DNA from: Marsupella aquatica
Taxonomy: Eukaryota > Plantae > Marchantiophyta
Length of the DNA stretch: 64,000 bases
Reading direction: 5' to 3'
NCBI GenBank assembly: GCA_973895155.1
Contig: OZ316897.1
Span: 4,310,211-4,374,210 of the forward strand
In this document: one piece after another, positions 1-64,000 of the stretch
How positions within the stretch are numbered: position 1 is the stretch's first letter
Layout: each line of letters opens with the position of its first letter
Program-made: the position numbers and the translations under genes
Notes under the pieces: generated by a model
What the model saw: the letters and a program-made list of their open reading frames with translations, nothing else
Told to the model about the DNA's origin: nothing
Databases searched by the model: none

Positions 1-1608
1 TGTAAAGTTAATCATATACTCGAAAACGAAGTAACGAAAAATTATGAAGTTTCGATGCTCGTCTATTTGAGAAGTAACTTGGTTCAACTTGCTGTATGGG
101 ATGCATTCCATCATTGTATCACTCGCGGATGGGTACATCATTGACGGTATTGTACTTGCAAAGCGAACTCAAGTAGACTATTAAGGATTGGGTTAGATCC
201 CACGAAAATGGATGTTCAGAGGTTTTCTTTTCGGCAATGTGGAGCTGAAAGCAATCGGGCTGGTCTTCACTATGACAATTTCTCTTAGCAATCAAATTTC
301 TGCAAATTTCTCACCGAGAAGAAATCATCAGCAAATTGCAAACATATTTGAGAGTAATTTATCACTCTTGACGTAATTGGTTGAATCCATCCAAGCACTG
401 TGAAGATGAATGCCCAGGGAGAGTTGGGTACCATATATCAGTTGCTGAGATGCGATTCAGTTCAGTATGTCCCTGCTTTCGCTAATATCCTTGCACTTCC
501 TGGGATGAAGAATTTTTCGTAGAATTTGATTAGAAATTCGTTTCCACGCTGTCTATGACGAGTTTTTTCCAGTGAAGAGTACCCCGAACTGTAGTTGCCT
601 ATGTCACACTCGGCTGTAGGAGACGTGTAGTCGAAAGCTGGACTGTCTCGTGCTCGATGAATGAGATGAATAAATCAGTGTAGTTATCAGAGGAGCATGA
701 GCCATTCAAGTGTGACTGCCTTCATTCTTTCACAGTCTAGCCTCAGCGACCCCTCTATATATTGGCATCCTCCCATCACCTGTGAGTTTTGGGTCTAGAT
801 TGGAGTTCCCATCCCCTGTGACATTTTTGGATCCAAATCCTGCTACTGTATAAGTAATATTTTCTCCCTCGCACCCTGTCTCATAATTGTCTGACATGCA
901 ACAATTTGAACCCCTGAAATTCTTTCTAGTTGGTCCACGACTAAAGACTTATCCTTGAAAGTCAAGAAAGGTTTATGCATATTGAACAAAGGATACTCTT
1001 GAAAATTGAGAAAATGTTTCTGCATACTGAAATCTTGCGACCATCAATTCTCATCCTGCTGCTCCGGCCTCTTGCACCAGCAACCTCGTTGCACAAATTT
1101 TCGCAAACCGTAACTTGATTCTAATGAGTCATCCATGTTGTGACATTGCTAAATGAAAGCACTGTTTTAGCATAAATCTCACTTTGTTATTCCTGAACAT
1201 CCTATCCCCACTACACCCACCCATAAGAAACATAACAAATGTGCATGCAATCAAATGAGAGTTGAGCCAGTTTACCGGGAGCGCTTCCAGCTGCCCAGCA
1301 ATTGCTTCATATCTGAATTGCTTTCAATTGCTCAATATCTGAAGATAATATTTCATTTAATTTGATTATACCACTTTGTTCAGTCACGGGACCTGGTGGG
1401 CGATCGGCCCAAGATTCTTGAAGGTGGATGGAAGCCATTTTCTCTACGCAGTGGACACATGAAATCGAATCTGCAAACTACTAGTGTAGTTGATAGAGGA
1501 AGAAGCCAGGTGCTCGAAGAAGGTCAAATCGCACGTCCCCTTTTTAACTCCGTGAAGATGGGGTATCTCATTATATCTTGCACTGTTTTATTGGTCTTAC
1601 TGAGTTTA

Positions 1609-3133
1609 CTAGATATATATTTACGGGCCCCACTAGGGGTCCCTTCCAAAAATTTGAGACTCCAGAGCGCGTCACGTCATCATGACATGTTCCAAACAGG
1701 TATGGATTGGTTTACAAAATAAAATTACTTCACCGTTCGTGTTTGTGGCAGGATTTTGGTAAAATTGAGGACGCCATGCTGTAAACCTTGATGTAAAAAT
1801 GTTTGAAAAATAATCGTTTTATTTACCCTAGGTAACAGACTGTTCGATTAGTAGGAGGCCCACCTTCCGTGTTTTTTACCCTGAGTAACCACTGTCCACC
1901 CGCATTCTGAATTGTGTTTCAATTGAATAATAACTAACTCTCTCTCGACAAGTTGATATGATGACAAAGTAATTGTGACAATTTTCTCGACCTTCTGCTG
2001 CCACAAAGGAAGAAGTGGACATAATTCTATGTTGGATCACTCAACACTCCTTTCCATGGCGTCATCATTGCAGTTCCTAACTCGGTGATGCCTCTCACTA
2101 CTGTTAGATTGTCCAACGCATGAGGCACGAGCGAACGAAAGAGAAGCAAGCTTAGCAGGGTTCAGTAAGGGCCTCGTCTACGTGTAGATGGTGTTGAAGA
2201 GCCTGGGCATGAAAGAATGACATAGTTATAAGAAGTGTCAGCAGATGATCAAGGGAGTCTATGCGGACCGTAATGGGAAGGTGGACTTTCAGGAGTTCAA
2301 GGGGTCCACTAACTAATCTATTTGTATGTCTGGGAAAATTTCCAGACACACTGGGTAAATTCAAAACTTCTTAAAAGATTACACTCCTCAGAACACTGGC
2401 ATCTCTCTCTAAGTGCACAATTGATAAGCACAAACCCTGGATAATTTCAAGGCATCCCATTCTTTCCTTTTTGACCATTTTGCAGTTCTTGTAAGTGCAA
2501 AGAGGCCTGCACTATATAACAAATATAGAATATTATGATGTGGCTTTTTAGGGTTGCTTGGCATGGTTAGTGTGTTTTTTTGTTGGCAGCTTGGCCCATC
2601 AATGGCTGGTGGTGCCCTCTTTGTCTTTGCTTGGGTGGTTTTTGCCCCCTTGTGTGGTTTGAGGCCCTGCACCCATTTTGGAAAAAAAAGGTACTAACAT
2701 GTAAGTACACATTCAATCATCTTTTTTTTCCCCTTGGGAGCCTCATTCCAAAAGGGGGTCTCATATCATATGCAAAATTTTGGGGGAATAAACACCCTAA
2801 AGCTTATTTAAGTAAATAAAGTTTTTAAAGTGATTTTTTAACCCCCAACTTTTTTGGAATATTCTTGAAATATTTTCATATCTGATTTAAAAAATCCTAT
2901 GATATTATCATTCTCAAAACTGGATTAAAATACCCCTAAAGTTCTTCCCAAAAACATTTAAAGTATTTTACTAACCCCAATAAAAAACCCTATACTTATT
3001 TGCACTTGATGGGTCGAAAGAAAAGATGTGATTGAGGACCCTGGGTTTTTCTTAAAGCACATTCTTCATGCCCTTCTTGTTCATATTAAACTTTTGAAGT
3101 TATTATTTTCCATCACATTCACATTTAACATCT
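1609..3133 (-). mobile_element. Non-autonomous Helitron-like element, 3' part (abuts the copia; 5' end not located)
   Basis: Minus strand reads ...GGAAGGGACCCCTAGTGGGGCCCGTAAATATATATCTAG|T. This is a GC-rich hairpin (1625-1643) 12 nt before a terminal CTAG (1609-1612) followed by T, the canonical Helitron 3' end. Related sequence recurs at 46596-46766 (inverted) and around 38640-38760. Confidence 0.6.
2188..2304 (+). pseudogene. Calmodulin-like (CML) C-terminal EF-hand gene fragment
   Basis: Translates MVLKSLGMKE*HSYKKCQQMIKGVYADRNGKVDFQEFKG, matching the plant CML pattern (VL.SLG.K.G....C..MI..VD.DG.G.V.F.EFK). It has an in-frame stop and damaged Ca-binding loop residues. Confidence 0.7.
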
Positions 3134-3485
3134 TGTTAGATATTGCTCTAGTCTTGTGACTCATGAGCTAACTACAGTTAGGCTAACTCGGGTTAGGACT
3201 TAGCTAATGTGAGCGGTAGTGCTGTTGTGTATATAGCCAGGGCTGATGCCAGACCTTGGTGGAACTTAGGCTCATTGTTACGGAGCTAGTTGAGAGATAG
3301 GGTCGGAGAGCTTGTGCTGTGGATGCTTGGTATGGCCGGTCGGCCTAGAGTGCAGTATATAAAGCTCTTGTGTGTTCCCGTGGACGTAACCTCATGTGGA
3401 AGTGAATCATGTATCTCTCTATGTTGACTATTGTGCGTTGGATGGTTCATGGGCTTGCCGTTACAAATGTCGTCTATGCTCAACA
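3134..3485 (+). repeat. Copia 5' LTR (352 bp)
   Basis: TGTTAGATATTGCTC...GCTCAACA. By manual count it differs from the 3' LTR by about 10 substitutions and one 2-bp indel. Confidence 0.95.
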
Positions 3486-3487
3486 AG

Positions 3488-3499
3488 TGGTATCAGAGC
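3488..3499 (+). other. Primer-binding site (initiator tRNA-Met)
   Basis: TGGTATCAGAGC, 2 nt after the 5' LTR. Confidence 0.95.
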
Positions 3500-4340
3500 A
3501 TGCCTGGGAGGTGACGAGGTTTTTTCATGACAGGTTTTTCCAGCGTTCATTGTCGGTGACACATTCGGAGTTTCGTCGCATGAAACTTGAATGTGTGTGG
3601 TTGAGCGGATAGGTTAGTGAGAGGGCTTTCTAACGGTGGTTAGAACTCGCTGATCGGTATCCATGGTGAGGAGAAATTGAAGTTTGCGTCGTTCAGGGTT
3701 TATTCGTGTTTGACGGTATTTCGGGGGAGAGACCAGAGTTTGCGTTTTTCAACGGTGTGAGTTGTGCGGTGTTTGGGAGATCATACATAATAGCTCAAGT
3801 TGAAGGTTGAAGCGAGCTGGTCATTTCGGTAGTTGGATTGCTGCCGAGTTATTACCAAGTGCGACGTGACGAGTGACGGAGGCGTTCAGGTTTTTTCACA
3901 AGCTATGGAGCTGTTCACATCTGAACCGAGTTTCTCTTCGTGACGTCCAACTCGGTGGATGAAACATGAAGTGCTACGGCTCAACGGTTTGATTGCAATG
4001 AGGCGGTCGTTTTGAGCCCGGGATTGGCACTTGACGTGGAGTAAAGACGACGCGACAGAAATTGTTTACTCAGCTGGAGCTGCAGACTGTGCCGGTGAAA
4101 TTCAAAAACTTTTCCCGTCGGCGGCGTTCACTTTACTCGTGAGAAATAGCGGCCATTAAGGTGTGCATTGTCATTTTTTATTGCGGAGTCCATTTTTTGC
4201 TTTATAAAGAGGTTTAATAGAGGCACCCTTTTGTGTGTATACTGTGTGTATACACACACAATATACCCCCCCGGCCCTCGCATACCCGACCCCCCCCACT
4301 CCTCTTACTCAGTCGTCCGGCAGCCCTGCGCAAAAGCAAC

Positions 4341-4579
4341 CTCGGGGGGGTCACTTCCATGGAAGTGGTATATCACGTGCGACAAAGTATAAGGCCATTT
4401 AAATGGTTTTGGTGGATGACTTATTAAGTCTTCAATGGAAACATAGGGTTGTTTAATTGCAAAATGCATACATGTCATCACATGATTGGTGCCGTACAAC
4501 TTTATAGAAAGGGGTTATAATTAAATGACCCAAACTGTCGCACGTGATGTATGACCCTTCATATAGTGACCCCCCCGAG
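4341..4579. mobile_element. MITE (239 bp) nested in the copia leader
   Basis: Termini CTCGGGGGGGTCACT / AGTGACCCCCCCGAG with imperfect inverted repeat extending about 45 bp (ATCACGTGCGACA / TGTCGCACGTGAT). 8-bp flanks AAAGCAAC / AAAGCAGC. Confidence 0.7.
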
Positions 4580-5407
4580 AAAGCAGCCGCTCGGTTGCTG
4601 CTGCGTTTTTCCCCGGTTTTCCCCGTGGTACCCCCCGCGCCTCGGTTCACGCCCTTGCAGGCAGCCGGCGGCCCCTCACAGCTGCCCCTTCCCTTTGTGC
4701 CCCGCCCTCCCTCTTTATGTTACTCCGTGCGCGACCGGACTCCTTGCCTGTCGCTCTGACCTTGCCGCTCCCCCTCGCAACGTTTCCTTCCCTTTTCGGC
4801 CTCGTATGCTCCTGTATACTATGCGCGTACCCTGTACCTTGCCTGACCTGCCTCGCGTATGCGCATTTTTTGAGCGTATTTTTTGCTAAGGGGCATTTGG
4901 ACCCCCTTTAGGGCCCTATTTTAAGCTGTTTTTCCTTCTCCTTAGTTTTTCCTTTGTGCCGGGACCTGCCGCCCTCCATTTTAACCGCTCCGACAGGGGG
5001 AACGGCCCCCTGTGAGACCTGTCAGATTGTGCGGGAATATTCCCAAAAAACAGAGAGCTGTTTTTCGGCCGTCCGACAAAGATTTTGTCCGCCAAACGGT
5101 AACTTTTTTGGTTCTTTTTTGGTGAGGACGTTGCCACTGGAGTTAGCAACGCAGCGCACCGATCACATCGCAATTCTGACGACGGGTTGTACTGGGTATT
5201 TTGGTTATTCTCTGAGGTGGTCAAAATGGGAGAGTTTCCCAAGGTTTTACCCACCTCGACCAAAATTTGAATAACTTTTCCGTCAAATTTTTATTTTTAT
5301 TTTGGCTTTAAGTATTGGACTCCTAGCTTCGTGGGCTACACGGTGGTGTTGAGTTTTGAGTTTTGTGAGAAGTTTCGAAAAAAGACGTTTTTTCGTGATT
5401 GTTTCAT

Positions 5408-8400
5408 ATGAGTGACTCGGAGGATACTGGAAGAATTGGCATCAATGGAGCTTCAGGATCGCGACGGTCAGACGGAGAGTCTGAGGAGGAGCTGCTACCG
5501 TTTGAGGAAGAACTAGTGACACCGGTACAATCACCGGTGCGACGTGCAGTGGAGGAAGCTGTGTTACTACCAGAGCTGTCGGTAGTAGGGAAGAAGAGGG
5601 AGATGGCTAGATTTGGAGGAGTGAAGTTTGAGGTGGAGAAGTACGATGGTCGTACTGATTACTTGCTCTGGGAGAAGCAAGTGAAGGGTGTTCTACGGGC
5701 CATGGGCTTAGCTCATCTGCTTTCATCGCGAGAGTAGTATGATGGAGAGGAGGAGATTTTTGTGAGACAGTGGAGACAGGAGCAGGTGATTGCTGTCAAT
5801 GCAGTGATGCTATATCTCAAGCCGCACATCATCAAGCAGCTGGATAATTATGCGGATTGCGCGTCACTATTCAAGGCTCTAAGAGAGAAGTACTACTGGG
5901 AAGATGCGTCAGACCAGCTTTACAAGAAGTCTCTCTTGATGAACCTCAGGCTCAAGGAAGGGAGCAAGATGCAGGATCACCTGGATGAGTTTGACAGTCT
6001 AGCGGTGGATCTATCAAACCTGGGAAAAGGAGTTGAAGATGAGGATAAGGCCTTGCTTCTGCTAAGCTCCTTACTGCCGTCATATCAGGGCTTGAAACAG
6101 GTGCTCTTGTATAGAGATCTGAAGTTTATTTTGTATAATGAGGTGGTGAGCTCTTTACTGTCTTATGATGCTCAGAAGAAGCTGGGTCAATCACAGATAG
6201 CATCTTCTTCTGGCACTGCGCTCAATGTGAACAAGGGAAGAGCAGCGCAGCGCTCGAATGGGCAGAATAGGTTTAGATCTACATCATGGGGGAGATCTAA
6301 ATCCAGAGGGAAATCGCAAGAGAGGAAGCCTCTTGCATGTTGGAATTGTGGCAAGCCTGGCCACATGAAAAGGGATTGTCAAATAAAGGTCCCTACTGCC
6401 TCTGCTAACGCGGCATCGAGCTCGCATGAGGTAGATTTTCTTGATGATGATGACATATCGTGATGTCAAGGTTACGCTCTCAACGTAGTGTCAAATCCAG
6501 GTAGTGATGACTGGATTCTAGATAGTGCATGTACTTTTCACATTTGCTCTAGGAGAGATTGTTTCAATTCTTACACGGTTTCCAACGGGTCAGTGTTGAT
6601 GGGAAATGAAATCCCATGTCAAGTTGTTGGACTTGGATCTATAAGATTTCAGATATTTGATGGTGCTGTGAGAACGTTGAGGAATGTGAGACATATTCCC
6701 AGCATGATGAAAAATCTCATTTCACTTGGAGTTTTAGAAGCAAATGGCCATCAGTGGAGTTCTGCTAATGGTGTCCTTTAGGTTTCAACTGGTATTAAAG
6801 TTGTATTGAAGGGAAAGAGACATTGCAATATGTACGTTTTGGAGGGCAGTGTAGTTTGTGATGAAGCCAATGTAACCTTATCTCATGAGGAGACGGCCCG
6901 GCTATGGCACTTCCGTGTGGGCCACATGAGTGAAAAAGGTTTGGTTATTCTTCAGAAGAAATGATTACTTTCTAATTTGCAATCTTGTAAGTTGGAATTT
7001 TGTGAGCACTGTGTGCTAGGGAAGCAGCACAGGAAACCCTTCGGAGTTGGAACTCACACCAGCAAGGAGGTACTTGAGTATGTACATAGTGATGTGTGGG
7101 GTCCAGCCCCTACTCCCTCACATTCTGGACGGTTATACTATGTCACGTTCATAGACGATTACTCAAGGTATGTGTGGATATATTTTCTACACAATAAGTC
7201 TGATGTTTTTGCCACTTTTAAGGAGTGGAAAGCCCAAGTAGAGAATCAGACTGGTAATAAGGTGAGATATCTTCGATCGGATAACGGCGGTGAATACAAT
7301 TCCGGGGAATTTGGAACGTATTGTAAGGAGCAGGGGATTACCCGCCATCTCACAACAAGTTATACTCCTCAATAGAATGGTATTTCTAAGAGACTCAACC
7401 GAACACTATTGGACCGCTCAAGGAGTATGTTGAGTCAATCATGTTTATCACATGAGTTTTGGGCTAAAGCTGTCAACACTATAGCTTATTTGGTAAATTT
7501 TGTTCCATCCAATTCTATTGGATTCAAGACGCCATTTGAAATGAGGTACGGGCGTCCAGTAGATTACTCACATCTGAGGATTTTTGGATGTGATGCTTAT
7601 GTGCTTACACCTTCCCAGCTTCGATCCAAGCTGGAGTCCAAGTCGAAGAAGTGCATTTTCCTTGGCTATCAGAAAAGTGTGAAGGGTTATAGGTTATGGG
7701 ATCCAGTAACCTGTAAACTAATTGTCAGTAGAGATGTGTCCTTTAATGAATCCAGATCATCAAAAGAGGGGGAGAGTTCTCAGGACTCCCATACTGACAT
7801 GGGGAAATCTCCCATCCCGGATTGGATTGAGGGGGAGATTAGTCATGATGCTGTTCATGACAGGAGAGATGGAGAAGCTCCGGGCTTGGAGCTGGTTCCT
7901 GTGATGGAACAAGAGGAGCAGATTGTTGCTGGGGTACCTCAAATTCAACCACCAGCAGCAGCAGATCAGTCTGAGTCATCTACTAGAAGAACTTTCAGTC
8001 ATTCTACTAGAGCTCCTACCAGGTATGGTCAATGGGCAGACTCATCTAAGCTAGATGATATTGACATTGCACCTGATGATGATGACATGGCTTTAATCTT
8101 GGAAGAAGGAGAGCCTTCTTTGTACAGTGAGGCTTGTGCTTCAGAGCAGAAGCATGAGTGGAATGCAGCAATGCAGAGAGAATTGCAATCTTTGAGTGAC
8201 AACAAGATATGGGAGCTGGTGGAGCTTCCAAGAGGTCAGCCAATGGTGGACAGCAAGTGGATTTACAAGTTGAAGGACAGTCCTTCAGAGGGTGGAGATA
8301 AGATCTACAAGGCAAGGCTTGTTGCCAAGGGATTCACTCAGGAGAAAGGAGTGGATTACAATGAGGTCTTTTCACCGGTGGCTAAGTATTCCACAATTCG

Positions 8401-9697
8401 GATCTTGTGTCAACTTGTTGTGTTTTTTGGTCTGGTGATGAATCAGATGGATGTTGTTACTGCTTTTCTCTATGGAAACTTGGAAGAGTTGATCTTCATG
8501 AGACAACCACTAGGCTTTATGAAGAAGAGCCAAGAGAACTTAGTTTGCAGATTGCTGAAGTCCTTGTATGGATTGAAGCAATCTCCCAGACAGTGGAACA
8601 AGCGGTTTGATGATTTCATGCTTGCTCAAAGTTTTACAAGGATGATGTATGATCCTTGTGTGTATACAAAATCAGTCAAGAATGATGTGTTTGGTTTCAT
8701 CATTCTGGTTATTTATGTGGATGACATGATGATTGTGGCTAAAGATCAATCTGAGGTTGACAGTCTCAAGGCAAAATTGAGTGCTGAATTCAGGATGAAG
8801 GATCTTGGTAAGGCCAAGAGGATCTTAGGGATGGAGATTTTTAGGAACTCTGATACTGGACAATTGTGCTTGAGTCAAGGCCAGTATGCAAGGAAAATAC
8901 TTGCACGATTCAACATGGAAAACTGTAAGCCAGTGAGTATTCCTTTAGCTTCACATTTCAAGTTATCATCGGCTTTCTCTCCTACGGATGCTGTGGAGAA
9001 AGGTCTGATGGCTAAGATTCCTTATGAGAATTGAAGGCAGTAGGCAGTCTGATGTATTTGATGACTTGTACTAGGCCTGACTTGGCCCTAGCGATGGGCA
9101 AGGTTAGCAGATTCATGTCAAATCCAGGGAAGGTACATTGAATTGGGAAGCTGTGAAGTGGATTCTCAGGTATCTGAAGGGAACACAGGACTATGGATTA
9201 CTATTTGATAACAGATCAGATAGAACGTTAGTTGGCTATGTAGATTCTGACTATGGAGGCTGTCTAGATACAAGGAGGTCTACAACTGGTTTTGTATACA
9301 CTCTTGGAGGAGGATGTATCAGTTAGAAATCTACCTTGCAGAAGTGCATATCTCAGTCTACTACAGAAGCAGAGTATGTTGCAGCAGCAGAAGCAGCAAA
9401 GGAAGCAATTTGGTTGGATAAGTTGATCGCGGAGATGGATTTAGAGCATGGAAAAATGACTCTAAACTGTGATAGTCAGAGTACTCTTCACTTGGCTGCT
9501 AACCAGGTGATGGATAGCAGGGTGAAGCACATTGATATCAGGTACCATTTTATCAGGCAAGCAGTGTCTGATAAAACTTTTGAGCTAGTCAAGATTGATG
9601 GAAAGCTCAAATGAATCCCACTGATGCCTTTACCAAAGTGATTCCTTTGGAGAGTTTCTCAAGACACCGTGCTACTTTGCAGGTTTTGCAATTGTAG
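5408..9697 (+). pseudogene. Copia gag-pol polyprotein, disrupted by stops and frameshifts
   Basis: Zinc knuckle CWNCGKPGHMKRDC; protease WILDSACTFH; integrase HSDVWGP and RSDNGGEY; RT YKARLVAKG and YVDDMMI; RNase H GYVDSDYGG and KHIDIRYHFIR. Premature stops at about 5735, 6461, 6779, 7373 and 9324; frameshifts at about 9032, 9139 and 9611. Confidence 0.95.
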
Positions 9698-9904
9698 TGC
9701 AAGTAGAGTTATTTAGCAATGTGTGACTATTTGTATATGGATTACTCATTCCTGTTTGGCTACGGCTTAGTTCTAGTTAACCCTTAGTTAACCCTTGTGG
9801 TTTTTAGGGGGAGACCTGGTTTGGTGATTGTCTAGAACTTCCCGCTGAGGATTCCATATGATAGCATTTAGTTCAGTCCCCAAGACAAGAGTCAAGGGGG
9901 AGTT

Positions 9905-10258
9905 TGTTAGATATTGCTCGATAGTCTTGTGACTCATGAGCTAACTACAGTTAGGCTAACTCGGGTTAGGACTTAGCTAATGTTAGCGGTAGTGCTGTTG
10001 TGTATATAGCCAGGGCTGATGCCAGACCTTGGTGAAACTTAGGCTCATTGTTACGGAGCTAGTTGAGAGATAGGGTCGGAGAGCTTGTGCTGTGGATGCT
10101 TGGTATGGCCGGTCGGCCTAGAGTGCAGTATATAAAGTTCTTGTGTGTTCCCGTGGACGTAACCTCATGTGGAGGTGAACCACGTATCTCTCTGTGTCGA
10201 CTATTGTGCGTTGGATGGTTCATGGGCTTGCCGTTATGAATGTCGTCTATGCTCAACA
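9905..10258 (+). repeat. Copia 3' LTR (354 bp), preceded by the PPT
   Basis: Direct repeat of 3134-3485, with AAGAGTCAAGGGGGAG immediately upstream. Confidence 0.95.
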
Positions 10259-11369
10259 CATGCATGGGCATTGAGTAATAAGCTTGGAAAGATGTCGATG
10301 TAGATTATGCAAGGAGTTGGACCACCACTTCTCATGTGAGAAGAAGGTCAAAGTGTACAAGAGACACTTGCCCCTTGGAGTAGTTATAGCCCTCAAATAG
10401 TTATGATCACTACTTGTCCACTACATTATTCCTTTATTATGGACTCTCATGTAAAACTTCCAAAATATTTACATCATGTGCAAACGAAGTAAGGGGTGTA
10501 TTATTCATTTTAGGGAAATACTTAGAATTAGCAAGGAAGTAAGTAAGGAGGTAACAATTAAAAAGTGCCACTTGTCATCACATGATTCATTCCTTGTCAC
10601 ATATATGTCAATAAATGATTAGTGTGTTTTTTGAGCTTCCTATAATTCCTTTTAGAGGAGTGATTAAATAGGGGTGTTCGGACAAACTATACAACAATTT
10701 CATAAGGTGAACCCTCCTAATGTATAGAGCACTATTGTAGAAGGTGAACCCTCCTAATGTAAACCCTCCTAATGTATAGAGCACTATTGTAGAAGGGTGT
10801 AGCAGACAAACGTTTGAAATCTGCAAAAAGATCCCTGGTGCTAAAGTACTACTTTAGGTCTGCACAAGTAAGCCGACAAGCGTTTTTGTTGTCCGTCAAT
10901 CCTAAAATACAATTATAGGTTTTTTGTGTCCGTCAATCCCAAAATCCAATTTTAGGTCTCCAGTCAGAAGTTGTGCGAACAAGTTTTTTCTGTGGTGTTC
11001 TTCAATAGAAGCCCAATTGAAATGAGTCTCTTTGCCTCTCCGGCATAATTTACCGTTTTCCCCAATTCTATCACTCCACCGGCCTGTTCGTAATTTGGGT
11101 AACGTAAGCCTATTTTGACGGTGGCACAGCCAGTATCACACGCGCCGTGGGCACGGCAGAGCTAATTTGGCCTCGCTGTTCCAGAAGGGCACACGTTCGT
11201 CCATGCCCTCCTCCTCGTCACGCTGATCTATGTCATGTTTCGTCCGAGAGCACGCTTCCCCATGACCAGAGAGCTGAGAGCGAACTGTTTGGCCTCGAGG
11301 ACCTTCAATTCAGGGCAACTCAGAATTACATGGGCTTCTTTTACGTGTAGGTGCTTTCTGGGCCCGTGT

Positions 11370-11550
11370 GAACTCTTTTGAGCTTTTGCTTCTAGGGGCT
11401 TTGTCCCCACTGTAGATTCAGGGCAAACGAAACTATCTTGGGACGGTTCAGGAACTCTTTTGGGCTTTTGCTTCTAGGGGCTTTATCGGCTTTGTCCACA
11501 CTGTAGATTCAGGGCAAACGAAACTATCTTGGGACGGTTCAGGGACTCTT
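11370..11550. repeat. Local ~85-bp tandem duplication, possibly within a decayed LRR-type gene remnant
   Basis: GAACTCTTTTG.GCTTTTGCTTCTAGGGGCTTT...CACTGTAGATTCAGGGCAAACGAAACTATCTTGGGACGGTTCAGG occurs twice. The adjacent minus-strand reading LSCPELKVLEAK is LRR-like, but this is weak. Confidence 0.7.
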
Positions 11551-12565
11551 CCCAAAGAAATATTGATCTGAAGGGGATGAGCAAGACAGGAAACAGTCAC
11601 TGGAATTCAATTATATAATGTCTTCAAGGTTCCAAGCTGTACTGAAGAAGCGTTGACGAGCTCTCCAGGGTTACCGCATAGGAAAGGTGGCACCGTCGAC
11701 ACATTGCTGAGCTAATTACTGTGTTCTGACTCCCACGCTTCGTATGTTCCAAACTGAAGTCGCTCGATCATGTCGGCAGCTGGATGAATTGAATCTGAGT
11801 CATGAAGCTCGATTGGCAATGTTGTGCACTGAACGTACTGACGCACAACTTGACCTTAGACTGCTGCATTACCTCTACATCATCTGACTGGCGGACTTTG
11901 ATTTTGGTTTCTCAGTCTCTTGCAACTGCGCAAGTGAGTCAATTCTCACCTACCTCCATATTTATTTCTTCCGGAATTTGAATGAAAACATAGTTTAGCC
12001 ATTGGAGCTCGATCTCAGAACAACTCCCTTAATTGAATAGAATGTTTCCAGACCTGCAAAATCAGAATCACTTCCAGCCTTCTAAGCTAAGCCATGGGCG
12101 TTCTCGTGCCAGTTTTCTGTACGTTGTCAGGGCAGTACAGTACCTCGTTGGAATTGGCCTTCGTTTCTCAGAGTACTAGCTTTGGTAGAATTCCTCCGGA
12201 TAGAACAGACTAAGCCGCTCTCATAACATACTTCAATTTTCTAACCTCGTAGTTGTCTTCTTTGTGTTGGTACTCTCGTATCAGATATTGCTCATTTGAT
12301 TAGACAATGACCATCAGATCAATCAATTGCGCAATGGCAATCCTAGAGGCAAAGTTTCACTATTCAATTGTCAAGGAACGCAGGTTGCTATGGTATGTTA
12401 CTGTGTTGTAGCTGCGATCGAGTGGTTCATATATGTTTCGATCCATTGATTGATTGTAGGACGACAACTGCTCGTGCTCATCCGTGAGCAAGAACTATTC
12501 ACGACGTCCTGGCGTTAGTGTGCGATCTCCCCGATTTACTTTGTGGGCGGCCGCTTAAAGTGAGG

Positions 12566-15500
12566 ATGCAGCTCCACCGTAGCAAAAACGGTGGGTGCCT
12601 GGAGATGACTCATGTGAAGGTGGTAGCGAGCTTCTGTGCCGCCACGGCTCTAGCTCTACTCCTCTTCTTGTCCTTAGATCTCGCCAGCGGCCCCTGTGGT
12701 CAACAAAGTGGCCTCTACAGCTTTCGTGAGTCTCTCTACCTCTCTTCTATCAAAGAGTCGCTTAGCACCGCTCCATTCGAAGAGCGCAGAAATGCGAGCG
12801 GAATTACGTGTGCCACCTCCCAGGCTGTGCAAACAACGGGAGAAGTGTGTTACAGGGAGTGGGAGAAGCCATCCGTGACCAACGAGAGGGAATGGGAGAA
12901 GTTTTGGGACGAGAACACTCCGGAGTTGCAGAGAACATTCTCCCCGGTGGGTGTCTCCGCCTTCTTGTTCATCCAATTCGGAGCCTACCGAGGCAGCCCC
13001 AACAATTTCTCGATCGTTGGACTCTCCCCGAAGGCACTTCACATCTATGGCAATCCAGGATACGAGTGCTTCTGGATTCCAAAATCTGGAGATCCCATCA
13101 AAGGAAATGCGACCGGATACCTCCCAGGGATCAAGTATGCCAACCAGTACGTAGGCACAGTGATCCATTGCCAATTCGACCAGGATGTAGGCACAGCTGC
13201 GACTGGGGGAAGCTTAGAAATCGTGGCCAACATGGGATCAGATGACATGACCGGGCTCCCGGGCGCACAGTTCGTGGCACTCACAGAAGACCCGGGTGAA
13301 TACGATGGATCTCTCTTCGAGCAACCCCTGAAGTATGATTTCATGTATTGTGGATCACCTCTCTATGGACCGATTAGCCCACAGAGGGTAAGGGAGTGGA
13401 TCGCTTGGCATGCAAGGATTTTCGGTCCTCGGTCCCATTTCATTTTATACGATGGTGGGGGACTGCACGATGATGTGAGGAAGGTTCTCGCTCCGTGGGT
13501 GAAGCTGGGGAGAGTGACGATCATGAATTATCGGCAGGAGTCGAGATATGACTCGCATTACCATAGTCAGGCGGTGGTGTTGAACGATTGTCTGATGCAG
13601 GCCAAGAGGGTTGCGGAGTGGGCTTTCTACTTCGACATCGATGAGTACTTGTATGTGCCTCCGGATTTGAGCTTGGCCAAGGTTATGCGGGAGATAAAAG
13701 AGGAACAGGGACGGAAAGCCCAGCAGGTCACATTCGACCAGCGGCCCATGAATCGCAACCACTGCATCAAGAGGCCCCAGAATGACTCCGACGAGAGGTT
13801 TCAGAGGTACATTGTCTTGAGCTCATTCCCTCTCACACTTGAAACGACCAGCTCTTGCATTGTCATCAACGCATTCAATTTTAGTGATTCAAAGCTCTAA
13901 CAGTCGCATGAGCTCGAGAAATTATAGCCGCTTCGCAGCTCTTCTCTCAAATAGAATTTGATCGTGGGTTTCTATTCACCTGGGGTTTATGTCGGCATGA
14001 GAGGAATAATTCATTAAGGATGAAAGGCAGTCTGGAGGCTAATCAATGCATTGATTAGCCCGTGCGATTAGTGGGTTATGCAACTATTAGGTGTGCGATT
14101 AGTGGGGTACCCAACTATTAGGTGAAACACTATGGATGAGGTGTCATGCTACGTAATAGAGCTGGTAGGGCAGATCTCAGATGAGGTCCTGGGATAGAAT
14201 CCTGCTTGTAACTCTCTTAACACGCATTTACCCCAAAGTGTGGTACAGACAAAGCTTTTAAGACTTTAAGAAAACTGATGTTTTCCAGGCGGACAGAGGG
14301 GGCCGTGGGGAGTGAGTGCTCGAAGCTCTTTAACTGCCTTTCGTCCTGAATGAGCTTCAATTTCCTAGAAAATAATTTTTTGCCCAAAGCCAGCCGACGA
14401 TAAGATCTATATTACATTTGAGAATATGTCAAGAAAGGTTTATAATAATCATAGGGGAACCTTGGATTAGCTGATAATTGAGCAGGAACCGAACAGAAAA
14501 GGTACTTTTTCAAAAATTGTTCACCAAATTGTTCACCAATAACATTGAAGGTTACTAGTAATGTACATTTAGAATCATTTTGGTGTAAAGCTCAAGAAAT
14601 AATTAGACCTTAAAATTGAGAATTTCCATGTCACTTGTCAAATGTCCCTTTATGATGGAGACCTCGAAAAAATGATTTGATATACAGGTTTACACTAGTA
14701 ATTCAAGCTTCAGGACCGCTGCAGGTGAGTTGGAGCTGTGGAATAGTCGAAAAGTTGAATCGTTGAGTTGAACTTGTGAACACTAACGTTGCAGACAGAC
14801 TAAGACCTGAAATAGATCAATCCATTCAATGCGCGCTGAGGTGTGCGTGAAGAATCACGTTCAATGTGAGCTATCAGCAATAATTCCCGGAATCAAACCT
14901 AGATCGAACAATTCTCCTCAGGAATCCATACTAGTACAGTCGCGAGTATGAATTTCTTCTGCGCATTTACCTTTCACGGTGGAACTCGAATACATTTTCA
15001 CCACGAAATCGACGCAAGGCTCGTCCTTCACGTCACACCACTTTTGGGCAGTACCTTTGAAAGTTTCCGACATATTTCCGGTCCAACTCTTCTATACAGA
15101 CCCCGTTTTGATCATATGCTTAGCGGGTAAGCTCCTGCTTAAGTAAATTCTTCCCTATAGTGGCCACACTCGAACTTCCGCGTGGCAATCTCTTCTTACT
15201 AACTAGACTCAAAGAATTGGGCCGGCTGAAATGTTTTGGCTAGTGATAATCTTTAGGCTTCAAGGTTCGCTTGTCTTTCAATTTCTACTTGCACGTCTTT
15301 TAACCTACGGAACCCTTAAGTATGCAGCTAGCGTCAATGTTACTAAAAATTGTGGTCTACCCTAGCTCAAAATTGCTGTTCATCTAGGAATACTGTGAGA
15401 GAAGTTCGAAACCAATCTTCATACTTCTTGGTATGACCAATTTCATTCTGATGTTTTGCGGTTTATGGCAACAACAGCAATCTAGTGTAATGTAACGCAC

Positions 15501-15942
15501 TGCACCTATTTTGGATGTGGACTAAAAACTGACGAAAAGACAACGGCTGGATGCTGGTAGGCTTTGGGGGATAGAAAAGCTGGTTTATCAAAGAACTCAG
15601 ATCACCGAGTGGGGAGGATGGAAGGACCACAAGTATGCAGTTCAGACGAGATACATGCTGGTAGCAGGAACACACGACCACGAAGTTTCATTGTTGCCAA
15701 ATGGGATTACCAACTGGAAGCAGACCATCTACTATGATTGGAAGGACAGGGTGCACTACCACCATTTTCACAACACTCTCACCATCAGAGAAGAATTGTG
15801 CAAAGAATTTGTGGATCCTTGGGTTAAAGAAACGAAGTTCAACAACGTCACGCATATTTATGATGGCAGCCTGTCATCTTTGGCTGACGCGGTGAGACAA
15901 TTTGAGCTGGAAACAGTAGGATCCCAACCATTCATACTTTAG
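12566..15942 (+). CDS. GALS: Glycosyltransferase family 92 (DUF23), galactan beta-1,4-galactosyltransferase-like; exons 12566-13806 and 15561-15942
   Basis: Type II membrane anchor; motifs FIQFGAYRG, YDFMYCGSPLYG, VREWIAWHAR, LNDCL and FYFDIDEY (DxD). Splicing AG|GT at 13806 to AG|G at 15561 gives RLWGIEKLVY...KYAVQ...YHHFHNT...AVRQFELETVG, the GALS-type C-terminus. Confidence 0.9.
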
Positions 15943-18059
15943 TTAGTCGTAGTCAGTTTATGATTTAGTTATGGAAGGATAGCATCGACATAACACTGCA
16001 GAGAATTATTTAGCCTCTGCTCAACAGAACATAGGAAATTAAAGAAATGCCCAATTTATCATGGGTTCAGCTATGAAGACGAGAAGTAAGTACTTGAACT
16101 GTGACAGAATCACTGGTCTACAAAGTTGGAAACTGTTGGCAATATGCCAGGTTATTAAAGGATATGGCAGCTATTAACTCTTTGAGCATTGTTACGGAAT
16201 TGTAAATAATTTTCACATGTATAGAAACGTAACTGTTACTTGGACTGGCAGTGAGAGACGGGGTAAGTAAGCTGCAAAAGTAAAGAACACCAGACACATA
16301 AACGAGAGACTCTTCTCAAAATGCTGCACCGAGTAATAGAATCGTAATGGAACATTTTATCTGGCAAACCTAGCAACCAGTGTTGACGCGCCCTAGGTTG
16401 CATGAAGTTCATGAACAAGTTAAGCTAGTTATGGACAAGGGGCTTTTTTATCGATCTAGTGCAACTCGACATTTTTATCGATCTAGTGCCGTGGAGAAGA
16501 ATGAAAGGAAAGCTGCGACTGAATAAGATACAATGGTTCTTACGAAAGTACGTTACGGATACAGCAAAGATTATCAAAACAGTTTTATTCTCCGAAAGAC
16601 CGTGTGGCTATACAGAGATACACTTGAACTGACCCAACATCGGCACTGATAGCATCCTCATTGAGCGACCCATTACAGCCAAAGCTTCTCTTGCGAAAGC
16701 TGGATCCCGGGTTAGAGATCCAATTCAGATTACCCATTCTTTGTCTCACTAACCCATCATTGAAATCCTGAATCAACTGTATTCAGATACCTGAACTGGA
16801 CTTGAAGACTGCGAGCTCTGTTCTTCTAAGACCTATTCAGAGACTTCTCACTCAGGTCCTTACTCACAAATCTGCCTGTAACCCACAGCAACCATACCAT
16901 ACAGAAGAAAACACGCCCGTCATTTATTTATGTGACCAGCACAGACACTCTACTTAGTTTACACTAACCTACAAGAATACCGGATATTTACTAAGTCATA
17001 TGATGGAAGCTGTCTAGTTTACACTAATCTACAAGAACTACTGGATATTGGAGAGGTCATATAATAAGCTAAATACAGCCTTGGCGATGTACTTTACACT
17101 AATCTACAAAAATTACGGGATACTTGAGAACCGCTCAGAGTAAGGAGGTCCTCGAATGTACAAAATAGCAGCCTTCGCTGCTTTCTCGAAACAGCAACAG
17201 AGGCAATCCCTTGATCAGCTGTCCATAGACTGAAGTCTTGACAATCGACGCAGAATTTTAATATATGCATCCTTCATGTTCTCACCTAAGTTCAATTAAT
17301 GTCGAATAGTAAATATGTCTGAGCAGAACCTTCAGATGAAATTCTCGACAAGTTGATAATATGAGGTTAATTTTCCAAGCAGGCTAATTGTGTCATGGTT
17401 GGTACTGTGCTGACTTAGCAGTACCAGATGAGAGTATATGCATCTCTACACTACCTACTGAAGAAATTGTTGACTCCCAAGAACTCTAAACGGAACCTAG
17501 ATTTGCTCCTGCTCGTTGAAGGAAAGGAGTAAATCATAGTATGGAATGGGGTGCCATTCAAATCTTTCTGCGTTCATTCCTTCATAATTTAGCCAACTTT
17601 CTGTTTGCCAAAAGTCAGTTCACTTCGCCAGATCATGCAATCTGGATTATAGGGAGCACTCAAAGTTCCCAGTCGCTGAAACCTTTTAACAAATAGGAAA
17701 TAATCCTTCAGATCGATCTAAAGTCGATCCAAAATCGAGTGAAGTTAAGGGTGACGCGCAGCTTATATGCAATACCTGTGGATGCAGGTGTTGGGTCGAC
17801 TTAAGCCCTGCAGCTCCTCAAGCTTCCCTGTGTGCAACAGCTTTCAAACCCTGTCATGGCGGGACAAGTGTGCGTTCTCAAGAGACCTTGGGTGATAAGA
17901 CATACGCAGACAGGATGTTTTCTGACTTGAGATGTTCAACCCAGTGAAAAGGTCCGGACACCCGTTTTGGAGGGGGCAATTGTTCGCAAGCTGCCTGTAC
18001 TTCTCTCGAAAGCCAAACAGGGAAAGTATGTCAAAGTGACGATCCTTTCAGAGGGGGGA

Positions 18060-21000
18060 TCAGTTGAGAGCCGTTAGCAGAATTCGGTAATCTCGGAGGT
18101 CCGCCGTACTCATGTGCCCATTGGGAAGTTTACCATTCCCATTGGAAAGGTGTTTTTGCTGCCCCTCAAAGCAGTCAGGATCGGCCTGGCTGCACTTAGA
18201 CCGGAACTCTTGTTGAAGGTATTCCAAACCAGGTGTCCGTAAAGAGTTGATGGCAGCTTCACTAGGTATACTAATCGTTCTTGGTGCCGTGGACGCTGGT
18301 TCATCCTCCGTTGTAGTAAACTGAATACCAAAGCGCAGACGGCATTCAGTAAGTTATGAGACCATTCGATCTAGTTCCAGAAATCTAGTAGGGGTCTTAT
18401 TATCAACCGCTGCGCTTGAGATGAAAGAGTGGCAGATGGGAGCACATGTATTCAATTTCAAATCAGAGATCATTGGTCAAGGCTAATTGAAATCTAGATA
18501 AAATAAACTGTTCTAAACGAGACGGTAGAGGCCTTCTTAAGAATTCCACCCACCTGGTACTCGTTGCGAAACGCGTGCTCTGTGACTTGTTGTAGATCTG
18601 TTACATGGCTACCATGCGAGCTTTCCAGCCGGGCAATTGCCTGCATTTGCGCTTCCATAACAGTAGATAACTCTGCAACGACATCATGCTCAGACCGCCG
18701 AATATCTGCAGACAATACATTTGATTCGATCATTTGTCCTGATTGCACTAGAACTGTGTAAGTAGGGCCGCAGGCATTGCATTTAGGTGTGGCGAGTTTG
18801 GACAGAATGACCCCTTACTTTCGATGAACGAAATAGTATCTTTCGTCTGTTCTTCGACATCACCCTCCACCGCTGCATGCAGAGCAGCGCAACGAGCGAC
18901 AAGGAACTGATTGTCCTCCAGTCCTTCGCTGCATATCAAATAGTTACGGTCAGTGACTTATAAAAACCGAGGCTCCATTACTGGAAAGCTGTTGTTTGTG
19001 AGCTCAATGGGCTGGTAACGAGAAGTTCGTCAAACTCACGTGAGGATTAATCCTTTTGCTAAGAAGTGTTCCCTCTCGCATTGGACCAGGGATTCGTGAG
19101 TCGTCTTCCACTGCTCCTGTGCTGTTGTTGTGCACTTGATGCTGTAATACAAAGATACTTGTATCACTTTGCAAAGTTTGCAAAAAGGACAATGTCTATT
19201 GAAAAGATTAAGTACTAGTTAGCGAAATTCAATGAAATGTGGATGTCAATCTTAGACCCCTTGGGCAGATTGTACGGCTATGTAGGACTCACGACGTCTG
19301 CTGAAGCTCGTCCATTCGACTCTGGGTGGCTGTCAGTAGAGAGGAAGTTTCTATGGTGCCGGTCTCAGTAACTCGTAGCAGATTGTCGAAGTGCTCTCGT
19401 GCAGCAGACGCAGAATTCTGAATGCTAATCATGCTCTTCTTTGTTTCTGTGGCATCGGCTTTAGCGGTCTCCCTTATCTCGCTTACTTTGGTTTGTACCT
19501 GGAGGTCCATTTCAATCACAAAGACAGGAATTAACATTAAGCAGAATTCGACATCCGAGAAAGACAATTTCATCACAAACCTAGCAATGGGCTGAGCTAG
19601 ATTACAAACCAAGTACAATTCCTTTCCCTCGATCCTATAAAGCAAGACACTTACGAGCTCCGAGTTTCGTGTCATCGAGTTGGTTATCATCTCAGCAATT
19701 CCCTCCAGCAGGTCATTCCTCTCTCGCTTAGCTTGCTCCTGAAAAGTGCCCCGTTATCAATGTTGAGAATGTGAAGCCTCTGGAGTAGTTCTAAAGAATC
19801 TTTTAAACTACTGGCTTTTGGAAACAGAGGTCAATTTGTGGTCCATTAACTGAGAAGTTACTCACCTCGCAAGCTTTTGTTAGTTGAGCTAGACTCTCAT
19901 CCTGAGCGCTAATCTTTGCGTCCATGCTATCAGTAAACTGAATAGCACTAGTGTACAGTGCTTGAAGCGATTGAAGTATGACGCCTGATATAAGTTTACT
20001 GGAGTCCATGCTTCTTTCGGCAACCTGCACGTCACAAGACAGAGATCACCATTAATACCTGAAAATTAATTACCTGCACATTTAAGCATACTATTGGATA
20101 GGTAGTGTCTTCAAGTCCATGAAGTTGTAAGCAACACAGAGTAACAGATTGGTGACTAAGAATCAGTAAAATTTGGCAGGATTTGAATTAAAGAATCAAG
20201 TGACAACCTCCCGATGCCGCTGGTGAAACATTGCAATCTGCTGCTTCTGTTCTAGAAGAGAGTTTTGTAGCTCTGTGAGAACTTTGTCCGCCTCTGCAAC
20301 TTGATTCGCCAGCAGCTGCAAGATAAACTACAAGTTAGACCCCAAAGTCGCAGCAATGACACTAAATGACGGGAAACACATAAACGCAAAGGTTGGCTAT
20401 AGGTCATTGATACGTGGTCAACAATGTCGGTCACACTCACTTGATCAAGAGTGGAAAACTGTACTGACACGCTGTTGTTTAATTTGTGGATATTGGAAGA
20501 CGAGAGCGCTTCGTGAGTACAAACTACGTCGTACAGGCTTCGGGATTGAGATAGATATGTGGATCGAAGGCCCTCCAGCTTCCGTCGCACCTCATCCCCA
20601 GACTGCAACAATTGTAGGGAGTAAGAAACTTGGTCAGCAAGTAAGTCGTCGAATTATTCATTACTGTAGCCCTTGAAATTGATAACGTAGATTCTTTATT
20701 GAATCCATGAGTAATGTTGGGGTTTCCTCGGCTCCCAGAAACAAACTATGGAGCTATCAAAATTAAGAGATGGCCACACTTTCTCACAATTGACCACTCT
20801 TGGCCAAATGCTGGCAGAGTTTCGTGAGATTTGATTAGACAGACTACTAACGTTATTTGCTGATAATGGACGGCAATTCTCAAGGGCGTCTACCAACCTG
20901 ATCTTTCACAGAGAGAAAAGACTGCATTTGGTTCTCCATGTTCTGCAGCAACTCGTGTTGGGCTTTTATTGATCCCGTCATGATGTTGTGCAAAGATTTC

Positions 21001-24000
21001 ATCTTTTCGCGAAACACGCTCTGAAAATTCTCCACATAGCGGTGATTTCCGGCTAGAACCTTACTTTTGCTATCTGCAAAAATTGTGAATGACTGTCTTA
21101 GGCGATTTAAATTGTAGTAGGAGAGCAAGCACATCACAACCTACGGATCGATGGATCATTTCCGAATCAAAACCCGTTCTACTAGATACAATTCAATCAG
21201 ATTTGGAATTTGGGGATTATAGCCGCGCACCTAATAGTGAAAATAATTGTGCAACCTCTTTCACTGTAGTTTCCAACTCCGAGCGAAGATCGGCAGCCTG
21301 CCCAGCAAGGCTCAGTTCTGCGCAATAATCATAACAGTGCCTGTCAACACATCTGGACCGTACTCCTGGAGTATTTGCAGCATGTATGGATTACTGTTTC
21401 TGTTTGTACAAGCGAATCTAGCATGATATTAAAATCCGGGGCGCCTTAAATAGGTTGCCATTTGAAAATTTCTTCGTCTCCAGAGGCTACTAACCTTGAT
21501 ACTAGACTGAAATTCTTAGGGAGGATCGAGCAACATGCTTTAAAATCTGATTTTCTCAGTCTTGCTTTACATCAATTCAACTTCGTTTGGAGTCCGCCAG
21601 TGCAGTATATGGCCCACTTGTGCAGTTTAATTGTTGTTTTCAAGTCATACCTGCTTGATGCTGAGTGGACATGACAAACTCGTATTCTCGAATCGTGTAG
21701 TTGGCACGCTTTACACCGTCTGTGGCTTCCATGAGAGCCTCCTGGCATCGTTCATAAGCTTGCTGCACGATTCGAATTGGAGACATCATGTTTTGAGCAA
21801 GTTCGATATTAGTGAGAGGCAACCCCGAGTTGGTTTTGATTAATCTAAATGGTTGAATAAGTCCTGATAAGTTCGTTCTGTACTTATTTCATGCAGAGGA
21901 AAGGTCAGCTTTATCATTATTTCTATCTAGGAGTTTCTCAAATCTGTGTACTGAATATCTGCGAGTAAGAGTATAGCTTCTTCGAGTTCGCATCTAATCC
22001 AGTTTGTCAGTACTCATGAATTAGTCTACGAGCTTTCCGATGACAACTATGTGGAAGTGCCATCAAGATTGAGGACAAAACTTTGAAGCAGCTGTTCAGG
22101 ATCTACTGACTTGAGTAGCTTCGAGCCTCGTGGTTAGGTCCAAATGCTGCTGCCGCTTCGATTCGCATTGGTACTGTAGTCCCTCAATTTGCTGCAACAG
22201 CAAATTCATCGCGAGTTATATCACCATTCTTTTGTGCAACTATAATTGGAGGGACACGGCAACAGTCGAATTTCTCAATGACAGTGAGCCTTGAGGTCAA
22301 TTTCTCGTATACCTTATCTTTTGCCTCGGCTTCATACTCCATGACCTCAAGTCTTTCCGCCATAACCTAAACATGAACGCCACAGAGCTAAAGTCAGATT
22401 TAGGTCAACTCCGAGAAGTGTAGGTGCTATGCTAATTCGTAAACTTTGCACCACGAACTTTTAGGAGGATCGGAGATATAGATTTGCGCGACGAGTTGAT
22501 ACCAGTGATCTGAGAGACACAACATTAATTTACCTTCTTCTCAGCTTCATCCTGGAAGTAACGGTCTCGAGGAAGATAGATTCCATTCTTTTCGCGAGCT
22601 GCATAAACCTCTGTTACACATGCAACAAACGGAATTTATCTTTTTCTACCATTCTAATTGTGAGATTGCGAGCGTACAGAATTGACCTGCAAAATCATTC
22701 GGTTCATCATGAAAACGATCTCGATGACTGGAATTGACAGTTACAACGGTGCCTACGGTAGGTGTAAAGGTCTTCGTAGTCAGGGGGAATGACATTGAGC
22801 TGGCGCTTTTCACCGCCATTATTACCTGCTTTGAGCTTTTCAATTTCCCCATAAAGATCTTTAATCAAGGCCGCCTTGGTCACCTTTTGGTTCACCTGTA
22901 GGACAAAATTTCAACGTCGTTTCAGCAACAGCCCCGTGAGGAACGAGATTGCTAATTCTCGAAAAACTTGTTGCATTCACTTTGAATAATGAAGACAAGG
23001 AACAGAAAACCACATTGATGGGATCGAAGAAGCTAGCGTGTACCTCTGGTTTATTTCTAATGTTCTTGGCGCGATGAGCGTAGTCCAGTGTGCTAAGAGT
23101 TTCCTCCAGACATTGCGTTGAGGGCGCTACAGTTGCTATGATACATGTCTTTGTTTTTCCACCGAGGGAATCTCGTAGTAGTCTGGTAAGCTTGCTGTCC
23201 CTGTTAGAAAGCCGGCACCATCAATCAAGAGTCACCAGGGTGGAAAACTGATTGCCCAAATAACTGCATCAACTCGATCATGAGCCCATTCCCGGAAAGA
23301 AAATCTTGGTCTTCAGACGTATTTTTTGCTGCAAAATTGATATATGGTTCTAAGAAAAATGCTAATACCTGTATGGAACGTGAGCTAAATGCTCAACAAG
23401 GGCCGTGATGACGCGACTTAATGTTAGTAAACTTTTGTTGATCTCTCCGGCTTCTCGTGCTCGGCCCTGTTACATCACTCACACACTCACCAGTTAATAA
23501 CAGTTCCTTCATGACCGTCATGGGAGATACTTATCTTGATATATTTGTCTCCATTGTCTTGTTACTGTATCATTCCTCTATTAGGCTTTTGGATGCGGGT
23601 GTTCACCGCTTCATCGTATATAGCAATTTCATAAATTTCTGCTACAGTCAGGAATTGAACCTTGTAGCAGAAATTGAACCCAAGGATAGAAAATGAATTC
23701 ATAATTATGGAATGCTAATGCCAGTTATATTGCTCACGTCCAACTGGAAATGGAGGTCGTCCCAATCAATAAATCTCCTGTACAAAAGCTCTCGTCCAAA
23801 GATGAATAATTAACACCGCTCGAGAAAGCAATTATCTAGGTCTAACTTGATGATAACTAAGAGACGAATTATTTCAATGACAGGGGTTTTCGGGTGACTA
23901 AGGTTGAGATCACTGGCTGCTAAAAACATCCTGAAGATTAGATTGTTATCTCACCGGAGTATTGCATCTCGTATTGCATGAGCCACCCCAATTTCGAAGG

Positions 24001-25774
24001 ATCGATAACTCACCTCCCTGGCGCCTGAGCGGGAAACGTTCTCCGAGCCAGCCAAGTCGACCAAGTTTAGCTTCCCGCATTTGATTACTTCCTCGCCTTG
24101 CGGAGTATTCTCTTTGATGTTGATGGTGATAGAAAATATCGAATGCGAACGGCTGCAATATACCCCAAAATTGCCGACTTGAAGCATTAGCGAAAGGTAT
24201 TCGTTTAATATCAGAACCGAGATCAATGCACCATCTTAGGACTCCAATTAGAGTTTATACCTGGACTGCTTGTTCATCAGAGTCTCACCGACACGCCTTT
24301 TGGCAGATCCTCGGTCCAAGAGAGTGTAAAGGTCTCCAGCACTGAGCACAACCTCCTCTTCCAAGCCCCTAACAAGGACTCCACCTTTTCCATCCTCCAT
24401 GAGAGCTAAGGGCTTTCGCTTGTCGTCCTTTCCTTTGGCAAATATTTCTTCCGGTGCGAGCAAGTCCGTGATTTCTTCATTGTAAAGTTCAATAAACGAC
24501 ACTAGCACGCTATATTCTGCGTTCTGGCTTTCCAGCGTATCAAATACCTGCTGAACTGCTCTAGGAATGACACCAGCCTCGGCAGGAAGGTTGGAATCTC
24601 CCAACTGCGGATCGATTTACATCCCACACGGTCAGTCACAGCTGCGGCGACGACATCCACGAGAAGCAAAGTATAGGAAAAAGCGACGAGAGATTATTCA
24701 AGTTTTTATTAGGTCCCGATCATTGGGGATTTGAATCATACAGAATGATAGATCATAGATAAGTTCGAACATCTCCAGGCCAAAGATGAAAATTGATGAT
24801 GGAAACATAGTCAACATTGATGGGTGCACAGGGCACTTGGCATTAATGCAGACCTTGTTCTTTCTTCCCTTTCCTTCCATAGTGTACGTTTTCCCTGTAC
24901 CAGTCTGTCCATATGCAAACACGGTGCAGTTGAATCCAGCCAATACTTCTTGGACAATCGGAACGATGGCTGAGTCATAGACGTCTCGCTGCTCAGACTC
25001 GGGACCGAATACCTGCGACATCCGTGTAGAACACACTTGCGAATGAGCATAAGACGTGCTCGATCAGTGTCGAACATATTTTCCTACTGCAGTAACAGCA
25101 AGTTCTCCACGACCTTGATATTCACAAACCAAAATTGGTCGAGAGGCGGCGGTCGTTCAGATTTACAGAATCATCATGAATTCCTGCAGAATCCAGGCGA
25201 CGGTGCTAAAACTTACCTTGTCAAATGTAAACGTTCGATCAATCTGCTTGTTGTGTATACTTTGGCACACTGTCACTTCCCCGCTATATTCATGACAGGA
25301 AACCACTTGTGGCACCTTACTCCTCAGCTCGTCATCGCTGAATGGTCTGCACAGTTTGATCACCATTACAGAACAGCTTGTAATTTACGAATCACTGGAC
25401 AACGTGCAATCTCGAAATTGTCGACTTTCACCGAACTGACTGTTCAACTTTTCATTTAACTCGAAGTAACGATCAAGCCATATGGCAAGCCATAAACTCG
25501 ATCTCATGATTATTAACGGATCTCGGATCCATTGCTGTTACGGATTCACAGGTCGGTCAAAACCATTCAATCTGAGAGTGCCCTCATAAGTGTTCGCAGG
25601 CTCTGTGGTGCTCAATCACTAGCAAGCCGGCATCACCATGGTACGAGACCTGGCAATGCATGCGTCCTGTGACAGAAAACTTCAAGACAATATCGAATTA
25701 GATGTTTGTAAACTTGATGTGTACCTGCAACGAAGAAGAACTTGGACGTTGACGCCCTTGTCGCGGGTTCCCAT
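18060..25774 (-). CDS. KIN5: Kinesin-5 (BimC/Eg5 family), multi-exon
   Basis: Exon 1 [17 protein letters not shown] (ATG at 25774). Motor motifs [56 protein letters not shown] and [20 protein letters not shown]. Coiled-coil stalk exons follow. Last exon 18060-18320 ends ...LRTP...RILLTALN*. Confidence 0.95.
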
Positions 25775-26690
25775 GACTTGAAGTATATGGATGAAGGGGA
25801 AGCTTGGAATTCTCTGCCGACCGACTAGCTCGCTAGCAATGGAACCAAACGGCTCAGTTTGCGAGCGTTATCAAGTCAATCGAAATCAATAACGTAAACG
25901 TTAATATTGACCAGACTTAGCCCTCAAATATCTCGTTGCAACCTGGATTTGCCAGAGCGACTGCATTCCTGTAGGGCAGACCCATTTCTGCGCACCCAAG
26001 CAAGTTGAAGATGATCGAGAGAACGAGGGACTAGATTTGAGACCCTAGATTTCGCTTAATGCCACCGGATACCAGTGAAGTGATTCTCCGAACATCGTAG
26101 CATGCCAAAGACGAAGGATATCCCCAAACTCCCACTGCCTATATCCGGCTACTTCAGTAGACCCTACGAATCTTGTGCTGGTCTAGCTAGTTGCAGAATC
26201 ACATTGAACCCCCATTTCTGTCGGGGCACGGTGGCAAAATTTCTACTGTTTGGACTTGACCACCTTTTCCACTTCATACTTCGTCGCGATTGACCAAATT
26301 CTCCACTTCATACTTATTCGCGTTGTACATCTACTTTCGAGCTCGAGCTAGCAGTCCAGAAACAGCCAAACCAGGGAGCATGATCACCGCAGGTATTATT
26401 GAAGCTGGTACAGAATATGCCTGGCTCTGAGAACGATGGTCGAGGAGGTCAACGAACCTTGAGGCTACACAATCGTTTGAGACAGTGGCCACCTTTTCCC
26501 AACTGTTGCGGCAAGAAATTTCTGCATTGCAAGGCTGCACGATGATCCAATTTGGACGGTATTCTTGGATGTATTATTAAGAATAGGACTTTAATGGAGC
26601 CGGTGGGGCCCTTCTTCAGGAACATGGACAAACATTCGTGTCGTGCACCGACTCTTTAACTAGAATTTGACATATGTTCTTCGGTGGTCA

Positions 26691-27170
26691 TGTATGACGG
26701 TACTCCACAGCAGTGAACCTTAGGGAATAGGGAAGATGACGTCCTCTATAGCCAGGCAAACTCCTGATGTCGTCGTCGATCCTTCCAAGGTCGTGACTCT
26801 TTCGTTTCAGCCTCCAGCGCTTCACGGGCAATTTCAGCTCCGTGTTGTTCAGATTATTTTGATCTCGGGTCGACGGGTTTACTCCTCCTCGGGTTCTTCC
26901 GTTGCTGCTCCTCGAAGAATCCTTCCAAGCAACGAGTGACGATGTTGTAAGGCTAGTACCAAGGAAGTGTCGTACGCGCGTAGTTTGTAACTGTGTAAGT
27001 GAATCGCAGGTGATCAATGCAGTTTCATGGATGGTTTGTCCTGTTTTTATTAGGATCGGTCCCTAATTTTTGTGTCCAGCGTGGTAGTGTCGCGAAGGGG
27101 TCCCACCTGAGCCCTACCAAGACCTGTACATCTTTATGAGGCCTGCCTTGAATCGTTCCACGGCGTGACA
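26691..27170 (-). mobile_element. Probable solo LTR (~480 bp)
   Basis: Minus strand begins TGTCACGCCG and ends CCGTCATACA, with an internal TAATAAAAAC TATA-like site. Flanks GGTCA/AGACA match only 3 of 5. Confidence 0.45.
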
Positions 27171-28024
27171 AGACAATATCCATCCACCGTTATTGCACGA
27201 TGTGTTAACTGTGAACATTGTCTGTCTGTTCTCGATAGTAGACACAAGTCTCGCTGCGTCCTACCTTGTCCAGAAAATTGTTTCTTTCTCTCTTCCTTTA
27301 GTGCACTCGATTCCATCTTGCCCTAAGAATTTTGGACTTTTTCTTTAGTACCTCTGAAATTCTAAAATCCCGGCTTTTTGTCTTTGGAGATTTCTTCTTG
27401 TCTCTATTTTGTTAGTCTCCTCGGCTCCACTCCCGACATGATCGTACTCGATGCATTTTTGTTTTTCTGCCACGTTCCTGGGGTTGCACTTCATTAGGAC
27501 AGCAGTATTCCTGAAATTGCTGATTTCTTGAGATTACTTCGTCAACTCAAAGTGATCTAGTTCTCAGCCAAACCATACATTAAGAGATGGAACTATTTCA
27601 AGTCTCGACCTGTTCCTAGTATAGCATGCTCATCATCCGATGCAATTTTTTACTCCTCGTTCTTCACGAGTACAACCTTGGATCCACATTCCTGTTGTAG
27701 CTTTGCGCTCAAAACCATGCCCGGAATGGTTTAATCCTGTTGTACCGTGCATTCATGGCTTTAATTCAGGTACGTCAGTTGGGAGAGTTTTAGCATTCAT
27801 CTCCACCTGGACACATCGAAATCGGGTCCATTGTACGTCTACGGCGAGCTTGAATTACAATCATTGATAACCTGGAATGCCAGTATGATTTTGCCTTCTT
27901 CAGCCTAGAGATCCAAATCCAAACTTTGTTTTCCGATCGCTTGGGTCGTTTGCAGGCGAGATGAGATGAGATGTGATTCATTTGAAGGTGTCACAGAAAG
28001 TTCCAAAACTGAAAAGGTGGATAC

Positions 28025-28694
28025 ATGGTCCCCGTGCATGTGGGTAATGAAGATGTTGCTAATATCGTAGTGCTTCATAGGAGTTCTCAGGATTTGCCTT
28101 ACAGCACCCTCTCCACAGTCGAACAAGAAAATGGATCCGTCTGCAGGGCGATGCTCACAAGTCAGTGCTTGCTTTCAGTGCCTCAAAAGGTCTGATATGT
28201 GTGAATTTTGGTAGCTTCAACGTGAAAGGAACGACAGAGCGTGAGACTATTCTTGACAATCTACTGTGTACATGAAAAGTTGTAGAAAGTGGGGCCGCGT
28301 TTCAATTGGTGGCTCTAAGATCTAAAACAAGTGTCTCCTGAAAATTGATTAGTGTTTGCGATCTCTCATCAACAACCAATTGAACGATAGCAGTAAATAT
28401 ATGGAGATGATTTTTAACTGAACGCATGAATTTGATCACTCTCCGAGTTCGCGAAGTTAAATCTTGACGAATCCTAGGTTACTGCGGGCCGGGTGAGATC
28501 ATGGTCGTGTGCCACATTGTCCCAAAAACGCGAGGTGGAAACAGGAAAGCACGAAATCAGTCTTGATAAAGAAATTATCCTGAACAAGAAAAGAATCCAG
28601 CAATCTCCGTGAGGTAGACGAAGCGAACACTCGTGCAACAGCGTGACCAAGGAAGGCGAGTTACGAAAATTGAGAAGACCCCAACTTCCTGTAC
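28025..28694 (-). pseudogene. RNase Z (tRNase Z, metallo-beta-lactamase) N-terminal gene fragment
   Basis: Exon ~28025-28140 reads [39 protein letters not shown] (motif I DCGEG and HxHxDH). An upstream piece ~28633-28694 reads GTGSWGLLNFRNSPSL. No in-phase donor links them and no downstream exons were recognised. Confidence 0.7.
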
Positions 28695-31600
28695 CTGGTA
28701 TAACCGTTAAACACAGTCCACGAATATAGGAATTGAAAGCTTGCTGTTTTGTTACTTCATCGCTGCATGCAGTACACGCTCGATCATTTTATGGCTGTGG
28801 AGGTCATCGATCAAACAGTTTGCAAGAGACCGAGTCGCCCCTAGCAAAGCATAACCCCGAGCATAACTATGTCGAGACCGCCCGACAAACCTGATGAAAC
28901 GTCTGGTGGAAGTCAAAGAAGCCCACAAGTTGCTTTGGTCCGGAACCATGCAAAATATGATTGTGCCCTTGATCGCACCGACAAATTCAATGCTTCATTG
29001 CGAGCTTCGAGTTATTGCCGGATTGATATCATAGCTCACCCGCCCACGTACACAACGGATTTGCGCTGCTTGCACAGACCGGATTACGTTGATTCGAAGA
29101 TCGGAATTCGTCATCAGAAGCAGACACAGCTTGCGTACCCCACGGCGGCCATCGATCGATGACCACATATATATTGGCCTGCTGCTCGGGAGTCGTGTAG
29201 AACATGCTGTCGCTGGCCGGCGACTGTGGCCGGCATTGTCCGAGATGTTCGCTTCAAAATTACATCTAAGGAAACACAGTAAACAAAAGCTACAGTAGAC
29301 ATTCCGTTTAAATAAACAGTGCCCTCCATACTCCACTTCAGAGCGCTTCCAATGAAATGAACAAAACTCTACACACTCGACAGCTGTTTCACATGTTTCG
29401 ACACTAGTCATGACAAAAATGGTTACACATATTTCGCCAACATATATTTCACCATTTCTAGTACTTTTTATTGAAATTGACAGATTTCACCAATTTTTAG
29501 TATGAACAAATTCTTATGGTTAAGGAGAAGAATATGCAAAAGAAACACATCTTGGACACTTCCCCCTTTCATATGGCCACTAGTGCTCAAGGCAATTGGC
29601 ATTCCTTAGAAAAATTAAACCAGTAGACCAAATTAAACCAGTAGACCATGGCACCTGTTTGGATAAAGATATTAATCCTTGATGGACCAAATTAAACCAG
29701 TGACCATGGCACCTGTTTTGGAGAAAGATATTAATCCATGATGGACCCCTACGGGGTGAGTAGAAGGGGCACTTACAAGAAGGCCGTGGCAGTTCAGGCA
29801 TGTTTTTTCCTTGATGAGATTAATCTCCACCGTTCATCAACCTATCCAGGCTCCATTCGCTTGAACAGTGTAGTGACAAGTTTTGTTCTTAGGGCAGCCA
29901 AACCTACTTGGCACCCTGGTTCAGGCTATTTTTCTGCTGACGCGGCACTCTCAACTGGGCGGAAGACTATCACACCTGTGGACGTGCAATAATCTTCTGC
30001 CTGACTTGTCTTCATGCTTTGTCATAACTAGCTGCTGATTTGACATTTCTTGCAATGTTCTACAAATGCAGGGGCTGGGAGAGCTCCCACTAGGCTTCAA
30101 GTTACAAACTTGAAGTAGCAATGGACTGCCCCATCCATGTCCATCAACATTGTCCGTGATTCTTCTCGCAGGAAGGTTGGTTTCCTTCCCTTAGTGCTTG
30201 TCCCTGTGAAGTCAAAAACCCTAGCTCATTATCTGGTCTTGTCACTACATTCAGCTAGCCAGTTTCTAAGTGGTTCTCAGCTTGTTTTTCCCTAGAGGAC
30301 GAACATTGTTAAAGGGTGCATCTTTACAGAGGAAGTTGTTGTGCTCCCCCCCCCCCCTATATATGCATCCACCGTTAATTAAACTATTGCACCAAGATTG
30401 GAGCAAGCAAGGGCTGAGTTTATATTCAGGGGCTGATAAATTTTCAAATTCAAGACTTAGTTTATACTAGGACAAAAATTCTCTAGCTGATACACTATAA
30501 TTGACCAGCAAAGGAATTTACAAGCTATAAACCCTAGCACAACTGGTCAGCCTCAAATCAGTTGGCATTTTTAGAGCCTTGGCATTTGTAGAGCCCCTAA
30601 TAAAGTAATAAGTGTCGGGAAGAATTATACTAAAGGGAAACCGAAGAGCCAAAAATCCCACAAGGCCCCCACATAGCAAAAGAAAGTAATGCCCTACTTG
30701 GCGAGCTGAAAAGCCTGAGAATCCTAAATTGCAGGAGTAAATTGCACAAGAGGGGCACAAAGAGGAATTTATCTCAAGGCCATAATATCAGCCTTGCTGC
30801 CCTGCAGAGCAGTGAATGCCTGAACCCTCTCTAGTGTAACAAAGTCACATTGACACCTGCTTTGTAAAGGAAACAATGATGACAGAAACTGAAGGATAAG
30901 GCCGATCATGGAGGAGAACTTGCTACTCTGCGCATTTGTTTTACCTGCTTGTTTTGGAGTTCTTGGGATTCTACACACTACCTTTGGCCATTTCTTTGTT
31001 ATGATATGAGTCTTTTGTGTCAAGTGGCGGACAGACATATGGGAACCTTTATGGGTTTATGAGTCCATCATTTATACATACAACAACTGTGTTTGCTGGG
31101 ACAAATCCAAATTCAAGCTAAGTCAGGGCTTACCAGAGAGTAGCTCAGTTGTTTTGTCGATCTGTTCAGTGAAACGTTACCAATAGTCAAGGGCCTTCGT
31201 TGACTGTTCTCATGCTCATGAAGTTGTGTGCGTTAATGGTAAAGAAAATGACTCTGCTCCTTCAATTTGTGCTTTTGTGGAAGGGCTTTGAAGTAACGTT
31301 TGGGCAACAGCACTAACGATTGCGAGCATAAGAGCTCAGATTGAGAATTGTTGGTAGCTGGGCGATTTGTCCAACAAGCTCAGATTTCTTGGTCATGATC
31401 TAATTTGCAAAAGCTAAGACTCACCTAAGTCTGTAAGTCTGATAATTGCTGGTGGCAAAGGCTCTGTCCCAATGTTGAAAAGCTTAAAGAAGCATTCGAT
31501 ACCTGTGTCGGAACCAATTCTCGGCTGATCCTCTCCACGACGAAACCTACAAGGCATGTCGTCTCGTCAAAGCCGAGGCTCGGCAGCAAAAATAGAGAGA

Positions 31601-32150
31601 GCATTTCATGGCAGTAAGCACATTTCCTTTCGGGCATTTTTAGTATTAGTTTTCTGAGCATCCAATTTTGAGCAGATGCACATACCGGATGTCTACAACT
31701 GTTGTATTGGCCCAGGTTTAAGTTAACAAGTCGTCGTAAAATGTTTCACGATATCAATTCCGGTCACAGTTGGTTCATTGAACAGGGAAGGCCCTGATGG
31801 AGTTCGGGATTTTCTTGCCTATTGAGTAGAAATTCAATAACCTGCCCACTCTGTCGATTCCAATAAATTTCTTTCTTAGAAACAGGGACCATTGATCGCA
31901 GCTGATTTGATTGCAACTGATATGTCATTATGATGACTTTTTTTGGTCATTTGTTGACTTCCTCTCCGTAGTTTTCAGAAGGTCTACTTGTAGGCAGCAA
32001 TTGGATGATTGTCCCTGGTCAAGTATCAAAGGTCAGAAAGGATGGCTCGAGTCTATGCCTTGCTATCAGCCATGTGCACTCTGTGTGCCGGAATTAAGTC
32101 CGATAGCCCTTGACTGAATAGAAAATCAGAAGATCCTGGCCTGAAAGATT

Positions 32151-32268
32151 CTAGACCGGTTACAAGGATATTGTTTCCTTCCAGTCCAGGACGTTCTGAT
32201 TACAGAGAGCATTCCTGGGGTGAAGTCTAAACCAAAACTGGAAGGAAACAATATTCCTGGGGTTTAGG
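32151..32268. ncRNA. Candidate miRNA-like hairpin
   Basis: Perfect 18-bp inverted repeat ATATTGTTTCCTTCCAGT (32168-32185) / ACTGGAAGGAAACAATAT (32237-32254), with an inner stem CCAGGA/TCCTGG and outer G:U-extended pairing. Confidence 0.35.
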
Positions 32269-33168
32269 GTTTACGGTTTAGGGTCTTTCCTGGGGTGAAG
32301 TCTCTGGTTTCTCATTCTCCTTGCTGCTCTCTCCGTAATTCGTGTTCCCTGAATTTTCTTTCTTGCTTAGGATCGAGGCAAACCTCCCTAAGACCGCTAT
32401 GCTGCTCTTAGAAATTCTGTACATTCGGATACCAACGTTGCGAACACCGTCTGGCACTTTCTCCAGAGATCCAGATTCTAGGAACCGCGTTGACTCCTAA
32501 ACTTAGAGAAGACCTTCACATAAGTCGTCCATCCCTCCTTTGCTTGCTCAAACCTCAATGTCGTTAAACTAATGGCATAATTGGACCGTCCTCGTAATTG
32601 TATCAAATGCTCATCAGTGGGTTCATTTATAGGCAAAACAATTCTGACAGCAGGGGAGAACTTCCGAATCATTTGCAAATCCAACCCTATTTGTGAGAAT
32701 GTCTAGACTAGATTCTTAAAATATTGAAAGTCTAAGATCGTGACGGCAAAGGCAAGCCTCACATCAGAATTGAAGATGTTCATAGTTGCGGTGCAAAAGT
32801 TTTTTCTAATTTTACTTCAAACCATAACAAGACATACTTAATTTCCAGATGTTCCTCTTCGGAAAGGAGGTTGTGTCCTCCCCGCTACCACCTAGGTTTG
32901 AACGAAAATCCGTAGTGAGAAAATGCACTCAAGGTCTACCGTTTAGCAGGTCATCTACAGACTGAACGATTACTGCTTTCTGGCATAGAATTTTAAATCA
33001 ACTAAGTCTAAAACCTGGTCTTCGTTATCGAATGCAGTAGCTTAACCTCTGTCAATTGAGATGTTCACATTCAAGGATTTCTTTCCCTTCGCAGTTGAAA
33101 CTAACGACCATAAGGTGCTCGACAGCTATCAGTGTGGAAGAAAGGATGGCTGGTCTGACGCACTTTCC

Positions 33169-34029
33169 ATAGGCAAGAGAACTCCGATGGGCAACTGAGT
33201 GCGTTACTATTCAGGATTGTCTAGGAAAGGAAAATAATATGCTGTGGTCTGGCCTGTGCTACAAAGAGGGGACCATATTGAAGTACTACACGAACAAAGC
33301 CATCATAATGACATATCAGTTGCAATCAAATCAGCTGCGATCAATCATCCCTGTTTCTAAGAAAGAAACTTACTGGAATCGACAGAGTGGGCAGGTTATC
33401 GAATTTCTACTCAATAGACAAGAGAACTCCGGTGGGCAACTGAGTGCGTTACTATTCAGGATTGTCTAGGAAAGGAAAATAATATGCTGTGGTCTGGCCT
33501 GTGCTACAAAGAGGGGACCATATTGAAGTACTACACGAACAAAGCCATCATAATGACATATCAGTTGCAATCAAATCAGCTGCGATCAATCATCCCTGTT
33601 TCTAAGAAAGAAACTTACTGGAATCGACAGAGTGGGCAGGTTATCGAATTTCTACTCAATAGACAAGAGAACTCCGGTGGGCAACTGAGTGCGTTACTAT
33701 TCAGGATTGTCTAGGAAAGGAAAATAATATGCTGTGGTCTGGTCTGTGCTACAAAGAGGGGACATATTGAAGTACTACACTAACAAAGCCATCATAATGA
33801 CATATCAGTTGCAATCAAATCAGCTGCGACCAATCGTCCCCGTTTCTAAGAAAGAAACTTACTGGAATCGACAGAGTGGGCAGGTTGTCGAATTTCTACT
33901 CAATAGGCACGAGAACTCCGGTGGGCAACTGAGTGCGTTACTATTCAGGATTGTCTAGGAAAGGAAGATAATATGCTGTGGTCTGGCCTGTGCTACAAAG
34001 AGGGGACCATGTTGAAGTACTACACGAAC
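33169..34029. repeat. Tandem array, 245-bp unit, ~3.5 copies
   Basis: Identical 76-aa ORFs at 33239 and 33484 fix the period at 245. The third copy has a 1-bp deletion and a few substitutions. Confidence 0.97.
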
Positions 34030-34510
34030 CAATCTCGTTCACGAATAGCATCTGTGATAGTTGGTCATCAGTATAGCCAACATCTATATAGACCACCAGA
34101 ACGATAAAACCTGCGGACAGTTCTAATTAAGGGCAGTCCTGACGGGAGTATCTCAGTGTCCTAATGATTATCGTAACTGCTGCAACTTGACCCAATCATC
34201 TTCGTATGAGGCTTTGGCTCCACTTGCACTACACCACACGCACCCATGAAATTCCAAATAGTTTACTGGTGCCCCATGAACTATATTCGAATTAGGAATG
34301 TCCCCGGCCAGCAGGGAGGCGTTTAGCTGCAAGTGAGAATTGGAAACCTAACGCAGGTCACGTAGTTTCTAAGCTCATCAGTCAATCTGACATGGCTCCC
34401 TTTTCAAAACATGAGTGAGTACAGAAGCATACCCAGATACTATTAACGCGGATGTCATACCCAGGCACAGGAAACTAAAAGAGTAAATTGCCATACTTCT
34501 GGTTTTCCAA

Positions 34511-36019
34511 TTATAAGCCAAAGACTCTATCGAGCTTAATGATATCCCTCGACCATACTGTAGTCAAGCGATAAATAGCATCCTCTATACTGGTGAAGTC
34601 CAAACCGGATCCAGTTAGGGTATCCCGAAAATATTTGGAGGACGATATAGTTTCAGCTACCACTGCATCTAGGTAGGCGCGCTCTCTCTCGCTCAACCGA
34701 TGCATCCTTGAATGCTCCCCGAAGTCACAGTGTAAATCGGATCGCTGTAGTCTAGCAAGCTCTTCCTCAAGAGTCTCAAGGGCCCCTGTTCGCAACTCTT
34801 CATATTCTCTCTCAATCTCCTCGTCGTCATCAATCGGAAGAAATTCTGCGGTCAGAAAGCTGCAGCAGCCTTCGAAATTTGTCTGTAGATGGGAAAGATT
34901 TTCATCAAGCCACCTGCTGTCCGCATTGGAAATTACAATACTGAAATTGTGACCAATTTTCTCTCCGAAAAGTAGCTTGAAAAATCTCCATAGGGTGACC
35001 TCCAATTCATCTATTCGGTCTTTCCTCAGAACAAAAAGATAGTGGGAGAATGTTCCTTCCTCCCACTTCACAAAGTTTTTCACCTTGTGTTGCGCCTCAT
35101 CTGTTGTTACGGTGCTACATTCAGCTTCAGGCTCTCCGAAGCCAGGAGTGTCGACCACATACCATCCTCTCCCTTCCCCATATTCAATTTGTCTCGTTCC
35201 ACCCCTGATACTTGAACTGGCCTTGAACTTTTTAGCATTCCGATCAAGCTTTCCAGATGTAAGCATTTGAGCAAGAGTGGACTTTCCACTCCCTGTCCTC
35301 CCAAACAAGAAGACTCGTTCGGGACCCCAGGGCCCAAACCTGAAAGCTGGCGACGCTTCTCCAAAAAAAAAAGGTATGCCGCAAGTAGTTGGCTTCCTAG
35401 TTGAAAGCTCGCTGTTGACGGTGGTAATTTTGTCCCTCAGACAAAAGGTGCTGCACATCTTCCGAATACTGACTTCAACCAGCGTCCTCGCCTCATCATC
35501 CGCGAGACCATCGGTCGCATTGAAGATGAACACATTCTTATACCTGAGCTTATGTCTCCGCACACAATTTTCAACCCGATACTGCAATTTGGTCTCCGAT
35601 CCATTGCCCTCCGTAACAGCAAGTATCATTATGTCTCTATCCTTTCCAAAAATCAGGCCGAAGACATCAAACCAACAACTGTAGTTGGTGAAAAGAACTG
35701 TGTTACACGGCTCCTCTACCAAAGCGTACGTGACCACACACACAACAAATACTATCTTCCCGAAAATAATTTTCCTCAGAGAATTTTGCGATATCCATCG
35801 CCTTGCAATTGCGGTTGCGCTCTTACCCTGGACGTTGCGCAAAGGTGTCGTGTCAACAACTCGAGCTTCCGATTTGTTCGTGAGGATTTGAACCCCAGCG
35901 CCTGTCACGTATCTGCTCCAAGTTCCTGAGTTTGTGAGAGAATCCACGACGCGAGTCTTTTCTTCTTGAACATTCCCCACGACCAAGATGACCACGTCTT
36001 TCGCATCAGCGTCAGCCAT
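34511..36019 (-). CDS. Intronless AIG1/IAN-like TRAFAC GTPase with a degenerate N-terminal G domain and an intact C-terminal G domain
   Basis: 502-aa ORF. C-terminal domain has G1 FLFGRTGSGKST, G2 T and G3 VVDTPGFGE. N-terminal domain has VILVVGNVQEEKT and VVDTTPL in the same order. A short coiled-coil segment lies near the C-terminus. Confidence 0.85.
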   Translation of the reverse strand: MADADAKDVVILVVGNVQEEKTRVVDSLTNSGTWSRYVTGAGVQILTNKSEARVVDTTPLRNVQGKSATAIARRWISQNSLRKIIFGKIVFVVCVVTYALVEEPCNTVLFTNYSCWFDVFGLIFGKDRDIMILAVTEGNGSETKLQYRVENCVRRHKLRYKNVFIFNATDGLADDEARTLVEVSIRKMCSTFCLRDKITTVNSELSTRKPTTCGIPFFFGEASPAFRFGPWGPERVFLFGRTGSGKSTLAQMLTSGKLDRNAKKFKASSSIRGGTRQIEYGEGRGWYVVDTPGFGEPEAECSTVTTDEAQHKVKNFVKWEEGTFSHYLFVLRKDRIDELEVTLWRFFKLLFGEKIGHNFSIVISNADSRWLDENLSHLQTNFEGCCSFLTAEFLPIDDDEEIEREYEELRTGALETLEEELARLQRSDLHCDFGEHSRMHRLSERERAYLDAVVAETISSSKYFRDTLTGSGLDFTSIEDAIYRLTTVWSRDIIKLDRVFGL

Positions 36020-36049
36020 TGCTAATTTTCATTGGTATACAAATTCCCC

Positions 36050-36150
36050 ATATATAAAGCGATCGGCACTCGGACCCTTGACTACTGTTGACATTCCTTG
36101 ACTCGGACCCTTGACTACTGTTGACTCGAATTCCTTGACTACTGTTGACA
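36050..36150 (-). promoter_or_regulatory. TATA box plus W-box (WRKY site) cluster of the GTPase gene
   Basis: TTTATATAT on the minus strand at 36050-36058. TTGACT at 36078, 36098, 36111, 36121 and 36135; TTGACA at 36088 and 36145. Confidence 0.6.
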
Positions 36151-36324
36151 TTGCTGCTCATAACCCTGAACTCGATCCGAATTGCTTTACCGGCCTGAAA
36201 ACGTGTCTATTGACCCTGCTATTGAGGGTCTTCATCTCCTTTTCCCGTCAGTTCATGGCTGGCTGGTCTTGACAAGAGCCTCGACGTCTTCCAAAGTAGT
36301 ACCAGCCAGCTGTGAAGCGAAGCA

Positions 36325-36528
36325 TCCCTCGAGCAATCCTTGGTCTTCTTCAACCAGTCACTCCTTTCGGGAACTTCACAACAATGAGAGGGAAAAACGA
36401 GACGCGCTTTTGGCCAAGTCTAGCTTCAATCCCTCGAGCAATCCTCGATCTTCTTCAACCAGTCACTCCTACCGGGAACTTCACAACAATGAGAGGGAAA
36501 AACGAGACAAACTTTTGGCTAAGTCTAG
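36325..36528. repeat. 105-bp tandem duplication
   Basis: ATCCCTCGAGCAATCCT...AAGTCTAG occurs twice, seen as a duplicated peptide in ORF 36182-36712. Confidence 0.9.
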
Positions 36529-39500
36529 ACCACCGCTGGAGGCAGTATTCAATGCATTAGCAACCACCCTCTTCGTCGTGAGAAGCTCAAATGTACCTGT
36601 GCACATAAGCGTGTTGGAATACACTCTAGCTCATGTACATAAGCGTGTTGGAATCCACTCTAGCTCATGTACAGTCATTCCACTCCAAGACAGTATCAAG
36701 CAGGTCACTTGATACGAATGGTTGTGATGAAATCTAAAAGGTCTTGGAGGTGGCAGACGCTCACGTGATGGTCTTGTTCTTCCCGTATAGTTCTGTCATC
36801 CAGCGATTCTGCCAGCACGAAATCTGCCAGCACGAAAGTCCTGCCCCCGATTGGACTCCCACATTTGGTGTTGAAGTCAAAAGCAGGTCCATCCAATAGA
36901 GGATGCCTTGAAAGCCAAAAGCAGGTCGATCCAATCGAGGATAGACGTACTCCTCCTGAGCATGCATTTCCAGGGAGGGTAGGCACAAGGGGCCCTGCTG
37001 GTAATCACACATCAAAATGTGGCTGCATTCATTGATTGAAACATTGATTGAAAGGAAAAAAAACTAGGATTATCACGGTATGCAGGGGTTGTGATACATA
37101 GTATATGTCATATTTTGATGTGCAAAAGGATACTACAGGGACCGGACCAGGAAGGAGACATGATTAAACCAAAACCCCAAAGATTAAACCAAAACCCCAA
37201 AGTTGCCAGCGAGAGGCGGAGGGGATAATCAATACTCTCATTACTACACCCCGCCCACACACATACATACTCTCCACATCCCTTCTGTGTGGAGGAAGGA
37301 TTGAACCTGGGACCTCTCGGTTCTAGTGTCATCCTTTGGCCAATTGACCAAAGCCAGTTTGACCGTGTCTCTTTATTGGATGGAATATCAATGCACTAAA
37401 AAATCACAACAAAAGTCTTTACAAGTAGAAAAATGCCCCACCACCACTGGCACCGTGAACATCACGACAGGTCGGTACTTTCGGATCTGTTGTTATGAGA
37501 AAAGTGCAGCCAATTTCTCCGTATCTACTTCAAGATTTGGTGGGAGAAGAACATCAGAATCTAGAAAATCCAATTTGTTTCTATATAATATGATTGTGAG
37601 CTAAGGAGCGGCTCAGGGGCTTCACCTTAGTATAAATTGTTGTAACCCAGTGCTTATGCCTCTATTAAAACACCCACTTCCTAAGGGACACGAACCTCAA
37701 AAAATCACCAGTCATTCTTTGGTCCGGCCTGTAAAAGCAAAAATGTTTTCAGAGCCTACCCATAGGCATGGATTGCCCGGGTTTGGCAAAGGAGCTGCAA
37801 AGAAAGGCAGGTTAAAGAGCTGTGTGAGGGGGCGGCCACTGTCCCGTATGGTTTCATGGAGCAGTAGCCCAGCTCATTGGTGTTCAAAGTATACTCAAGG
37901 CCGGGCTCTCTCTTGGCATGGGTTGTATTGTCACCTGGTTCATGATGAATCATAGGATAATATCAATGTGGCATTTTTTGAATGGTTATCCCCTTGGTTC
38001 CTGGAAACTTCTAAGTACTCCCCTACAATGAGTGAAACTCCCCTTATTTGGTTCTCACATGAAGTCAAAAGTTTTGGAAGTGACCCCTAAGAAGACAGAC
38101 AAATTCATTGGCTACTTTGATTGTGAGCTAAAGGAGGACAAATTCAATTGGTTATGGGTGAAAGCATGAAACATAAATTTCTTTTCAAAGGAGTAAAACT
38201 AACTTCTATGGAAAGTGAATGTGAATGAATGAAAGGGATGATGAGTGGGAACCTTAAGAGCCAACTTGCGTGTTAATGACCTCACCCACAAACTATCAAC
38301 CCTTTGCACTCCCTAAACTGTCCGATGAAAAACCATCTAGAGTCTCCAACATATCTGTTGCCCTTCTATGTGTGAGTTGCGCAAGCCTTTTTGGTGTCCC
38401 TATTTAGGGACCCCCATGACAAGTCCAGTCCAACACTCTTAGTCCATGGTTGCGCCATTTCAGCAGTTTTCATCACAAGCATGAACTGTGATGCCTGCAG
38501 CAACAGACAACACATGACTGTTCATGTTTGTTGCAATGTAAGCAAAAATAGTTAAACAATGGCAACCTTAGGGGTCTCACTATATGGAAGCCCCCCATCA
38601 CCTGTGACTTTTTGAGGCCTTGGACACCCTAAAATGTAAGAAAAATTATCTGTTTTTTACCCCTATTAAATTGGAATATTCTTGGTATATTCCAAAAACT
38701 TGCTAAAAAAAACCTCAAACAGTTATTTAAAGGACCCTAAGGATTCTTAAATATTCCCTTAGACACAATCAATGACCATATGCTTTGTCGCACATGATGT
38801 GCTGATATTTGGAAGTGAAACCCCTAGACAAAAACATTAACATAACAAATAGCAAATAATGGGCGTAAAATAGTCAATTGTCCTTGCAGTGAGAGTGGGC
38901 ATTCCTTTCCAATAAGTTTAGAAATATACAAAGTGAAATACCATCCGGCCAGGAATTTAAGTATATCGTAATTCCCTGTTAATGCACAGGTACGAGGGCA
39001 CTATGGGTCATCTACTGGTAACAGGGCTTCATTGCCCCAGAAAACAAGGGCTTTAGTTCAAGTTCTCCTCATTATTATTTGTTTGTGAAGCACTAGCCTT
39101 AGTTACATGTCCCTTAAAGGGAAAGAGAGTGGTGAGAACCAAAAAGTATCTTGCACAAGAACGATTCCTGGCTATGTGTTTTGTGAGTTAGAGGAAGAGT
39201 CAGGGTCTAGAGGCTTCATTCCAGATAGGAGGCCTTAAAAGTAGCTTCCATTGGCAAGAATTATTAGTAAGACTAGCCTGAATTCCCATTCTTTGAATGT
39301 TAATAGGGAAAAGAATCTATGTTATTTCTTTTCATTTTGCCCCATCCATGTTTTTGGTATTCACTTTCAGTTTTGTCTTTATCTAGAGTTACTCTCAAGA
39401 GGGGTCACTCTAGAGCTCGATATCCCAACTCTAGCTTCTCTTGGCCCTTTATAAGTAAGATTATGATATTCAAGAATGATTTGAAGGCTTCACTCTACAA

Positions 39501-41023
39501 GTCTAGATTCCAACTCTAGCTTCTCTTGGCCCTTTATAAGTAACATTATGACATTCAAGAATGATTTGTTGGCACATAAGATTATGACATTCAAGAATGA
39601 TTTGATGTCCATGTTTGGAAAAGTTTAGTATATGCGAGAGAGAACATGCATTGTGGTCTGGGTTCTGTTTTCAGGATCGACGCCCTATGGACAATGCAGT
39701 TCAAGACGATCATCACACAACGACAGACGAATGGAATGTGATTCAGGAAGAATCACTAGAAAAGCAATTTGCAAAGTGGATACTAGCCCGCTCCAAATTT
39801 CAAACCATCAAAGGATCCTACCAAGGAGATGTACCTTACAGCATTTATGGGGTCGGAAACTGAAGGTAAGCGTGGAGGAGATGCAGGACGTAAGGGGAAC
39901 CATTGAAAGGTTCTATTTCTAAAGCTGCGATAATCAATGAGTACAATATAGCACTATGATCCGAAATCTTATTCGGCATATGGTAGTTATCCCATCTCCA
40001 ATCGACCTAGATACGAAGAAGGCGTTGGGTATCAGTTCCCATTTCTAGTTGAGCCGATGTGCCAACCTTTTGTCAGCGCCATTCAGAATGGCAACCAGCA
40101 AGTTTGGTGATTTCTGAAGCTACACAATGGACAGCATGAAGCACAAGTCTCCAATGGAATTTATCCGGTGAGTTGTCCATTCTGTTCGCACTCCATGAAC
40201 ATTCTTGGTGGTAGAGGGAAAGTGATAGACGAAGGTCGCTCGGTATATCCATAGGCACGTCAAAAAGCTTACTCACCAACCCACACTCAATAGAAAGGGC
40301 AACCCGATGGCCACAGATAGTTCTGGCCCAACACAAGGCTGATGAATCGATTGCGAACGTATTAAGAAAATCAGAAGTACGATAAATATTCCAAGGCAAA
40401 GTGACAAAGTAGAGGAACTGCAACATCACATCATAACCATTATTATACCTTGCTCAAAGCGGTACAAGGATACCGTAGCGCACAGATCGTTACTCATTAA
40501 GTCCGTTGGGATTCTAAGGATACAGAGGAATAACTTTACATTCTTTCATAATCTGTGAGATCGGAAATTGCATTCAAATCTCGAAACACAATTGAATAAG
40601 CTCTCACCAAACAGAAATAGCTATTGTACAGCTCTAAAATTGTAGAAAGCGTTACCGGAAGTCTCAAATGAATTGTTACTTTCTCAGTGGTTGTCTAACC
40701 AAAAGGTGGTCATATCCCAAAACCCTAAATTCTACCCGACTTGTGCTTCCTGTAATAGTTTCAAAAACATTCTAAAGGAAAAGGGACTGTTAACGATGTG
40801 GATCAACTCGGTACGTTATTATTCGATAGGGAATCACGCAATGAACTGAAAGCCGCTAAAGATGAATACCCATATCTTGGAAACTTCTCCAAAATGGTCT
40901 GAGGCTGAGCACTCTGGTGGGGCAGAGATTGTGGATGTAACGGCTGCTCGCACGAAACAATCCGAAGGTCCCCAGGAAAATGGGTGGGGCCGAAAAAATA
41001 TTTTGTATACAAGGAATGTAGGA

Positions 41024-43141
41024 TCAGTCCCAAATCATAGCTACAAACATAACTCCGCAGCCCAAGACAAAGGCAATGTATTTGAACACAGGCCGATCCA
41101 GTGGGACTTTAGTAACAGGAACATAGCCCTTTGCTACGAGGTGATTTATGGCCACGTAGATGAAAACACCAGCAGCAAAGCCCATGGAGATGGCATAAGT
41201 CCAATCCGCAGCATTACCCTGGACTGTGGAGTCGATGCCAATGCCAATTCCGATACCAACGGGACTGGAAATAGCAAAAGCAAACGAGTAGCCAATAACG
41301 GATAGCAGCGGCCTGTCTGGCATCATTCGGAGAAGAGCAATGCCCATAGAAATGGCCGCGAATACCTTGTGAAGTGAGATCGTCCAGAGGTTTCTCCAGG
41401 CATCAAAGCGTGTTGCTGAAACATTGCAAGGAAGGGCAGTTTAGCCAACCATGCTCTAGAATGGTTGGTACAAACAAATGGAGCCAAAACGGGCACACAA
41501 AGTGTCGTTTAATATGCCTAATTGGATAATCTGTGTCTCAGGAAGTATCTCCTCTAGTTCTATAAAAAATTCTGACTGAAGTGTGAAAGTTCTTGGTTAC
41601 GTAAATTCTCGCAAAAGAAAGTCAAATGTTGTTTTATCACACTAAGCCAAACTTAACCGATCAGGTAAATTTTAACCATTAAGAGTGAGTTAAGACTACA
41701 GTTTCACCGTTTGTTTTTGGAGCTACAACAGGCGTCCATGGGAATTAGCGAATTCTTTTTATGATTGAGGATGGTCCTCAATGAAAATTGAACGACGATT
41801 GTTTCGAGGTAGATGGGACAGATCAAACTCACCCGCAACACCGATAGCAATGCCCTCGAAAACGGAATGGAAGCAGAGAGCCACTATCAGTAGCAAGGTG
41901 TCCGCGAACGACGCTTGGTGGACCAACGTCGCGCTTACTTGGTTTCGAACTTCAGAAATTTGCTCGTTAGAGCCCTGTAGATCATTCATGAGCAACAACA
42001 CAACAATGCAACCAAATCGTCCATGTCAGTGGAATTTCAACTCTTGGTTAGTAAGTAGCGAAATTACGGTAGGTCCAATGAAAAAGGTTCTCGTGAAACT
42101 TTCTACACTTCCTCCAAAAAGAAAGTGCCAGAAAACCCCTTTGGCGCGGGTACACTGTACCAACCGTGTGCACACGTTTATGCTCTGATCATCGGGAGTT
42201 CAGTTGGACAAAATTTCAGGAAAAGAAACGAAGACTGGTGGATTAGAAGGACTCAATTGGAGAGTGATTGACGAACTACAGATTACAGGAAAAAATATTT
42301 TACATTTGTCCTATCTGCACCAATGCTCTCGACCTAATCTGGGGGAACCTCAACCTACACCAATAGCGTGAAACGCTGGAATCACTCTATCACTGGTGGA
42401 CAGGGAAACACTTTATTTGATAGGCATGGCGAAGGACATACCTCGTGAGCTAGGCCCGTCTGTCCGGCGTTATTCTTACGGTCTCCCTCGGGCTGGAATG
42501 TGCCACCTATCGCATCAGTCAACAACGATGATTAGTGAAAAATGAATTCGTTTTTCCAGGCTTTGAGAATTAAACTTGAGTTCCTGAGAAGAGTCAGCGT
42601 CCTAAAGATTAAACCCAGCGTGAAATTCCTGACAGCCCCTGAAATTAAAACGAGCGAGAAGATATTCACAAGTACTCGACATACCGTTGTTGCTCTCCAC
42701 ATCTAGTGAGGAACGATTGGCGACTGCTTGGCGAGAATATACCCACTGAATGATCAAGTCCGCGAGCATGGTCACAAAGTATCCAGAGACGGCAAGCATG
42801 AACGCGAAGGGATAAGGCTTCGTCGTGAGCGTTCCGAACGTGTCATTGGAGTCCGCAAGAAAGTGGAGCATCGCTGTGGCAAGAAATACCCCTGCTGCAA
42901 ACTGAATTCCCAGCACCAGGAAAGTGGGGTTCCATCGTAGAAAATATGGTGACACTCCGGGCAGGAACGTTGCGAAGAAAATGACGATAAGGCAGTACAC
43001 CTTCGCGAGAATTAGACTGGTAGCCTTCAAATCCGGTGCTGGGCTGTCATCACTCTGTGCAACTGCCTGGTGTGCCAGCAGTGATGCAAGCACGAGAACG
43101 ACCAACGCGAAAATGGACGAAATGCGCAGTGAGGGAGCCAT
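41024..43141 (-). CDS. ZIP-family Zn/Cu/Mn transporter (ZIP2/ZIP11-like); 4 exons ~42685-43141, 42442-42506, 41833-41974, 41024-41415
   Basis: Signal-like N-terminus, then [31 protein letters not shown], signature [51 protein letters not shown] and terminal AMIWD*. Splice phases are consistent. Confidence 0.95.
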
Positions 43142-45231
43142 TTCTTCGAGTCAGTATTGCTCTTTGATTTTTGCCGAGGTACCTGAAATGCTCTGCACAC
43201 TCACCAAGAAGACTTATTCGATTAGACCAACGACCGCGATCAGTAGACGCCGACAGTCGGACCACAGGCCAAAACCTTCTTTGCCCGCTTGACCAGAGCC
43301 GGTCTTGACACTTACAGAGTAAAATGATGGATAATGTTTTATTTTGTGAGAATTATGCTCTTGTAGAGGATTTTCGGGGATCCAGGAGCATAATTATTCG
43401 TTCTTCTGTTGGGAAGTACATAACTGAATGTCAGCTGCTACTGAGATTCTAAGACGAGTGTCCACTCTAGATAGGGGACGGTAGCAAATCAAGCTTTGGT
43501 AAGCAATTAACTACCGGACCTGTGGACAGGCGTTCACTGTCTCGGCAGAACGCCAGGTGCTTAAATAACCATCCCACCTAATATTCAGCCCTCATCAGTC
43601 AGTCTTAATGCCTATCTCCAAGCCCCAAATTTTGACCAATTCACTCATGCGTCGTCGATTGATGGTCAGTAACGCTGATCCCCATATACGTCAAGGCGAT
43701 CCAAAGATCTGATGGCTGAATTTCACTCACGATAACCTGATCCGTAGCAATCCGAAGCTCTAGCAGTGGCTCAACAACTTGCACGTACTCCAACAGCACA
43801 AATGCTCAACCGAATACCAAACTCTCACGTTCACCTTGTTCGTCGTTAGCCTGTCTCTCACAAAGGATCTCTCGAGTGAACTGAATCCGGATCAATTTCC
43901 CCACAACTGAAGGGGTCGATAGGTTTGAACTCTCGAAAAGAGAGCGTTTTCAGTCGACAACGGGATACAAAAGACGATGAATCATGGAAACTGAAAGCAA
44001 TCATAACCACTCCGGCATCTAGTCGTTCTCGATTAGAGACAAGCAGCATTCACAGAGTTGCGAGTTTGAATGGTTAAGCAAACCTTGACAATACGTCGCA
44101 GAAAGACGATCTTCCTCAAGATGCCATAGCCCAAACCCGAGAAAACACAACCATCGCCGAAAGGAGAAGGAAAAACGTCGACACCGTTACTCCGGTGAGG
44201 TACAAAGTAGCCTTCGGGATCAAATGCTCTCGTCCATCCAAGCCATTCAAGCTCTATTAACGTTCAAGGAAAGTCATGAGTCAATCAACTAATCAATGCA
44301 AGGCTCCCGTGCGCGCTCTGACAGCAAGCTTATCCTCACTGAAGATAAAGAGGCTCGTCGCACAACATGGAAGCCCTTGATTAGACAGAATGACGATTGG
44401 AGAAGCTCGACATGTCTAATTATACAGCATTGCGATCTCAAAAATACAGCACGGTCTTCTCGCAATGTGGAGGGACAGCAACCTGGGCGACCTGGTCATT
44501 AGTCGTCTGCTGCTGCCTCCACTTTGGACGTGCAAACGAACGTATTTGCTGTAGGACAACCTGCAGTACAACGGTGAGTACTTCTTTGTGCTTTGTGCGG
44601 CACCCCATTAATTATATCATTTCATTTTCTGCTGCCTGTGGAAGTGTGGAGTCTCTCGTCGATCGCTCAGCCTGTAAAGTGAAAGACCGCAATCCTCGTA
44701 GCACAACTTGTTCCGAGCGTTATTATTAGACAAGTACAGACGAAGCGCAGTCTTCTACAGTTAGTGAGTTAGCTCTCTCTAAGTGCACGCTCTCGGACGA
44801 CTCATGCAGCATGCACTTAACCAGGTGTTGCGTTCCATGATAAGCCCATACCCCTGAAAACTGCACTTATTGATAAGTGTACATGATTCACATTTCTTTG
44901 TTAGCTGTGTAATGGCCCCTCGTCGGTGAGCAGTCTCCTATCCCTGTCCTGCCCTAAATTCAGTGCAAAACATTTCTAAGTGCATATCTAACTGCACTAA
45001 GAATGGGCATCCATTTTTCACGTAAATGCAATTTTATGGGATTGTGTATTTACCTGTAGGTGCATAATGATGACGTTTATCAAGGGTAAGCACTTATAAA
45101 GCACTTTTTTTGTGGCCTGTGTGCGCATAGAAAACATGCTTAAAAGCACATTGCATGAAATTAAGGAAGCGAAAAAACGATGCCCTGCGCTTAACAAGGT
45201 AATGCATTACTTGGTAATGCACTTATGGAAT

Positions 45232-45405
45232 GTACATTAGTTTGTACTGGGCGGAAGTACGTCAAGACTATTCGAGGTATTATTCTACTTGTGAAAGAAA
45301 CGCTCCACTAGTAGTACAACTCGCTTACTCGCTGCATGCTACAGGAGGACGTTTACTCGAGAGTGAAGACTTTCTTGTACGGTATTATGTACTGGGTGGA
45401 AGTAC
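45232..45405. promoter_or_regulatory. GTAC (CuRE / SBP-domain core) cluster upstream of the ZIP gene
   Basis: GTAC at 45232, 45244, 45257, 45314, 45377, 45389 and 45402. Confidence 0.4.
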
Positions 45406-46595
45406 GTCAAGGGACTCACAGATACTGCAGTATCTACAGTAGATTCTCAACTCAAAGATATTAGCCTGGTTTCCCGTTCTTTGGAACAGAGATGAGGACA
45501 AAAAAATTAAAAATTAAAAAAACCTTTCCTTATTTTTTCGATATCTTTGCCCCCAGGCCTTATTGCACCCTTAATTAAGTCTTCAGTTCTACCCTAAAAA
45601 ACCTTTCCTTGTTGTTTGGATAATTATGTTTACCCCCCCATGCCTGTTTGCACCCTTAAGTCTTGAGTTTTGCCCTAAGGGTTGTCTTGCATGTGCAAGG
45701 TCCTAAAAAAAAGAGGACTCTGGCCTGCTTGGTCCCCCATCAGTGAGGTTCACATGGAATAAAGGAAATTTAAAAATAAATAAATAAATAAAGTGGCCCT
45801 CACCAGCCCACAAATGTAGGTAAAAAGAGGTGAAAACACATGACACCTTGTGTAAAATAGATCCCTTACTTGTAGGGTGACTGTCAAGCCCTTGCCATTT
45901 CATGCTCAATTATTCAGGTGACTTGCCCTAATTCTCATTTTCTGCCCACACTGCAACCTTCATTTATGCCCCCATAGTTGTGAAGATTTGTAGACCATTG
46001 GGAAAGGATAGATTCATTACTTGTAGGTACTCATGGCCATTTCACATTCATTGAATCATGTTAAAATGTTTTCCAGTGACTTTCCCCCACTCCCCATTTT
46101 CTGCCTAGTACACTCCCACCTTCATTTATGCTCCCGAGACGTGGTCTGCTTACTTCACTCTAGGCCTATTCCAAAAAAATTAGTTCGTGGACCCCTTGGC
46201 TAATTGATAACATGGTTATCACAAACAATTGTCAAAATCAAGACTTTTCGCTACATGTTACCAATTTCTCAAGCTACAAGAGTCAGAATTCAATTTATGG
46301 CAAGTCCATTTGCAATTAGATGAATGTCTGATAAATGAATTGTATCACTTAAGTTCAAGCTAGGACCATGGCTAGCAGGTTCTCTTGATGCATTGGGCCG
46401 GAAATCTTACTCCAGGTGCCAATTACCCTTTAACAAGGAAGTTATCAAGTTAGTTACTAACCATTATTTATTATATGAAATATATTTTTTATAAATCTTT
46501 GAATTTAAGTTTTAAAATTGGAAATGTAACTAAAACGGTTAAATAGTGACAGTTTTAACTATCTTGTTCTTTGCATTTTCAATTTTTTATTTTCT

Positions 46596-46766
46596 TTTTA
46601 CAGCATGGCGTCTCAAAATTTACACTCAATTGACACAAACATGAATGAAAATTATAAGTTTGATTCACAAAACTGATGAGTCTTGTTTGTTGCGGTTGTT
46701 GTTGACGTGGCACATTGTGGTGCCAGGGATTTTGGAAGGGACCTCTAGTGGGGTCCGTAAATAGAT
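46596..46766 (+). mobile_element. Second, diverged copy of the Helitron-like 3' region
   Basis: TTTACAGCATGGCGTC and TTTTGGAAGGGACCTCTAGTGGGGTCCGTAAATA match the reverse complement of 1616-1785. The terminal CTAG is missing. Confidence 0.6.
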
Positions 46767-49700
46767 TCCTTATTGTCTTGTAGTTTTACACTCAAGCCCG
46801 TTTCGCAGTCACTAGACCATGTTGCCCCTAACCCCTATTTCCCGCTCACACCCCAACCTACATTTATACCAGGGTCAGGTCCACAAGATTCACTTGATCC
46901 CTTTCTCCAAAAAAAAAAAATTCCTCGCTAGTAGGTTAACATTCCAGCCCACTCCACGTTCAAATGTTTTCCAATGAAGTACTCCCAATGCCCATTTCAA
47001 CCCTCACCCTCACCCCCACCTTCATTTACGCCCCCAGCCTCATGTTCTATTCACTTTCTGCTATATTCACTATTCTGTTCTAAAGCTTTCCAACTCACTA
47101 TACACTCAGATTTTTCATACATGATGAATGTTTCTGTGAAACCAGTCCTCCCCACAATTTCTTTTTGGGCATATCGTACTCATTTCATGTCAAGCACAAT
47201 TTTACATTTCATTCCAAGCACAATTTTATATGTCAGATATATATATAAAACACATTACCCGAAATATTTTGCACCGAACCACACCGATGTACTGTATCTG
47301 AAATGAGTAGTACGTGAACTTTACACGAAGAACATGTGGTCTAAAAACGCCCACAACAGAATTGACATCCTCGCCAGTCAGCTTCGGAAGAACATGACTG
47401 TCGTCAACGTTTTTTGTCACAATCATGTAAATTTACATGATTGTCAGTTGATGATCCAGATTCCAGAGGTCCGGCCTCTTCTCGAGGACGACCCTCAGTC
47501 AACCCCCTCTGAAAAGCGCTCCAGAGGTTATTTACTTATTTTCGCCGTGCGAAGGTCTAGTGATCTAGTCGTCTAGTCCCAGCGTCCCACGCCTTCAAGT
47601 CTTGCAGATTTCAAGGTACGAAAAATTGTTTAGTGCTCGTGTCACCTTTTTCTTGCGCGCATTCCCGCTTTCTCCTTCGTTTCCCATTGTCAAAGCTACC
47701 AGCTAGGTGGGTGCCGTAGTATGTATGACCTCGGCTCGTACTAGGCTTTGAAACTGCTCGCCCGTTCAGGGCGTTTTGCAGATTGCATGCTGTGCACTTC
47801 CGATGGGCCAAAAGTGCACTATCGTCGACCTTTCCACACGGATCGGACCATGCGCCTGACACCGTACATGAAAACACCAGCCGGTGTCAAGACTTTCTTG
47901 AGATTGAGCCAACGAAGAGGGGCGTGAGACTTTGGGTGCAGACTTGTTCAGGCATAAGTCATCGCAGAACTCATTGCCATCGCTGGTCTTTCCACTTTAT
48001 GTACAGAGAGTCAAGTGCACTCTCTATCAAAGTGACCTGTCCTTTTCCTACCCCTCGCTGCCACAGTATGGAATGCTCACGAACATGAAGTATAGGCAAG
48101 CCGACGCTTGATGACAGCTCTGGTCTCGAGCCCCGACTCTCGTCCTACGGTCGCACGATGAAAGTGCAGCACACTGTACTTACTCAAACGCGGAGTTGTT
48201 AGTCATGGAAAAGCCTCTTTGTGTGCGGAAAAGTGGCAGGGCGGAAATTTTCTTGTTTGCGTTGCACAGAGTATTTGCCTTGCACGATCAAATTGCCACC
48301 ATCTCGACGAGCTAGACGCTTTCTCGTTATGTGCGAATCGTCCGAAAGAGTTCTTTAGCAAAGGGCTTGGCGGGACATCAATCCTCAATCCGAAACCAGA
48401 GGGCATGGGGATGATTTTCAGGCTTTCTGTGTGAACAGTCCCACAAAGTTTTTCTGAAAGGCTTTGTAAGATAGGGAGTATCAATCTCTTGGAGCCCTGG
48501 TTTTAGGATTGAGTTTCCTTTGCTTAATTATAGTTTTCTGTAAAGCTTGGTTAATTCTAGGTGACTTGACCATTATTTTCACTTGAATGCAGGGTGAGTT
48601 AGCATTTGATTTCAGACCCCAAAACTGCACAACCTTCTTAAGCTACCCCCAAAACAAATTGAAATAGTAAGCTGTCCCAATCAATCTTAGCCAGAGATTC
48701 CCACTTTAACCTCTCCCCTGAATTTCTATGTGCAGATGAAGATTGTTTGATACATGCACTAGCATCTGCCTACCCACAACAAAGCTCCAAAGAGACGATG
48801 AAGTCCTCATACGACTCAACATGAGATCCCTAAGAGCTCTCACAGTAGCAGAAATGCGTTCATAGTCTAAGCGAGAGCGGCTACCGGCCGACCAAACTCC
48901 CAGATACTAAGTAAAAATGCAGAGGCTCCACCACCGACAATAACAGACTTCCTAAGGGATGATAGTGTGAAGAGAGGGGGAAGGCGATGATGAAGGCGTG
49001 AATTCGTTTAAATTCTGAAAACTCTAAGGACCAGTCCAGACTGTGAGCTGGTGCTACAGCAAGAGTTATATTTGCGGAGCATGTTCGGGGAGAGAAAGTG
49101 GTACCAAGACTTCCACGAAGGCTTTCATGACTAACAAGCAGAATTCGGCAAAGACCTGACTAGAAGCCAACAAGCAGAACAGAGTGGAAGCTGCTGCCTT
49201 TCCAGTGGTTTGCCCGAGCCAAGAGGTCCCAGCTGCACTTCGCTAGACGAAACGAAGGCTATTGTAGTGGAGCCAATTTTGAGAGAATGCTAGTGAATTC
49301 CAGGCTTGCGTCTCATTGAGAAGGGCGAATATCGGAGTGATTATGCCTGCTTTCAGCTCCCTTGATTCGTTGTCTTTGGTATCCCATTGTCCACTAAATT
49401 GAAAGCCTGTAGTGGTATCCAATCCTCTTTGATTCAACTTCGGGAATAATATCCAATGCAATTACGGTCAATTGAGGAAGGGCTTTGCTCCTTCTGCAGG
49501 GGAGTCTACACTACGTGTTCATCTCGGCTACTCAACCAGGAATGAAGGCTTTTCAAAGACAACCTAGTCTAATTTGGATGGAGCTGGGTACAAATTCGGC
49601 GTTTCGTAGCTGACAACTTCAGCTGTCTCAGTTTCTGCCTCTCTCGAAGCTTTGATTTGGGACTAGTATGTAATCACTGTCAAGGATAGCTGTCGAATGT

Positions 49701-52700
49701 GTTTTCGTTCTAATAGTTCACTATTGGAGAAAACTCTTTCTTTCTATACCACTAAAACAATGGATTCGTCACCTCATGATTTCTTAGTGAAGGACCGGCC
49801 AAAGCGTGGCCACGGTTTAAGGTACATACTTTGGAATCCAGGTCAATTGATTCGCATGTCTTGACATATAACCCATTCCTACCCGCATTGCAATTGATAA
49901 TGCTTTCATTTCCCTCAACTGAAAGTTTGCTTGGGTCCCCTACCAGCCCCACTCAGTAGGCAGATCGGCAGTTCCCTGGGTAAGACCTGATACGTCAACA
50001 ATGGAGATAGACAAAGAAGAAATTTCTCTACATCTTAATTGTACTAATTTGAAGCAAGGACAACCATTTGCTTTGGCATATTTTCACATATGACTGTTGT
50101 GAAAGTGTTGTCTGTTATAGTTCCAATGATATGCTCCTAAACTCGAGCAGTAAGGTCTCAGCTTCTCTACGAGCCCTCTCTACAGTCTCATTGTAGTTAC
50201 TGCAAATGTAGCTTTCGATAAGATCCTGCATGAACCTTTCACCGGTAATGCAATCTCCAGTCTACTCTTGGCCCATAGTAACATGGGCCAGTATAGCAAA
50301 ATTGTGTGTCGAGATGCCAATAGTGACAAGCGTTTTCGCCTGTTTTCCTCAGTGATCGGCAATTCGAGATGTTGATTCATTCAAACAACAAATTGAAGCG
50401 ATATATTACTTAGCGAATGATAAAACGTACCCTTTTGCCTCTCCGTGTCGTACATCTATATCTATGTTTGCAGCCGGTTTACACGCACCGAGCTTCTTGA
50501 TGAGTCCCCACTTGACAAATCTTCTTTTTAATCAATTATAACATTCAAACGACCAAAGGGCGTTCATCTTTTTTCTTTCCATCCAACACGCTTTCCTCAC
50601 CTGCCTCAATTAGCCTTGCTTTAGCCTCATCATGATTCTGCTGCCTTCCGCTTTGACCATCTTCCACATCATTCAACTAGTGCATTTTATGTATATCTCT
50701 CAAAATGAATAATGAAATAAAAGGGGATATTCAATCCTCTATGGAAAAAAGATCATTATGAGGCTGAGCGATAAAGGGGGCACCTTAAGATATAGAACCA
50801 CAAAATAGCACAGACAACATAACCTGAGTAGTCTTTATCCAAATTCGCATACGGTAGATGTTGATTCAATGCATTGTTTATGGCCAGCAAATACTTTAGG
50901 CAGTCCACAGCCAGGACGAACATACAATAAAAGCACAAAATTAAAATCGAATTAAATAAAGTAACCTTCTGAAGATCTTACCAGCTGGAAGCTCTAAGAT
51001 AACAAGATGAACTTTGATTTTTAAAGCCGGAATTGTAAACACAATTGGGATTTTTCTGGCAGCAAGTAGAGATGGGAAAGTGGAATTTCCAACTGAGTGT
51101 TTGTTACATCGGCTTTTCAAGGAGATAACAGATCCATGGAGACTACTTGGGGAGCGGGGGAGGGGGGGGGGGGGGGGGGAAGGTGGTAACTGAAGGGTTT
51201 CATGATGAACTTCCCATAAACAGGCCCAAGTACCATAATCAAAAGATATATCATTCAAAGAATGCCCCAAGCAGGATTTCCCCGCCCTGATCCCCCACAA
51301 ACCTATCTCTTGCCAGCTTGTGTTCGTATAGTGAAGTTACTACAACCCATATATGAAATGGAGGAGAGCATGATAATTAAATTAGTAATGGGGATACGCT
51401 AGTAATTCCAACCAGTTTGTGTAATAGTAACAAGTTAAAGTTTTACTCTTCTTTACCAGGATTTGAAGGCACAACTTAAAACTGGGAAAATGAATGTTTT
51501 GAAAACTCTACAAATGAGCCTACTAACAGCCCACAGTCTGAGTATTATGGTGTCAACAACCATGCATGTTGGTGCTACAGTGGTTGCCTTAGCACGATAA
51601 ATCAGGAAGAGTTGTCAACTTTGAGTCTTTGACGAAGAATTTGGTTCAATAAAAAGATTAGAGCAGAGAGAAGCAGTGTACTCCAGATATGGAGTTAAAG
51701 AATTGAAAATAGAAGCACTCAAGCTGTCCATGCATGAGAGTCCTGATAAGAGTCCCTGGTTTTGACCTGACGGGTAACTTGACGCCTTGCCCAGCACATA
51801 AAATCGTCAAATGACAGCCCCAAAATGTCCCATTTGAAACATATTCCTAGTTATTCCCCGGCCCAAACTTTCCTGAACTCGGTCCCAACTTGGTCCCGAG
51901 GTCCCCCAGACTCCCCCCGTCTAGCGAGCCGGTCCTCCCAGTTTGGGGTCACGGTCGGGGCCGGGCAGGGGGCCAGGCGAGGTTGGGGCCAGGCCGGGTC
52001 GAAAACCCGGATGACTGGATGGGTCGACACCCCCAATATGCCCGTCATGGCCAAACCCGGGAAGAGTCTTGCTGGAGTGAGAAACCAATTGCTGCTCGAC
52101 AGTTACAGGAGGAATAGGCATCACTCAGTAGGTCACTTGCTGCCAACCGCTACAGTACTTAATTATGATAGCTCACAATATTTTATTTGAGACAGGGACG
52201 CACCGATCGGATCGTTCGTGTATATAAATTGAACATACATCCACAATCTACAAGGCAGCATTCCCTTTCCTACTGATAACTGGATAACGTAAATCTAGGG
52301 CCCTTCCTTATTTCTAGCTGCTAAGTACAGTAGGTCAAACCGGAACTAAGACCATGACGAACACTTCAAACGAATTGACAGGACGGAGAGTTCTGACGCG
52401 CCACACAGGACTCAGGTAGCCAGGCCATTATCGTAATGATAAACTCGAACACAACCACTTGTACATAATTATATAACAAGAATTTTTGTTACGACTGTCT
52501 TGCTAGATACGGATCATTCTATAGTCGAGTTAAAGAACGAAAAATAATGATGCTGCACTTGAGATGTACATGATAGATAAGTCAGAGTCTTGATGAAGGG
52601 AATCAAATTGCGGCTCCACAAGGACAGGAGGCGTCAATGGATCTGTTGCTCTCAACAGCTACTATACTTCAGTAAGCAGATAGCTCGTTCAATTAATCGC

Positions 52701-54680
52701 GATAGGGAAGCTTCGATCGGATCTTTCAGGTATATCAATCGAACGATTACATCTGAGGCAGCAATCCCTCACTTCCTGTAACTGATAAAGTAAATGTAGG
52801 GCCCGTACTTCATTCTTCGACTGTAACTCTCACCCTGAAGAGCGACGAGCCTGGTGAAGAGCACTGCAAACGGGAGCGATCTGAGGCGTCCAACCGAACT
52901 CAGTTAGCCAGGCCATTACGGTAATGGATCACGTGTACATGTAGAACAAAACTTTACATTAAGACGAGACAATCATGGGCATTACATTGGGATTGTTTTA
53001 GATCGATCATTGATCAGTTGAATCGAAGGAACTTGTTGACATAATTCACCGTAGAGTTCGAAGTAAGAAGGGGACGGTTTGTTGAGAATGAAGGTTAACT
53101 TGATGGAACACCCGGCATTTCGATCTCCGTCTACAATTTGTGTGCATGCACACGACGAGTGGGGTCATCCAGGTGCTTCAGGGCACTTGAAGACTGTCAG
53201 AAGCTCAATGGTCGTGGCATGTCTGCAAGCAAAACCCGGCCGGGTTGTGAGTGGGTTGGGTGTCGATATCGTAAGAATGTATGTCGAATACTGCCGGGAA
53301 TACTGCAAGAGGTCATCCACACAGCTTTCGACTCGACCCTATCACATTCACAACGAGGACTTGGACTGAATTGAGCCTTGTTAATTTGATTCAAAATGGT
53401 TTCGTCAGCAAATCTTTCTTTCCTTGGTGGTACGACACCGGCTAATAATTTACGTCGATTCCGACAATGAGCGTTCAATGCAGACAGTTTGACTTACTAT
53501 ACTCTCAATTTCCCCGCTGCACGAAAGTCTGAATCAGTGAACTAATGTGAATGGCAGCTTTCGCTATAAAATCACAAATTGTGTGCAGCACGTGCCTGGA
53601 GTAGCGTCGAGATCTAAGTTTATACAATTGCGTTGTCTAACTTTGGTATTACCCGCATACTTCACCAGATAAGCATCTTTTTGTGAAGAATACAGCACAG
53701 CTGATAATATACAAAGCTTGCGAATCAATTATAGGGCAAATCGTCAAAACAGCTGCGGCTTCATCCATGCATTGCCTTTCCGTCTAGGTCTTTGATCGTC
53801 GATAATTGAAGCCAGAGCGAGACAGGTGAAACGAAAGCCAGTGAGGAGACAACGAGGTTGAAATGGACAACCTATAAATGCACAATCAGAAACGTACTCA
53901 TCAACGTTGCGAAAGTCAGACAACAAAAATTGTCCAGCCAGTTGAAGGGTTAATTCCGAAGTAGGGAGAGATGGGTTGCGGCGGATGGCGCGCGGGCCTC
54001 TTTGGGCTTTCCACAACCGGGTAAGCGAACTGCTATAGGAAAGCTTTTCCCTTAAGATGTCTACACCCTCCAGAATGTGTAGCTTCCAGTCCATCGATAG
54101 AATCGTCAAACGATTCTTCTTCGCGTTGATAGCCCTAAGAAACTTTGTCTTGGCTCGAATCATCACTTCTGTCATGACTTGAATCCGACGTACCGATTCT
54201 AAAATATTGACAGAAACTATTAACGAAAGATAACTCAATCAAGTAACACGACGCAATTTATTTCCCAATTCCACAATTCGTGCGGTCAAGTAAAGAAAGT
54301 AGCACAATGTCTACAATTTATTTTCTGCTAGCTTCACAGACGTTGCAGAAGCACGTGTCCTTGCACTGAACTAAAATGGGAACCTCTCGAACAGCTACTT
54401 ACGAATCGATCAGCTACATACGAATCGATCAAAACACGTCGAACTCGAGTCCATCAGGATGCCATTGCCAAATCTAATTATACCTTCGGGGTGTAGCGCC
54501 GCAGAAAGAGATCCAGCATAGCCACATGCAGTCCCCCACAATCATAATGAATCTGGCCTCTGGTCATTATCCTGCATCTAGCTGGACAATTGCGAACTAT
54601 CGAACGTCGGGAAGGTGATGTCTCAACGTAGCCATTCTGCAGAGTGCTCAAACATTCGTCCAGTCCATTGACAGTCTGCC

Positions 54681-55739
54681 TCAAACTGTTGGTGCTCGAT
54701 GCACGAAGTCAGCCCAAGTTTTAGGAACGTAATCTTGGTCTGAAGCATGCGGCGGAGAGAAGTTGTTCGGTCCACTGGGAACCGCCCTCAGGCTGCTGGA
54801 AGCATGGGGTTGCTGCATTCTCTCAGCCGAAGTTGTAGGAACGTATTCTTGGGCTAAAGCATGCGGCGGAGAGAAGTTGTTCGGTCCACTGGGAACCAGC
54901 CTCAGGCTTCCGGAACCATGGGGCTTCTGCACTCTCTCAGCCGAAGTTGTGGGAACGTCATCATCGGCTGAAGCATGTGGCGGAGAAAAGTTGTTCGGTC
55001 CACTGGGAACCAGCCTCAGGCTTCCGGAACCATGGGGTTTCTGCACATTCTCAGGCGAAGTTGTAAATACGTCATCTTGGGCTGAAGCATGCGGCGGAGA
55101 AAAGTTGTTCGGTCCACTGGGAACCAGCCTCAAGCTGCCGGAACCATGGAGCTGCTGCACTCTCTCAGCCGAAGTTGTAGGAACGTCATCTTGGGCTGAA
55201 GCATGCGGGGGAGAAAAGTTGTTCGGTCCACTGGGAACCAGCCTCAAGCTGCCGGAACCATGGGGCTTCTGCACTCTCTCAGCCGAAGTTGTAGAAACGT
55301 CATCTTGGGCTGAAGCATGCGGCGGAGAAAAGTTGTTCGGTCCACTGGGAACCAGCCTCAAGCTGCCGGAACCATGGAGCTGCTGCACTCTCTCAGCCGA
55401 AGTTGTAGAAACGTCATCTTGCGCTGAGGCATGCGGCGGAGAAAAGTTGTTCGGTCCACTGGGAACGAGCCTCAGGCTGCCGGAGCCATGGGGCTGCTGC
55501 ACTCTCTCAGCCCAAGTTGTAGGAACGTCATCTTGGGCTGAAGCATGCGGCGGAGAAAAGTTGTTCGGTCCACTCGGAACCAGCCTCAGGCTACTCGAAG
55601 CATGAGGCGGAAATGTGTTCGGTCCACTCGGAACCAGCCACAGGCTGCTCGAATCAACCGGAAGAAGCCTTGCAGAGCTCACAACAGTGCAGAGCAACAG
55701 AAAGCTCAACACTGTCGACAATCTGCCACAGAAACCCAT
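54681..55739 (-). CDS. Secreted multi-repeat CLE/SGP-like peptide precursor (9 peptide domains)
   Basis: 352-aa intronless ORF with signal peptide MGFCGRLSTVLSFLLLCTVVSSA|RLLP. Contains 7x RLVPSGPNNFSPPH, 1x RAVPSGPNNFSPPH and 1x WLVPSGPNTFPPH, in a 38-aa (114-bp) period. Confidence 0.88.
   Translation of the reverse strand: MGFCGRLSTVLSFLLLCTVVSSARLLPVDSSSLWLVPSGPNTFPPHASSSLRLVPSGPNNFSPPHASAQDDVPTTWAERVQQPHGSGSLRLVPSGPNNFSPPHASAQDDVSTTSAERVQQLHGSGSLRLVPSGPNNFSPPHASAQDDVSTTSAERVQKPHGSGSLRLVPSGPNNFSPPHASAQDDVPTTSAERVQQLHGSGSLRLVPSGPNNFSPPHASAQDDVFTTSPENVQKPHGSGSLRLVPSGPNNFSPPHASADDDVPTTSAERVQKPHGSGSLRLVPSGPNNFSPPHALAQEYVPTTSAERMQQPHASSSLRAVPSGPNNFSPPHASDQDYVPKTWADFVHRAPTV
54700..55650. repeat. 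Coding tandem repeat, 114-bp unit x8
   Basis: TTGTTCGGTCCACT at 54763, 54877, 54991, 55105, 55219, 55333, 55447 and 55561. Confidence 0.97.
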
Positions 55740-57204
55740 GGTGGCCAGCGACTACGTACTGATCGACGGGAAATCTAGAGGAGATTGAGGACAAAGAAAC
55801 ACTGAGAATCTAGAGGAGATTGAGGACGGCCTCCTGAAGAAATATGACAGGAGAAGCCCCGTGACGAAAATGCGTCCACATGGAATAGAAACTTCAACAG
55901 GCTTAAAAGGTTTTTATGTAAAGAGGGAGGGGCCTCGGGGAGGAAAAATAAGGCTTCCTCACCAAGCAAGTTTTCTGACTTTTAGTTAGCGTCACTAATC
56001 GGCTGATTAGACAGATTAATAGCCTTTATTTATTAGTAAGAGCATTCCTAGTGGTCGGCCAACATGGCCCGGAGGATAAATCAGAGGTTCAGCCAACAAT
56101 GACCCAAACATGAAACCCCACCAGAGCTGTTTGTGGGGGCAGTAGCCCAGGCTTGATGACCCAAACATCAAACCCCACCAGGCCTGCTTGTGGGCCCAGC
56201 CTTTTTGACACTCGCAATTGGCAGTCTTGTGCTCAGGAGCCGACCCAACAAAGCCCTGGAAATGGGTCTGATAGGGTGTCTAAAATATAATTAAACCCCT
56301 TTTGCTCTTCCACGGGAAAGGGCCAGAGCCCATAATGTGGCCTGCGGGTGAGTTTGAATTTTCACAACACTAGTGTGCAGGCTAGGCTAGTTATATAGGG
56401 AGGGCCATACAATTATTTTCTTGCCCATCCCTTTGAACTTAAATCCAAACTGCACTGAGACTGCCCACTGGCTAAATTTGAGATCCCCTAATGGTGCTGA
56501 ATTATCAAATTGGTGCCATTTGACAACTCTGGTTGGAGTATCTTTGGGCCTGCGCTCTCATAGTAGTGTATACAGGCACAATTTTTAAGGTTTTCTCATT
56601 TTGCTGAGGATGCTGAAAGTCACCTCATTTGAAAGAGAAAATGCTAAGAATATTCCTTAACCCACAGCTGCACCTATAAACCCTAAAACCCTACCCCTAG
56701 CTCTCATTGTATATAATTGCACAAGTTCAGTTTTATTATGAATGGACTTGAGCTCCACAAAAGGTGTTAGAGTGTTACACCTTTTAGAATGAGTAGTGAA
56801 ACATGAAATGGGGCTTTTATAAAGGTAAGTGTGATTTAACAAATATTCCTAGATTAATTTCTGATTGTGAGAATTAAGGATATATTATCATCAGATTGTG
56901 GCACAAGAGAGAGGGAAGGGGCAAGATCTTATCTCAGATCCCTCACTTTGGCATCTTTCCCTTAGCTCAACATCTTTCATTTCAACATCTTTTCTTTGTT
57001 TCAACATATTGTTCTTTTCTCAACATCTTGCCTTCATCTTAAAAAAAATTATACAACGCATGTTTTCTTTGTTTAAACATATTGTTCTTTTCTCAACATC
57101 TTGCCCTCATCTTAAAAAAATTTACACAACACAGGGATAGGGCTGGTAGATTATATATTTTTTTAAATTTGACAATTTGATGTACAATTCCCGATAAATC
57201 TCGA

Positions 57205-57545
57205 ACGGGCCCACGTGGGCCTCCCCTATAGTACGACCGCGAGATGATCTCTGTCTCCTCCGCCGCTCTTTCCGATGCGCGGCGCCTGGCCCCACTCGGC
57301 CCCACTCGGCCCCTCTCGGCCCCGGCCCCTCTCTCGCTCGCTCGCTCGCTCCCTTGCTTGCTCGCTCTCTTGCCCCTGCGTGTCGTGAGCTTTTTCCTCT
57401 TCACTCTTCACCATCATCACCGAGGGGATTGAGAATTGGCGGACGAGGACCTTGCACGGGCGCCTGCGAGATTTCTCTCGAAGAGGAGGGGAGGGACTGA
57501 TGCTCGGGGGACGCTTTTATCCGCTTCTCTTCCTGCTCTTCTGCG
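57205..57545 (+). promoter_or_regulatory. Probable promoter and first non-coding exon of the 58855 gene
   Basis: Site II/TCP-like palindrome GGGCCCACGTGGGCC at 57207-57221, a CT/GC-rich leader, and a donor CG|GTATGT at 57545 followed by a pyrimidine/GT-rich intron. Confidence 0.5.
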
Positions 57546-58854
57546 GTATGTATCTAGTCGACTTTCTGCCTCCCTGTGTTTCTCTCTGTGTTTCTCTCTG
57601 TGTTTCTCTCTGTGTGTTTTGAGTGTTTGGCTTGAGAGTGGGTCTTTGAATGTCTGGTAGGGTTGTGACGGAGGTGGCGTTCAGTTGGTGGTGTATGGTG
57701 GACTGTGGGTGTGTTTTGTGGTGCCATTACGCGGATTGTTTGAGTTTCTCGTGACCAAAATGTGTGCGCGTGATGGGAAAGTGAGACAGGACGCATTGAA
57801 ATTGTTGAGGCCATGAAGAGATGAATAAGAAGCAGTTGGCTTTTATTTTCTGTCGTTTGTTTTGGGAGTTCAAGGAAACACTATGAGGATGGATACGCGT
57901 AAGATGCGTTTCCTGTGCTCTCCGTTTTCTCGTCTTCTGATTGAGGAAAGAAATTACATCCAAGAGAAGGAAGGAAGGCTCGTTTGTTCTGTCTTCTGTG
58001 TGAAAAGTTTAGGGTTTTGAGGAAAAACCTTACCAGCAAGAAGAGAAGAAGGAAGAATTGATTGTTCTGTATTCTTGGTGAAGAGTTTAGGGTACAATTG
58101 TAGAAAAGGATTCGCTTCGGATGCGCTTGTTGTGTCCTCTTCTCTGGAGGACAAGAATTACAGATAGGAAAGAGAACGTTATCCTCTCCAATGGCTATCT
58201 ACTCGCGTTACCTTACCGGGCAAAAGACGCTTTGCACAAACGAACAATAACATTTTCTGAGCGGAAAAGTGTTTCGTTCAGTGCCGGAGTGGGGAGTGTC
58301 TTGTTGTGCTTCGCAATGTAACACATGAGGGTATTCATGTTTACTCTGATATTTTTTTCTTCAGTGAAGAAGGAGAAATGATAGGGAATGAAGTACAAGC
58401 AGGTCGTTTTTCTATTCGCACCCGTAGCAGAGCTTGTGTTGGCGTATCAGTGATTGCATTCTTTTTAATGAAATAAATATGTGCAGCTTGATTGTTGCTA
58501 CGGACGCAGGAAAGTAAGGGAAGCAGCGATTTGCTTATTGAAGTACCACGTTGCTCAGGGATTCTCGAGGGTTGAAGCTTGGATATTGGGATGAAAATCT
58601 ACAGGGTTCTCTAGTCTACGCTCAGTAGCGGAGGACATGAACGGGGAAAGGGTGACGTGCCCGGGTCCTGTTAAATTGGGGCAGAGCAGGGGATTTGCTT
58701 AACTGGGTTAGAGAGTTGAAGGCTGGAGGAGTTCAGTGAAATAGTGACGTGTTCAGACAGGACTCAGATGCTTGTTGTACGGGAAAAGATTGAAGAGCTG
58801 ACCAAATAAGGAGCCAGTTGAGGAATCTGATCGAAGCACAAATAGTGAGGAGCG

Positions 58855-60593
58855 ATGGTGGGACCTCATAGTTTGGGAGTGGTGATGCATGTTGCCGAGT
58901 TGGCTGATGTAGCCTGGAGCGCACGAGAGCGCCATCGGGAACATGTCTTATTAGAGAAGGAACAAGAGTTGGAGCATGCGCAGACGGAAGAAGCTTTAGA
59001 AAAAGAGCGTTTGGAAAATGAGAGGTTACGGGCGGCTTTACAAGCGTATGAAAATGCTCTCCAGAAAGAGCTCGAGCGTCAGGGCTCAGCTGAGACCCTT
59101 GTTGAATCGTTGCACCTTTCTCGAGAGAGTTCTCTGGATGTAAGTGATCACTCCGCCGTCCGCGTTACAGCCTTTACGTGACCTCTCTTCCTTGTTTTTG
59201 CCTCTGGAGGACTACCGCGTTCAGAAATATGCAAAATGGTCCCCCAAATTCTCCACTAGGCTTCCTTCGTATATCAACTCTCTTCTTCATTGATATGAGG
59301 ATTGACACTGAGCCTGTGGCGTTCATTGTTAAAATGCAGTTGTACGACCAACTGAAGAAGAGGGTGGAATCACCCGCCTTTCTGCAGAAACTGAAGGATC
59401 TGCCTCGTGTTGATGGTGAAGACTCATCAGGTGTGATGAAAACCGAAGGTGGGAAGGACAACTCTATCGTTTTTAGCTGCTTTGGGAGTAGATCTTGTTT
59501 TCCCAGTTGAGTGTGGAAAGGGTCTTGGGGAAAGGTTTGCTTGATATAGTCCACTCTGCGAAACAGGGAGAAAATTTAAATTGTAAACTTTGGCCGGGTT
59601 AAAACGTGGAATCTTGAAAGTAGAATTATCATGGTTTTATTCATGACAGGGTATTAAATTCTAGACTCGTGTGCAGATGGTGTGTTCGTGAATCCTAATT
59701 CAGAGGATCCGAACTGGTGGCTATTGGTTGATGATGACTTTTTGGGATCCGAATCTAAGGTAGAGAAGGATGGCCTGGATTCAGACGGTTATGTGGTCGT
59801 CAATCAGGATGACTTTGTAGATGGCATTGCGAGTTGCCTTGCCAAATATATATCCTCAATGCCGCAAGCAAAGGTATTTTCTTGCCGCTATGTCGACGCA
59901 ACAGAATAAAAAACTTGTGGTCTCTGATTCGACTTGCAGTTTTTTTTTTCTATTTGCAAGTTGTCTCCAACTCTTTTCACATATTCATGCTGACTTAAAA
60001 TTCTGCTCGTTTGGTGGACAGAAAATGAGTGCAAAGGATCTACAAAAAAGTGAGTGTTCTATCACAATAAACTGATATCTAGTTTGTCCGTATCGACTAG
60101 TTTGGAAATGAGAGATCAATACGGCAAAGAGAAGCAATGGAACGTATTCCATTTTAGTGATCTAGGTCACATTTTGTTGTTTCTGTTTTCTGGGCTGAAT
60201 TTCTCCGCGTATGTGAAGGTGTTTTAAACTTCTACTTTTATTTTCGTGCAGCAATCCTGAAGGCCTTTAACCAGGCTGAAAAGAAAGGCAGGATGCGAAA
60301 ATTATGGGAGACTGCCAAGATGTTGTACACTGCCACTTCATGGGGTGCTACTGTATTTGGGTAAGCCTTAGATTGGGAATATTTGCGGTGTGACAATGAT
60401 TTCAGATCCAAGCATGTCTTTGTGTCGAACAACACTATTTAGGTTGCATTTCCCGCTTCTTTTGCCTGAAAATTTGTCGTGCTAAACTGTACTTCTCATG
60501 TTGGGCAGGTTATACAGGCATCCCGTTGTCTTGCAAGCTGCCTCAATGGCATTGTGGACAACATGTTCCTTGATCCTTGCCCTATTGAAATGA
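58855..60593 (+). CDS. Conserved plant uncharacterised protein (N-terminal coiled coil, hydrophobic C-terminus); 6 exons 58855-59139, 59340-59448, 59678-59872, 60022-60049, 60252-60360/1, 60509/10-60593
   Basis: GT-AG splicing yields a continuous frame: ...LENERLRAAL...LYDQLKKRVESPAFLQKL...EDPNWW...GYVVVNQDDFVDGIASCLAKYISSMPQAKKMSAKDLQK.ILKAF...LWETAKMLYTATSWGATVFGLYRHPVVLQAASMALW...*. Confidence 0.85.
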
Positions 60594-61736
60594 ACGTTCT
60601 TAAGTATGATGTTGAAGTGTATGCATGTACATAATTGTTTTCATTCATAGTAATTTACAGGGTACTTGAGTGTAATGTTTAAACCTACAGTGGGCTAATG
60701 TCCACCCAGCGCGCTGTTAGATAGTGTAGGCTTCTTGCCTCAATTTGTATAAATCACCAGTCGATTTATTGATGACCGATTCACGTGTACCATAATGCCA
60801 GACTAATTTGCATTGATGTGAGCTAGGGTAAAGACCTCCGTTGTAATGGACGATGTTATGAGAGGAGATTTATTTTTCCACGGGAACGTGGCATAAATAT
60901 ACTCAGTAGTTCACCTCGCCAAATCTGTGCAGCAGTCTGACCAAACGTGATTTTGATGTTCCTCAGTCTCAGTCCCGTCTATTCAGAATTTTGCGTTTAG
61001 TGCTGGATTTGGTTTGCAACCAATCCAATATGTATACTAGGTCGCGACTCGATATGTTTAGGCTAGAAGCTCGCAAATTTTCAGGTCATTTGATGTCACC
61101 CAAGGGTCTCTTTGTTGTTGGACCTTAAGCTAGCTACATTTACTCAGGGAATGGCCAAAATGGAATCTGTGGGTTGTGCTATTTAACCTACGAGAAGTAA
61201 GGATATCTATAAGTCCTGGCGATATTTACATGGCAAGAATTCTGTCGTGGTTGGACTACGCAAAGAAGATGATGGTGATGATCTGATTTCTGATCTGCGT
61301 GTTGGATTTGGGTTCTGCCACACTATGGTGTATGACTCGTTTTCTGGATTTCCGCTCTCCCACATCAGGTATAACATTTGTCGTTAGCTTTGTTTTGTCT
61401 CATCGGATTTCTGATTGCTTCTGGAAACATGCTTCCTGACAAGAGGGTCTATCCAATTTTTCGTTGCTGACCCTCAAATCTCTCTGTTTTCTGGATTTCT
61501 TGTTATTCTGAAATAACCAAAGGACGATTGAACACGTTCTTTTCTTCAAGTTGTCTGATCTCTATTCAAGACGAGGATCCAGGTTTGAGACGCCCCTCTC
61601 TAAGATCCTCCTACCTTAAATACATTTTTTGACGATTGCTTCTAAAATATAAATTATTCTAGATGTGGTTGTGTTGTGGAATAGATCTCACCGAGATCCA
61701 TGTTTTGGGCTGTAGGTTACCCCCAACGGTGAACCC

Positions 61737-61789
61737 ATGAGATGACAGTGATACCAAAATATAGTGTTCTTTTGGATACATGATTGTAC

Positions 61790-61824
<35 letters not shown>

Positions 61825-61957
61825 ATATATGTGACATGAGTACCACTTAATGGTGAACGCATGAGATGACAGTGATACCCAGATATTTTCAAAAATATAG
61901 TGTTTTTTTTTTTATACATGACTGTACTATATATATATATGTGACATGAGTACCACT
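61737..61957. repeat. Duplicated ~100-120-bp unit, each with a (TA)n microsatellite
   Basis: CATGAGATGACAGTGATACC...TGTACTATATATA...GTGACATGAGTACCACT occurs twice. Confidence 0.85.
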
Positions 61958-62406
61958 GTTTACCAACAGTATTTACACAGGAACGCGCGACAGGCCAAAC
62001 AAGCGTATTGGCTGTCCATTTTGGCTGTCCATTAAAATCCTCTGCTGGCCAGGACTGGACAACATAAATACATACCCTTTATGCTAAGTGGTTTGTAGTA
62101 TGATGCTACCACTAGCCTGTTGTTGCAAAAAACATAGAAGTGGACCAAAAAGGTGGTCTCAACCTACTGTTGTTTGTGTAGATGAATAATTCTTCTACAA
62201 AAAATAAATTTCTGGATACCTTTAGATGTAAACCTTATGTGGAGGATGGAATGATAACCATTGTACCACGGTGTTAACTTCTCAAATAAGTTGGCCAACC
62301 CAGTGAAAACTTTGGAGTACTGAGTGGCATGTAGTCATTTGGTCTGGAGGTGCATAAGCACTTACAAACAGGAGACTTACTTTTTCAGCTTTGCGGAAGA
62401 AGCTCC

Positions 62407-62561
62407 GCTTTTTGCGGTGTGCTTTGTTTCTTCCTCTTCCATAGATTCTTTTTATCATCTCATAATAGGCATGATAGGTTAGCGCTTTTTGCGGTGTGCT
62501 TTGTTTCTTCCTCTTCCATAGATTCTTTTTATCATCTCATAATAGGCATGATAGGTTAGCG
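62407..62561. repeat. Perfect ~78-bp tandem duplication
   Basis: GCTTTTTGCGGTGTGCTTTG...GATAGGTTAGCG occurs twice. Confidence 0.9.
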
Positions 62562-63465
62562 AGGCACAAATTTCCTTTCTTTGTTTTTCACAGGCAGAAA
62601 AGACGCAAGACCCAACCTGAGAGCGGCTTACATCGAGCTAGAAAAAGGTTTGCTGTCCTGTAATTGGATAAAATGCCAGAAAAGTTTTCTATAAACAATG
62701 AATTATGTTATAGAAACAATGAATTATTCATCATGAAATGTGAAGGGGTAAATTCTAAGCTATGAAGTATTTAAGCTTGTGGATTTCTAGGTCTCCCCTT
62801 CTCCAGTTACCTTGCATGATGAAAAACTAAACATTTTATAAGGACTCATTGTCATGAGGTTATAAGATCAAGGGGAAACCACCAAAGAGCCAAGGAAAAA
62901 AGAAACAATTGTTAGATAAGCCCTCCCAGGATAATGTAGGACCAGCTGACGGGGCAAAGCAGCACAAGTACTGCAGTTCACGGGTTTTGAGTATTTGATG
63001 AGTGAAGTACTCTTGGTTACTGCGCTAATTCACAGTAAGAGTCTTTGAGCTTATTAGTTACTGTGCTGAGATACACACTCACAGTCGTCGAGCTGATCCA
63101 CTAGTCTGTACAGTGCCATAGAATTACATAAAACGCAACACGGCCCACGAAACGTTCAGTTGCCGGGACTGCAAAACTCAATGACTGCTTGCTCTAGACC
63201 TCGAGCTTCCAGTGCTGCAATCTAGGACGGTTCCAAATAACCTTGACAGACGAAATTCCAAGCACGCTTCTGTTCTGAAGGTGGAACATGTGTCCTATTG
63301 CCGTACCGGACAAATGGTCACCAATCAAAGCAGCTTCACCAAGGTCCTCATTCAAAGATTCTACGGTAGGATTATCCACTCAAACCTCAGTGATTCCCAA
63401 CAACGGTTGGTTTTCAGTATTTGATTGTTGCTGACACTAGATACAGCCAGCTTATATCGCAAATA

Positions 63466-64000
63466 CTAGTCACCATGCCGCTTCCAACCCGCCCATTCGT
63501 CCACTGTTGGAGTGCTAACGCCAACCTTTCGCAAGTCAAAAAGATTAGCTGAATAACACAACAGAACACAACACAGTCAAATCGAATCAAACCATTTTAA
63601 ACATCAACAAGTCACCTTGCCACATAAACCTAGACTTTTCCAAGATAAATCTCATCAACTACAGTAGATACCTAAGATCCATTCATTTGTTATCCTTTCA
63701 CCACTTTATTGTTTTTGCACTTTTCCTTTCTCTGGTCCGGATAGGAGGGGAAAATATAAACCAGTTGTGTTTGTTGCTGAGCCATTACCCCAGAGACACA
63801 GACTCTTGAGCTACGAATTCAGCTTGCTTCTGCTTAATTATCGTGAGACCATAGCAGTTCAGACAAGCCGAAACCCAACACTCGAATTCAAGTGAAGCAT
63901 ACCTCCTACAAGGTGGACGTACCTTCATGAACTTCAGGAGTGGCAGCCGCAGTGGCATCAGCTAGCACAACCACCTTGGGATAATCTAATGCCAACGCAT
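63466..64000 (-). CDS. Isochorismatase/nicotinamidase-like cysteine hydrolase, last two exons (63923->64000 and 63466-63548); gene continues beyond the window
   Basis: Manual translation (not in the ORF track): ALALDYPKVVVLADATAAATPEVHE|ANLFDLRKVGVSTPTVDEWAGWKRHGD*, with a phase-1 GT-AG intron. This is the typical C-terminus of the plant isochorismatase family. Confidence 0.88.

Follow-up and report, generated by a model that had tools for sequence, protein, structure and literature searches.

A gene for a probable nine-module secreted precursor of peptides with a CLE-like head and a divergent tail in the liverwort Marsupella aquatica

Liverworts provide a minimal model for CLAVATA signalling, in which the C-terminal residues of CLE peptides are thought to anchor the ligand in its receptor. 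The locus described here lies in a stretch of 64,000 nucleotides from Marsupella aquatica (the window) and encodes a repetitive protein whose repeated module begins like a CLE peptide, while its tail breaks with these C-terminal residues. The question is whether this gene specifies a precursor of many CLE-derived peptides, a member of a separate ligand family, a structural protein, or no functional product at all.

Gene structure and selection within the repeat array

A complete open reading frame on the minus strand (54681-55739) encodes 352 amino acids plus a stop codon and starts with an ATG in the context GCCACCATGG. The N-terminus, MGFCGR, contributes Arg6 and is followed by a hydrophobic core of 14 residues (7-20) and by SSA|R with small residues at positions -3 to -1; residues 4-21 were modeled as a helix in a single-sequence AlphaFold run. 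By inspection and hydropathy, by which the signal peptide was called, the protein is predicted to have the N-terminal secretory signal peptide that characterizes CLE precursors, in agreement with the initial annotation. The features of the gene are as follows.

54681-55739, minus strand: open reading frame of the pre-pro-protein with nine peptide modules, intronless (ORF list and translation)
55671-55739, minus strand: signal-peptide-like N-terminus, residues 1-23 (hydropathy, AF2 helix 4-21, sequence context)
55602-55640, minus strand: module 1, WLVPSGPNTFPPH, with SSSL ahead (translation)
55545-55586, minus strand: module 2, RLVPSGPNNFSPPH (translation)
55431-55472, minus strand: module 3, peptide as in module 2 (translation)
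55317-55358, minus strand: module 4, peptide as in module 2 (translation)
55203-55244, minus strand: module 5, peptide as in module 2 (translation)
55089-55130, minus strand: module 6, peptide as in module 2 (translation)
54975-55016, minus strand: module 7, peptide as in module 2 (translation)
54861-54902, minus strand: module 8, peptide as in module 2 (translation)
54747-54788, minus strand: module 9, RAVPSGPNNFSPPH (translation)
54684-54746, minus strand: non-repeated C-terminal tail, residues 332-352 (translation)
54709-55592, no strand: tandem repeat array, 114 bp, 7.8 copies, 91% matches (Tandem Repeats Finder)
55910-55920, minus strand: putative TATA-like element TACATAAAAAC, 171-181 nt upstream of the ATG (sequence)
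55772-55827, no strand: identical pair of 21-nt direct repeats separated by 35 nt, leader/promoter region (repeat search)

The modules start at residues 34, 52, 90, 128, 166, 204, 242, 280 and 318, so that the nine copies originally reported, seven of them identical, were recovered in the translation. The identical 14-mers (RLVPSGPNNFSPPH) are modules 2-8, whereas module 1 is a divergent 13-mer (WLVPSGPNTFPPH) with Trp in place of Arg and one residue short, and module 9 (RAVPSGPNNFSPPH) carries Ala instead of Leu2. The module period is 38 amino acids, and the spacers measure 24 amino acids with the exception of that between modules 1 and 2, which comprises five.

Since a tandem repeat holds reading frames open for free, the length of the frame is no argument for coding; the argument comes instead from the pattern of differences between the units. 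Among the seven full units, the 14 codons of the module show five silent and no replacement variants (CTG/CTC, CCC/CCG, TTT/TTC, CCG/CCC and CCG/CCA), so that the changes, first described as mostly silent, are silent at every variable site. In the 18 codons of the spacer core, five silent variants are accompanied by 14 replacements (Fisher p=0.006 for module versus spacer core), and in the six codons of the pre-site HGSGSL three by two. Accordingly, pairwise pN/pS is 0.00 in the module, 0.95 in the spacer core and 0.17 in the pre-site, which speaks against equal divergence of modules and spacers and upholds the proposal that the module, and not the spacer, is conserved. The synonymous measure pS lies at 0.12-0.16 across the units (0.28 in the short pre-site), and this similar silent divergence everywhere indicates that the units are more than merely young copies. 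The longest run free of replacements spans 17 codons, from S-2 and L-1 through R1 to A15; when the 16 replacements were placed at random, a run of this length appeared in 0.15% of trials (p=0.0015). Purifying selection is confined to S-2, L-1 and R1 to A15, and the spacers are near-neutral.

The opposite strand holds an open reading frame of 280 amino acids (54763-55605, plus strand) that is open since the 114-bp unit contains no stops in this frame; lacking an ATG, a signal peptide and relatives, it was rejected as a coding frame. In the antisense frame with coinciding third codon positions the silent and replacement counts are the same as in the sense frame. The test is therefore blind between the two frames, and the sense strand was assigned from its ATG and signal peptide and from the homologues.

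Relation of the module to CLE and other peptide families

Residues 1-8 of the module, RLVPSGPN, are identical to those listed in PMC5538625 for AtCLE9/10 and CLE13 and conform to the CLE pattern R/H-x-V/I-P-x-G-P-N/D. Positions 9-12 depart from the rule: all 16 peptides of that listing have Pro9 and end in Asn or His (P-L/I-H/S-N/H), while the module reads N-F-S-P, followed by P-H-A. The CLE head and non-CLE tail of the initial annotation are thus both borne out, as is the conserved site ahead of the Arg, which reads S-x-S-L|R with Leu at position -1 in all modules. If N-F-S is regarded as a three-residue insertion, the end of the module would align as P-P-H-A with P-L-H-N, and that of the mango module (see below), with an insertion of two residues, as P-H-A. 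At E<=10, neither the whole protein nor residues 1-103 nor a single module matched a family in the Pfam copy searched, which may or may not include the CLE_plant profile PF27922. A language-model search with residues 1-103 placed CLE_plant clusters nearest among those with a name, at 0.83-0.84 and thus below the reliability mark of 0.9, and the whole protein came near nematode multi-CLE and CEP9-precursor clusters at 0.76; both results serve as leads only.

With R-type CLEs (AtCLE9/10, RLVPSGPNPLHN; CLE13; MpCLE2, KEVPNGPNPLHN) the gene shares residues 1-8 (those of AtCLE9/10/13), a secreted precursor, as predicted here, and a conserved flank, Leu or otherwise, ahead of Arg1. It differs from them in the tail, in a conserved block that is longer by two to three residues, in being multi-copy rather than single-copy, and in the absence of Asn or His at the anchoring position of canonical CLEs. 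As far as the Marchantia listing in Furumizu et al. (PMC8462819) extends, it comprises the single-domain MpCLE1 and MpCLE2, one R-type and one H-type, and none of the MpCLE1, MpCLE2 and MpIDA1-type peptides in its table matches the module.

Precursors with several CLE domains have been described as OsCLE75/OsCLE76, TaCLE30/31 and MtCLE68 (Oelkers et al. 2008, PMC2254619), and a role in signal amplification was proposed for them (PMC2254619). Like these proteins, which have a signal peptide and two to six motifs in one exon, about 27-37 amino acids apart with similar spacers (six motifs about 36 amino acids apart in rice CLE75; PMC2254619), the liverwort gene combines a predicted signal peptide with repeated motifs in a single exon and similar spacers; with nine motifs at a period of 38 amino acids it agrees with a definition that asks for at least two motifs in one exon at spacings of ~30-40 amino acids. 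Some of the known precursors also have non-canonical ends or extensions, such as the rice CLE76 motif ending in ...GPDPITSDPPP and the wheat TaCLE31 extension ...PIHHRPPH (PMC2254619). Unlike them, the gene has nine motifs, reads N-F-S-P at positions 9-12 and then P-H-A, and resides in a liverwort, a group in which the Marchantia CLEs listed in PMC8462819 are single-domain only. Since multi-CLE precursors from rice, wheat and Medicago have been published (PMC2254619), repetition is not new, and the amplification by intragenic repeats that was initially proposed is a design known from OsCLE75/76, TaCLE30/31, MtCLE68 and also CEP9, which has five CEP motifs (PMC4526919). The new part is the tail, whose strings were absent from the paper texts searched.

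CEP and PIP/PIPL peptides, which have been reported only from seed plants (PMC4526919), resemble the module as Pro/Ser/Gly-rich peptides of 13-15 residues ending in His, and several of their precursors contain more than one motif. However, the module lacks the SPG[IV]GH or GxGH end and has the core S-G-P-N instead of SGPS; with its tail S-P-P-H-A it falls outside both definitions (PMC4526919). The simplest reading of the module is, judged from its sequence, a divergent CLE domain with two to three extra residues before a P-x-H-x end. The suggestion of a new SGP-superfamily ligand is compatible with the module, but the divergent CLE domain is the simpler account.

Relatives in mango and a metagenome

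When 1.84 billion representative proteins were searched in full with HMMER, 11 hits resulted and, among them, one true relative, the mango protein XP_044467152.1 (LOC123197037), named 'uncharacterized' at NCBI. Its 145 amino acids comprise a signal peptide as well as three modules, which are all preceded by Met-Leu. The hits P0001, P0002, P0004 and P0006-P0011 were rejected as unrelated Ser/Pro-rich repeat proteins. A word-index search with residues 1-103 added P0012, a protein of 104 amino acids from an ENA metagenome; besides a signal peptide it contains two modules, both after Ser-Leu, in which the head recurs and the tail reads S-P-D-S-P-P. Together, these searches of very large databases provided one relative from mango and one metagenome protein and none from a liverwort proteome. 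Among the 8000 candidates of a word-index search with the whole protein none reached E<=0.01, the mango protein matched only itself in such a search, and an exact look-up of the 352-residue protein and of two neighbouring ORFs found no match in the collection; the missing self-hits imply that the proteins of this genome are not contained in the collections searched. A scan of JGI metagenomes with the alignment gave 17 pattern matches, none of which was confirmed, the 39 loci of a DNA pattern scan were all chance matches without a CLE-like continuation, and no second CLE-like module was found in the 64-kb window.

A further hit, P0003 (ENA metagenome ERZ26695794), has 275 amino acids with at least eight repeats of 18 amino acids, FSPHGSGQWRQLVSG(A/E)DG. 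With F-S-P-H and small residues followed by R-x-L-V-S-G, it loosely mirrors the short unit that separates modules 1 and 2; however, the prolines of that unit are missing and the start is membrane-anchor-like, and its relation to the module gene is uncertain.

The mango locus on CM021850.1 contains three tandem genes within 10.7 kb with 13 modules of the form RLVP[ST]GPNP[GE]SPHAA. By reading of the locus (L001, CM021850.1) the genes are located as follows.

5001-5671: mango gene 1
6942-7400: mango gene 2
10259-end: mango gene 3, extending past the region read

In gene 1 the frame shifts between modules 3 and 4, a break that the annotated model bridges as an intron. The intact open reading frame of gene 2 encodes 152 amino acids with four identical modules, and its product is missing from the collection. 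LOC123197037 and its two unannotated neighbours are similar to the liverwort gene in the signal peptide, four to five modules each, Leu|Arg, the RLVP[ST]GPN head, an S-P-H-A-A tail, a period of 39 (or 26) amino acids and selection on the module, and differ from it in the retention of Pro9 and in a linker of two residues instead of three. Across the 13 mango modules, the block of 15 codons shows eight silent and two replacement variants, the latter at position 5 or 10, as compared to three silent and nine replacement variants in the 11 codons ahead of the module; Leu-1 is invariant across three different codons. The mango modules are, likewise and independently, under purifying selection.

A Leu precedes the module in 24 of 24 modules from the three sources (liverwort, mango and P0012), this Leu closes a Gly-rich stretch in every unit, and the repeat periods are 38, 39 and 41 amino acids, respectively. 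Liverwort and mango further share H-A-x-x-Q-D/E after the module, with Ala15 invariant in 9/9 and 13/13 modules. The tails read NFSPPHA in the liverwort, PGSPHAA in mango and QQHSPDSPPA in P0012; any homology between liverwort and mango tails is based on few residues, and the likeness could be due to convergence.

These similarities allow for a reading in which the module belongs not to a recent CLE derivative, but to an old family sister to CLE with its own receptor, present in liverworts and angiosperms and always multi-copy, whose signature would be the head R-L-V-P-S-G-P-N, a linker of two to seven residues and a tail S-P-(P)-(H)-A. The similar periods of liverwort and mango (38 and 39 amino acids), Leu-1, S-P...H-A, the Q-D/E after the module, the Gly-rich pre-site, the comparable 41-amino acid unit of P0012, albeit with a tail without His, and the lack of the tail strings in the literature searched point in this direction. 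However, there are only three sources, and their tails differ in length and residues. Moreover, grass multi-CLE proteins have extensions of the PPH/PPA type after canonical motifs (PMC2254619), and such tails can, thus, arise inside CLE. We therefore regard a separate family of this kind as unlikely. It is similarly doubtful, from the sequences compared, that an ancient and always multi-copy family with an S-P-(P)-H-A tail, release at Leu|Arg and a receptor specificity of its own extends from liverworts to flowering plants; if so, it would represent a new branch in the small set of land-plant-wide peptide-receptor pairs.

Proposed processing and remaining alternatives

We consider it probable that the liverwort gene encodes a CLE-derived multi-peptide precursor that would be cut at Leu|Arg and trimmed at its C-terminus. 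The protein would enter the secretory pathway, where the signal peptide is predicted to be removed after SSA23. As in CLE biology, the prolines, especially those of the S-P-P tail and P4/P7, may be hydroxylated and possibly arabinosylated. N-glycosylation is doubtful, since Pro comes directly after the N-F-S sequon, which module 1 lacks. A subtilase-type endopeptidase might then read the conserved flank of five to six residues and cut at the invariant Leu|Arg, followed by cleavage or trimming of the C-terminus at His14 or Ala15. Similarly, a flank of five residues is critical for N-terminal cleavage of CLV3, the C-terminus of which is trimmed by a carboxypeptidase (reviewed in PMC13082318). 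A cut after the His, as originally claimed, is not established, since Ala15 is as invariant as His14 in both liverwort and mango and the conserved block extends from L-1 to A15. In this way, one polypeptide could give rise to up to nine peptides of 13-15 residues, seven of them identical, which may be recognized by a subfamily-XI LRR receptor kinase, either of the CLV1/BAM type or another. Mature CLE peptides, for comparison, comprise 12-13 residues with hydroxylated and arabinosylated prolines and are perceived by receptors of the CLV1/BAM/PXY type. As a third, nine-copy, CLE-derived liverwort gene, the locus could point to a receptor that recognizes another C-terminus; it could also illustrate new ligand specificities budding off CLE and serve as a natural system for the cutting of multi-peptide precursors, for which the mango cluster is a second, independent test bed.

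It might alternatively be argued that the locus is silent or decaying, i.e. a former CLE gene whose 3' part has expanded as a minisatellite and whose open frame is not expressed. None of the sequencing runs that contain the stretch is recorded as RNA, the two best-matching runs have an even depth across the flanks, as expected for genomic DNA, and the annotated liverwort proteomes searched yielded no orthologue; in addition, tandem repeats trivially hold frames open, as is also seen in the antisense frame of 280 amino acids. However, the units have diverged (pS about 0.13-0.16), and yet 17 codons are free of replacements while the spacers contain many; the ATG, its context, the signal peptide and the stop codon are all intact, and mango independently displays the same pattern of selection. 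A silent locus is, thus, quite unlikely in our view, and in that case the gene would serve only to illustrate clearly how selection leaves its footprint within a tandem array.

In run X5 (organism C), a single contig of 151 nt, made up of 55671-55764 and 54423-54479, links position 55764 to 54423 head-to-tail, giving a period of 1342 bp; this span corresponds exactly to the gene with its leader and trailer, and fully fitting X5 contigs occur only inside it. The junction could stem from a tandem duplication or amplification in the strain, from a circular molecule, or from a template-switch artefact at a short similarity. Downstream of the gene, a 19-nt tandem pair (54387-54424) resembles the leader directly ahead of the ATG, at 55750-55768 (CTAC-A/G-TAC...GATCGA), and may be the remnant of an adjoining gene copy.

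Extensins are recognized by SP3-5 runs together with Tyr cross-link motifs, and arabinogalactan proteins by at least ~50% Pro, Ala, Ser and Thr with dense A-P/S-P/T-P dipeptides. A repetitive (glyco)protein that is secreted and functions as a whole, for instance as a hydroxyproline-rich component of wall, mucilage or adhesion with the repeats as structural units, could account for the 44% Pro, Ala, Ser and Thr, the eight S-P-P motifs and the eight N-F-S sequons of the mature part and for the regular beta-repeat in one of five AlphaFold models (pLDDT 65). This explanation is improbable, as the near-neutral spacer core (pN/pS 0.95), which makes up about half of each unit, fits poorly with a folded or uniformly structural repeat, the composition argues against it (no SPPP(P) run, no Cys, two Tyr, ten [AST]P dipeptides in 329 residues, and a Pro/Ala/Ser/Thr share below that usual for arabinogalactan proteins), the conserved block matches a hormone motif, and the other four models score 29-43. 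The alignment-free fold, with one model moderate and the others low, was set aside as uninformative beyond the helix of the signal peptide.

Elsewhere in the window, copia-type gag and reverse-transcriptase ORFs (5762-9034), an ORF for a GT92-family glycosyltransferase (12518-13900) and an intronless ORF for an AIG1-type GTPase (34511-36019) were identified. Close to the gene, two runs show a 5- to 15-fold rise in contig depth at 56775-56925, which reaches up to some 40-fold at individual sites and is accompanied by numerous variant contigs and loose ends, so that this segment looks like a high-copy dispersed repeat adjoining the gene. It is followed by a 73-nt tandem pair at 56986-57131.
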